Source: Octopus vulgaris
Lineage: Eukaryota
DNA: 64,000 bases
Assembly (NCBI GenBank): GCA_951406725.2
Contig: OX597814.1
Location: forward strand, 192,386,001-192,450,000
Direction: 5' to 3'
Part shown: positions 1 to 64,000 of the stretch, piece by piece
How the letters are laid out: each line of letters opens with the position of its first letter
Position numbering within the stretch: the stretch's first letter is position 1
The notes under the pieces: generated by a model
What the model saw: the letters and a program-made list of their open reading frames with translations, nothing else
Databases searched by the model: none
Told to the model about the DNA's origin: nothing
Made by a program: the position numbers and the translations under genes

Positions 1-243
1 GGGGATTTCCCTTCTTCATCTTTTATATCGACTGTTGAGCTGTGACGGTTTAAATAATTCTCCAAACTGATCACACAGTTTTGGTATACCCAGTCATGAA
101 GGTCGGTCGGCATAGTTTATTTTACGTTCTAAATGTTTAAAGAAAAATACAAAAAAAACAACATGCATACGATTAAATAAGCTGAAAGCTTTTCGTGTGA
201 ACATAAGGAAAACCAAAATTTACTTATACCATACGATATACAA

Positions 244-990
244 TACCGTAAATCCTCGAGTATAATCCGCACTTTTTTCCCAAAATTTAAAGGTCAAAAT
301 CCCTAGTGCGTACTATATACGAGGTTAAAAATGAAAAATATTTTCTTAGCAATGCCCGAGTCTCTATTTGCAGTCCGGCAATGTTTATTCAGACACATTT
401 TGTGATGTCGGGCACGAAAATACATTAAGCTAAGCCCGAAAGCAATGAAGTCATAAAAGAATCATCCATAATTTGCAGTAAGCAACATTTATTAAAATAA
501 AAGTATTCAGAACACAGAATAACACGTAGCAAAAACAATTTACAAACATATTTACATTCCCATATAACAGTTAAGAACATCACCATTATTGTGTTAAGCA
601 TGCGCGGAAGTGTTTGTTCGTCTAGGTGCTGGCTTAATTACGTCCGAAAATACCTTAAGCTAAGCCTGAGAGCAATGAAGTCATGAAAGAATCATCCATA
701 ACTTGCAATAAGCAACATTTATTAAACGTTATTACTGTTATTTCTTTATTTTCTGCAAACAAAATGCACAAAAAAGCTACACGTTTGCATTGTGTTATAT
801 GTACAATAATAATAAAGGACGTTATCGTATACATTTTTACAAACCAAGGACGTTATATAGACCTCCTTCACTCAAGTTTGAGAAGGGGTGCGCGTATTAT
901 ACACAAGGTTTAGGTTTTTCAGAAATACAGCCCCCTCAAAATCCCCTACGTACTATACTCAAGGGCAGATATACTCGAGGATTTACGGTA
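244..990. mobile_element. Non-autonomous pogo/Tigger-like (Tc1/mariner) MITE
   Basis: Perfect terminal inverted repeats taccgtaaatcctcgagtata (244-264) / tatactcgaggatttacggta (970-990) including the flanking TA; internal ~70-bp direct repeat (~427-497, ~657-727); no transposase. Confidence 0.8.
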
Positions 991-1061
991 ATTAATTTTG
1001 AAAATAATGAAGGGTTTGTTAAAAAAACTTTGTCATTATTAAGCTGGTGTCTGGAATACAA

Positions 1062-1712
1062 TGTATGTATGTATGTATGTATGCATGTATGTATGTATGT
1101 ATGTATGTATGTATGTATGTATGTATGTATGTATGTATGTATGTATGTATGTATGTATGTATGTGTGTGTGTATGTATGTATGTATGTATGTATGTATGT
1201 ATGTATGTATGTATGTATGTATGTATGTATGTATGTCTCTTCTATTTTTTAATTACTATAAATTTTCTACTGAGGAGAAAGCCGGTTTCCAAAAATAATA
1301 AAGACAAATTCACATTTGGAACTTGAGAAAAGTCTTGCATATTTTACCTGTTCCACTCACAGATTGCACTTGTAATGTACGAATTTGCCGGTCGATTTCT
1401 CTTTCTGAAAATCTCAGTTTCTCCAGATTCTCCTTTAAGCATTTACTAACAAAACCTTTTGCTCCAATGATTGTATGTATGTTTTTATGTATGTATGTAT
1501 GTATGTATGTATGTATGTATGTATGTATGTATGTATGTATGCATGTGTGTGTATGTATGTATGTATGTTTGTATGTATGTATGTATGTATGTATGTATGT
1601 ATGTATGTATGTATGTATGTATGTATGTATGTATGTTTGTATGTATGTATGTATGTATGTATGTACGTACGTATGTATGTATGTATGTACGTACGTATGT
1701 ATGTATGTATGT
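1062..1712. repeat. (TATG)n microsatellite tracts (about 1062-1235 and 1472-1712)
   Basis: Directly visible tetranucleotide repeat; source of the MYVC pseudo-ORFs. Confidence 0.95.
1236..1472 (-). mobile_element. 3' end of a restriction-like-endonuclease LINE (R4/Dong-like) embedded in (CATA)n
   Basis: Minus strand reads IIGAKGFVSKCLKENLEKLRFSEREIDRQIRTLQVQSVSGTGKICKTFLKFQM* (stop 1312-1310), resembling R4/Dong C-termini, then a short 3'UTR running into (CATA)n. The same 3'UTR recurs at ~1713-1775 and ~5898-5965. Confidence 0.6.
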
Positions 1713-2132
1713 CTCGCCTATTTATTTTATTATTATAAATCTTTCACTGAGGAGAAAGCCGGTTTTCAGCAAAGATTCAAGGCTTCATATTTGGGATATA
1801 GTTAACACAGACAAATTGTAAACATAACGGGCTGGATATTGTTGTTTGGGGCAGAGGGACAAAGGCATGTACCATCATAGAGGTCAGCTATGTGTGTGTG
1901 TGTATGCATGTTGTCTTTCTCTTTTTAATTTAAAGTAAATTTTGACCGGCCACCTACTTGGTAGCAAGGTTGTAAAGGAAAGCATTTTATTTTAAACACC
2001 ATCCTTTAAATCATGAGAAGATATTGCAGATTTTTATGGTCCCAGATATCGGGACCATTTGTAGCGTATAACTTAAGGATTTGTCTTCTCTCTCCAAGAT
2101 CCCATGTTCAGCTATACTTTCCTCGAGGTGGG

Positions 2133-2166
<34 letters not shown>

Positions 2167-2697
2167 TGTATGTATGTATGTATGTATGTATGTATGTATG
2201 TATGTATGTATGGGTGCGCGCGCGCGTGTGTGTTTGTGTGTGTGTGTATGTGTGTGTGTGCGTATTTATGTGCAAATACGTTTTGTTCAGAAACTTACGG
2301 AACGCGAGCAGCTTGCTCTTCTTAATGTTTGCACCATAGTAATACCGAGCATATCCACATAGTTGTTGAATTATTGCACAAAATTACGGCTGATAACTGT
2401 TAAATAACAATTAGATTCGTTAGACAGTCGACACTGTTCCAATGTATGAAGTAATATAACAACTGGTCAACGATACAAGCTTGGTTTTATAGCCACGATA
2501 GAAAAAAAACCCAGTGTAATCTTGCTGCTATCTTATTGCCAAGACCTTGATTATATTTTTTGTTTTATGTGCCTGCACACGTATACATACACACATACAG
2601 TTTCAAACATACATATCCACCCATATACAAATATATTTATGATTATATTCATGTATATCTCTAAGTATGTTGGTATATATATATATATATGTACGTG

Positions 2698-2729
<32 letters not shown>

Positions 2730-3370
2730 CATGTATGTACATGTGTGACTATGATAGAAACACGAGAATTGGTATTTTCAGAAGGTCATGGGAAACACCT
2801 GTGATATGGAAAGTAAAATTGTTTAACGAAGTTTTGATGGGTGTGCGTTGAGGTGTTTCGCGGTGAAGGTTAGGAGAATAAAGGAAAAGGTATGAGAGAT
2901 AGACAGATAGAAAAATAGATAGATAGAGGTGTGTATGTGTGGTGGTGGTGGGTATGCGAGTAGTAGTTCAAAAAGCCAGAAGTCAACTAAGCGATAATGA
3001 TCAACGCAGGAAACAATGTAAGCATATATTAGCAGAAATATTTTGCAAACCAGTTTAGTTTTTGTTGTTGAAAGCAGGTCGGTCAGTTCTGATTGAGTAG
3101 AGCTATGATTGGAAGCATTCCGATAATGACCAACCTCTTTTCTTGAAGTATACCTTCTACTGTAGTATTCCAGTCTTGAGATAGTTGCGCACAGCGTGAG
3201 AGAGATTTGGTTGTTAGTTCCAATAGGTCAGAGACCATGCCGAGGTTACCTTTTACTTAGCCAGTTAAATTGGCTGAGTATTTAGCCATAGAATTTCAAG
3301 AGTTTAAAATTATATTGACTAAGTGTCGTACTGCAAGTTATAGAGACATCGTTTGTTAATTATTTTCCCT

Positions 3371-3530
3371 TTATTACCTCCACCTTTGCTAAGGCGGAGG
3401 TATTTTTTTCAGTCGTGTTTGTTTGTTTGTCCGTGGACAAGATATCTCAAGAACCGCTTGATGGATTAGGATGAAACTTTCAGGGATTTTTGGCTTCGTG
3501 AATGATTAGATTTTGGGATCGATCCAGTAT
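3371..3530 (+). mobile_element. Helentron/DINE-1-like (HINE) 5' fragment
   Basis: Starts ttattacctccacc...ggcggaggt (subterminal hairpin), followed by (gttt)n and a gatatctcaagaacc...atgaaacttt core typical of HINEs. Confidence 0.45.
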
Positions 3531-5315
3531 GCATAGGGATGGCGACATACAGCTTCGTCGTCGTGAAAAAATAAGCACATCATTTTCATGTTACAGATCT
3601 GTTTAAGGTTAGGCTTAACATGAAACCGATGCGCCTATTTTCTCACCGTATCAGATATCACAAGTGAAAGTGGTTGTAATGCAATTTGTTCGCAGGATGT
3701 ACAGCAGGGAATCTGGAGTGATGATGCTGATGCTAGTCTCCTAAGAATGATGTTCTGTTACAAGACCATGGACGTGGTGAAAATACTCCACTGAGCAATG
3801 TCTTAAGCCGATATCTCAAATGGAATATCTTACAATCAACCATTTAGATTACAACTCATGAGCCGATGATATCCGAGCAAAACCTTTGCAATCAAAGATA
3901 TGTAGCGGCAATTAGTTGTGACTATAAAGTTCTTGGTTGAGGTCGAGAGTCACCAATTGTAACGGTAGAAATTGAATTGTAAACAATATTATGATGATGT
4001 CGTTGTCAGTAGTTGCGACGCTAAAAAATTTTTGTTATGACAGCATACTGTATGATGTGAAAGATGAACAATGCATGAAGTTTTAAGGAAATATTTATTT
4101 ACCGTTACGTTGAAAAATACCATATCTCGACGGGCAGGTTATGATAAATCCAAAAGCATGCGAAGTAAAGTTTGTGTTTGTGTCCTCTTCATTGTTTAGT
4201 AGTAGTAATTCACAGATAGCGATAGAATGATGTTGTGAGAGAACAGAATTAGAGCTAGAGAGAATTGTAGGGTGTTGTCTCAAGTTGCTGACAGTAAACT
4301 TCATTTCTCCCTCTGACCAAGGTTCTAGTTGGTCAACCAAACTTCGTTCTCACTGAGTTGTTACCACAGTGACTAACTGATTTTTGCTTGGGGTGTGATT
4401 GCTTATATAGCTATCCAGAAGGATAGATATATCATTGAGAACAATAGATTTAGTTGGTGGTCTTGTTATATCTCTATTCTAGCTTTTGGTGAAGTAGAAG
4501 AGGTTAGAAAGGGTCAAGTGGTGAAGATATTATTTCGGCCTTGCTAAAGGTATCTGGAAGATGTAAAACTGCTGTCAGAGAAAAGCCATTGTTCCATCGT
4601 GGGAAAAGTTCTGTAGCAGTGTTAATTTAAATTTGGCCGCGGTGGATTGAATCCACTTCATGCATGCAAGATCCACTACAGATAAATTAGAAAAGACACG
4701 AACCTACTTCCAGTCTGTAAAACCACTACCCCTCCAACAAAAGATGCTTTCAATCCTTTTGAAAAAATACTGCTGCACATAAAAATGTCGATTGAGCAAA
4801 TATAACGAAAACAGTTTTGAGTTGTTTTCCCACCTGCAAATGCATTGAATAAATAACACTGATTAAATAGTTGTATGTTTATTCGTACATGTTGCAAATA
4901 TTTTGTTTCCTTGTCTCTTTATACATACTGCGGATGTTGTAGAGAGATTGGGAGTACGCAGTTCCTAATGCTGTTTTCTTTTAAAGGATATGCGAGCGTG
5001 CGTGCGTGAGTGTGTGAGAAAATAGGGGAAGTAAGTTTATGTCGAGTGTAATGGCTGAATGGCTGGTTGTTTGCCGCGTGGAGGCAAACCCTACGATGGA
5101 CACCCCTAGGGAGACGGAAGAGTAACAGATCAAAAGTACCATGGAGAAGGTTCACAGAAACCGGAGCAGAAGTAGAACTTGGATTCTTGAAGTAAGAAAA
5201 GGGCTCCTTAATTCAAAGACCTCACAAAATCATGCTATCTTGGACAACAGAAAATTGCAAGACCTTAAAACTTAAAAGGCAAATCGGTTGCTCAAGGGAT
5301 GAGGAAAAGTAAAAG

Positions 5316-5706
5316 ACCATACTCTGAGCGCCTTGTTTCCCTGGGCATGGATTCACTGAAGCTCCGGCGTCTGGCGATGGACTTAGTAAACACCCACAAA
5401 GTTATCAACCACCTCACCAACAACAACACTGAATACCTTTTTGATCTCCATGTGTCTAACACACGTGGACATGCCTACAAAGTCAGAAAACAACACAGCT
5501 CCCATGACTTTCGGAAACATTTTTTCACGCTCAGAGTTGCTGAAGCATGGAACAAACTGCCTGCGTCAGTTGTTGACTGCCATGACACTGCATCCTTTAA
5601 GGCCCTCATACTTTCCGAAATCCGCCGAAACTACACTTGATTATACATACACTTTAGATGAGTTGTAGTGCACCTGAGCACTGTACACAATTATTATTAT
5701 TATTAT
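5316..5706 (+). mobile_element. 5'-truncated CR1-like LINE 3' end (same family as 31979-34450)
   Basis: [19 protein letters not shown]...EIRRNYT* is nearly identical to the C-terminus of the 592-aa ORF; same 3'UTR and (ATT)n tail. Confidence 0.9.
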
Positions 5707-6015
5707 AACCCCACCCCTTTTATTTCTTTCTTTCTTTCTATATTTCTGGTGAACTTTCTCTGCAACTTTTCTACTGATCCTGTGCCGGTCAAAACAGACG
5801 TTGAAACTCCAATCAGGAAAACACACACATACATGCTTGTATGTATGTATGTATGTATGTATGTATGTATGTATGTATGTATGTATGTATGTATGTATTC
5901 TCTTCTATTTTTTTTAATTATTAGAAATCTTCCGCTGAGGAGGGAGCCGGTTTCCAACAAAGATACAAGGCAACAACCCAAAGAAGGAGCATTGGATCAT
6001 ACATACATACATACA

Positions 6016-6046
<31 letters not shown>

Positions 6047-6614
6047 CAGAAAAACGTGTCATCCAAGAAGACACGGTAGACGATGACAATCTAGAATAAA
6101 GTATAGATATAAATCATTAACTATAAATAGTAAATGATATCCAATTCACTGTAAAAAATACTAATTTAATGCTTGGAAGTATGTGTATAACTTAGTAATA
6201 AATGGTTACTATTTTGATGTTAGATAGGAACAGTATCGTCTGTCGTTCAAGTTCAAGGTATATTTTTACTAAAACTATTGTAATCTGTTTCACGTGTCGG
6301 TTGTTTAGCTCCATGACCTTCATAACGCAAAAAGAAGAAATTTTATCCTGATTCTCATTTTCTATAGTTTATGTGTCATTACTGAGCGCTGGGTTGCATG
6401 TTTGTTTGTACCGAGAGTGTTTGCTTCTGTTGGTCGAGCTAATGTTGAGTGATGATCGCGAATACAAACGGCCGAGAATGTGTCGTCGCTGGGGTGTTGC
6501 GTTGACTGGTCAGAGATGATGACTTGTTGGGTTGATGAATAAAAATGTGATTCTTTGGCTGGGTGAAGAAGTAATTGATAACACTCGCGAACATTTAGCA
6601 TAAGGTTTTATTAT

Positions 6615-7258
6615 TTATTTCTTTATTACCCACAGTGGGGCTAGACATAGAGGGGACAGACAAGGACAGCCAAAGGGATTAAGTCGATTACATCGACCCC
6701 AGTGCGTTACTGCTACTTATTTAATCGACCCCGGAAGGATGAAAGGCAAAGTTGACCTCGGCGGAATTTGAACTCAGAACATAACGGCAGACGAAATACC
6801 TATTTCTTTACTACCCACAAGGGGTTAAACACAGAGGGGACAAACAAGGACAGACATAGGTATTAAGTCGATTACATCGACCCCAGTGCGTAACTGGTAC
6901 TTAATTTACCGACCCCGAAAGGATGAAAGGCAAAGTCGACTTCGGCGGAATTTGAACTCAGAACGTAATGGCAGACGAAATACCGCTAAGCATTTCGCCC
7001 GGCGCGCTAACGATTCTACCAGCTCGCCGCCTATGTGTAATAATCCTTTCTACTAAAGGCACAAGGCTTGGATTTGGTGGGGATGGGGACAGTCGATTAC
7101 ATTGACCCTAGTACTCAACTGATAGTTCATTTATCGACCCCGAAAGGAGAAAGGCAAAGTTGACCTCGGCGGAATTTGAACTCGGAACATAAAGACGGAT
7201 GAAATACCGCTAAGTATTTCGCCTGGCATGCTAACGATTCTGCCAGCTCGCCGTCTAT
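6615..7258 (-). mobile_element. Tandem copies of tRNA-derived SINE family B
   Basis: About three adjacent copies of ggcggcgagctggcagaa...gagttcaaattccgccgaggtcgactttgcctttcatcc, with Pol III A/B-box-like motifs. Confidence 0.85.
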
Positions 7259-7285
7259 GTGTAACAATAAAGCCTAATAGGGCGG

Positions 7286-7594
7286 CGATTTTAGTATACA
7301 TACCTTATTAGTATTTCCTTCTATGTTCTATATATTCTGGGAACGCATTAAAGCGGGTAACTAATTTCATGTTATAACATAACTGACTTCACAATTTGGG
7401 TATTCATAACTTATTTGGAATTCCTAAAGACAAGATCCTGTGTAAGACAGTTCAGTATTCTCTGTAAATGCGCAAAAACCGTTTTAAGGGCTACATACTT
7501 TGTATTGTTGCCATTGGATTAGCGAAACAATTATGAGAACGGAACCAAGGGATATGCCCCGCTTTCCCTGCAATTACCCGGTGCGTTAGCTAGT
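7286..7594 (+). mobile_element. Helitron 3' fragment
   Basis: Reverse complement of 14925-15155; ends aattacccggtgcgttagCTAGt. Confidence 0.55.
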
Positions 7595-7597
7595 ATG

Positions 7598-7688
<91 letters not shown>

Positions 7689-7697
7689 GTATGTATA

Positions 7698-7754
<57 letters not shown>

Positions 7755-8269
7755 CATATGCATATATACATACTACATATATGTACATACCTACATATTT
7801 ATGTATATACACATGCATATATGGTACTGGAGTAAAACAAAAACGTGAACATGAAAAACAAATACATGGAAAACGAACTGTTTTTGGAACAACGAAAGAA
7901 ACAAATAGAGAGGCGAGACATGCAACATAAAGAACAACCCCTTCATCAGTTGTCCTCTGTTTTATCTACTCCGCGTTTCGAACGCTTGGGACAAGACGCG
8001 TTTTCGTTAAAACAGTCGTTCCTGCAAAGTAACTTAAATAAAATTTGGGATTTGCGGAGGGTTAAAGTGGTAACAAAAACAGGACAGTAAGAACAAAACA
8101 GTAAAAACAAACGGTAAGGGCTGTTAAGCCATAACGAAGGGAAGTGGAGAAACAAAATTTGACAGGAGACAAGCAAAAATATGTGTCATCTCTTGTAGCG
8201 CAAGGAGAAGAAAAAAAAGATAGCCGCTGGTCACGTGAATGCCAGCGGAGACCACACCCAATCACCATC

Positions 8270-11100
8270 CAGATGGAGCCACAGATGCCTCAACCTCAGC
8301 TCGTGCCTGAGCATCATCAGCCAAGGCATCCCTAGCCCACCCTTTGACGGTTGTGGCAGCAAATACAGCGTCTTGCGAGCGGATTCGAGGCCTTCCACAA
8401 GAAGCGGAAGAGCTGTCTTTCTAGCTTGTTCAACCACGAATCAGTGCAGGGGACGACGGTTAGGTGGTATGTGATGACCAATGCGATGAACACATTGGCC
8501 ACCTCCGCCCTCCATTTCAGGGATAGCCACCGCCAAGACCAGGTCTTGGCTATGTGGGCCACCCTGTTCGCTACCTCGGCCCAGTTCTTCTCTATTTGGA
8601 GGCCTGGTCCAAACCAGACTCCTAGCAACTTAATCGGACACTCCGTCCAACGTCCCACGACGCTGTCAGGAGGCATCGACTTGCCTCTCCAGATACCGAA
8701 CTGCAATCCGACTGACTTTCCACGATTAACCTTTGCTCCTGCCACCGTCTCGTATTCCTCAATGGCCTTGCCTACGCTCTGTAGGTCATCCATTTCTATT
8801 ACGATGATGGTGATGTCGTCCGCGTACGCTGAAACCGACTCTCCACAACCTAGTTGTCTCTGGATGTTGCTCAATTATCGTAGCAATGGCTCAAGAGCCA
8901 TTACATAGAAAAACGGGGAGAGCGGACACCCTTGACGAAACGAGCTTTCGATGCTGAACGGCTTAGATAAAAAGCCGTTCACCCGAACTATCGAGTCGAT
9001 GTTGTGATAAATTTCAATGATCCACCCGAGGAAACCAAGTCCCAGACCGAACCGCGCCAGCACGGACACCAGGTAATGATGGTCGACCCTATCAAAAGCC
9101 TTTGATTGGTCTAAATGGACCACTACCCCTCCCTGCCAGAATCGTTATTAAACCCTCTACAGTGTACCGTATAATATGGATATTATCCTAAGTGGATCTA
9201 CCTGGAACGGCACATGTCTGTGCCTTCCCGATTAAGCCATCCGCACCACACTCTAATCTTTTCGATAACACTTTGGCCAAAATTTTCAACTCCGTGTTTA
9301 GCCGAGTGATGGGCCGAAAATTCTCAATGCAATCCCCCTTGTTCGGGTCCTTTTTAACAAGCGCTACAACTCCCCGGCGCACAGATCTGGAAATGAACCC
9401 ATTCTGCTGCCAGTTCGTAAAGACATTCGCCAGCAAGTGCCCGAACGAGTCTAGCATACGAGTTTAGACTGTTCAGTCCCGGCGCCTTACGCGCGCCGCA
9501 GTTCGCCATAGCCTCAATTACCTCTTCAGGCATGATCGGCCCTTCACAACGCTCCGTGTCCTGCCCCGATAGGCGCGGCAGTCCGGTGAGGAAGTCCATT
9601 AGATCCCTCCTACTGTCCGGTCCGCCACCCCCACCGAAAAGCTGGTCGAAGTGCTCCTGAAAGACCTCACACATCTCTTCGGGCTCGTTTATCAACTTAC
9701 CTCGTTGGTTCGTCAAAGATCTAATTGTGCCATCATTGTCACGTTGGGCTTCCACTACTCGGGCCCATCAAGCGACCTGATGTCATTAAAGAAGTGACCT
9801 TGCTTCCAGCTTGACCCCAGGCCACGCACATTCAAACAACCAACATGAATACAAGCCATCTACTTACCTTGGCATCAGTGGCTTTCAGCCTTGTCCTTTT
9901 CCGAGCTCGTGGAGTGGTTTGACATAGGTCCTCGTACATGGACTTACTGAAGGAGGCGATATTGGTGTTTTTTGTTTGTTTTGGTGAATAGTGGTGGGGA
10001 GGGGTAGTTTGAATTTCGTGTGTGTCTGTTGAGGGAGCTTTTTTCTTGTTTGAGCTGGATGTTGAGGGGGTGATATTGTTGTTCTTCCTTTTAGTTAATT
10101 TTCTTCCTTCTTACGGTAGACCACCCGTCTTCACTCCCAGCTGGTTGAGTTTTTTCATAGCTGGGAGCCTGCTGGTCGGTCTTCTGTGTCTCTGCCTCTT
10201 CTGCGTCCTTTTTTTGGGCCGTCTCCACCTTACGGGTAGGACAGTTTGTCCGAATGTGGCCTTTCTCTCCACATTCGAAGCACCGGGGTCTTCTCCCCTC
10301 CACCATTACCCGCAAGGTGGTTTCTTCTCCGAGGTGTATGTTCTCTATGATCTTTTCCAGAGTCTGTGGCGCCGCTTGGTTAATGACCTCGAGGTCTTGC
10401 CCCTCCCAGTTCTGCTGGTGTATTTTGGGGGCCTCTAATATCGTTATTTCTTCTATCCCCATCAGTAGGGCTGGGAATAAATTGATACATTTATTTCTGG
10501 CGGGATCTCTTCTATCGTGATCTTTGATGTGCGCCTGCCTAAGTATGCTGGCAGCAACACAATGTCCGTGGTTCTCAAAGGTTGTACTGAGTGTGTTTTT
10601 GCTTTCTCTTCAGTTTTGAAATACACTACTACAGTGGCAAAGCGTTTGCCTCTGGTCAGTTATTCTATGTCCTGCCAGATCGGCTGCAGGCATTTTTCTA
10701 TAGCTTCTTTTGGTGCTTTGTCAAGTTTCTTCTCCTTTACAACAAGAGTTTTAAATACGACAATTCTTTTTTTTTTCGCGGTTTCTTCTATGATTTCACT
10801 CGGGAGGGTGGCTTTTACGACATATCCCTCCTTTGAAAACATGTTTTGGTGCTGTATTATTACACTTCGGTCAACACATAATTTTTTTGTTTCACTCCAG
10901 CCGCAGCTGCAGAATTAATCTTTTTTTTTTTTTTTTTGCCGGTTCTAAAGTTTTTCTGCCGTCGGCATACTTAATATTTCACAGGTTTTTTCCTCTGCAG
11001 AGGAAGTATTCATTTTCAACAAAATAAATTTGAGGAAAAACGCCACAAATGGAAAATTCTCCACTTACAGAGGGGAATAAAAGTTCACTTCGTCTGCCAC
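8270..11100 (-). mobile_element. Degenerate Tx1/L1-clade LINE (ORF1 zinc knuckle plus fragmented APE-RT ORF2)
   Basis: ORF1 remnant with CCHC knuckle CFECGEKGHIRTNC (10091-10462); APE start MACIHVGCLNVRGL near 9858 followed by an internal deletion; RT motifs NFRPITRLN, LDQSKAFDRVDH, RQGCPLSP and AYADD split over frameshifted ORFs 8332-9755. Confidence 0.85.
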
Positions 11101-11125
11101 ACGCAGAACGGTATTAATAAAGAAA

Positions 11126-11632
11126 GGCGGCGAGCTGGCAGAAACGTTAGCACACCGGGCGATATGCGTAGCCATATTTCGTCTGCCGCTACGTTGTGAG
11201 TTCAAATTCCGCCGAGGTCGACTTTGCCTTTCATCCTTTCGGGGTCGATAAATTAAGTACCAGTTGAACTCTGGGGTCGATGTAATCGACTTAATCCGTT
11301 TGTCTGTCCTTGTTTGTCCCCTCTATGGTTAGCCCCTTGTGGGTAGTAAAGAAATAGGTATTAATAATAACATAAAGAAAGGCGGCGAGCTAGCAGAAAC
11401 GTTAGCATACTGGGTGAAATGCCCCTTGTGGGTAGTAAAGAAATAGGTATTTCGTCTGCCGTTACGTTCTGAGTTCAATTGCCGCCGAGGTCGACTTTGC
11501 CTTTCATCCTTTCGGGGTCGATTAAATAAGCACCAGTTATGCACTGGGGTCGATATAATCGACTTAATCCGTTTGTCTGTCTTTGTTCGTCCCCTCTGTG
11601 TTTAGCCCCTTGTGGGCAGTAAAGAAATAGGT
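11126..11632 (+). mobile_element. Two tandem SINE family B copies
   Basis: Head ggcggcgagctggcagaaacgttagc and B-box-like gagttcaaattcc, repeated twice. Confidence 0.85.
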
Positions 11633-11853
11633 ATTAATAATAACACAAAGAAAAGAATTCAGCAACAACAATTTCAAGAATTCCAACACTAACCTTCAAA
11701 CGAAAAATACACCACAGAATTAATCACAAGTAACAAAACCGCTAAGCATTTTGCCCGGTGTGCTAACGATCCTTCCAGCTCACCGCTCTTCATAATAATA
11801 GTACGTAACATACACATAAAGCTTGTAATTTGAGGAAGAAAGGAATAATCGAT

Positions 11854-12085
11854 TACAGCAATCCCTCGACTATCGCGGATGCTATGTTCCAATCCACCGC
11901 CCCCACCCCGCGATAGGTGACAATCCGCGAAGTAGAAACATTACTGTACTGTATATTTTTTAAAAATATTTTTTATAATTTGTCTATATTTATTTTATTA
12001 TAAATGCAAAGCAACACCACGGAGGAGTCGACGCAAGCTAAAATAATAAACCGCGATAAGTGAAGCTCGATATGGGATTATTGAA
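11854..12085. mobile_element. Degenerate Tigger/pogo-like MITE
   Basis: TA-cagcaatccctcgactatcgcgg at the left end and ccgcgataag...gggattattg at the right end (imperfect TIRs). Confidence 0.5.
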
Positions 12086-12818
12086 TATCGAACCGGTCCG
12101 GAACTGGAACTTTATTCTTATCATGTTCAAAAGGCTGAAAGATAAAGTTGGTCTCGACGGGATTTGAACTCAGAATGTAAAGAGCAGAAACAAATACCGT
12201 AAGGTATTTTGTACGACATCCTCGCCATTCTACCAATCTGCAATTAAAATTCGTTTGTTAATCAAATACAACTTAATACGTGGATATTATCTGAAGCTAA
12301 GTAGTCAGGTAATTTATGTCGAAATTTGAGTCTAACCAGCCTATAATTGTTTTAGCTTAAAGTGTCACACTTAAAATATCGAACTAACAACACTCCTGGT
12401 GCAAAAAAGAAAAAGGGAAAACAGGCGTTAATTCCGAATGACTAATTAACAGTAAAGTAATAAACATCAGACAAAAATTTAAGTCATCCTATCATATATG
12501 TTGTTTGCTGAAACTTTATGACATTTTCTATTATTTTTATTTTTCAAGCATTAAGGTCAAGACTGAGTCTAATTTAAATATAACTAAAACAAGCACTTTC
12601 TTTGTTATTTTGTTACCTTTTTGTATTAGAAAATATCGGATTGCGTAAGCATTTTAATTACGTTCATATTACGGAAACCCATAAATATCAAAGAAATGTT
12701 ATCTAGATGACCGAGTCAATAAGGTGCCGAGTAACCGTCCAAAGGATAGGCGATTTAATTTTATGTCCAAGGCAGGAGACTTAACTCTTATGGCCCGATA
12801 CGTATGACACAAAACAGG

Positions 12819-13250
12819 GGATCTTTTCGGTTTGACCGGCAGTTTTTTAAAAATAATTTCCACGTAACTAAATACTTTTAAACTTCGTATACTGGTAGAA
12901 TGTGTTTATAAAACATCTTTTTCTCTTGGATTTATTGAGAAAATTCTATAGTTTATAAGATATTTCTTGTTTGTTTTCTTCTTTTATTTCTGCAATTTCA
13001 ACCAATCAATGACGTCTATTGAGGTGAAAACATTCTGTGCCGTATGAATATGTCCCTCGTTTAAGAAACAGATTGGGATTATTTACATTTCTGAAGAAAA
13101 AAGATACCCTTCCCCCCACCCCTAACCCTAACTCTAACCCTAACCCTAAAACAGATTGAAATGCAATAGATCGATACTAAGGTCATAATTATGGGTGACA
13201 ATTTCATATGACACCGCTAGAAAAGACTGTCGGTCAAACCGAAAAGATCC
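12819..13250. mobile_element. MITE with GG termini and 8-bp TSD (Merlin-like)
   Basis: TIRs ggatcttttcggtttgaccggcag / ctgtcggtcaaaccgaaaagatcc; exact TSD aaaacagg at 12811-12818 and 13251-13258; internal (CCCTAA)n tract. Confidence 0.8.
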
Positions 13251-14002
13251 AAAACAGGTTCTATTGTAAGTGGCGAGACCACAGGAGAACCTACGAATGT
13301 TTCGTAGGCTGGTTGTGCAAAGCTTATCCTGATATATCAACGTCTTTTATTCCAAAGTCTTGTCCAAAATTAGATTTGGCTCTAAAATGCATAACGTCAA
13401 AGAAACTGGAAGTAAGCATTGAGGCAGTGGAGCTTAGAATTTCGGAGAGACAGAATAAATATGTAAAGTATACTAGCCATCTTAATATGGCTAACCACTA
13501 GGGGTGGGGGGTGTTACTGTAGCTTTTTAGCCCCAGGAGATCATCGTCTCCAGCTGGCTTTAGACACAATCCTGTGCCCTTTAATGATATTCGCAAAGGG
13601 AGGTCATCCCCTCTCGAAAACCTAAGTGATATGCATGGACTGCAGTTTCGAGATTATTGTCTCTTGTCAACACACGCTAATCACAGGTTTTCTATAAGAG
13701 AGACCTGTTTGCGAATATCTATTTAATGTTTTTCCCAGTAACCTCTGTCACTAATTTCGAAAAACTGTCTGAAGGCAATAATAAATCTCTGAGCGAGATG
13801 TAAAATAAATATGGTTTATAAAAAAAAAATGAAAGAATTATTACAATATTTCTAGAATATAGCGTAAAACATTAAAGCATTTTAGTTGTAAGTATCACCA
13901 AATATCTAAGGTTCTAAGGAATGTTTATAAATAATTTTATAAGTAAACATGCAAACTGTGTTTTACCATATGGTCACATATACATTTATATTATATAATA
14001 AT

Positions 14003-14386
14003 AGGCACTCTGTCGGTTACGACGACGAGGGTTCCAGTTGATCCGATCAGCGGAATAGCCTGCTCGTGAAATTAACGTGCAACTGGCTGAGCACTCCATA
14101 GACACGTGCACCCTTAACGTAGTTTTCGGGGGAGATTCAGCGTGACACACAGTGTGTGACAAGGCTGGCCCTTTGAAATACAGGTACAACAGAAACAAGA
14201 AGAAAGAGTGAGAGAAAGTTGTGGTGAAAGAGTACGGCAGGATCCTCCACCATCCCCTGCCGCAGCCTCGTGGAGCTTTACGTGTCTTCGCTCAATAAAC
14301 ACTCACAACGCCCAGTCTGGGAATCGAAACCGCTATCCTACGACCGCGAGTCCGCTGCCCTAACCACTGGGCCATTGCGCCTCCAC
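14003..14386 (-). mobile_element. tRNA-derived SINE family D
   Basis: Minus head ggaggcgcaatggcccagtggttagggcagcggactcgcgg...ggtttcgattccc (A and B boxes). Related heads at 20752, 25620 and 59713. Confidence 0.75.
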
Positions 14387-14820
14387 ATTTATATTATGTA
14401 TGACAATCTAAATAGTATGATGTAACGGTGTAACGCACTGACGGATTGAACATAACGTATGGGATTCAACCAACATTACTTTATCTTTATAGCAATTATA
14501 TTATACGACAAACTTCGTCTTAGCATGTGGTTGGATGTGAGTACATGTTATTGACAATGCCCGAGAAGGCAGAAATACAATAAGCGCTCTCGTCGACCAC
14601 TTTTCGGACGATTTTCATCTACCTCCGATATATATTGTCTGTTGTGTTTTAAATACAGAAAATCCATGAGATATTATTCCAAGATGAATACATCAGTAAA
14701 TTTGCCTTCCGTGATGTATTTACATTAGGTGCGCTACACAAATGGCTATTTTAATCTAATATTGCTCCTGTTGTATACATCAAGCTTGATGTTTACTTAT
14801 TTCTTCGCCACCCATTTAAG

Positions 14821-15732
14821 AACCCGGTAATTTTCGGGAAAGCGGGGTTTATCCCTTGGCTCCATTCTCATACTTGTTTCGCTAAACCAGTAACAACAAT
14901 ACAAAGTATGTCGCCCTTAAAACTGTTTTTGCGCACTTATTGAGAATATCGAACTGTTTTACACAGGATCTTGTTTTTAGGAATTCTCAATAAGTTATGA
15001 ATACCAAAATTGTGAAGTCAGTTATGTTATAACATGAAATTAATTACCCGATAGTAAGAATTCAAATAAAGTAGCCCCGAAAGAGGCTTTAATGCGTTCT
15101 CAGAGTATATAGAACTTAGGAGGAAATACTAATAGGGTATGTATCCTAAAATCGTGAAGCATGTTACGTAATAACAATCTAATCAGATATGAGATAATAA
15201 CAATTCAAAGTAAATAACTCTGAAAAGGGCTTCTGTGCCTTCCCAGAGAATATTAACCCTCAGTAGCGCTAGTGTTGGTATATTAGTGAATAAATCACTA
15301 ACCGAAATGAGTGGATCTATTGTTTAGGGAAATACTATTTACTTGTTTAAGGGTTGTACTGGATAAATTGCGAAAATAACTCAAATAGTTCAAATACTAA
15401 GAAATAAGCATACTCAATTTGTTTTATACGAAATAATTTACGAACATGAATGGGTTATTTCCCTTGGCTATATGTAAGGATCCCTTTCAGGAGCGAATGG
15501 ATTATTTCCCTAGGATGTTTAAAAATAATATATTAGTTATACGTAGTAGATATAAGAATCCCTTCCAGGGGCTCTATTATCGATTTTTCAACAATCTGAG
15601 TATTTCACTAGTTTTCATGACATGATTTCTACTCACGTATTAAGTTTTATCAAATTCTATAAAACGATGTAGGAGGAGTTATATAACAACGCCACAAACA
15701 AACACAACCACAGATTTCCACATATGTAGTAG
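14821..15732 (-). mobile_element. Non-autonomous Helitron (same family as 34453-35839)
   Basis: Shares terminal segments with 35600-35839 and with the acccggtaatt...cggg hairpin end; internal part is homologous to 7286-7490. Confidence 0.6.
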
Positions 15733-15845
15733 ATATACACCAGAGTAAGCACATAAATGTGAACAAGGTGAAGAAAATAGTACTCGAATACCGGAGGTAG
15801 AGTAATATGCTTTATTCATCGGACAGTTTTGATGAGAATCTAACC

Positions 15846-15891
15846 AAAACTGTTCTACGAACGGGAACGTGAAACTCTGAGTAACAGTTTT
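15846..15891 (+). ncRNA. Degenerate type I hammerhead-ribozyme-like motif (Penelope pLTR-type)
   Basis: aaaactgt-tCTACGA-acg(ggaa)cgt-GAAA-ctctgag-TA-acagtttt: stems I, II and III can pair, but the CUGANGA core lacks one base. Confidence 0.5.
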
Positions 15892-16093
15892 TGTGATGTC
15901 TTTGCAGCTTTATCAATAAAGTATGTGTGTATGCTCGAAATGAGGAGTAGATGGACAGCCGACAACTGATGAAGGGTCGTTCTTTATATTACTCGTCCTG
16001 TTTACGATTTGTTTCCCTCGTTCTTTGCTTATTCAACTCATTTATTTTCGTATATCATGTTGTTTACGGTTTGTGACGTCCTGTACCCATATA

Positions 16094-16163
<70 letters not shown>

Positions 16164-16434
16164 AGTCGATTTTAAAGTCAAAGGATTAAGGTTTAGAAAG
16201 TATGCGTTAACCGTAGTATCCAAACCTTGTTTCAAGGTAAGTCGTGTGTCTGCAGAGCACATTCCCCACTTATGCATCATCAGCGATACTTTGCTTTCAT
16301 CATTGGATCAACTTCCAGGAATTCCAGAGTGTGCGTAGTGTATATATATTAAAGATTAATAGAGAAGAAGGAGTGTACCAAAAAGCAATTTATTATCACT
16401 TGCTTTTTGGTACATTCCATCTTCGCTACTAATC

Positions 16435-16471
<37 letters not shown>

Positions 16472-18126
16472 TATGTATGTATTTATGTATGTATACACAC
16501 ACACATATACACTACACGGTCGCCATTTATTGTTCATAGATGTTTTCCACTTTCCCTTTTTATTTTTTTTTTTACTCATGATCTGACTCTTTTCTAATTA
16601 GTTATTCGCAACAAACCTCACTTCTCTCCAGAAATTTATTTCTTTAATCTTCTTATCTGATTCGGTGCTATAGAGGAGAATTAGATATTTTCGGTCTAAC
16701 TGTAAATTTCAAAACAACCTGCTTAATTCACCTTTTAAATGTTTTTGGTTTTTGTTTTGCTTTGTTTCTCATTAGAAATGCAAGGTAATGATAATAATTT
16801 CTTATATTGGTAAAGCACTAAGTTTAACAGACGAGATATAGCCAATTGGATTGATAGGGCTTTCGTTTTACCAACACCAAAGGAGTGAAAGCCAGTAGAC
16901 TTAATCTGTTACCCGATTTAGTTCTATATCCAGACCCTTAGATGTTTATTTAGTAAGGCCTTCTACAATCTAAACTTTCAGGCCAAGTCTCTGGTCAAAG
17001 GATAACTTCCTCTCGCCAATCTTGGATACCATGAAAAGGGTCATGGATGTTGTTCTCTCTCCTCCGACGAAGCCATTAAAAATATTAATTCTGGTTAAGA
17101 TTTAACCTCAGAATGTGAGGTTGCCTCATGTATCTCATGTTATCTTTTCGTCTGAATAAAATCAATGACCATATCAAACACTAAAGGAGTGACAAAATAT
17201 ATCTTGGTTTTTATTCATTTTTAATTCTTATTTCACTTATTTATTTATTTATTAAAAAATGATACGATCTACCAATTTTCTTGGTAAACTGAATATCTGG
17301 CGGGGGTGAGGCACTATAGGTTTTAGGTTCATGGTGTTCTGAGCAAAAAGGATTCTGCGAATAAAGTTTTCTTAAAGTCAACAGAAATTACGAGTAATAT
17401 ACTGTTTCACTTTTACCTCGTAAACATTTAAACTTCAGGTTCTTAAGCTGTTTTAAATAAATAAATAAATTGATTTCTTGTACTTTAAGCACAAGGCCTG
17501 AAATTTTGGGTGAGGGGGCAAGTAGATTATATCGACTCTAGTGCTCGACTGGTACTTATTTTATCGACCTCGACAGGATGAAAGGCAAAGTCGACCTCGG
17601 TAGAATTTGACCTCAGAACGTAATCTTTTCTATTCTAGGCACAAGGCTCGAAATTTGAGGGGGGGCAGTCACTTAGATCGACCCAGTACGCAAATGGTAC
17701 TTGATTTATCGACCTCGACAGGATAAAAGGCAAAGTCGACCTCGGCGGAATAAAAGGCAAAGTCGACCTCGGCGGAATTTGAACTCAGAACATAATGACA
17801 GACGAAATGCTTATAAGCACTTTGTCCGACGTGCTAACGTTTCTGCCAGATCACCGCTTCAAAATAAAATAAAATTTTAAAATAAGGTGGTTAGCTCGTT
17901 TAATCGTTAGAACGTCGGAAAAATATATGGTTCTATTTGTTCCAACTCTTTACATTTTGAGTTTAAAATCCCGTTGAAAACAACCTTTCCTTTGATTCCT
18001 CCAGAGTCGATTAAATAAAGTGGTCTCTTAAATTTTTTTTTAAGCCATCAAAATGTTCTCAAATTTTCTTCACTGATACAGTTGTACATAACGATGACGA
18101 AAATGGCATTCATTTCTATCTAGAAA

Positions 18127-18514
18127 TCTTTATATATAAAAGTAAGGTTGTGTGTCTGTCTACTCCGATTTAGATTCCTAACTACTCCCACATTTTGCGG
18201 TGCAGTTTAACCAAAACCGGGTATCTTATAGTCGTGATTCATATCGAGCCCTTCTGGGTATTAGCGCGCGTCTACGATGAGTCTACGATTTTAAAAATAA
18301 TTTACCATCATTTTTTCCATTTTAATGCATATTTTTTTAAAGGGAAGTAACTCTCTAAAAATGTCTACGATGAGTCAGCGATTTTTATAAAAATTTACCA
18401 TCATATTTTTTCCATTTTTAATGCATTTTTTTGCTATTTTTGGTTATAACTCTCTAAAAATGCTTTATAGTTATTTCCCTTACAAACCCGAGCAACGCCG
18501 GGCGATACTGCTAG
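18127..18514 (+). mobile_element. Non-autonomous Helitron
   Basis: 5' TC start (a|tctttatatataaaag), 3' hairpin cccg-agcaacg-ccggg followed by CTAG|t; sits between A and T with no TSD. Confidence 0.8.
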
Positions 18515-18936
18515 TTAATAATAAAGAAAATGTTACAAGCCTTTAAAGTTATATCATTTTAGTCAACCGCAAGCTTTCTACATACCGGATGTCGTAATTG
18601 TCTCTTTCCTTGATAATTGCATTCATCTTCCTCTTTCGACTTGTGATTCTGTTTGTGTATTCCTGAGTGAAGAAATCGATCACAGTCGGTTTGTGTGTGA
18701 AGAAAATAGGAAAATATGTATGTACCTCGTGTAAATAATTGTTGTAATTAACATCCGTAGTGTTACTGAATCCTATTTTCTTCACACGAAGGATCTACTT
18801 CGTAACCCATTAAAGACTGGCGGTCCAATCTTGAAATGTCGAAATTGACGAAACAATGTTTTCTAGGCGGAAATATAATAAAAGTAGCATGTGTCTTCTC
18901 GAGATCATGACACACTGGAAAAAAACATTAGACAAT

Positions 18937-19777
18937 CGCAGGAGTGGCTGTGTGGTAAGTAGCTTGCTAACCAACCACATGGTTCCGGGTTCAGTCCCAC
19001 TGCGTGGCATCTTGGGCAAATGTCTTTTGCTATAAGCCCCGGGCCGACCAATGCCTTGTGAGTGGATTTGGTAGACGGAAACTGAAAGAAGCCCGTCGTA
19101 TATATGTATATATGTATATATATATAAGTGTGTGTGTACATGTTTGTGTGTCTGTGTTTGTCCCCCCAGCATTGCTTGACAACCGATGCTGGTGTGTTTA
19201 CGTCCCCGTCACTTAGCGGTTCGGCAAAAGAGACCGATAGAATAAGTACTGGGCTTACAAAGAATAAGTCCCGGGGTCGATTTGTTTGACTAAAGGCGGT
19301 GTTCCAGCATGGCCGCAGTCAAATGATTGAAACAAGTAAAAGAGTAATCGATTCTAAAATTACGTAACTCTGAAGACATTCTTTTATTCTTTTATTAAGT
19401 TTCAGTCATTTGACTGCGGCGATGCTGGAGCACCGCCTTTAGTCGAGCAAATCGACCCCAGGACTTATTCTTTGTAAGCCTAGTACTTATTCTATCGATC
19501 TTTTGCCGAACCGTTAAGTTACAGGGACGTAAACACTCCAGCATCGGTTGTCAAGCGATGTTGGGGGGGGGGGACAAACTAAGACACACAAACACACACA
19601 CACACACACACACACATACATATACGACGGACTTCTTTCAGTTTCCATCTACCAAATCCACTCACAAGGCTTTGGTGGCCCGAGGCTATTGTAGAAGACA
19701 CTTTCCCAAGGTGCCACGCAATGGGATTGAATCCGGAACCATGTGGTTGGTAAGCAAGCTACTTACCACTCAGCCAC
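18937..19777. mobile_element. Inverted pair of tRNA-derived SINE family A copies (18937-19347 +, 19383-19777 -)
   Basis: Head gcaggagtggctgtgtggtaag...ggttcagtccc (A/B boxes), central (TA/TG)n tract, tail gaaacaagtaaaagagtaa. Confidence 0.85.
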
Positions 19778-20335
19778 ACAGAGAAAATTGATGTTATTTT
19801 CGTCATTGATAACGAACAGAGTCAACAGATATTGAAGAGGCTGCAAGAAGCAACGAAAATTTAAGAAAAAAAAAAAATAATATGTAAATGATTGGAAATC
19901 GAAACCGGTGAGTGTGTTAATTAATAAGGCATAACAACACAATGACTCTTCTCGGACACAACAAAATATAAAACTGTATCAATGTAAGAAAAAAAAACAA
20001 AAAATTGTAATACATTCTGGTGGTTGTTTGAAAAACTTCAACTGGCTGAAAAAGTTTTTAAAGATCCAAGCACGGAGCCCGATGGTATCAAGAGCCCACT
20101 TCCTCTGAAAATTTGCCGGCGTTGTACTTTTATTTAGAAACCGTCATAGCTTTCGAAATTGCTCTTTGTTACGTTTGATATTCCATACATTTTTTTTTTT
20201 TTGTTACCAGACGACATTTGAAATGTCAAATATTAAACTATGTGCAAATATGAAAAAGAAAGTTAGGGAACAAATAAAACAAAATTAGGAAAGAAAGAGA
20301 AAGTATATTGTGAAATCTTATTCAACTCCTACACA

Positions 20336-20745
20336 GTGTGTGTGTGTGTGTGTGTGTGCGTGTGCGTGTGTGTGTTTGTGTGTATGTATGTATTCACGTA
20401 TGTATGTATGTATGTATGTATGTATGTATGCATGTATGTATGTATGTATGGATGTATGTATGCATGCATGCGTGTGTATGTGTGTGTGTATGAATGCATG
20501 TATGTAAGTATGTATGTATGTATGTATGTATGTATGTATGTATGTATGTATGCATGTGTGTGAATGAATGCATGTATGTATGTATGTATGTATGTATGTA
20601 TGTATGTATGTATGCATGTATGTATGTATGTATATGTATGTATGCATGTGTGTGAATGAATGCATGTATGTATGTATGTATGCATGTATGTATGTATGTA
20701 TGTATGTATGTATGTATGTATGTATGTATGTATGTATGTATGTAT
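20336..20745. repeat. (TG)n/(TATG)n compound microsatellite
   Basis: Directly visible. Confidence 0.95.
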
Positions 20746-20751
20746 GGATAG

Positions 20752-21050
20752 TGGAGACACATGGCCTAGTGGTTAGAACAGCGAGTCCGCGGTCGAAGGA
20801 TCGCGGGATCGAATCTTAGACCGGGCGATATGTGTGTTTATGAGCGAAACACCTAAGCTCCACGCGGTTCCGGCAGAAGGTAATGGCAAACCTCAGCTGA
20901 CTCTTTCGCCACAACTTCCACTCACTGTTTCCTCCTGCATCTTGCAGCTCACCTACGACGGACCGACGTCCCGTCCAGGTGGGGAACCTATACGCCAATG
21001 AAACCGGGAAACCGGCCCTTATGAGCCTGGCGTAGCTCAAGAAAGAACAA
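20752..21050 (+). mobile_element. tRNA-derived SINE family D
   Basis: Head tggcctagtggttagaacagcg...ggatcgaatc; body shared with 25620-25915. Confidence 0.75.
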
Positions 21051-21451
21051 ACATGTAATGTATGCATGCGTGTGTGTGTGTGTGTATGTATTTATGTATT
21101 ATATTGTTATATAAAATGGATCTCCGTTGGTTTCGATGTTAAGTATTTAATGTGGAAGTGACCGAGTATTCCTGACACGTAGGCCCTTAATATAACTTTC
21201 AGAGTCAGCCTCACACAATGTGACAAGGTCGATCCTTTCAATTACAGATGCAAAGAATCGACAGGTTTCAGCACAGTTTCCGTTTGTCCAGTTTCATTCA
21301 TGATATTTGCTTTGATGGGGAGTATTGTAAAAGACTCTTACCCCACGACAAAATGCTGCGCGGTGCGATCGAAACCAGGACGTCGTGGATACGAAGCGGA
21401 CCCCAAGATCATTCGGTTATGCTACATCTACTTTTCCTCACGTCCGTCCAT

Positions 21452-21492
<41 letters not shown>

Positions 21493-22127
21493 CTGGTGGC
21501 ACGTGAAAACAGATGTATTAGTATAACGTTCAGGAATAGAAAAAGTATGTTACGTTTCGAGCCTACGCTCTTCTACAGAAAGGGACACAGAAAAAAACAA
21601 GGAGAGAAAATAAGAGAGAGAATATATATATATATATATATATAGTAAAGTTAGATATATATATTAAAGTTAGATAAAGCCGATTTACACACACACACAT
21701 ACACACACACACATACACACACACAACCATCCCCGATGAAGTCATAGGGTGATACACAAGCATTCAACTATGAGTGCATCTTTTAGCTGAAACACTTGTA
21801 AGCTAATGCACTTTATGACATAACTTCTAATTCCCTTGTCATTTTAATTTGATACGTGTGTGTATCTATATACATACATACATCCATCCATACATAGTGC
21901 ACATACACGCACACACACATACACACACACACGTACACCCACCCACATTCGCATACATCAAACCCAACCTATCTGCTATCCAAATACAACGCCCCAGTCA
22001 TTATGCAGCTCATTTTGTAGATTAACGTATTTATTTTTCGTTAATGTAATTTGTTTTCCTTTTATTTCGGCAAAAAAAAAAAGAAGAGAAATAATTATAA
22101 TAAAATGTAGGTAGGTATTTCAAACTC

Positions 22128-22135
22128 TATAAATA
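22128..22135 (+). promoter_or_regulatory. TATA box of the Ly6/Gly-rich gene
   Basis: TATAAATA about 60 bp upstream of the ATG at 22189, with an Inr-like agtca about 28 bp downstream of it. Confidence 0.6.
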
Positions 22136-22188
22136 CTGAATGAATGGGTTTCTAGAGTCATAAGAAGTAATCCTGAAAAACGATCAAC

Positions 22189-22237
22189 ATGTACTCCCGG
22201 AGTGCAACGTTGGTTCTTGTCTTCATCTTCTGTGCAG
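22189..22237 (+). CDS. Secreted Ly6/uPAR-domain Gly-rich protein, exon 1 (signal peptide)
   Basis: caacATG start, MYSRSATLVLVFIFCA, then G|gtaaaa donor. Phase 1 joins exon 2 in frame to give signal peptide MYSRSATLVLVFIFCAAPAVWS. Confidence 0.75.
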
Positions 22238-22606
22238 GTAAAATACACTAATATAGTTCATATTTTCCTTTTTGTTTGCGTTAATAGTAATTTCGTTGTT
22301 AATTGTAATTTCTTATTTTTAATTCGCTTATTTAAATATGTACAGCCACCGATATTTTGTGTCTGACGTAATGAAACGACTCCATTTTGTTGAGTGACAG
22401 GCGTTAGAACTGGCTGAAATTAGAGGCCATGTGAAATTCTTTTATTATAATTTTAAGAGGAGAATTTGATCTCACCTCTTCGTGTTGTTGAAATATTCTT
22501 TAATAATATATACGTTGGCCAACTCGGTAGGGTGACGGACAGAATGATTGGGAGTATTTAGTTTTACTTCTTTAGGTTCAGGTTTCGAATCCTACAAAAG
22601 TCAAAG

Positions 22607-23014
22607 GGATCTTTTCGGTTTGAACGGCAGTTTTTTTTCTAGCGGTGTCATATGAAATTGTCACCCATAATTATGACCCTGGTATCGATCTATTGCATTT
22701 CAATCTGTTTTAGGGTTACGGGGAAGAGTATCTCTTTTTCTTCAGAAATGTAAATAAACCCAATCTGTTTCTTAAACGAGGCACATATTCATACGACACA
22801 GAATGTTTTCACCTCAATAGACGTCATTGATTGGTTGAAATTGCAGAAATTGAAGAAAAAAAACAACAAATATCTTACAAACTATAGAATTTTCTCAATA
22901 AAGCCAAGAAAAAAAGATGTTTTATAAACACATTCTACCAGTATACGAAGTTTAAAAGTGTTTAGTTACGTGGAAATTATTAAAAAAAAACTGCCGTTCA
23001 AACCGAAAAGATCC
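22607..23014. mobile_element. Second copy of the Merlin-like MITE (opposite orientation), in intron 1
   Basis: TIRs ggatcttttcggtttgaacggcag / ctgccgttcaaaccgaaaagatcc; body is the reverse complement of 12819-13250; TSD not preserved. Confidence 0.8.
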
Positions 23015-23186
23015 GGTTGTAATAATCGAGAACGCGCCTCTTTTTCTGGATGGGAAACTATGTACCTATATCAGAAAACTATAATATACTGTTACTAACA
23101 TCATGAGGTTGTTCTTACTGTTGATTACACAACGTTTCCACTGTCTGAAGTGGAAATGAAGTCAGCGAATTTATGTATCTTGAAAG

Positions 23187-23628
23187 TTTTACTCATTTAC
23201 TTGCGTCAGTCATTTGACTGCGGCCATGCTGGAGCACCGCCTTTAGTCGAGCAAATTTACCCCCAGAACTTATTCTTTGGAAGCCTAGTACTTATTCTAT
23301 CGGTCTCTCTTGCCGAACCGCTAAGTTACGGGGACGTAAACACACTACCATCGGTTGTCAAGTAATGTTGGGGGGATAAACACAGATACACAAACATATA
23401 CACACATATACATATATATATATATATATATAAATATACATATATATATAAATATACATATATACGACAGGATTCTTTCAGTTTCCGTCTACCAAATCCA
23501 CTCACAAGGATTTGGTCGGCTCGAGGCTATAGTAGAAGACACTTGCCCAAGGTGCCGTGCAGTGGGACTGAATCCGGAACCATGTGGTTGGTAAGCAAGC
23601 TACTTAGCACACAGCCACTCCTGCGCCT
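23187..23628 (-). mobile_element. SINE family A
   Basis: Full-length copy of the family A sequence. Confidence 0.85.
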
Positions 23629-23633
23629 TGGGT

Positions 23634-23745
23634 ATGCTCAAAATGCACACCTACTCGTTTCCTACCCGCGAGTGCCTCACCCGTGGAGGACGTGGCGATA
23701 ACACCTGCCGGCGGTGCGGCAGCGCATCCGAGAGGATCTCCCAGG
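23634..23745 (+). mobile_element. Fragment of an R2/NeSL-type LINE zinc-finger region
   Basis: GC-rich island translating MLKMHTYSFPTRECLTRGGRGDNTCRRCGSASERISQ, resembling the PTR..RG...CRxCG..ExxSH motif that precedes the RLE domain. Confidence 0.45.
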
Positions 23746-26139
23746 AAAATTCTAAAGTAGAGGCCCACAATCTCTTCCACAACCCTTAGAATAGTGTCAT
23801 AAATGTTTCTTCTTATACTTGATAGTATTTACAGCCAGGCAGACAAAGACCCACTGACCAAGAAGTTAGATTCGTAAAATCAGTTGAGCTTTGTGATACA
23901 TAGTTACGTCTCTTCACGTTCTGCGTTTAAATCTCTGACAATACTAATTAGTTTCATTGTCCTCACATCTCTGACAACATCAATTAATCCAATTGCCCTC
24001 ACATCCATTATGATATGCAAACAGTCGTAGATATCTTGATGTTTATCACCTTCGGTTACTTTCTCTTCTCAATGATCGTCAGTACAGTTTCAACAGTCGT
24101 ATCTACTGGAAACTTACACTTCTACATCACACTGCGCTCTCATATATCCTCATGGCTAATTATTCGGCTACTTGAGTTATATCTATTATCCCTGGTATAC
24201 CTCAGGGTTCTGTTATGTATTTCACGCTCTTCTTTCTCTACATGAATGACCTCACTCTTACTTCTAAGCTGACTCTTATACAAAGACTATTACACGTTAA
24301 GGCACCTTAATGGCTAAACTTTACAATAATGTCAACTAATGGCAACCTCAAAGATCAATCTTTTCCTTTTATGCTATTTCAGTTGATGAAATAATTATCC
24401 GTTAAGTACTGGGTATAATTTGATTGTACCGTTTCTCAAACTTTGAGGCCTTGTGCCTCATCAATCATCAGCCAAGTGCCCTTGCTACGACCAGGGGTCA
24501 GCTATCCAAGATTCTCCATTTCCCTCTCTGCTGTGCTGCATGCATACACCCATCCAGGCTCTTGTTTCCAGTCCATTCTTTGACGTCGTCGTCTACAAAT
24601 ATCTTTGACGATTTTATGTCTTATGTTCTCTTCTCTTGAATACTTTCTGTCAGGATGGTCTTGGGAAATAACTCGTGGCACAATCTACGTCCAAATATGA
24701 TGGGTTTATGGACTTGATTTTCGACACTAGGCATCTTCGAACTTCCATTTTTTCTAGTACTGCAGCGTTTGTTACGTTGTTTTCCAACTTATTCTGCCCA
24801 AACTGCGAGACATCTACGTCTCAAAGACATCCATTGCTCTGTGCATTGTCCAAGCTCGACACCAAAAATGTAGGTCGTTTATATAATGTGGACTCTACCA
24901 AAATGAACAAGATAGCGTTTATGCTTTTTCCTACACCGATGTTATCACAATTCTGACCTTTCCTGTCGTCTGCCTCAAATACTCAGCTTCTTTTATTTCA
25001 CTGTATCGTGCTGTTTTAATGCTGCTGCTATGACCAAAATTTTCCTCATCTTCCTCTGCGTCAATACTTCTCAGCCTTTTGTAACTCAGTCCTTCTTCTT
25101 TCACTAGTGTAGGGTGTGTGCAGACCGCACAAATGGGTAATTCTGTACATGCATTTACTGTAGTCGAAGGTATGTTACGTTTAAGGAAGGGTGGTCGATT
25201 TGGCTTCTTCACAGAACGGCCCTAAAAACCCAGCCTTTTACCGAAACGATGCTTTACCCCGTCTAAGATTTTTTTAAGTAGAAATTTATTTTAATCAAAC
25301 TACCCTGTAGTTTATTATTCATATTTTTATATTCTATTCCATGTAAGCCTGAGAGCCGTGGGTTAGGGATCCGGATGAGCATTTACCTATTTAACGCGGT
25401 AGTTTGACAAAATCATTAGAACATCTGACAAAAAATGCTTCATAGTATTAGTTACAAATCTTACAAATCCTACCGATGTTGTTCTTATAACTGTTTCCTA
25501 CCCGCTGAAATCAATACCAGTGATTATTCGTTGACAGATACATCTGGTAACAGAAAGATCAAACAAAGCAATAGTCTATTTACATGTCCTAGTATATAGG
25601 ATAAAAAGATAATAGTAATAATGGTCTAGTGGTTAGGGCAACGGACAACCGGTCGAAAGATCGCGGTTTCGATTCCCGGACCGGGCGTTGTGTGTGTGTT
25701 TATTGAGCAAAAACACCTAAAAGCTCCACGATGCTCCGGAAGGGGGTGGTAGTGATCCATGTTGTACTCTTTCGCCACAACTTTCTCTCACTCTCTCTTC
25801 CTATTTCTTGAGTAACGCTGCGATGGACTGGCGTCCCCTCCAGCTGGGGGGAACACATACGCCACAGAAACCGGGAAACCGGGCCCATGAGCCTAGCTAG
25901 GCTTGATAAGAGCGACGTTTATCGTTTTTAATACAAATCAAGTAATGTTGATGAAGTATTTTCTCCGAAACGTTAGGCTACTTCTTCCTCGCGGCTCTAT
26001 TTGAATTATTTGTATTACTTTTTTGTCCGCTAGTTCACTGTATTACCGTACAATATCATAGAGACTAGTGATTGTCCACCTTTTGTACTTCAGCGCTATT
26101 TTCTTTCAAATCATTCTCCAAAAGAACGTTACTCTCTCT

Positions 26140-26541
26140 CTTTACTCATTTACTTGTTTCAGTCATTTGACTGTGGCCATGCTGGAGCACCGCCTTTAGT
26201 CGAGCAAATTGACCCCGGGACTTATTCTTTGTAAGCCTAGTACTTATTCAATCGGTCTCTTTTGCCGAACCGTTAAGTTACGGGGACGTAAACACACCGG
26301 CATCAGTTGTCAAACGATGTTGGGGGGACAAATACAGACACACAAAGATTTACACACTCACACATATACATATATACGACAGGCTTCTTTCAGTTTCCGT
26401 CTACCAAATCCACTCACAAGGCTTTGGTCGAGCCCGAAGCTATAGTAAAAGACACTTGCCCAAGGTGCCATGCAGTGGGACTGAACCCGGAACCATGTGG
26501 CTGGTAAGCAAGCTACTTACCACACAGCCACTCCTGCGCCT
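26140..26541 (-). mobile_element. SINE family A
   Basis: Full-length copy ending 70 bp upstream of exon 2. Confidence 0.85.
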
Positions 26542-26610
26542 GACCAGGTTAAGACAAAACCTCACTGATATAAATTAACATGAAATTTCAATTTTTTTTA
26601 AAACTTTCAG

Positions 26611-26886
26611 CGCCAGCAGTATGGAGCGGTTATGGAAGTTCAGGTCATAAAGGTGGCGGAGGTGGTGGCGGCAGCGGTGGCGGCGGCGGTGGCGGTGGCG
26701 GCGGTGGTAGTTGGTCAGGTGGTGGAGGAGGAGGAAACAATCTCAAGTGTTACGACTGCCACAGTGGTTCCGCAAGTTATACTTACAAAGATTGTCCGGT
26801 CAATGGAAATTTGAACGGCCAGAACTTAGCAACTATCAACTGTGATGGTTTGTGTTTCTCAAGAACAAGCAAATGGGAGAAAGGTG
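26611..26886 (+). CDS. Secreted Ly6/uPAR-domain Gly-rich protein, exon 2 (Gly tract and first half of the three-finger domain)
   Basis: Acceptor ctttcag|cg, donor G|gtaagt, 276 nt, phase 1-1; encodes APAVWSGYGSSGHK(G/S)n...LKCYDCHSGSASYTYKDCPVNGNLNGQNLATINCDGLCFSRTSKWEKG. Confidence 0.9.
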
Positions 26887-26959
26887 GTAAGTACATTTGA
26901 GTTGAATATTTTGGCATTATCTCCCCTGGGAAAATGTGCATATACACACATTCACATGA

Positions 26960-26994
26960 TCTCTCGCTCTCTCTCCTCTCTCCGTCTCTGTCTT

Positions 26995-27043
<49 letters not shown>

Positions 27044-27345
27044 TTCTTTCTCTCTCTCCCCTCCCTCCCTCTCTCTCTTTCCCTTTCTCTCTCCCTTCTT
27101 CTCTCTCTCTTTCCCTCCTTCTCCCTTTCTCTCTCTCCCCCTCTCTCTTTCTCTCTCTCTCCCCTCTCTCTTTCTCTATCTCCTCCCTCTCCCCGTCTCT
27201 CCCTTTCTCTCTCTCTCCCCTTTCTTCCTCTCTTACTCACGCACATGCACAAACGCGCGCACACACACATTCTCTCTCACTCGGTATCACTCTCCCCCTC
27301 TCTCTCTCACACACACATTTTTTCTCACTCTCTGTCTTTCTCTTT
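26960..27345. repeat. (CT)n pyrimidine-rich low-complexity tract
   Basis: Directly visible. Confidence 0.9.
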
Positions 27346-27470
27346 AAAATTCAGTCTTAACTTTATCTAGAAGAGGTTGTCTCCTCTACGATAGCTGACC
27401 ACCAGGAGCATACCACACGTAAATATCACTGTACTTCTCCCGTAAAATTAAATACTGTGTGTGCCTCTTT

Positions 27471-27698
27471 ATTTACTCTTTTACTTGTTTCAGTCATTTG
27501 ACTGTGGCCATGCTGGGGCACCGCCCTTAGTCGAGCAAATCGACCCCAGGACTTATTCTTTGTAAGCCCAGTACTTATTCTATCGGTCGATTTTGCCGAA
27601 CCGCTAAGTTACGGGGGACGTAAACACATCGGCATCGGTTGTCAAGCGATGTTGGGGGGACAAACACACACAAACATATACATACATACATACATACA

Positions 27699-27769
<71 letters not shown>

Positions 27770-27925
27770 GACGGGCTTCTTTCAGTTTCCGTCTACCAAA
27801 TCCACTCACAAGGCTTTGGTCGACCCGAGGCTATAGTAGAGGACACTTGGCCAAGGTGCCACGCAGTGGGACTGAACCCGGAACAATGCAGTTCGTAAGC
27901 AAGCTACTTACCACACAGCCACTCC
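27471..27925 (-). mobile_element. SINE family A
   Basis: Family A copy with an expanded (CATA)/(TA) centre. Confidence 0.85.
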
Positions 27926-29374
27926 TATTTATTCATTCATTTTTTCCTTCATCCTTGGTTACTAGAACTTCAATTTTTCTGGGGTTTTTTCTTGTATGCA
28001 AGTGGTATAGTGATGGTAATGATGACGATGATGATGGTGATGATGACGATGATGATGGTGATGATGACGATGATGATAATGCATTCTACAACAGATTTTC
28101 ACATTGTAACTTCAAGATTCATACACAGTATCCATTCTCTTATCTTCAAGGGTTGGTTGTGGTTGCTTAGCTCCAAGTTACCCTTTATTTGGCGGATCTA
28201 TGATCAAAAGCTTTCTTCGACAACTATCCTATTTTCTTTAGACCATAGCATCAAACATGTCTATTTTTTCTTTTTTTTTTCTTTAAGACAGTCGATTGTA
28301 ATTTGAGGGAGATATGGTTTCCATTTCTAGTATGTCTAGCGCCCAGATAGAAGCCTCCTTATTACTTGTCTGACTGAGCGGCTTTTATGAAGATGGTATT
28401 ATTCATAGTTTTTTTCAAAAACGTTTAATTCATACACCTCGAGTTATATCATGCTGACGATTACTAAAAAGAATGAAATAGTACTCTGATTACTAATGAC
28501 TAGAAATTTTTAGAACTTTGTAATAAGTAAACAAGAAAAGTAAATATGCATCTTTTTCGTTGTTATTCCTTAATTTCAAATTCAAAATCTTAATCTTGTC
28601 AAATGTTATGAAGAAATGATTATCTCCCTTATTCTAACTGTCCGCTCGAGAACTCCGCGTATTTAATCCAATACGTTTCGTTATTGAAACTCAAATGATT
28701 ATTATAGAGACAATTGTTGTTGTTCAATCCAAGGTCAGCGCTGATCGAGCAAACCCACGATCAAAGTCATTATAGCAATGACAATTCTATGCGTTTTCTT
28801 TTTAAGTCGTAGTATATTTAGGATCATTCTTTTAACGTATCCTTTTGTTTTAAGTGGATACAGTGTATTTTGAAAGAAATTTGGCTACTATTTCTCGAAT
28901 GACGAGCGACCGCATAAAGACTCGCTCATTAGCTCATTAAAAAAATTGACTGAGCTGACCTAAGATCTATAGGCATTTCATCCGTGACCATTCCGTCTTT
29001 TTAAGGTTACTTATGCCTAAATTAACCAATGTATCCTTTCAATTTTTAGAGACAACAGGGTGTGATTTGAAGGAGACATAACTGCTTATTATTGGCAGAG
29101 TGACTATTTAGAGGCTCTTCGTGATCCTGTCCGTGTTACGATAATAGCGTTTTTCATTGATCAGTTTTCAATCGAAATCCATAGATTTTTACTTCATTGC
29201 TTTTTTTTTCGTTTTTGTTCTTTCCTTCTTTGTCTAAGTCAGTTATAATCCCCTTCATATCTGGATGCTATATGGGAATGCAATAAGAATACTTCTGATT
29301 TAGTTATCACTGGTGGCGATTTTATAGAGTTGGAAGATGGATGCAAGAACAAGTAGTTTGCGTGAATATATAAA

Positions 29375-29943
29375 TATTGGGTTGTCTGGAAAGGTCGTGC
29401 CGATTTATAAAGGAAAGAAAAAGGTCAATAATACTTGCCATTACATTTTTAATCAACCAAATATGAACCATTTTGTTGCACAATGTGTCTCCATCTTTCC
29501 TTTAACTTGAAAATACCCTCTTCCCAGAATTGAGGTGGTTTCATAGCAAACAATTCATCAAGGTATCTTTTTACGTCATCCAAGGAATTGAAATTTTTAC
29601 CATTAAGACTATTCTGCAGAGACCTGAATAAGTGGAAATCTGAAGGAGTAATATCTGGTGAATATGGATGGTGGGGTAACACATCCCAACCGTGCTGCAG
29701 CAATTTTTGTCTGGTTCCCAAAGCATCAAGTGCCGAAAATGAACTTTCTTATCTTCCATTTTAAAGGGTTACAGAATTAACACAGGTTATAGGCACATAA
29801 ATCTTCTTCCACGAAAAGATAGCTTAAACTGTGCTCTAAATGGAGGTGTAGTCAAATCCTATTTTATGGACTCGACCATGTTCTAAAATAAGTCGAAATG
29901 TAAGCTGCTATAAATCGGCACGAACTTTCTGGACAACCCAATA
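29375..29943 (-). mobile_element. Internally deleted mariner element, in intron 2
   Basis: TA-flanked TIRs ttgggttgtctggaaaggtcgtgccgatttat / ataaatcggcacgaactttctggacaacccaa. Transposase N-terminus MEDKKVHFRHLMLW is fused out of frame to the C-terminus WDVLPHHPYSPDITPSDFHLFRSLQNSL (mariner YSPDL motif). Confidence 0.92.
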
Positions 29944-30662
29944 CAAATATGGTTATTTATCGTTAAACAAAACAATGTGACGTCGTTACGACCAATGACT
30001 AGATAGAAATGTTTGCAGCAGATAAATAGTTCAACTGTTTGTGAGGATGTTGCTGTCTAGAGAATCACAGTAGTTGTGAGAGTCATTTGTATAAGGTTAA
30101 GACGTGTGCCACCACTGGCAGCTAGCGGACAGCGAATTCTATTTATAGATAATGTTTCTGTCAAGGGAAAAAGGTGCCGAAAACAAAATTTTAATGACAT
30201 CCCCCTTCTAGTCGAGATCCAAATGATCGGTTCTTTGCTGGCGTCATCAATAATTGAGCGAATCACGATCATTGCGATACAGTGATTTTGTACCAGAGAT
30301 TTGATCGGACAGATGTTTGCTGATGTCATCAAGCTCTAACAAAGTCCTGACCGTTCTAATACAGCGATCTGGATTCAATTTGTTGGTAGTGAATTAGTGT
30401 TTAGGACACTACTACAGGAATATTAAATCGCTCCCCAGAATTTTACTGCTACTTTTTTTTAGCGTTCCGTTCAGGATAAATGAGAGACAAAGATGACATC
30501 AGTCGGTTTTGAACTCAGAACATAAAAAACCGTAAATAAACACCGCAGGTATTTTTTCCCAAGTTCTTACCATTCTGACTATCTACCGACTGATATTTTA
30601 AAAATCTTTTCTCTCCACAATTTCTTTTATTTTATCATCCAGTTCATTCATTTTCTTTTCAG

Positions 30663-31363
30663 TTATCTACAGGGGATGTTCATCAGCTTTCCCCAACTTA
30701 CCAAGTAACCTGAAACCTGGATGTATCGATTTTAAAGGTGAATCGTGGTGCATGTGTTCGAACGATCTTTGCAACACTGATGACATGGGCAGCTACATAC
30801 ATGGTGGCGGCGGCGGAGGTGGAAGTGGCGGAGGCTCATGGGGCGGTGGTGGCGGTAAAGGTGGTAATGGTGGAGGAGGAAAAGGTGGAAATAATGGAGG
30901 TGGATCGTGGGGTGGTGATGGTGATGGATCGTGGGGAGGTGGTGGATCGTGGGGTGGTGGTAGTGGTGGATCATGGGGTGGTAACGGAGGTGGTGGCAGT
31001 GGGTCAAAGGGTAGTCACGGAGGCGGTGGAAGTGGATCGTGGGGCGGAAACGGAGGTGGAGGAAGTGGGTCAAAGGGTGGTCATGGAGGCGGTGGAAGTG
31101 GATCGTGGGGTGGTGGCAGTGGGTCAAAGGGTAGTCATGGGGGCGGTGGAAGTGGATCTTGGGGTGGTAACGGAGGTGGTGATAGCGGATCATGGGGTGG
31201 CGGAAGAAAAGGTGGAAATGGAGGAGGTGGCTCGTGGGGAGGTAGCGGTTCATGGGGTGGTGGAGGCAGCGGAAGCGGTGGAAGTAGTGGAGGCGGTGGA
31301 AGTAGTGGAGGCGGCGGAAGTAGTGGAGGCGGCGGAAGCATTGGTGGAAGTTACGGACGTTAA
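30663..31363 (+). CDS. Secreted Ly6/uPAR-domain Gly-rich protein, exon 3 (end of the three-finger domain and GSWG repeat tail)
   Basis: Acceptor ttttcttttcag|tt, phase 1; VIYRGCSSAFPNLPSNLKPGCIDFKGESWCMCSNDLCN completes a 10-Cys LU domain with the CxxxxCN signature; then about 190 aa Gly/Ser-rich ending SYGR* (TAA 31361-31363). Spliced CDS is 1026 nt. Confidence 0.9.
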
Positions 31364-31475
31364 CGAAGATGACGTAAGCCATAACACGCCTTCAATCTCA
31401 AAGACTTCAGGAACTGTCTTCAGCTTTCTTCAATATTTTCTGCCTGAGAAACTCTTCTCTGGTCTTTCATCTGTT

Positions 31476-31481
31476 AATAAA
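31476..31481 (+). terminator. Polyadenylation signal of the Ly6/Gly-rich gene
   Basis: AATAAA about 110 nt after the stop codon, followed by a T-rich downstream element. Confidence 0.6.
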
Positions 31482-31545
31482 ATTTCAAACTGACTCCTGG
31501 TATCCTGTTTATCTTTACTCTTCTTATTCTTTTTGTTATATATCA

Positions 31546-31578
<33 letters not shown>

Positions 31579-31579
<1 letters not shown>

Positions 31580-31791
31580 GCGGGGGTTGCTGAAAAGTTC
31601 CTGGGTTTGGGTAAAAGAAAGTACAGGAGGATCAGCCAATTATGAATTTATTCAACATGTTCCCCCCGTCAGATTCACACACTTGTTGCAGCAGTCTTTC
31701 TAAATCCTGTGAAAGAACTCGGAAGGTTGGGCCACCGACTAGGCCTTTTGCGATATTCTTAAAGCCAGGAACTTTTCAATATTCCCTCGTA
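31579..31791. mobile_element. Mariner-type MITE
   Basis: Imperfect TIRs cgcgggggttgctgaaaagttcctgg / ccaggaacttttcaatattccctcg-ta. Confidence 0.65.
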
Positions 31792-31807
31792 TCTATATAT
31801 ATATCTA

Positions 31808-31873
<66 letters not shown>

Positions 31874-31878
31874 TACAT

Positions 31879-31915
<37 letters not shown>

Positions 31916-31925
31916 CATACATACA

Positions 31926-31978
<53 letters not shown>

Positions 31979-32017
<39 letters not shown>

Positions 32018-34450
32018 CATTGTGTACAGTGCTCAGGTGCACTACAACTCATCGAAAGTGTATATATAATCAGGTGTAGTTTCGACGGATTTCGGAAAGC
32101 ATGAGGGCCTTAAAGGATGCAGTGTCATGGCAGTCAACAACTGACGCAGGCAGTTTATTCCATGCTTCAGCAACTCTGAGTGTGAAGAAATGTTTCCGAA
32201 AGTCATGGGAGCTGTGTTGTTTTCTGACTTTGTAGGCATGTCCACGTGTGTTAGACACATGGAGATCAAAAAGGTGTTCAGTGTTGTTATTGGTGAGGTG
32301 GTTGACAACTTTGTGGGTGTTTACCAAGTCCGTCGCCAGACGCCGGAGCTTCAGTGAATCCATGCCCAGGGAAACAAGGCGCTCAGAATATGGTAGGTGT
32401 CTGATGGAGGGTATGCGTTTGGTTGCACGTCTCTGAACAGATTCCAGGAGGTCAATGTTCTGAGCAAGATAGGGGTTCCAAACTGATGATGCGAATTCCA
32501 AGTGTGGTCGTACCATAGCTGTATACAGTTTTAAATAGATGGCTGGAGAGCGGCTAACAAAAGTCTTGCTGAGTGATGCCAAGACACCCTCGGCCTTCTT
32601 GACAATTTTAGAGATATGCTTTGTCCAACGCAAATCACTGCTGACAGTGATGCCTAGGTCACGCTCGCAAAAGGATTTCCTGATATCAGTGTTGTGGAGG
32701 GAGTATGTGGACGCAGGGTTTTTTCTCCCAAAATGCATGGTGGTACACTTGTCCACAGCCAGTTTCAGTTGCCAGTCTGTGATCCATTGCTGCATTGTGT
32801 CCAGGTCTGATTGCAGGAAAGAGCTGTAGACAACAGGATCTGTCCTCTTGATTTCAAGGTACAGCTTGATGTCGTCTGCATATTTTAATACTGTGGCATT
32901 CTTTAAATTTGCATCTATGTCATTAATGTATGCCACAAACAAGAGGGGACCAAGGACAGATCCCTGTGGTACACCCGATGACATCTCATATGGTGTAGAA
33001 TGCTGTCCTAGAACTGTGACTACCTCCTTTCGGTTGAGAATGAAGGATTTCAACCAGTTAAAAAGGTCATCCCTCACACCCATTGCAGAGAGTTTCACCA
33101 TAAGCCTTTTGTGTGGCACAGAGTTGAAAGCCTTAGCAAAGTCAAGGTAGACAACATCCACCCATGAGCCACTGTCAGTGATCTGAGTAATGTCCTCAAG
33201 GAACTCGACAAGCTGATCACTGCAGCTGGAGTTAGGGACAAATCCATATTGTGAGGGTCGGATGAGACTGTGTGAGCTCCAGAAGTTCCAAAGTGTTTCT
33301 CTGACACACGATTCCATCAGTTTTGCAATACAGCTAGTGAGACTGACTGGGCGATAATTGACAGGTGATGTGCGGTCGCCCTTCTTGAACAGAGGAATGA
33401 CACTGGCAGTTTTCCACTGTTCCGGAGTAGCACCATTGTTGAGACAGTACTGGAAGAAAGTAGAGAGTTGGTGTAAAAGGAAGTACCTGCCACGTTTGAG
33501 AAGCAGGTATGTAACTCCATCAAGACCAGGGGAGGCATAGTTGCGCTTATTTTGAAGGTGACGTCGCAGCATTGCAGGTGTAAATTCCATAGTTGTTATG
33601 GAATTTGCTGTTAGAGATGGTGAAGATGGTACATTTTGACTTTCAACAGTGAATATGTTTGCATAGCACTCGGCAATGAGTTCTGCGCATTCCTTGGGGT
33701 CGTCAGTGATCTGGTTTGTGTGAGGGTTGCGAAGAGGGCCCACTGGAGAGTGAGGTCTCTGCTTCGAATGCACATATTTCCAGAAAACCTTGCTGTCAGG
33801 ATTGGCTGCTATGCACTGTTCAAATTCAAGCACTGCTTTTTTTGTCACTTGCTTGAGATGGTTGGAAGATTTATTCCGCTTCTTCCTGTTGGTTCTGATT
33901 TATGCAACTTGTATTCCTGTTCAGCAGTTCGACGTTCCTTCCTGGCAAGTCGGACCGCTGAAGTTTCCCAAATTGCACTTTTGGGGCGGTTCTTCTTTTT
34001 CTGTTTACATGGCACTGATGCTGCACATGCATATTGAGTCCAGGATACCCTGGAGTATAGTATTCACATCTCCAGAGTTGTAGAATTCACGCCAGTTTGG
34101 GTGCTGTAGTTCAGTGTGGTACAGGTTCCAATCTGCTCTCTTCCAATCGAAGGAAGCAGTTTGGAGATGGTTCAGGTTTTTGTTGCCCGCAAGAGCCAGA
34201 TTGGCGATGATCATAGCATGATCAGAGTCACCTAGAGGTTCCTCCGTAGTGCAATTGATAACCGCTTCAGGAGTCGTGGTGAAGAGCAGGTCCAAGGTGT
34301 TGTCGCCTCTTGGAGAGGTGACTACTTGTGACCAGTTTCAGTCCAGTACAAGCTCAACAAAATCGTTTGCACTCTGTGGCCAATGGAAGGTTTCCCAATT
34401 GATTTCAGGATGATTGAAATCGCCTGCAATGAAAACATAAGTGGCTGTTT
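31979..34450 (-). mobile_element. CR1-like LINE, 5'-truncated, with (ATT)n tail
   Basis: APE remnant (GDFN, LDLLFT, PLGDSDH) at 34005-34450, frameshifts near 33900-34030, then the open RT region and a 3'UTR ending in (TTA)n. Confidence 0.9.
32070..33848 (-). CDS. LINE reverse transcriptase ORF2 remnant (592 aa open frame)
   Basis: [60 protein letters not shown] and WNKLP motifs; no true start codon because the upstream part is frameshifted. Confidence 0.85.
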
Positions 34451-34452
34451 TC

Positions 34453-35839
34453 CTAGCTGGTGTACCCGGTAATTCCCGGGGGTAAAGATGTTCTATTTAA
34501 ATGCCTCATTTAAACGCCTTATTACTCTGATATACAAATGCAATTTCGTTACAACTGCCACAAAAAGTGTATTTTCCGTCGCGAAAAAGTACAAGAAACT
34601 GTCAGCTGGAGGAGGGAGAGATTGTCGGAGGTTGGCGAGAGAGAATTTCGGAGGTTGACAAGAGAGACTGTCGGAGGTTGGCGAGAGAGATTGTTGGAGA
34701 TTGTCGAGAGAGCTTTTCAGAGGTTGTCAGAGATTGTTGGAGATTGTCGAGAGAGGTTGGCGGGAGAGGTTGTCGGAGATTGGTGAGAGAAGTTGTCGGA
34801 GGTTGGCAAGAGAGGTTGTCGGAGTGAGAGGAATCTTTGTTCCAATATTTCAGTCTTGCAGCGCTTCGTGATACACAACGTTTTTGGTTTTGCCGTTGGG
34901 TATATAGATGAATAAATTTTCCGGATTTCAAACGCTAGAGCATCCGACATAGAATCTGTCCGTGAGAAAAAGCAGGATTGGGACACACCTATTAAATACG
35001 TTCTAGAATCAAAATTTATCTACTGTCATCGAAAATGTTTAACTGGAAAAATGCAGAATTATCGGAGTTATTGGCATTCAAAGTGTAATTAAATTTAATT
35101 GAAAACCCTGCATGCATTGCCAGTATTTAGTTATTTGGAGATGTTGAAAAAATGTCTATTAATGCAATGTCTAAATTAATTATAGCAATATGTATATAAC
35201 TGTTTAGATATTGAAAAAGACGAAGAATAATTGTTTGATTTAGTAAATATCAAATATAATGAATCGGAGACTTACTTAAGATAGCTATTATCGCATTAGA
35301 GCAGCTTATGAAGTAGAAGTACCCACTCGTACTCTTACTCGTCGTGACATTTTAAATGTTAACTTTATCAAAGTTAATTTATTAAAGCTAATATATAAAT
35401 ATAGCATATATAAACGAAAAAAAATATATCTATGTATATAAATGTATGAATGAAGTCTTTAATATTTAAGATTCAAATCAAAAAAGTTTTGCAGTTCAAA
35501 ACTTTGAGTAGTGAAATGCAGAATTAGGTCCGCTGATCGTGAGAATCAAATATTGATCGCTTCGCTAAAAACTGACAATTGTAAGCAGGTGCTTTGGTTT
35601 ATTTCCCTTGGGTGTTTAACTAAAATATATTAGTTATATATAGTAGATATAAGGATCCCTTCCAGGGGCCCTATTATCAATTTTTTTCAACAATCTAAGT
35701 ATCTCACGGTGTTTCCAGACATGAGTTCTCCTCAAGTGTCAAGTTTCATCAAAATCGATAAAACGATGTAGGAGGAATTAGCTAACAGCTCCACAAAACA
35801 AACACACCCACAGACAGAATTTCCTACATATATAGTTGA
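34453..35839 (-). mobile_element. Non-autonomous Helitron abutting the LINE 5' end
   Basis: Minus strand begins a|TCaactatatatg and ends with hairpin cccgg-gaatta-ccggg followed by acaccagCTAG; carries an internal ~22-bp tandem repeat. Confidence 0.7.
34610..34828. repeat. Degenerate ~22-bp tandem repeat (gagagaggttgtcggaggttggc)
   Basis: About 9-10 imperfect units visible. Confidence 0.8.
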
Positions 35840-36039
35840 TACATATTAAAAACGGGGAAGGCCGGTTTGTGGGATTGCTTTAGGTTTCCCGTCCATAAAA
35901 GGTATAGCTTTATGGCGTATTGTCAGATCTCAATAACCTATTGATCCATGACCTCTCAAAAATATGGAGGGGGAAATGCCTCACTACTCAAAGGTAACAG
36001 TTGGGGATTATCTTCCTTTGCTACTGGCTATCGACTTCC

Positions 36040-36800
36040 GGTTGTGCCCTCGTCTTGTAGGCTCCCAAAAGCTAGCAGGAACCTCATAAAATGTAAACAT
36101 GGCCCGAAAATCTCCGTTCTGGAGTTAAGGATGTTCCCTGGTTCGAGTGAGTCTTTTAGGATTCTCGCGCGTTCAGCTATGCATAACTTGCAATGCTTCG
36201 TCCCGATGATGTAGGGGCCTGGGTTCTCGATGATTTTCATGAGATCGAGTATGAAATCCCATCGTCTCTTAGTTGCCAGACGTGGCTGGCCAGTGACGTT
36301 ACGTATCTCCTTTCAGAACTCTGAAGGAGGACCTGTAATTGGAGAGACATTGCTTGAAAGAGTTCCCGGAACATCCAATGTATTCATTGTGGGCGTGTGT
36401 TGTTGGTACTGTACCTGCTGATATTGTTGTTGTTGTTGTTGGAGCTGAGACTGCTGGTGTTGGTGTCGCTGGAAGTGGTGATAGGCCATCAGTAATGGTA
36501 TCGCCACTGCCGGTTATGGTGAAGGCGCTGTTATTATTGTGATCTTCGTCATTGGTGGGAGAGTTGCCATTGCTGCTAGAGGTGTCATTAGCTGTGGTTC
36601 CGCTGATGTCTCTGTTAAGTCCACTGTCGCTGCAGCTGCTGTTGCCATGGCTGCCATTATTGTCGTTATTTTTGGCGGTTGCACTGGACCTATTGCTGCT
36701 GCTACAAGGGTTGTCAGGTCTGCTGCTGTGGACGTTAGGGGAGCATATTTGTAAAGCAAATATATTAACCACAGAGCCATGCCTCTTGCTTATTAGTGGT
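36040..36800 (-). mobile_element. Penelope-like element remnant (GIY-YIG endonuclease C-terminus)
   Basis: NEYIGCSGNSFKQCLSNYRSSFR, then after a frameshift KIIENPGPYIIGTKHCKLCIAERARIL...ILNSRTEIFGPCLH, matching the PLE pattern YIG...FK.R..NH..SF / C.LC..EK..I / LN.R.E....C.H. Confidence 0.7.
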
Positions 36801-38507
36801 GCCTAATGTACTGAGATAAGTTTTAAATTAGCTCATTTTCATTACGATAAATTTAATAGCTTCAAATTTTGGCACAAGGCTAGCAATTTCTGGGGAGGGG
36901 ATAAGTCAATTACATCGACCCCAGTGCTCAACTGATACTTATTTTATCAACTCCGAAAGGATGAAAGGCAAAGTCGACCTAGGTGGAATTTGAACTCAGA
37001 ATGTAAAGACAGACAAATTTCTGTGCTAATGATACTGCCAGCTTGCCACCTTATTGCGATAAATTTCTTACCAACAAAAACTGAAAGTTCGATCGAAATA
37101 GAAACATTTATTCATTTTCAAGTTCAAGGTTATCAAATAACATTCTTATATTAACAAATATAAACTGACATAACCAGAAGATAAGAAAACTGGCAACATC
37201 CTTACAAAAATAATTCATCGTTTGACCTTTGAGAAATTGTCTTTGTGGAACAAACTGAGTCAAGGTTTGAAAGGAAATCTTTCACATCAAGATCGTCAAA
37301 TTAATGCTTTCAAGGTTATGCTATTTTAATCATTGCTGGTATACAATTAATTAATATCAGCTTCTTGTAGTATCATTTGAGTCGTAAGTAATTTTGATAA
37401 ATTGGTGGTGAGACTGGTGAGTTTAATCTAGCTGAATAGCTCTACTGTGAAGTTTCCTTCATAGCCAAGCAGAAACGAGAAAACACTCGTTTCTTGTTGA
37501 CGACTAACAAGGTTACAAAGTTAGATGATCCTTTGGAGATGGTTTATCAAAACTGAAACTATCTGTTCGGAAATTTATTCTTTTATTTGTTTCAGTCATT
37601 TGACTGCAGCTGTGCTGGAGCACTGCTTTTAGTCAAGCAAATCGACCTCCGGACTTATTCTTTGTAAGCCTAGTACTTATTCTATCGGTCTCTCTTGTCA
37701 AACCGCTAAGTGACGGGGACATAAACACACCAGCATCGGTTGTCAAGCAACGATAGGGTGAAAGTTGTATTGTTGTGCGATGACAATCCATAAATAGAGG
37801 GAAATAGATACTCTTCAACTAGGCACCAAGTGACCACATTTCTGCCAGTTTCTTTCCTTTTGTTCTTGATTTTTGCACTTAGAAATTTATGAGAACCAAC
37901 TGTTGCACTTAGTTAAGTTCTGTTGTTTAAGTTAACATTCTTGGGTTAAATAGGGTTCAGGCAGATAAGAGATGGAAAATCCTTTATCTAGTTTGACCTA
38001 ATTTAGTTAGAAAAAACATAACCACAGTACCAAAAATTGGTTCTATCACCTTGGTCACTGACAAAACACTACGCACTCCTGCTTCTTCCTCTCTACATAT
38101 GCAAGCTCACACAGTCTTGTGTTTGTCAGCAGTTTTATAGAGGACGTAAAACTCTGCCGTCTTTCATTTTTTTTCTTCATGTCATCTTCACCCTGAAGAA
38201 GAATTGTATCCAAAACATTGGATACTCCATTACTTGTGATAATTTCACTCAACTCTTTGCTGCTTTTAATAAAATAGTAACCAATTTTATGGAGCTGTTG
38301 TTACTTACAGCATTGACTAACCCTGATCACACAGACCATTGATCAAAAGCAATCCAGCTGTGACCAGTTCATCTTTTATTCATTTAGAACTACATTATTC
38401 AATGCATCCTTCTTTTCATTTCTTGTAGGCTGAGTGGTCATATTGACGCTTCCCTCTTGGCCTATTTAACACTATATTGTATACTCCAGAATGGAATATT
38501 GAGCTGT

Positions 38508-39757
38508 CATCATCATCATCATGGTTTAACATCTGCTTTCCATGCTAGCATGGGTTGGATGATTTGACTGAGGACTGGCAAACCAGATGGCTGCACCAGG
38601 CTCCAATCTGATCTGGCAAAGTTTCTACAGCTGGATGCTCTTCCTAACGCCAACCACTCCGAGAGTGTAGTGGGTACTTTTACACATCACTGGCACAAGG
38701 GCCAGTCAGGCAGTACTGGCAACGGCCACACTCAAATGGTGCTTTTTACGTGCCACCTGCACAGGAGCTTGTCCAGCGGCACTGGCAACGACCTCGCTTG
38801 AATGTTTTTTCACATGCCACCAGCACAAGTGCCAGTAAGGCAACACAGGTAACGATCACGCTCGAATGGTGCTTTTTACGTGCCACCGACATGGAAGCCA
38901 GTTTGTTGCTCTGGCAATGATCACACTCGGATGATGCTCTTAGCACTCCACTAGCATGGATGCCAGTCATCGAATTTGATTTCAATTTTGATTTCACTTG
39001 CCTCAACAAGGTCTTCGCAAAGCTTCCTTATTAGCCCACTGTCTGTATATCAGTCTCTCCTGGTTGATCTTTCACTCTCTCTGTCTGTTTCTGTACAGAG
39101 TTGTTTCTACCATGTCATGCATATTATGTGAGTTCATGGCTGTTTCCTGCACCAGTTTCACATAGCCCCAGCCCATCCAATGTACCTTGGAATGCAGAAC
39201 GACCTGCTGTGCTTACCTTGGACCGTAGGGTGACCTGCTTGAGGAGACCTATTGAGTCAAGTACCTCAACATCAACATAAATATCAAATGGAAATTGTAG
39301 TTATGATACCTGTGCCGGCGGCACGTAAAAAGCACCATCCAAACGTAGCCGATGCCAGTGCCACCTTGAGTGGCTTCTGTGCCGGTGGCACGTGACCTGC
39401 TGTGCTTGAGGAGACCTACTGAGTCAAGTACATCACCATCAACATCAAAATAAATATCAAATGGAAATTGTATTTGTGAAACCTGTGCCAGCGGCACATA
39501 AAAAGCACCATCCGAGCGTGGCTAATGCCTTGACTGGCTTCTGTTCCCGCTGCCAGCCTCCCCTGTCACCTATGCTGGTGGCACATAAAAAAAACACCCA
39601 CTTCACTCACGGAGTGGTTGGTGTTAGGAAGGGCATCCAGCTGTAGGATCACTGCCAGATCAGACTGGTGCTTGGTGCAGCCATCTGGTTCGCCAGTCCT
39701 CAGTCAAATCGTCCAATCCATGCCAGCATGGAAAACGGACGTTAAACGATGATGATG
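38508..39757. mobile_element. SINE family C copies (RTE-like (GAT)n tail) in opposite orientations
   Basis: (cat)n-cgtttaacgtccgctttccatgctagcatgggttggacg...cagctggatgcccttcctaacgccaaccac pattern at 38508-39000 and its reverse complement at 39240-39757. Confidence 0.8.
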
Positions 39758-40138
39758 CAGCATGGACCGTTTAAGTGTTAAATACCTTAGTGATGATGAC
39801 GATTATTATGTAAACCACCAAGCTCTCAGGTGATTGTCCAACATAACTATTAACTTCGTTATGCATGCTCTTACCAACTAAATATTTTAGTGATTGTTAA
39901 ACAATTGAGCAAAAAGACTGAAATGGGACAATAGCAACAAACACAGTGGCTTGCAACCATGAGATAGCAACAATGATAGAAACAGCAATAGCAACAGTGA
40001 TAGTCACACAATAAAAAATAAGACTTCTTATAAGAAATTGTTTAAATTGTATTCAGAAAAGTACTATTTATAGGAGAATTATATAAATATATAAATACAA
40101 AGAAAAAAAGTTTAAAATATTACAGCATTTACAACTCA

Positions 40139-40299
40139 TCAATCTTCAATCTTAACAAAAACTTTTGATCTTGAAAATATTTTCACAGCTTCATCAATCT
40201 CAGCAAGCTTGCTCTCCAGTTCTTGCCGTCTTTTCTGAGCTCGTACGGAATCGTTACTTAAAGGCAGTTTCTGTATTTTCTGCAGTAGGTCACGCTGAT
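40139..40299 (-). CDS. ENKD1: Enkurin domain-containing protein 1, last coding exon
   Basis: Acceptor ttgcag|at, phase 1; (N)QRDLLQKIQKLPLSNDSVRAQKRRQELESKLAEIDEAVKIFSRSKVFVKIED*, matching the enkurin C-terminal motif (..EEAIKIFSRPKVFV). Confidence 0.92.
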
Positions 40300-40345
40300 C
40301 TGCAACAATAATAAAACAAAAAGGTAAAAAAAAAAAAGTTAGTAT

Positions 40346-40514
40346 GGCGCAGTAGTGGCTGTGTGGTAAGTAGCTTGCTTACCAACCACATGGTTCTGGG
40401 TTCAGTCCCACTGCGTGGCACCTTGGGCAAGTGTCTTCTACTATAGCCTCGGGCCGATCAAAGCCTTGTAAGTGGATTTGATAGAATGAAACTGAAAGAA
40501 GCCCGTCGTATATA

Positions 40515-40554
<40 letters not shown>

Positions 40555-41465
40555 TGTGTGTGTAAATGTTTGTGTGTCTGTGTTTGTCACCCCAACATCG
40601 CTTGACAACCAATGCTGGTGTGTTTACGTCCCCGTAACTTAGCGGTTTGACAAAAGAGACCGATAGAATAAGTCCTGGGGTCGATTTGCTCGACTAAAGG
40701 CGGTGTTCCAGCATGGCCACAGTCAAATGACTGAAACAAAGTAAAAGAGAGAGTAAAAGAGTAAATAGGCACCCAGCACCCACTACACTCTTTGGAATAG
40801 TTGGCGTTAGGAAGAGCATCCAGCTGTAGAAACCATGCCAAATCATATTGAAACCTGGTGCAGCTCCCCAGCTTACAAGTTTTCAGTCAAACTGTCCAAA
40901 TTGTGCCAGCATGGAAAACAGATGTTAAATGATGATGACAGCACCTCTGGACATATTGCTACAAAATCATTCACCTGGTACAGGTTTCAAAGTGGTTGAT
41001 AACAGGAAGAGCATGACATACACAAATACAAATGTGCCAGATGATGAAGGAGCACCACAAATGGCAATACTCTCTTTTACTCTTTTACTTGTTTCAGTCA
41101 TTTGACTGTGGTCATGCTGGGGCACCACCTTTAGTCGAGCAAATCGACCCCAGGACTTATTCATTGTAAGCCTAGTACTTATTCTATTGGTCTCTTTTGC
41201 TGAACCACTAAGTTACGGGGATGTAAACACACCACCATTCGTTGTCAAGTGATGTTGGGGGTACAAACACAGACACACAAACATATTCACATACATATAT
41301 GTGACGGGCTTCTTTCAGTTTCCGTCTACCAAATCCACTCATAAGGCTTTGGTCAGCCCGAGGCTATAGTAGAAGACACTTGCCCAAGGTGCCACGCAGT
41401 GGGACTGAACCCAGAACCATGTGGTTGGTAAACAAGCTACTTACCACACAGCCACTCCTGCGCCT
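40346..41465. mobile_element. SINE A (+, 40346-40764), SINE C tail (40770-40940) and SINE A (-, 41067-41465) in the last ENKD1 intron
   Basis: Family matches; the two A copies are inverted relative to each other. Confidence 0.8.
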
Positions 41466-41911
41466 ACTCGGTAATTTTTTTAACAAAATTTGTTTCTAAA
41501 ACCTGCACACAGTCAAAAACTTCATCTTTTTTATTTGGTGTAAGTGCTGCATCAAGATATTATACTTCTCAGCCAAACATAAATGCAGCTTTTTGATCCA
41601 TTGGGATATGAGTATGCAGGTCCAACAAAGCTCTAGCTCAGTGTATCCCAAACTTTTTGGGCTGCTTGCCCACTTAACACCCAGGCCACATTCCTAGCAC
41701 CCCCACCCCAACTAAGCATCACAAACATAGACCTCTTTCTGAAGCAAATTCAAAGCAACTGTATTTCACAAAAATAACTTAACCTAATGAACCCATTCTT
41801 TTGTTTTTACACAAATCGCTACCCCATTATTGATCAGGGATAAGTCAAAGTTAAACAACAGTAAAAATTTTTCGGGGAAAAAAAACTGGTACAAAAACTT
41901 AAAGACCTTAC

Positions 41912-42048
41912 TTTTCTGGAGTAATTCCAAAGTTTCAACCCGTTCACTATCAGGTAATACCTTGTGTCCTGGTGGAACTGTTGGGTCTGGTAAACTGGCA
42001 ACCCTCTCTTCCTCATCTTTCACCCACTGTGCCTGTCGTTCTTTTAAA
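41912..42048 (-). CDS. ENKD1: ENKD1 coding exon 5
   Basis: ttttag|T...A|gtaagg, phase 2-1; LKERQAQWVKDEEERVASLPDPTVPPGHKVLPDSERVETLELLQK (enkurin PDP..PPGH..P..ER.ETL motif). Confidence 0.92.
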
Positions 42049-42215
42049 CTAAAATAGCAAATAAAACATAGAAATAAGTCAGACAATGGACAATAAAAGC
42101 ATTTCAAATGTGAACAAATATTGAGAATAACAAAAAATTACGGAGATGTACTTGCATAGCAAGTGACCTGATCTGAGATTGTGTGCTGGAATGAAAAAAA
42201 TTGTAGTGTGGAAGG

Positions 42216-42394
42216 TGTTTATAAGCCATTTAAGAAACAGATAAAAACCGTTAGATTCACTTCAACATTTAAATTTAATTTGCCAAAATATCTTCGTCAT
42301 GGTCTCAAAGCGACGAAGATATTTTGGCAAATTAAATTTAAATGTTGAAGTGAATCAAACGGTTTTTGTGTGTTTCTTAAATGGCTTATAAACA
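42216..42394. repeat. Near-perfect inverted repeat (about 83-bp arms, 13-nt loop)
   Basis: tgtttataagccatttaagaaac...aaaatatcttcgtc | atggtctcaaagc | gacgaagatatttt...gtttcttaaatggcttataaaca. Confidence 0.9.
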
Positions 42395-42723
42395 AAAAAT
42401 TCATATGAATATTAAATGAAAAATTTGTTATTTAAATTTAGAAAATTTTAAGACAAATATAGCTTTTTTTTTGCCCCCAGCTCAGCCTTATGTTCAAACA
42501 CATTCCAGACATGACATTCATGTCTTTCATGCAGTTTCAGTACACCTAAAACCACATTATTCAGTAGTTAGAATGCTATACAACTGCCTCAAAGCTCACA
42601 AATGCACTGAATTGGTTTGACATTAGATATATAATGGTGTAACTTGATATAACAATATTTCATTTTTGGATTTGGTTTGCAAGATTTTTTATATGAGTTT
42701 GTGTGTTGAAGCATATTCTGTGG

Positions 42724-42937
42724 TGTCTGGGGAGAGTCATTTTCTTTTTGTGCCTTATAATCTAACACACTCACTGATAAAATTTTTGTTGCGTCTTGCA
42801 ACCTTTTCAATAGTCAAAACTATTGAAAAGGTTGCAAGAAGCAATGAAAAATTTTAGGACAATGAAAATAAGAAAAAAGTGGAAATTTTACCGGTAAGAT
42901 TATAAAGGCACAAAAAGAAAATGTCTCTCCCCAGACA
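42724..42937. repeat. Nested inverted repeat (fold-back element)
   Basis: Outer arms tgtctggggagagtcattttctttttgtgccttataatct / agattataaaggcacaaaaagaaaatgtctctccccagaca; inner hairpin tcttgcaaccttttcaatagt-caaa-actattgaaaaggttgcaaga. Confidence 0.85.
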
Positions 42938-44493
42938 CAACTTAATATAACAATATAGTTGTTTTATGAAACAAGTCTCAACTTATAATTATTTTAAAAT
43001 TCAAATGTAATTTATTATTTTGCTAGTTCAAATTATTAGTGCCTTCCGCACTAGTGTGGGTGCCAGATAAAAAAGTACCAGTTCTGATGCTGTGTAAAAG
43101 CACCCAATCCACTCTGCAAAAATTGGTTGGCATTAGGAATGGCATCCAGCTGTAGAAACCATGCCAAAACAGACACTTGGAGCCTGGTGCAGCCCTCTGG
43201 CTTACCAGCTCCAGTCAAACTGTCCAACCCATGCCAGCAAAGAAGATGGATGTTAAATGATGATGATGACCACATCATGGTTGCCTGGTTATTCTTTCAT
43301 CCTTTTATTAGTTTCAGTCTTTGGACTGCAGCCATGCTGGAGCACTGCCTTCAAGGGTTTTAGCTGAATGTAGTAATCCCAGTGCTTCGTCAGGTGCTGA
43401 GGTTATTGATTTCATAATGGACAAAGTTTACTTCGGCATGAAAAAACATGGCTTTTGAATAGGAACAGACTCGACCCAGTGTAATATGCAAAGGTCTGAA
43501 TTTGTATAACCTTGTAACACATTCTAATTTTGGAAATAACTGAAAAACAGAGGGTAAAAGTTGATGAAATCACCATTATCATTTAATGTCCCTGCACTGA
43601 GCTCCAATGTCCGCTTTGGCATACTTTCCACAGGTGGTGATTTGCTGTGCTTGAGAAGACATGTGAAGCTAAGTGAAATTGAGGTTGTGGCCTATGCTGG
43701 TGGCACATAACAGGGCATCCGTTTCAGTGACACATAAAAGGACACTTGTGATGGTGACAAATAAAAGGGCACCCATGCTGGTGACAAGTAAAAGACATCC
43801 AGTACACTTTGTAAAGTGGTTGGTGTTAGGAAGGGCATCCAGCCATACGAACCAAGCCAAAACATGACTGGAGCCTGGAGTAGCTCTCTGACTTACCAGC
43901 TCCAGTTAAACCACCCAACCCATACCTGCATGGAAAATGGACATTAAATGATGATGATGGATTCTCTTCCTTGTGCCAACCACTTCACAGAGGGTATTAG
44001 GTGCTGTTTCCATGGCAACAGCACTCGAGAGGTCACCAAGTACTCGCAAGATAAGATCCCTTAACTGAGTGGGGTATAGTATTGAGGGATAAGTCAGTGT
44101 GTATGTGTGTGAGTCATATTAAATTCCGATATAATCGTAGGCATCTATACCATTCGAAGAATATCTGTAGAAAATTTCATTTAAAAATATCTGTTTTCTG
44201 GAAGTAAATGGACCTGGATTTTGCAGGGCCATCAAGAGTACACCAAACACCACCCGAGTGGGGTATAGTATTGAGGGATATGGAAGGATATGGAAGGGAT
44301 ATTGGGGGGTATAGTATTGAAGGATATGATAGAAGGATGGGAGCGAGTGTCTTGCTGAAGAGGTGAATAAATGGCTTCTCCATCTAGAGAGAGAGAGAGA
44401 GATGGAGAGATGTGAGGTCAAGGTACAAGGTGAGTATGAGAGAGAGACACAGGAGAGAGAAACAGAAATAAAAGAGAAAAGTATATTACTTAC

Positions 44494-44654
44494 TATTTAG
44501 GGATAACACCTTTTTTGTATTTGTTAAAATCTTCTTCTGTTTTCTTTTTAGCACTAAGTTCCCGCAGAGAACTTGGAGGTCGTACCTGTTGGTGATGTTT
44601 TGCTGCCCGACTATTCCGCTTCACAAAATCTACATCTTTTCTAAGTAGTTCTGT
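44494..44654 (-). CDS. ENKD1: ENKD1 coding exon 4
   Basis: aaatag|ACA...TA|gtaagt, phase 0-2; TELLRKDVDFVKRNSRAAKHHQQVRPPSSLRELSAKKKTEEDFNKYKKGVIPK(Y), with the conserved DF...N and G.vP.Y motifs. Confidence 0.88.
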
Positions 44655-44929
44655 CTATTTGGTGACAAAAAAAAATTACTTTTTTGAAAACAGTCTTCAC
44701 AAAATAGAAAAATCAATTTCAAATTTTCCTGTTTTACTTAAACAACTCACTGTAATTGTATTGTTTTCTTAATAAAGAAATTACATCTCCAGAGATTCTC
44801 TACACTAGCACTTCCCATCAAGAGCTCCTGAGAACATTGTGTTTCATCAAAGATCACTAGGAGTTCTCTGAGAAGTTGCTAAAAGTTCTATGAGAAACAA
44901 TGATTTACATCATCACCACCACTACCAAC

Positions 44930-45643
44930 CATCATCATCATCGTTTAACGTCCGCTTTCCATGCTAGCATGGGTTGGACGATTTGACTGAGAACTGGCGA
45001 ACCAGATGGCTACACCAGGCATCAATCTTGATCTGGCAGAGTTTCTACAGCAGGATGCCCTTCCTAACACCAACCACTCTCAGAGTGTAGTGGGTGCTTT
45101 TACGTGCCACCGACACGAGAGCCAGTCTGGCAGTACTGGCAACGCCCACGCTCGAAAATGGTATTTTTAGTCTAATGGCCGTTTGCCAGCTTTGTCTGGC
45201 CCCCGTGTCGGTGGCACGTAAAAGCACCATCCGTTCGTGTCCATTGCCAGCCTCGCCTGGCCCCCGTGCCGGTGACACGTAAAAGCACCATCCGTTTGTG
45301 GCCGTTTGCCAGCTCTGTCTGGCCCCCGTGTCGGTGGCACGTAAAAGCACCATCCATTCGTGTCCGTTGCCAGCCTCGCCTGGCCCCCGTGCCGGTGACA
45401 CGTAAAAGCACCATCCGTTTGTGGCTGTTTGCCAGCTCTGTCTGGCACCTGTGCGGGTGGCACGTAAAAAGCACCCACTACACTCACGGAGTGGTTGGTG
45501 TTAGGAAGGGCATCTAGCCGTAGAAACACTGCCAGATCTGACTGGGCCTGATGAAGTCTTCCAGCTTCACAGACCCCAGTTGAACCGTCCAACCCATGCT
45601 AGCATGGAAAACGGATGCTAAATGATGATGATGATGATGATGA
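44930..45643. mobile_element. Inverted SINE family C pair with internal ~45-bp tandem repeats
   Basis: (cat)n tail on the left and (gat)n tail on the right; repeated ggtggcacgtaaaagcaccatccg units between them. A similar pair lies at 47384-47785. Confidence 0.8.
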
Positions 45644-47982
45644 ATTCTATAACCAGAATTTTATTGTGCACACATGGCATATTAAAAATACTAGCATCTT
45701 CAGACAGTAAGAGAACCTGATAGAAAAATTACCTCTAAAGAGAGAACTGTAGAAGAATTTGGTTTCAACAAGATCTTAGTTAAAATGAAATTTCTTAAAC
45801 ATCCTTTGTGACATTTGATGGATGTATGGTATTTTGAGCAAGTGTTTTCTACTATTGCTGTGGGCCAATCACAGCCTTGTAAGTGAGTTTGAGAGAAGGG
45901 AAATGAAAGAAGCCCTTCATATATGTATATATATGTCTATGTATTTGAGTGAATGATTTCATATTTCTCCCATCCCCATGTGTGGCTTTGCTAATGATGT
46001 CATTTACTTACAGTCCTCTAGAAAATCATATCTGAGCTTCTTGATGTGTTTTGATACATTGCAGAATCTTTGCAAACAAACAACTCGTTCCAATATCATT
46101 TGCTTCCAGTTTCCCATGGAAGCATGTCTGTGCTGTTTGTTATTTGTCTGGGAGATTGTTACCTCAACTGGAATTAGATAGGGACTGATAACAGGAAGAG
46201 TATCCAATTACAGATAACTGTGCCCCAATATACTCGTCTGACCCATGCAAGCATGGAAAAGTAGGCATTAAAATGATGATAAGGATGATAAGTTTAATAT
46301 GATGTGCACTGCAGTATATCAACAATATTATGTAGCCTAAATAAGGATCAGGGCCTAAATCTAAAACCAACAATGATTTTGAATAATTAAAAACTATTGT
46401 TTAATCCTCACAGACCATATCTGACCAGAATATTCTACTTGCTTTATACACACAGAGCAACACTGGTAAATGGGATGTGAACTATTAAGCAGTCATCTAG
46501 GATTTATCAACTTAACAGGCTTTCCACTCTCTCAATATAACATCATACTATCGAAATTTGATTGATTACCCTGATCATGAGTTCACATTACCTCTCTGGT
46601 AAGAAATAACAAATGTTTGAGAATTTAATACATGATTTTGTTTTAGATGGTTTTTTTTTCTCTTGTTTTGTTTTTTTGCATAGCCTAAAAGCTTCAGAAT
46701 TTCAAACCTATCATAAATTAGTGAAAAAACAGGAAATTACTGAAGCTGTGTTATATACCAAATTAGTTAATAAAATGTTGATGTCTTCCTTGTTTATGAA
46801 GAGAAGCTGTTATGATGTATGTATGTATATAAGTAGCTTCACTGCAAAAAACTATCCTTCATATGTGTTAGGACCACTATAATTCCGCTCAGGACAACCT
46901 GTAAAGTGACTGATGAGTGAGCAGAAATGTGAGGACAAGGGATCTTTTAATTTTGTCAATCTTCTTTAGTGCTAGTGCCATCATAAATACACCCAGTACA
47001 CTTTGCTTAGTGTGTGTGGTGGTTGTGGAGTGTGTTGTGTGTGTGTGAGAGGGGGCAATGGAGAGACCCTTTTAGTCTTGCTGAAATTACGAGAATATCT
47101 CTCAAGTGCTGGGGGCCACAATATAATGCATCCAGTATATGCTGTAAAGTGGTTGGTGATAGAAAAGGCATCTAGTTGTAGAAACCAAGTCACTGCAACC
47201 CTTACCCCAGAGAAATGGCACTTAGGAGTGAAATGTGATCCTCGGACTTTTCTACGTGAGCTCTAAAAACCTGTTCAATCTGTGCCAGCATGGAAAGCAA
47301 ATGTACAATCATAGGATATTCATCATGAGTATCCTTCATAGGAGGAGAAATAATAGCATATCAACTTTGATTTAGGTTATATATCATCATCATCATCATC
47401 ATCGTTTAACACCTACCTTCTATACTGGCATAGGCTGGATGGTTTGATGGGAGCTGGCCAGGCAGGAGCCTGCACCAGATTTCTGTATTTGTTTTGGCAG
47501 GGTTTTTACAAGCGCCGCCTTGACTGGCTTCTGTGCCGGTGGCACGTAAAAAGCACCAACTGATCGTGGATGCTGCCAGCTTCCCCTGGCACCTGTGCCG
47601 GTGGCACGTAAAAGCACCCACTACACTCATGGAGTGGTTGGCGTTAGGAAGGGCATCCAGCTGTAGAAACACTGCCAAATCAGACTAGAGCCTGGTGCAG
47701 CCCCCTGGTTTCTCAGACTCCGGTCAAACTGTCCAACCCGTGCTAGCACGGAAAACGGATGTTAAACGATGATGATGATGATGATGCCCTTCCTAACATC
47801 AACCACTCAGCAGAGTGAACTGAGTGCTTTTTACATGGTACAAGCACAAGTCAGTTTTGGTATGGTTTTTACAGCTGGATGCTCTTCCAAATGCCAACCA
47901 CTTTACAGTGTGAACTATAAGAAATAGAAATAGAAGGAAGGCAATTTTTAATTCTTAAAGTAATGTAAAAGTGCAAACCTAC

Positions 47983-48120
47983 TTCTTTTAGATCATCAGC
48001 AGAGGTCAGACTTAGTTTCTCAAATGAACCATCCACTGACTGGTTCTCACTTGGTAATCTAGTTGGAGGTCCCGATCGTGAATGAGCCCGCAAATAATTC
48101 CCAGGTGCTGATGGTTCATT
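47983..48120 (-). CDS. ENKD1: ENKD1 coding exon 3
   Basis: tattacag|AAT...GAA|gtaggt, phase 0-0, 138 nt; NEPSAPGNYLRAHSRSGPPTRLPSENQSVDGSFEKLSLTSADDLKE (LRAHSR motif as recalled for ENKD1). Confidence 0.85.
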
Positions 48121-49114
48121 CTGTAATACATATCAAAGCAACAGGAATCCAGCCTTAATTTCTTTAAATTTGTTACTTGCACAGTCTTCATTTATTCATT
48201 CCATTTTTTTCTCTATCCAAGTGGAAGGGAAGTAAGCCAGAGCAAGATGAGATAAGAAAGAGTAAGAGAAGTAGAGTGATAGGAGTGAGAGACAACTACA
48301 TGATGGTTATTGGTAAGGAATTTGAGTAGTAGCATTCTTTTATTTGATGAGAGTTTTAGTAATTATATTGAGTTGATAAGCACAGGCATAGCTGTGTGGT
48401 TAAGAAGTTTGCTTCCAACCACATGGTCCCAGGTTCAGATCCAATGTGTGGCGCCTTGGATAAGAGTCTTTTTTTTGTTGTAGCCCCAAAGCTAACCAAA
48501 GCTTTGTGAGTGGATTTGATAGATGGAAACTGATAAAAGCTCATCACATGTGTGTGTGTATGTGTGTGTGTCTCCTTGTCTTGACATTGACATGATAATT
48601 GTAAATGAGTGCCACTGTCATGGAAGTAGTGTCAGTCACTTCCAATATTCCATGAAAAAACATGTCTGGCTGCAAATAAATATTACCTTGTTTGAAAACA
48701 GGTAAGGTTTGACAACAACAAGAGCATCTGACGAGAAAATCCCCTTCAACAAACTTTGTCCAACCCATGCAATCATGGAAAAGTGAACATTTTTATTTCT
48801 TTATTGCCCACAAGGGGCTAAATATAGAGGGGACAAACAAGGACAGACAAAGGGATTAAGTCGATTACATCGACCCCAGTACGTAACTGGTACTTATTTA
48901 ATTGATCCCAAAAGGATGAAAGGCAAAGTCGACCTCGGCAGAATTTGAACTCAGAACGTAATGGCAGATGAAATACCGCTAAGCATTTCTCCTGGCATGC
49001 TAATGCTTCTGCCAGCTTGCCGCCCTCCAGTGAACATGGAAAAATTCCAGTGAACATTGGAAAAGTGAAGATGATGATGATGAGGAGGAGGCAGATAATA
49101 TTTATTCTTCATAC

Positions 49115-49275
49115 CTGTGATTGTTCTCTAAACCTTGATGGAACATCCTGAAATTTTTTCGACTTCCACAACTCTTTGGGTGGTTCCTGACTTTCAAGTG
49201 TTTTTGACCTCACTAACTTTTGAATCTGATGAACTTTCTTCAGGTTTTCATTCATATAATTTTTAGGTTTTGCCT
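49115..49275 (-). CDS. ENKD1: ENKD1 coding exon 2
   Basis: tttgcag|AG...CAG|gtatga, phase 1-0; (E)AKPKNYMNENLKKVHQIQKLVRSKTLESQEPPKELWKSKKFQDVPSRFREQSQ resembles ENKD1 KDHEKENLRRIREIQ...KALWRSPKYDKVESR. Confidence 0.88.
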
Positions 49276-50293
49276 CTGCAAATAGAAATTTAAATTGAAA
49301 TATCATTGGCTATTTTTGATGGGATGAGGTGCAGGTGAAGAGGAATAGTGTTAACTGATAATCTGCACGTAAAAAGTACCATCCGTTCGTGGCTGTTGCC
49401 AGCCTTGCCTGGCCCCCGTGCCGGTGGCACGTAAAAAGCACCATCCGTCCGTGGCCGTTTGCCAGCTCCGTCTGGCACCTGTGCGGGTGGCACGTAAAAA
49501 GCACCCACTACACTCACGGAGTGGTTGGCGTTAGGAAGGGCATCCAGCTGTAGAAACACTGCCAGATCAGACTGGAGCCTGGTGCAGCCTTCTGGCTTCA
49601 CAGACCCCAGTTGAACTGTCCAACCCATGCTAGCATGGAAAGCGGATGCTAAATGATGATGATGATGATGATGATGATGATGTGCAGAAATTACAAGGTA
49701 TCTTTATCATCTTTTCTTTCAATCACAGGACTGTGGCCATACTGGGACACCACTCTGAACGCGGAGTCATGTAGTTTGTTAGCAAGCTACTTACCACACA
49801 GCCACTCCTACGCCTATAAGATAAATCTCTTTGAATACAACACTAATCAGGCAGAGACAGATTTTCCTGACGCAGAAATTAAACTCAGCACTGCAAGCCA
49901 TTTCATTAATTTTCCAGTGTAGCCATTTCCTACTATTTTATACTATACAACTAATCTACTATGAAATAAGTAAATGAAGCCATTGAGAACTAAAACAATG
50001 CAAAGCTGCTGATATAATATGAAAGCCAAATCTAGTTGATTGATGTCATATGTGACTCATTCATCCATGGTCTATGAACAGAGAAGACTATAAATATATT
50101 AAATCTCATTTAAAAGACTCTATTGTATTTTCTCATTCATAACCAATGTTAATTATCTATAGCATTAACATATTTGGAATAGACAATTTGGAGACATAAA
50201 TGAGATATTGTATCAGTTAATTATAATTATAAGATAATTCCTTTGAAAGAAGCACAATTAGGAGTGCTGAGCAAGACGATGATTTCTGTTTAA

Positions 50294-50878
50294 CCCTTTA
50301 ACATTCAGATTACATTACCAAATGTAATGCCTATTTATTCACTCATCATCATCATCATCATTTAACGTCCACTTTCCATGCTAGCATGGGTTGGACGAAT
50401 GACTGAGGGCTGGCGAACCAGATGGCTGCACCAGGCTTCAATCTTGATTAGGCAGAGCTTCTATAGCTGGATGTCCTTCCTAATGCCAACCACTCCGAGA
50501 GTGTAGTGGGTGCTTTTATGTGCCAGTCAGACGGTACTGGCAACGACCTCGCTCGAATCTTTTTACACATGCCACTGGCACAGGTGCCAGTAAGGCGATG
50601 CTGGTAACAATCATGCTCGAATGGTGTCTTTTACGTGCCACTGGCATGGAGGCCAGATAGCCGCTCTGGCAACGATCATGCTCGGATGGTGCTCTTTAAG
50701 GGGACGCTGGTAACGATCACAATCATGTATTATCTTGTAGCTTTGACATCTCAGGGATGCGACTGTTTAGTTTTAAAATGACATTGCAGGATAGGTGTGA
50801 AAGACCAGATCTGCCCAATTTGAACATAAAGCATGTAGAATATATGGGCCTGATATGGCTGGCTTAAATGCTAAAGGG
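50294..50878. mobile_element. piggyBac-like MITE interrupted by a SINE C copy (50344-50720)
   Basis: TTAA-ccctttaacatt at the left end and aatgctaaaggg-TTGA at the right end. Confidence 0.55.
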
Positions 50879-52465
50879 TTGACTACAACAGAGTTTTATG
50901 TGATACGACTGAATAGCAAAATGTTTCTCTTTCCATTTTGTTATTACTTCCTCTCACAGAGCAGTTATATCATCATCATCATCATCGTTTAACGTCCGTT
51001 TTCCATGCTAGCATGAGTTGGACGGTTCGACCGGGGTCTGGGAAACCAGGAGGTTGCACCAGGCTGCAGTCTGATCTGGCAGTGTTTCTACAGCTGGATG
51101 CCCTTCTTAACGCCAACCATTCCGTGAGTGTAGTGGGTGCTCATTACGTGCCACTGGCACAGGTGCCAGGGTAAGCTGGCAACGGCCACGACAGGATAAA
51201 TACATAATGCACAAATATGCTGAATAAAAGTTGAACAAATCTTTCTACTAGACATTTCAATTCCTGATTTTATATATTTGGTCTGGCCAATAAAGTCAAA
51301 CCCAAGACTGGGTATGACTTTAAACTGCTCAGTCCTCATGGGTATAACTTCCAGCTGAATCCAGTACTTGGGCTCTGGTTCAGGAGTTTCAGTGTTTGGA
51401 GGAATGTGGAATCACCTGTTTGGATTAACAGACAAGCTGTCAACAACCAGGGTCAACTGTCCCAGTTATAAAACTATTGCTATCATCTCCATGATGTGTG
51501 CAGATGAAATATTTCAGCTTGTGAAAAACCAAAGTGACTAGAAGCCAGGCCAGACATTCTTGCCTCATTGCTAGGCCAGGACAGCTGATATGGATGAGTT
51601 GCATTGGTGTGAGCAAGTTATCTGACCAGACAATGATGAGTAAAGTCATAGCATGACATTAGAATGGTCACAGGCAAACTGGACATCAAAGAAAAATTAC
51701 CTTGAATTTCTTTAGTAGTGCAGCCCACCTGGTGACAAGTCATGTACCAAGCAACCTGCTTCTCAAAAAAGGTAGCCAATCCATGAGGGTATGCCTGTAA
51801 AGCCTAGTTTATTGAGGATTTTGCTAAGCTAGTCAGCTTGTAAGACCTGTATCACCAAATTTTCGGTTCCAGAGATAGTTCTGAAAAATGTTATTGATTT
51901 TGGGGACATATCTTTAAAGGTAAAATAACTTTCATACTAAAAATACTAAAATACTGAAATCATAAATTTGTGTCTATCTTTTTAATGTTTGTTAGAAAGG
52001 AAAACATTTTGATTAATACCGCCTGACTGGCCCTCATGCCGGTGGCACATAAAAACACCCACTATACTCTCGGAGTGGTTGGTGTTAGGAAGGGCATCCA
52101 GCTGTGGAAACTCTGCCAGATCAGACTGGAGCCTGGCACAGCCATCTGTTTTGCCAGTCCTCAGTCAAATCGTCCAATCCATGCTAGCATGGAAAACGGA
52201 CGTTAAATGATGATGATGATGATGATGAGTGACACACCTAATTACTGTTACTTCTTTATTAAATTACCGTTTTCCATGCTGGCATGGGTTGGACAGTTCA
52301 ACAGGAGTTGGCAAGCAAGAGGACTGCACCACACTCTAATGTCTGCTTTAGTAAAATCCCCACAGTCGGTGTCCTTTGTGATAATGACGATGTCTATTAG
52401 GTGTCCACTTCTCTATGTAAGAGCATATGACAAGGGTATACTGGAACTGAATGGAGTCTGTAGAG

Positions 52466-52644
52466 CAGTGGTTTTCAACCAGGGTTCCGCAAGAAGTTAC
52501 AAAACTGCTAAAATCAGCAGTAATTTTTAATTCTCCTGTGCAGATATGTGTGCATAAGACTATTAAATTATTGCACAGGGGTTCCTCGAGCCAGTGGAAT
52601 GTTTCCTTGGGGTTCCGCTCCAGCAAAAAGTTTGGAAAGCACTG
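52466..52644. mobile_element. hAT (Charlie-like) MITE
   Basis: TIRs cagtggttttcaac / tttggaaagcactg with exact 8-bp TSD ctgtagag (52458-52465, 52645-52652). Confidence 0.85.
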
Positions 52645-52823
52645 CTGTAGAGACACAACAACCACAACAGTACACTTCTTGATCTTACGCTCTAATTAGC
52701 TTTGATTGCCATCCAAAACGAACGTCACAGTGATTGTATGTTTTCAGACACATAACAGATGCAAACTACCGCAGAGAGAAGTAAACCAGAACAAATGAAA
52801 CAATAAGGAAGAAATTATGTTAC

Positions 52824-52875
52824 CTTTTTTCTCAAATTTTGTGAATCCAATACCATTTTCATTTACATGAAGCAT
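52824..52875 (-). CDS. ENKD1: ENKD1 probable first coding exon
   Basis: MLHVNENGIGFTKFEKK then G|gtaaca; phase 1 matches the next exon; in-frame TGA upstream of the ATG; acceptor ttctag| at 52921 implies an upstream non-coding exon. Spliced CDS is 810 nt (269 aa). Confidence 0.65.
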
Positions 52876-53115
52876 AATGTATGCAAAACTGTGTCAGTTC
52901 TCGTTTGATGCTTGTATATTTCTAGAATAGAAACACTGATAAAGTTAATTTAGCCATCGCTTTCATAATTAACTCGTTATTGATTTTTTATTAATTAGCC
53001 AACATACTGTTAGGAAAAGAGGAATGTCTAGAATAATGGATGGTCAGTGGCTTCAGTAAACAAAGCCAGTCCGCACAATAAATGTGTGAATGTATAACTT
53101 CCAAGTTGAAGCAAA

Positions 53116-54200
53116 AGATAAGAGAGATGGTGAGTAGAGGTAAGAGAGACGGTGAGTAGAGGTAAGAGAGACAGTGAGTGAGGTAAGAGAGACAGTGAGT
53201 AGAGGTAAGAGAGACGGTGAGTAGAGGTAAGAGAGACGGTGAGTAGAGGTAAGAGAGACGGTGAATAGAGGTAAGAGAGACGGTGAGTAGAGGTAAGAGA
53301 GACGGTGAGTAGAGGTAAGAGAGACGGTGAGTAGAGGTAAGAGAGATGATGAGTAGAGGTAAGAGACACAGTGAGTAGAGGTAAGAGACACAGTGAGTAG
53401 AGGTAAGAGACACAGTGAGTAGAGGTAAGAGAGATGATGAGTAGAGGTAAGAGACACAGTGAGTAGAGATAAGAGAGATGGTGAGTAGAGGTAAGAGAGA
53501 TGGTGAGTAGAGGTAAGAGAGGTGGTGAGTAGAGGTAAGAGAGATGGTGAGTAGAGGTAAGAGAGATGGTGAGTAGAGGTAAGAGAGGTGATGGGTAGAG
53601 GTAAGAGAGGAGATGAGTTGAGGTAAGAGAGACAGTGAGTAGAGGTAAGAGAGATGGTGAGTAGAGGTAAGAGAGGTGATGAGTAGAGGTAAGAGAGACG
53701 GTGACTAGAGGTAAGAGAGACGGTGACTAGAGGTAAGAGAGATGGTGAGTAGAGGTAAGAGAGATGGTAACTAGAGGTAAGAGAGGTGATGAGTAGAGGT
53801 GAGAGAGGTGATGAGTTGAGGTGAGAGAGATGATGAGTAGAGGTAAGAGAGACGGTGAGTAGAAGACAGACGGTGAGTAGAGGTAAGAGAGACGGTGAGT
53901 AGAGGTAAGAGACGGTGAATAGAGGTAAGAGAGATGGTGAGTAGAGGTAAGAGAGATGGTGAGTAGAAGTAAGAGAGATGGTGAGGAGAGGTAAGAGAGA
54001 CGGTGACTAGAGGTAAGAGAGACGGTGAGTAGAGGTAAGAGAGATGGTGAGTAGAGGTAAGAGAGATGGTGAGTAGAGGTAAGAGAGATGATGAGTAGAG
54101 GTAAGAGAGACGGTGAGTAGAGGCAAGAAAGACAGTGAGTAAAGGTAAGAGAGATGGTAACTAGAGGTAAGAGAGATGGCAAGTAGAGGTAAGAGAGATG
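53116..54200. repeat. 22-bp minisatellite (gagtagaggtaagagagaYggt), about 49 units
   Basis: Directly visible tandem array; strongly purine-rich on the plus strand. Confidence 0.95.
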
Positions 54201-54626
54201 ATATTGTGGTTCACCTATTGCGCACTCAGTACACTGTGGATTTCTTTGGCTAATATATGTAAATTTATATTGTGGACTCCTCAGTATATCAGGGTTTCTG
54301 TGGCTAAAGGTATTTATATTTTTTTAGATTTTTATTATTTCTGTGGGAGGTTTTGGAACGTAACAACCGTGATAGTCAAGGGATTGCTGGATATGTTATG
54401 TATTTATTAGATAATAAAACGTATGGTAAATACCTGGTAGCTTACTAGTAAACCATGTTCACTTTCACAGTGCTCGTTGTGTATTTGGTCAGTGAGGGAA
54501 GATAGAAGATACAAGAATTTTTATTATTATTGATTTTCTGTGTAAATGAAGTTATATCCTATAATTTGCTGCTTTTCTTTACACGAACTGAGAAGATACT
54601 GTGCGGAACTGTCATTGCTTTAGTGA

Positions 54627-54826
54627 GTTACTCTTTTACTTGTTTCAGTCATTTGACTGTGGCCATGCTGGAGCACCGCCTTTTAGTCGAGCAAATCGAC
54701 TCCCAAGACTTATTCTTTGTAAGCCTAGTACTTATTCTATCGGTCTCTTTTGCCAAACCGCTAAGTTACCAGGACACAAACACACTAGCATCAGTTGTCA
54801 AGCAATGTTGGGAGGACAAACACATG

Positions 54827-54876
<50 letters not shown>

Positions 54877-55021
54877 ATATACATATATACAACGGGCTTC
54901 TTCAGTTTCCGTCAATCAAATCCACTCACAAGGCTTTAGTCGGCCCGAGGCTATAGTAGAAGACATTATGCAGTGGGACGGAACTCGGAGGTATGTGGTT
55001 CGTAAGCAAGCTACTTACCAC
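54627..55021 (-). mobile_element. SINE family A, head truncated
   Basis: Family A sequence stops at ...agcaagctacttaccac and runs into unique sequence. Confidence 0.8.
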
Positions 55022-58000
55022 CCAAAGAGACACATCTTCACCGACAGACACTCCTAAACCAGTTGCTAAGTATCCCATCCACGAGGAATCGAAACGATTG
55101 TAGTGACTGATAAAAATTCTTGTATCTTCCATCTCTCTCATTAACCCAATACACACACACAATATTATGATAATAACTAACAGAAAACCGGTTGCAGAAA
55201 GTAGTGTTACTTCTGGTGTAAATAATTTAAATTACGAAAACTTATTTAGTACTTATTTCTGTATTCAATAAATCAAACATAATTATAAGACTTCCTATTT
55301 AAAACTTCAGTTTGTGTGCCGTATTTCTTTTTTATTTCCCCACAGCCTAAATATTTTATATATTTTGCAGCACAACGTATGAGGACTAATTCTATAGGCT
55401 CGTATTTTTATATTTTCTCAAGTCTAAAAAAGAACATACTCCCTTCTTTTCTAAACATGTCCATGCAAGAAATAGTTCGTATGCATGTTAGGATTGTTTG
55501 AGAATGTCTCTGCAGGTTTGAGTGTGAGTTATGAAGAGTTTGTCTTTGTTTTAAAAAAAATACAAGCATATAAAAATGTTATGCTGAAAACAAAACAAAA
55601 CGAAATAAAAATCCATCAAACAGTATTATCTGAAATGTTATGATACATAAAACTTTATATGCCATCATATAAAGGTATTTTAAGTTCAAAGATGGGTTTA
55701 AGTGCCAGTTCTTTAATAACCACAGTTCTAAGGGAGCGTATGAACAAACTTCCAGTTGGGTATCACAAACAACATTTCCTTATGATATGATACCATTCTG
55801 GAGCAACGGTAATACAGAATCAAAGGTTCTGTCGAAAAACGCAATGTAACGTCTACAGCAGATATGAACTCCGGTTCTAAACCAACAGGTGGTCAAACAT
55901 AACAATCTTTGGCCAGCTTGCTTCTGAGGTCCTTTAGGTTGGTTTATTTTCTGGGTTTATTATTGTCTTGTCAACATGGGCCACACTAATCTCCTTGAAG
56001 TCCATTGAAAGCTCTCAGAAGGCACATCCTTAGTTTATTTTTCAATTTGTTTATTCTATTTTCTTTTTCTTTGGATAAAAGATTTTATAATAAAATAATA
56101 TAGAAAGACAAAAGATAACGCCGTTAGTTGGAGAGGCTGAAATATTGTAATTGAATAAATTAAGGGAAATTAAGAGAGAATGTTTGAACGAATGATAATA
56201 ATACAGCAAGCGGGGAGAAAAATTGGTAAATTTATTCATTCATTTTGTAGAATCTAAATCTTAAGTTCGAAACATAAAAATTAAGAAGACTGTTTTAAAG
56301 AAAATAGTTGGGGTGGAAATCCATGCTTTCAACGGATAAGGGCCAGAAAATATGGTCAATTGATTGAACCTCTTCCTTAGTATTTTTTTTTATCGACTCC
56401 TTAGGTGATCAAAGTCCAACCCTGTTAACATTCGATTTGATAACACAAACTATCACAGCAGACTCTCTCTCTCTCTCTCTCTCTCTCTATGCTTCCACAC
56501 ATGTATTGATTTATTTTTGCTTAAGCAAACGGACTTAATGGGAATGGCTGTATTTAACTTGAGTGAACCCCAGTATAATTCTGATATTTGTTGTAACAGT
56601 TGCAGACAAAATGCAAAGTCGACTCTGCCAGAATTTAGCCCCAGATCTGTGAAGCACAAAACTTTGATGCTGCTAAGAACCTACAAAGTACAACGCAAAT
56701 GCGCCAAATTTTCATATAATCTAACTGATTCTAAAAGATCGCTAAGATGATATACTCAATGAAAGAAAGATAGGTAACAAGCATAACATGTTGAGATAAA
56801 AACATTTAAAAGAATTCAGTACTTAGTCTCTGGTGTGAGTGTCTTGTTCTGAGTCACAACTTCTTTTACTTTATTTCTTAATATTTCCCTTTTTCTTTTT
56901 TCGTCTCAGCTAAGGCACATCCCACCGACAGATGCGAAAGACATGTTGTTATGGCAGTGTTGTCACGATACGAACTTAATAAAACTTTTTCCGGTGTAAC
57001 GGATTCATTTTTTTTAAAAAGTAGTATAACAATTTTTACAATATTTAAACTACTATATGTATTTTCGTGTTTCGGTTTGAAAGTATATATTTTACTTTAA
57101 GAAATTATTTATGTTTCATAACTTTGATCTAATCATTATTATTTTCTTGTACTTTTTTCCGTTGTTATAGAAACCGACTGCGGGATGGCCTGTAAACAGG
57201 TAATTCTGCCCAATTAATATTAATTGCTCTTAGGATGTTATCGAGCTATCGGTTATATCTGGTATAGCTAATAACTTCTTTTCATTGCTATTTTGAATAT
57301 CAGTGAGTATTAATTTTGCTCTGATTATTTGTTTCCATTTCATACACAGACAAATGTTATATGTTTTGTTAAAAGCACTCAGTTAAAATGGAATAGTTTT
57401 ATTTATTTATTTATCCGCAGCTGATGTTACTCTCTACCGTCTCTCAGAGTTTTTCTCTTTGCCTACGATCTTTTTGGGCCCTTAGAATCGATCGCACGAT
57501 AGCCACAGAATGAATCATCGACCTCCGATGAATACACACGCACGCGCGCGCACACAGACACAGACACACACGAAGGTTTGGGTGTAACAAATAGAGCAGA
57601 GTTATCAATACATGTAGCAAGGTTTCATCATCATCATCATCATCGTTTAACGTCCGCTTTCCATGCTAGCATGGGTTGGACGGTTCGACCGGGGTCTGGG
57701 AAGCCAGAAGGCTACACCAGGCTCCAGTCTGATCTGGCAGTGTTTCTACAGCTGGATGCCCTTCCTAACGCCAACCACTCCGTGAGTGTAGTGGCTTCTT
57801 TTTATGTGCCAGGCGTGGCTGGCAATGGCCACGATCGGTTGGTGCTTTTTACGTGCCACTGGCACGGAAACCAGTGAAGGTGGTGCTGGTATCGGCCACG
57901 TTCAGATGGTTCTTTTTACATGCCACCGGCACAGGTATCACAACTACAATTTCCATTTGATTTTTTTATGTTGATGGACTTGACTCAATAAGTCTCCTCA

Positions 58001-58222
58001 AGGGTCGAAACAGTGTTTCTTTACATGCCACCTTGCACTAGAGTTAGTCCAGCAGCACTGGCAACGACCTTGCTCGAATGTTTTGTTCACGTGCCAGTAA
58101 GGCGACGCTGGTAACGTTCATTCTCAAAAGGTGCTTATTTCTGAAATTGTTTTGCAAGATTCCTGAAATCGTGGTGTGATACTGATACATTTTGGGACAG
58201 TCACTTTTTTCTTGCCAAATAA

Positions 58223-58287
<65 letters not shown>

Positions 58288-58294
<7 letters not shown>

Positions 58295-58778
58295 GTTCTT
58301 CACTTATTTATTATTGTTCGTATTTTATGTCCATTGTCTGGAAGTCTTTCGTCACACACCTGTGACCTCTTCAGCGACTCTCCATCCCACGTGTCTTCTC
58401 CTGTTCTGTTTAGTCCATTCTGTCTTCCTATGATGTGTTATTTATCTGCACAAGCATTTGCGCACGTGCGAGCGTGTATGTATCGCTATGTGTTTTGTAT
58501 GTGTTGTTTTGTGTATATGTATGGGTTTGCTTACCATACTGTTTGTTTCCATGTCTTTATTTATTTATTTATTTATTTATCTCTCTATTTTTACCCCCCC
58601 CCCCCGTTTCATCTTAGGCATGTGTATGCATGTCGTTAGTGTGCGTCTATATAGGTTTATGTATTATGTTGTTTGTATCTGTCTAATCTCCCCCACTTCA
58701 TTCTGTCTTTAGTTGTCATGTTCCAGACAATGGACATAAAATAAGGACGATAATAAACAAGTGAAGAACAAATATATA
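58288..58778. mobile_element. Fold-back element with ~55-bp terminal inverted repeats and a hammerhead-like core
   Basis: tattcgttcttcacttatttattattgttcgtattttatgtccattgtctggaa / ttccagacaatggacataaaataaggacgataataaacaagtgaagaacaaata; the minus strand at 58336-58378 reads CTGAAGA-g-gtcaca(ggtg)tgtgac-GAAA. Confidence 0.6.
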
Positions 58779-59572
58779 CTGCACTGTAGGCGCAGGAGTG
58801 GCTGTGTGGTAAGTAGTTTGCTTACCAACCACATGGTTCCGGGTTCAGTCCCACTGCGTGGCACCTTGGGCAAGTGTCTTCTACTATAGCCTCGGGCCGA
58901 CCAAAGCCTTGTGAGTGGATTTAGTAGACTGAAACTGAAGGAAGCACATCGTATATGTGTGTGTGTATATAAATATATATATGTGTGTGTATGTTTGCGT
59001 GTCTGTGTTTGTCTCCCTAACATCGCTTGACAACCGATGGTGGTGTGTTTACGTCCCCGTAACTTAGCGGTTCAGCAAAAGACACCAATTATTAATTGGA
59101 GGAGATAGTGTTAGTTGAAGGCTGCCAAACCTGCCATACACAGACAACTTCAGCTTTATATATAGAGAGATTATTATTACAGAATTGTAGGGAGGTGGGT
59201 AAATGAATCTTATTGCAGATATCATAAACATATCCCATGAATCTCTCCAACTAATCTTAAATGAACTGCAGCTTCTTTTTGTTGTTTTTTTGTTGTTTTT
59301 TTTCAGTTTCCTCATGTAATTTATTTTTATTGACATAATTGTTGGTTGTTTAAAAAAATGAATGTTTCACACATTGGCAATTTCACTTGTTTACTTTTCA
59401 GTTATTAAGATGTTCATCTCTCAAAGATAAAAAAAAATTTATATCCATTCAGTATGGATTGCAAATTAAATCAAATCTCTATGATAATTTTTCAGTCACT
59501 AGAGCATCCAAGCCGTCAATAATGATGGTAGATGTTTTACTAAGCTTTTTAAAATTTACAACATTTTGGTCT

Positions 59573-59710
59573 GTCATCATCATCATCGTCATCATCGTCG
59601 TTGTCATCATCATCATTGTCATCATCGTCGTCGTCATCATCGTCGCCATCTTCGTCATCATCATTGTCATCATCGTCATCGTTATCATTGTAATCATCAT
59701 CATCATTGTT
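59573..59710. repeat. (ATC/GTC)n trinucleotide repeat
   Basis: Directly visible; source of the poly-I/V and poly-M/T pseudo-ORFs. Confidence 0.9.
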
Positions 59711-60174
59711 GTGGAGGTGCATGGCTTAATGGTTAGAGTGTTGGACTCATGGTCATAGGATTGTGGTTTCGATTCCTGGACCGGGTGACACATTGTGTTC
59801 TTGGGCAAAACACTTCGTTTCACGTTACTCTAGTCCACTCAGCTGGCAAAAATGAGTAACCCTGCCACTGACCAGTGTCCCATCCAGATGGGGAATTTTT
59901 TGCCATGGAAACCAAGAAAGCAGCCCTATGAGTCTATATGACTTGGGAAGGAACTTAAAGCTTTAAAAAATGTTCATGCTCCATGCTGGTATGGGTTGGA
60001 TTTTGACAAGGATCCACTGAGTCAAAGGACTGCATCATGCTTCAGTGTCTGCTTTGGCGTGGTTTCTATGGTTGGATATCCCGCCTAAAAACCAACCACT
60101 TTACAGTGTGTACTGGGCCCTTTTTACATAACACCAGTGCTTTTGAGGTGACCATGTAGCTTGCAAGTCAACTA

Positions 60175-60356
60175 GGAGTGGCTGTGTGACAAGTAGCTTG
60201 CTTACCAATCACATGGTTCTGGGTTCAGTTCCACTGGGTGGCACCTTGGGCACATGTCTTCTACTATAGTCTTGGACTGACCAAAACCTTGTGAGTGGAT
60301 TTGGTAGATGGAAACTGAAAGAAGCCCGTTGTATATATATATATATATATACATAC

Positions 60357-60426
<70 letters not shown>

Positions 60427-62186
60427 TTGTGTGTCTGTGTTTGTCCCCCCGACATCGTTTGACAACCGATGCTGGTGTGTTTACGTCCTCGTTACTTAGC
60501 GGTTTGGCAAAACCGATAGAATAAGTACTTGGCTTACAAAGAATAAGTCCTGGAGTCAATTTGTTCAACTAAAGGCAGTGCTCCAGCATGGCCACAGTCA
60601 AATGACTGAAACAAAAGAGTAAAAGAGTAAACCCACAAAGAGGAGGTGCTGCATCTGTATTATGTTAGGATGGGGGTAGAGAAAGTTGTTGTTGTAGAGG
60701 AGCTTCGTGGCTACTCACATTTAGTAGAAAGCAAGAGAATGAAGAAGAAACGTTAGCACACTGGACGAAATGCTTAGCGGTATTTCGTCTGCCATTACGT
60801 ATTGAGTTCAAATTCCGCTGAGGTTGACTTTGCCTTTCATCCTCTCGGGGTCAATTAAATAAGTACTAGTTACGCACTGGGGTTGATATTATCAACGTAA
60901 TCCCTTTGTCTGTCCTTGTTTGTCCCCTCTATGTTTAGCCCCTTGTGGGCAATAAAGAAATAAGAAAGCAAGAGAATGAATTAGAAGCATGTCCAAGGAG
61001 ATAGGCAGTGGTGCTGAGGTGTCCAGGTAACACCTCAGGTAGCAGGAGCAGTAGTAAAGGAAGTGGGGGGTATCAAGAGGGTATAAGGAAAAGGGAGAGG
61101 GAGATAGGCAATATCTGTAAAGATCGGTGAAGGATTAGCCCATATTAAGTTGTATTTGGTTTATTTACTCTTTTACTTGTTTCAGTCATTTGACTGTGGC
61201 CATGCTGGAGCAACTGAAATAAAGATTAACAAGATGCAAAATAGTGCTTGTATTTATTTAACCATTGTATTTGGTTTATTTACAGCAATAAAGGTTAACT
61301 GGATGCTTACGTATCTTTGTTATCCCTATTTATATAACCATCTTCAAAATTTCAACAAATCACAAAATTAAAAACCTGGGTTAGAATGGGTTAAGGGGTA
61401 CAATGTACATGAATTAAGGAGGCTACAGTGATGCTGGCCTCAGGGCAGTAATGATGATATCATTACCAGTTGGGCAGAGGAGAGATAATTTGGTGGTCTG
61501 GGAAGAGGATGATGGCCATTGTAACATGTGGGTGGGGAGAACAATATAAATGGGTGAAGAATAGGTGAAGGCGGTGAGTTGGCAGAAACATTAGCACACC
61601 GGGCGAAATGCGTAGCCGTATTTCGTCTGCGTTACGTTCTGAGTTCAAATTCCGCCAAGGTTGACTTTGCCTTTCATACTTTCGGGGTCGATAAATTAAG
61701 TACCAGTTACGCACTGGGGTCGGTATAATCGACTTAACCCATTTGTCTGTCCTTGTTAGCCCCTTGTGGGTAGTAAAGAAATAGGTGAAGAATGGCCAAC
61801 AAGTGAGTGAGATGGTTTTGGGCAGCAAAAGAGAAAAATGGTATTGGGATAGTGAGAAGAACTGCAGTAGTGGTAGGAGGAAGGGTGACTTGAAGGTGGA
61901 GGACTGACTGAGGTGCTCTTTCTCACTCTCTTTCTCTCTCTCTTTCATACACACACACATACACAAAATATATATATTTCTTTACTACCCACAAGGGGCT
62001 AAACAGCTAAAAACAGAGGGGACAAACAAGGACAGACAAAGGGATTAAGTTGATTACATCGACCCCAGTGCGTAACTGGTACTTAATTTATCGACTCTGA
62101 AAGGATGAAAGGCAAAGTCGACCTCAGCGGAATTTGAACTCGGAACGTAACGACAGACAAAATACGGTTATGCATTTCACCCGGCA
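60175..62186. mobile_element. SINE cluster: A (+, 60175-60630), B (+, 60745-60965; +, 61568-61785; -, 61975-62186)
   Basis: Family matches to the copies described above. Confidence 0.8.
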
Positions 62187-62199
62187 AGCACTAAAAGCA

Positions 62200-63355
62200 C
62201 AAGGGACTTAAACTCACTCAAATACCCAGGAGGCTCTCTTGAGGTAGTTGATAGTTTCTGCTATTTAGGTGACCAAATTAGTAACAGTGGTGGATGCTCT
62301 AAAAATATTGTTTCTAGAGTAGGAAAAGAATGGAGGAAGTTCAGAGAGCTCCTACCTTTGTTGGCAACAAAAGAACTCTCTCTCTGAGTGAAAGGTAGAT
62401 TGTATGATGCATGTGTGAGAATGGCTATATTACATGGTACTTACTTGTACTTGTGACGGCGTTCACCCAGGGCGGGTTGAACAGGCTACTTCTCTGGTCC
62501 TGATGGCATCACGAACTATGGCGGCCCATGCTCGTTGGTCCTGTGTGAGGTCACTGGAGATAGCAAGCCATTCGCGGTTCCATCTGCGCAGACTGACCAC
62601 CTGCAGACCTGAGAGTTCGGAGAGGTCCTCCTTTATCGTCTTCGCCCAGGTCTTCAGCTGCCCGCCCTTGCGTTTGAGCCAGCTGGGAAGTGGAGGTAGG
62701 AGGAGGACATCGCGAATCAGCTCACCCTCAGGACACCGGGCCGCATGACCGAACCACCTTAAGTGCCATTGTAGAAGCACCGAAGGGAGGGGCTGGAGAT
62801 TCAGGTGATGACGAAGACCGGTTGTAGGAACCCAATCAATGCGTCGGCAGCGAAGAATGCGGCGGTGACAGTCATTGTCGAACACCTCCAGCCTTCGCTG
62901 ATCGAGTACCCTCATAGGCCATGTTTCTCAACCATAGAGGAGGATAGTACGAACGACGGCCTGGTAGATTCGCCCTGGTAGTGAGAAATGGACTCTGACT
63001 GCAGAGGACATGCATAGATTGGAGAGGAATGAAGGTAGTATGCTCCATTGGATTTGCAACATCAGTATGAATGACCAACAAAGCACAACTGTGTTGAGAG
63101 AAAAGCTAGGCATAAGAGGGATTAAATGTGGCATGCAGGAGAGGAGATTGCATGTGATGTGTGAGTGAAGACAGCTGTATACAGAAGTGCCTGTCACTGA
63201 AAGTGGATGGTATCTGTGGAAGAGGGAGACCCAGGAAGACATGGTATGAAGTGGTGAGGACTGATCTTAAGATGTTGAGGTTCATGGAGGAAATGACAAT
63301 GGACCAAGATGTTTGGCGATATGAGGTTCTAGAGAAGACCTGCCCACATCAGTGA
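62200..63355 (+). mobile_element. Old RTE-clade LINE 3' fragment, split by a nested insertion
   Basis: LEVVDSFCYLGDQI...WRKFRELLPLL...GRLYDACVRMAILHG | SEKWTLTAEDMHRLERNEGSMLHWIC...GRGRPRKTW are typical RTE C-terminal motifs; contains stops. Confidence 0.75.
62440..62975 (-). mobile_element. Younger RTE LINE 3' end inserted into the older RTE
   Basis: GRIYQAVVRTILLYG...RRLEVFDNDCHRRILR...LRWFGHAAR...GGQLKTW; (CAAGTA)n-type tail; TGGTA duplicated at 62435-62439 and 62976-62980. Confidence 0.8.
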
Positions 63356-64000
63356 AACTGAATGCTAGAAGAGTTGTGTCCCACCCACATGTAACAACAA
63401 CCTTTTCACATAAGCTACCCCAAGAAACTGAACTACATTTCCTCTTCTAAACTGTATCTTTCTCTTCCTCATATTTCCTCCTCATAAACTATGATTGTCT
63501 TCCAATCCTCTTTCTCGCCCTCACTGCCCTGGTCACTGTATCGCTGCATTCCACATCCCCCACCCCCATTTTTCTACCTAGATTTTCAACATATATATAT
63601 CAAAAGGATCAAAAGTCTTTCCCAAGCCATAGGCTCGTCAGGCCAGTTTCCCAGATTCTGCAGCTTGTATAATCCCCTACTATAGTCTGTCCCAGGATTA
63701 CACATTTGTGTCAGCTAAGTGGAGTGGATCAATAAGAAATAAGTGCTTTGCTTAAGAACACAATACATCACCCAGTCCAGGAGCTGGCAGAAACGTTTTT
63801 TGTCTGCCTTTACGTTCTGAGTTCAAACTCCACCAAAGTTGACTTTGCCTTTCATCCTTTCGGGGTCGATAAATTAAGTACCAGTTGCCCCCTCCCCCAA
63901 TCGACTTGCCCCCTCCCCCAACATTTCAGGCCTTGTGCCTATAGTAGAAAAGAATCTTACAATCACTAGTGCAACGCCCTAACCACTAAGCCATGCACCT

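Follow-up and report, generated by a model that had tools for sequence, protein, structure and literature searches.

An Octopus vulgaris gene on the forward strand of contig OX597814.1, a genuine, spliced and protein-coding gene, encodes a predicted secreted protein in which a single three-finger domain lies between two Gly-rich blocks. This layout, which is common to at least two octopod families, Octopodidae and Argonautidae, likely suits a secreted building block of an extracellular coat more than a typical modulator of receptors. The established roles of three-finger domains are those of receptor ligand and of regulator anchored in the membrane; the conserved octopod layout suggests that the fold also has a structural use.

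Gene structure, transcripts and protein layout

The window, that is the whole stretch analysed (64,000 nucleotides, contig positions 192,386,001 to 192,450,000), contains three exons with GT donors and pyrimidine-tract AG acceptors, which splice into 341 aa and a stop. The features, in window positions, are the following.

22128..22134, + strand: TATA box TATAAAT, a putative promoter element from its sequence
22158, + strand: initiator-like TCATAAG, by sequence, downstream of the TATA box
22189..22237 (49 nt), + strand: coding part of exon 1, a candidate exon with the first 16 codons of the predicted signal peptide
22238..26610 (4,373 nt), + strand: intron 1, phase 1, GT...AG
26611..26886 (276 nt), + strand: exon 2, with the signal-peptide end, the N-terminal Gly tract and the first five Cys of the domain
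26742..26886, + strand: first half of the three-finger domain, C1-C5
26887..30662 (3,776 nt), + strand: intron 2, phase 1, within the domain
30663..31363 (701 nt), + strand: coding part of exon 3, with the second half of the domain, the tail and the stop
30663..30775, + strand: second half of the three-finger domain, C6-C10, ending in CN
30776..31363, + strand: 195-aa Gly/Ser/Trp tail and stop codon, with 11 GSWGG motifs in degenerate 33/66-nt repeats
31364..31493, + strand: 3' UTR, with AATAAA at 31476-31481; contigs from two studies stop at 31493

RNA contigs cover junction 2 and the 3' end; the 14 runs bearing the gene are presumed RNA, none being recorded as such, and splicing was read from the contigs. 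At junction 2, contigs from four of four runs begin at 30662, the exon-3 acceptor, and the loose end of the X19 contig agrees with the 3' end of exon 2 at 29 of 30 positions. The position of intron 2 is identical in two paralogous genes on C2. At the 3' end, the X1 and X5 contigs cross the stop and finish at 31493, while the X6 contig finishes at 31486; no anchor exon was found downstream of the stop, which the contigs read through to 31493, no joint being listed. Of five candidate signal-peptide exons within 26.6 kb upstream, exon 1 lies nearest and alone has both strong hydrophobicity and a TATA box. The preliminary description had thus placed the exons and their phase-1 junctions exactly, its flanking TATA box and AATAAA are present at 22128 and 31476, and the junction 26886/30663, for which it had proposed an RNA check, is supported by the four runs and the X19 match to exon 2.

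In three runs the tail, with a GC content of 61%, had a contig depth 4-7 times below that of the domain; depth cannot rank parts of a gene. A short isoform ending before the tail was not adopted, as neither a joint nor a loose end was seen at the matching donor place among the 20 of 47 loose ends listed. Four same-species runs with zero share have no bearing on tissue specificity.

The protein runs from a predicted signal peptide through a Gly tract (27 Gly in 38 aa) and the 10-Cys domain (residues 61-146) to the 195-aa tail. The signal peptide has a hydrophobic core of Kyte-Doolittle mean 2.8 from residue 6, exon 1 being placed by sequence only, and is likely cleaved after Ser22 according to the -3/-1 rule. 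Gly-rich polymer makes up about 230 of about 320 mature residues. The C-terminus lacks any hydrophobic stretch (best 12-residue Kyte-Doolittle mean -0.09 in the last 40 aa), so that neither the GPI signal of Quiver/Sleepless proper nor the C-terminal membrane anchor of Retroactive is present; both the signal and the anchor calls are hydropathy calls. Secretion is predicted, as is disorder of the Gly blocks. The original view of a secreted protein with one three-finger domain and no GPI or transmembrane segment is borne out by this C-terminus and by the lack of a downstream anchor exon.

The cysteine domain and its relatives

The domain contains ten Cys in 86 aa, opens with C-x2-C and ends with CN, which is the Ly6/uPAR pattern. 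All ten Cys and the Pro after C3 are invariant in 24 of 24 aligned domains, and most carry a Met four residues past the final CN. In three-finger domains the disulfides pair C1-C5, C2-C3, C4-C6, C7-C8 and C9-C10. On its own, the exon-2 half matched QVR positions 1-41 below cut-off (E 0.029, 15.8 bits) and the exon-3 half matched DUF7622 with 20.5 bits (cut-off 28.2). The Argonauta hians orthologue passes Pfam PF17064 QVR (28.0 bits against a cut-off of 27.3, positions 2-86 of 86), and a local profile of 22 relatives, from which the octopus domain itself and the Argonauta row were left out, gives the octopus domain 99 bits.

Modelling was done on the Argonauta domain, which is 71% identical to that of octopus (33/50 in the exon-2 half, 35/46 in the exon-3 half). 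The model has six strands and a pLDDT of 92; in the fold comparison 38 of 43 VIA rows were three-finger proteins, the best being C4.4A (Z 7.1, rmsd 4.5, 77 aligned), with unrelated rows at Z 2.5 or less. Foldseek gave a best E of 0.024 and none at 0.001. The octopus domain is therefore predicted to adopt a three-finger fold, and the Cys pattern, the Argonauta QVR score and the Argonauta model agree with the Ly6/uPAR assignment first given to it. PDB sequence searches returned nothing relevant; in the Atlas, exon 3 had no match and the leads of the Argonauta domain were all under 0.9, mostly three-finger families. A homodimer prediction for the Argonauta domain scored 0.00 with the alignment unused, and is not evidence either way. 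The candidate loop aromatics Tyr73/Tyr75, Trp105/Tyr111 and Phe132/Trp137 are present in both octopods, and the domain's aromatic positions are mostly common to anchored relatives too.

In the Argonauta orthologue (GAB1599296.1), diverged Gly tracts flank the domain on both sides and the first GSW motif is kept; because this model is partial, a long tail cannot be read from it. The protein had been called lineage-specific; more exactly, its layout extends to at least two octopod families. Outside the octopods, the seven nearest relatives are gastropod and chiton proteins of 38-48% identity, none of which has a hydrophobic C-terminus. One of them is a bare secreted abalone domain of 112 aa, whose best match in the octopus genome is this gene (E 1.4e-6, the next 0.025 or worse). 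Anchored paralogues are only 28-34% identical to the octopus domain. Snail and chiton members already combine an unanchored domain with long stretches of low complexity, so the layout stands out less than had been supposed.

Of 12 protein matches, P0005, P0012 and P0014 (no Cys pattern) and P0004 (half domain) were dropped ahead of any count; P0015 and P0017 were left out. In a QVR profile search of the genome 6 of 13 candidates matched, this gene not among them, so the counts are lower bounds, and a DUF7622 search of the genome gave none above cut-off. A word-indexed search with the exon-3 half returned no candidate and is insensitive here, because it also missed P0003; the whole of P0003 as query retrieved only itself among 8,000 candidates. 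The full-length Octopus protein was not found in the protein collection searched, so annotation-based surveys may miss it.

Taking into consideration that the nearest relatives are unanchored and the GPI-type paralogues distant, the Gly blocks were probably joined to an already secreted mollusc Quiver-like domain; the gene would have gained Gly-codon repeats on both sides before the split of Octopodidae and Argonautidae. The proposal that the tail replaced a GPI signal is accordingly disfavoured. Its most concrete form, which we consider doubtful, is that the gene arose from a GPI-anchored paralogue in which the splice donor after the domain was lost, so that the reading frame ran into a repeat-rich intron. 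In both C2 paralogues the conserved Met that follows the last Cys is directly succeeded by a GT donor, and a fourth exon closes with a hydrophobic GPI-type signal, as the database proteins P0019 and P0021 confirm; this gene has GC at the same place and reads on. The tree moreover does not resolve this node or fix the order of events. However, the nearest relatives are the unanchored gastropod and chiton proteins rather than the anchored paralogues, the bare abalone protein has its best genomic match in this gene, and the 33 kb downstream hold no convincing relic anchor exon (7 weak candidates).

Composition and constraint of the tail

The tail, first described as a Gly/Ser tail of about 190 aa, has 195, namely 117 Gly, 37 Ser, 11 Trp, 6 Lys, 2 Arg and 2 Tyr among others, with no Ala, Pro, Val, Leu, Gln or Cys, and is mildly basic (pI 9.5, net +3). 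Each of the 11 Trp lies in GSWGG, and the aromatics are spaced more evenly than in shuffles (minimum gap 6, p 0.007; CV p 0.02). Evenly spaced aromatic stickers within a Gly/Ser spacer define the sticker-and-spacer model, and the tail has this feature.

Between runs, 9 of 12 tail substitutions are silent against 26% expected (p 5e-4), two of the three non-silent ones go to Gly, and all seven indels are multiples of three. These results show that the tail is under coding constraint: its length drifts but its composition and reading frame are preserved, which is the behaviour to be expected from a spacer. In part, the regular Trp spacing and the absence of frame-shifting indels are a consequence of the repeat structure. 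A chance reading frame in a GGN microsatellite is ruled out by the mixed Gly codons (48/46/22/4), the silent bias and the orthologue.

The genome search for the tail scored 104 candidates and gave 1 match, hence no second copy; the 144 kb around the gene held none either, and the survey of those 144 kb also rules out a local gene cluster. Loricrin is intracellular, with Gly/Ser/Cys loops and Gln/Lys cross-linking ends; the octopus protein, with its predicted signal peptide and a tail devoid of Cys and Gln, is not a member. It is not a silk fibroin either, since fibroins, in the parts of the source consulted, have poly-Ala or Gly-Ala crystalline blocks (PMC9999432) and the tail has no Ala. "Silk/loricrin-like" is thus a loose label for a tail without Ala, Pro, Gln or Cys.

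Proposed role and comparison with known systems

We give roughly even chances to a matrix or coat protein in which the evenly spaced GSWGG motifs drive assembly and the folded domain docks it. After secretion, the tail would act as a sticker-and-spacer chain, in which the Trp of GSWGG would join chains by aromatic and cation-pi contacts (with the 6 Lys and 2 Arg) and the Gly/Ser spacers would maintain a soft, hydrated network. This network would be docked on a scaffold, such as chitin or a partner matrix protein, by the disulfide-locked domain with its aromatics in each finger. Candidate sites, among which we make no choice, are sucker or gut cuticle, Kölliker's organs, and egg or spermatophore coats.

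The tail's composition, even spacing and silent or in-frame variation support a material role, as does the Argonauta protein with its like arrangement. Against it count the scarcity of residues that commonly cross-link or crystallise (2 Tyr, 0 Cys, 0 Gln, 0 Ala), the single copy of the tail, structural protein genes often expanding, and the domain aromatics mostly found in anchored relatives as well. Excerpts of the literature bear on both sides. Among mollusc matrix proteins, secreted Gly-rich proteins of low complexity recur as a class (10.1101/2021.07.10.451900), the cuticle on octopus suckers is chitinous (PMC5607860), and the insect three-finger protein Retroactive organises cuticle, with predicted chitin binding through loop aromatics; the same source has it argued to work by trafficking Knickkopf and not directly on chitin (PMC3561106). 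Modulation of membrane receptors is the general rule for three-finger proteins (PMC11595613).

An extracellular material protein, one of the two roles initially put forward, therefore remains the favoured reading, though an inferred one, and the other, a receptor modulator, ranks below it. A soluble modulator of a nicotinic-type receptor, a chemotactile receptor or a K+ channel, with the Gly blocks as solubility, diffusion or retention tags, seems unlikely. The octopus and Argonauta domains are strongly kept while the tails drift, and the bare abalone relatives indicate that the domain works without polymer; such modulation is also the usual role of the fold in the portions seen of two sources (PMC13719153; PMC11595613). 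A simple ligand, however, needs no polymer with a strictly kept Trp motif over most of its mature length, and the fold matches, led by C4.4A, do not point to receptor-binding members. The modulator had been called multivalent; each chain carries one domain, so multivalency would require assembly.

Slightly less probable is a surface-defence protein whose Gly/Trp/Lys tail, whole or clipped at basic residues, would hit microbes in mucus or egg coats while the domain recognises a microbial or host surface. The tail is mildly basic and Gly- and Trp-rich, as are antibacterial peptides reported from snail mucus in the part of the source consulted (PMC13176007), but it carries a net charge of only 3 in 195 aa and lacks the Leu, Val and Pro of the snail peptides. 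Species-specific recognition proteins are usually not highly conserved between families, and the strong conservation seen here, with structural rows tied within 1 Z unit and indicating no function, makes least probable a gamete-recognition or reproductive-tract protein like ACRV1/SP-10 or fish Bouncer, its domain binding sperm or egg surface and its polymer packing a granule or coat, even if TEX101 and the multi-LU proteins C4.4A and CD177 are among the top rows and vertebrate three-finger proteins act in reproduction and fertilisation, as parts of one survey relate (PMC13719153).

Returning to the matrix or coat protein, a bolder version, which we regard as rather improbable, is that octopods converted a receptor-ligand fold into the docking head, for chitin or a matrix partner, of a self-assembling material, whose Trp-stickered Gly chain would coacervate into a soft coat such as the shed sucker cuticle. 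If true, this would be the first three-finger structural protein and a new block-copolymer design. If the protein is also made in suckers, it might link the cuticle with the touch-taste receptors beneath, which in octopus are nicotinic-derived. The simple tryptophan-glycine sequence offers a design for soft underwater materials.

The architecture had not been recognised at the outset, and no description of it was found in the literature searched, mostly open-access. By peptide motif or by the name Quiver, the protein did not occur among the rows listed in supplements for the skin-mucus (PMC10138644, 3,654 rows) and posterior-salivary-gland proteomes (PMC7693380, mostly protein-level tables), nor in that for ink (PMC10142993), a weak negative since the databases behind these proteomes may lack it.

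Among known systems, SLURP-1/2, PATE, snake three-finger toxins and ACRV1/SP-10 have a signal peptide, a three-finger fold and no anchor, as predicted for the octopus protein; these secreted LU proteins differ in being mostly bare and in their vertebrate Cys spacing, and structural alignments give about 12-30% identity. ACRV1/SP-10 does combine a repeat block with an unanchored LU domain, but its repeats, which are of another kind than Gly/Trp, are confined to the region before the domain. Shematrins, KRMPs, squid beak proteins and abductin are likewise secreted, Gly-rich, repetitive and fast-changing; the texts examined report no three-finger domain in them, the octopus sticker is Trp in place of Tyr, His or Met, and the octopus tail proved to have no gene family in the searches. 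A 2026 survey of 387 invertebrate genomes describes new partner domains, with no glycine-polymer fusion in the parts of its main text consulted (PMC13719153). Retroactive, which is tied to cuticle assembly and has loop aromatics, resembles the octopus protein in its ten Cys and in the three-finger fold predicted for the latter, and differs, in the portions of the source seen, in being about 150 aa, membrane-held, engaged in Knickkopf trafficking and free of polymer (PMC3561106).

Quiver/Sleepless (PF17064 QVR), whose GPI-anchored members proper bind Shaker or nicotinic receptors, shares the 10-Cys spacing, the C-x-C-x4-CN end and the RGC strand, whereas the octopus protein has no GPI signal and two Gly-rich blocks that form about 70% of the mature chain. 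Closest are the mollusc QVR-like proteins of Haliotis (XP_067661634.1, XP_046543381.1), Gigantopelta (XP_041370842.1), Liolophura (XP_064616775.1) and snail (P0022, P0024), of the same subtype and 37-48% identical. They too have no hydrophobic C-terminus, and several bear extended blocks of low complexity, either Ser/Thr-rich or acidic; Gly-rich blocks are absent from all of them (Gly 3-8% against 45%), and they are uncharacterised. With the octopus gene, a mollusc subfamily as yet uncharacterised comes into view, whose domain may stand bare, be anchored, form tandem arrays or be attached to long disordered blocks.

Gene model and transcript support

The plus-strand gene at 22189..31363 proved to be exactly the one given in the preliminary description: all three exons have canonical GT-AG ends, both introns are in phase 1, and a single frame encodes 341 amino acids, among them 152 Gly, 55 Ser and 15 Trp. 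The domain occupies residues 61-146, with ten Cys and CN at its end, and is flanked by 38 residues (27 Gly) before it and 195 after it. Exon 1 and junction 1 (22237/26611) are predicted from position, hydrophobicity and a TATA box; the exon chosen is the nearest of five candidates and the sole strongly hydrophobic one with a TATA box, and the minus strand, taken as a control, yielded 13 candidates over 64 kb, one of them with TATA. The window lies at G000:C1:192386001-192450000 in a 2.8-Gb genome; a paralogous exon agrees at 42 of 42 positions with a database protein labelled Octopus vulgaris, in keeping with an octopus source. Elsewhere the window contains microsatellites, fragments of LINEs and an exon weakly similar to an enkurin domain.

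Features of the window, with strand and basis
8335-10609, minus: LINE-type remains with reverse transcriptase and zinc knuckle, upstream of the gene (profile match)
22128, plus: TATAAAT (sequence)
30 nt beyond TATAAAT, plus: TCATAAG, initiator-like (sequence)
22189-22237, plus: exon 1 (predicted)
26611-26886, plus: exon 2
30663-31363, plus: exon 3
31476, plus: AATAAA (sequence)
32073-33899, minus: LINE-type remains just downstream of the gene, reverse transcriptase E 3.5e-37 (profile match)
41787-42137, minus: frame resembling an exon, similar to Enkurin only weakly at E 0.22 (profile match); probably part of the next gene on the 3' side, and of use as a synteny marker
52994-54323, minus: long degenerate tandem repeat, open in several minus-strand frames (sequence); probably non-coding

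The RNA check covered alignments over 30300-31545 in 4 of 24 runs (four studies, three organism labels; X1, X5, X6 and X19), presumed to be RNA and unlabelled as to tissue. Each of the four has a contig that begins at 30662, where the acceptor ends, with zero depth immediately before it (30552-30635). In X19 the loose end agrees with the final 30 letters of exon 2 at 29 positions and with the intron at 6, and the unaligned contig parts in the other three runs (211, 242 and 186 letters) have a length compatible with exon 2. One X1 contig runs unbroken from the exon-3 acceptor to 31018, deep inside the tail; contigs of X1 and X5 extend beyond the stop as far as 31493, which is 12 nt past AATAAA, and an X6 contig ends at 31486. 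Among the joints listed for these four runs over 30300-31545, none leaves exon 3. These results show that the domain is spliced at 26886/30663 as had been claimed, that the tail lies on the same exon, and that no exon supplying a GPI anchor follows.

The tail is coding, and it is length-polymorphic. Nine of 12 tail substitutions between the runs and the window are silent, where 26% would be expected (binomial p 5e-4), the other three being Ser to Gly, Arg to Gly and Gly to Ala; all seven tail indels are multiples of three, although Gly-codon repeats slip in threes anyway. A 15-nt in-frame insertion at 31237 in X1, X5 and X6 is absent from the assembly, and the Arg to Gly change at 31205 is common to X1 and X6. 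All 11 tail Trp lie in GSWGG, and the aromatic residues are spaced more evenly than in 20,000 shuffles (minimum gap p 0.007; CV p 0.02). Pro, Ala, Val, Leu, Gln and Cys are all missing from the tail, which is mildly basic (net +3). No second copy of it was found in the Octopus genome among 104 candidates scored. Three of the four runs also cross-mapped to a Gly-rich exon with Tyr, Met and Pro (L019, on the minus strand of G000:C4 near 7992000), which belongs to a different gene with a Pro-rich continuation.

The domain and its relatives

Single domain halves score under the Pfam cut-offs (15.8 bits for QVR, the Quiver family PF17064; 20.5 bits for DUF7622). A HMMER search of the first half against 1.84 billion representatives gave 12 matches at E <= 0.001, the top one (E 3e-16) being GAB1599296.1 from Argonauta hians. 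This model is partial (144 aa) and runs from a Gly tract through the complete domain into the first part of a Gly tail, where it stops at GSW. It is identical to the window domain halves at 33 of 50 and 35 of 46 positions, and passes the cut-off across the whole QVR profile (28.0 vs 27.3 bits); within the Incirrata, Argonauta and Octopus belong to separate families. Against a profile made from 22 relatives, with the window and Argonauta rows left out, the window domain reaches 99 bits.

A three-finger fold of the window domain is predicted via the Argonauta domain, for which the best AlphaFold2 model has pLDDT 92 and six strands, with three of the five models at 66-70. In an unbiased structure search this model retrieved three-finger folds in 38 of 43 rows (C4.4A, CD177, TEX101, GPIHBP1, TGF-beta receptor ectodomains and snake toxins); the best match has Z 7.1 and rmsd 4.5 over 77 residues, and unrelated rows have Z <= 2.5. 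Foldseek agreed, yet with zero rows at E 0.001.

Every named relative is an uncharacterised mollusc protein. Gly content is 45% in the window protein, 24% in the Argonauta protein and 3-8% in the remaining relatives, and the tree places the window gene and Argonauta together (89/93), with the deeper branching order unsettled. Four gastropod proteins (P0006, P0010, P0022, P0024) carry an unnamed Cys-rich N-terminal domain, which gave no convincing match in Pfam, joined through a Ser/Thr-rich linker (30 to about 600 aa long) to an unanchored three-finger domain at the C-terminus; three others (P0007, P0009, P0018) have two to four tandem copies of the window-gene-type domain. No neighbouring paralogue turned up in the window or up to 40 kb from it. 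At G000:C5:49957042-50083940, a span of 130 kb holds three canonical first-half exons of QVR type (L005-L007), a Quiver-like cluster apart from this subfamily.

Origin of the unanchored layout

C-terminal hydropathy (KD) was compared in 16 database proteins. A hydrophobic GPI-type C-terminus (KD 2.6-2.8) is present in four, all octopod orthologues of two convergent paralogues on contig C2, and these are 28-34% identical to the window domain; the fourth exons of both paralogues were found independently in the genome. The other 12, some of them partial models, have no GPI-type end (KD <= 1.3). All seven nearest non-octopod domains (38-48% identity) are of this kind. Here an abalone protein of 112 aa is a bare domain, other forms place the domain at the extreme C-terminus after long Ser/Thr-rich stretches (257-924 aa), and a form from a chiton has an acidic tail. 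Searched against the Octopus genome, the bare abalone protein finds the window gene first (E 1.4e-6, 2.8e-4) and the paralogues at 0.025 or worse. The two C2 genes (G000:C2:123772869-123804253, L012-L015, and L022) are QVR-like; in both the domain is interrupted by an intron at the same place, and a GPI-type signal closes the fourth exon. Two domains are present in one of them (P0019), and a 140-aa disordered stalk in the other (P0021).

The preliminary description had the tail replacing the GPI signal. Its gene, the predicted secretion and the missing anchor stand, and our literature search found no description of the protein or its layout; the replacement is not favoured, since the closest relatives are unanchored. 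The polymer was probably added to an already secreted domain. Descent from a GPI-anchored ancestor, with the tail taking the place of the anchor, is unlikely given that the anchored paralogues are more distant than the nearest non-octopod domains; however, both paralogues have a splice donor directly after the conserved Met behind the domain, where the window gene has GC and reads through, a pattern expected from donor loss that counts against addition of the polymer.

Proposed function and comparison with known systems

A Gly/Ser spacer with regular Trp makes up about 70% of the predicted mature chain, its composition kept while its length drifts. Under the sticker-and-spacer model, spaced stickers in a spacer chain drive assembly; the tail may act as such a chain, and the three-finger domain may dock the assembled matrix or coat. 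Taking into consideration this anatomy and that (i) mollusc matrices typically contain secreted proteins that are repetitive and rich in Gly (10.1101/2021.07.10.451900), (ii) a three-finger protein with loop aromatics serves insect cuticle organisation (PMC3561106), and (iii) Octopus has Kölliker's organs and a chitinous cuticle on its suckers (PMC5607860), we commit, at even chance, to a secreted matrix or coat protein, of which we infer every functional step. Phase separation has been proposed as a route by which materials of this sort are commonly built (PMC9999432).

A role as soluble receptor modulator is unlikely, one in surface defence slightly more so, and a gamete or reproductive-tract protein is by a narrow margin the least probable of these. 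A three-finger domain in a structural role would, if true, be noteworthy, and the idea is easy to test.

The motif HGGGGSGSW, present three times in the tail (30975-31160), resembles in sequence the copper-binding HGGGW of the prion octarepeat. Low-complexity blocks are commonly fused to small folded domains, and members without an anchor are nothing unusual in this subfamily, so that the layout is less surprising; ACRV1/SP-10 is a precedent for a repeat block plus an unanchored LU domain. The window protein is a real, conserved and apparently undescribed octopod variant in a known superfamily and a modular mollusc subfamily.

A survey of three-finger proteins in 387 invertebrate genomes counted 2,086 across 25 mollusc genomes and reported C1q, fibrinogen-like, Ig, MAM and Kunitz as new partner domains; Gly-polymer fusions are absent from its main text, and its domain-based method would class the window protein as plain LU (PMC13719153). 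A further source, 10.64898/2026.06.23.733212, contributed nothing more. Most starfish three-finger proteins are GPI-anchored, with 2 of 48 likely secreted (PMC11595613). The insect three-finger protein has its cuticle role by trafficking a partner (PMC3561106).
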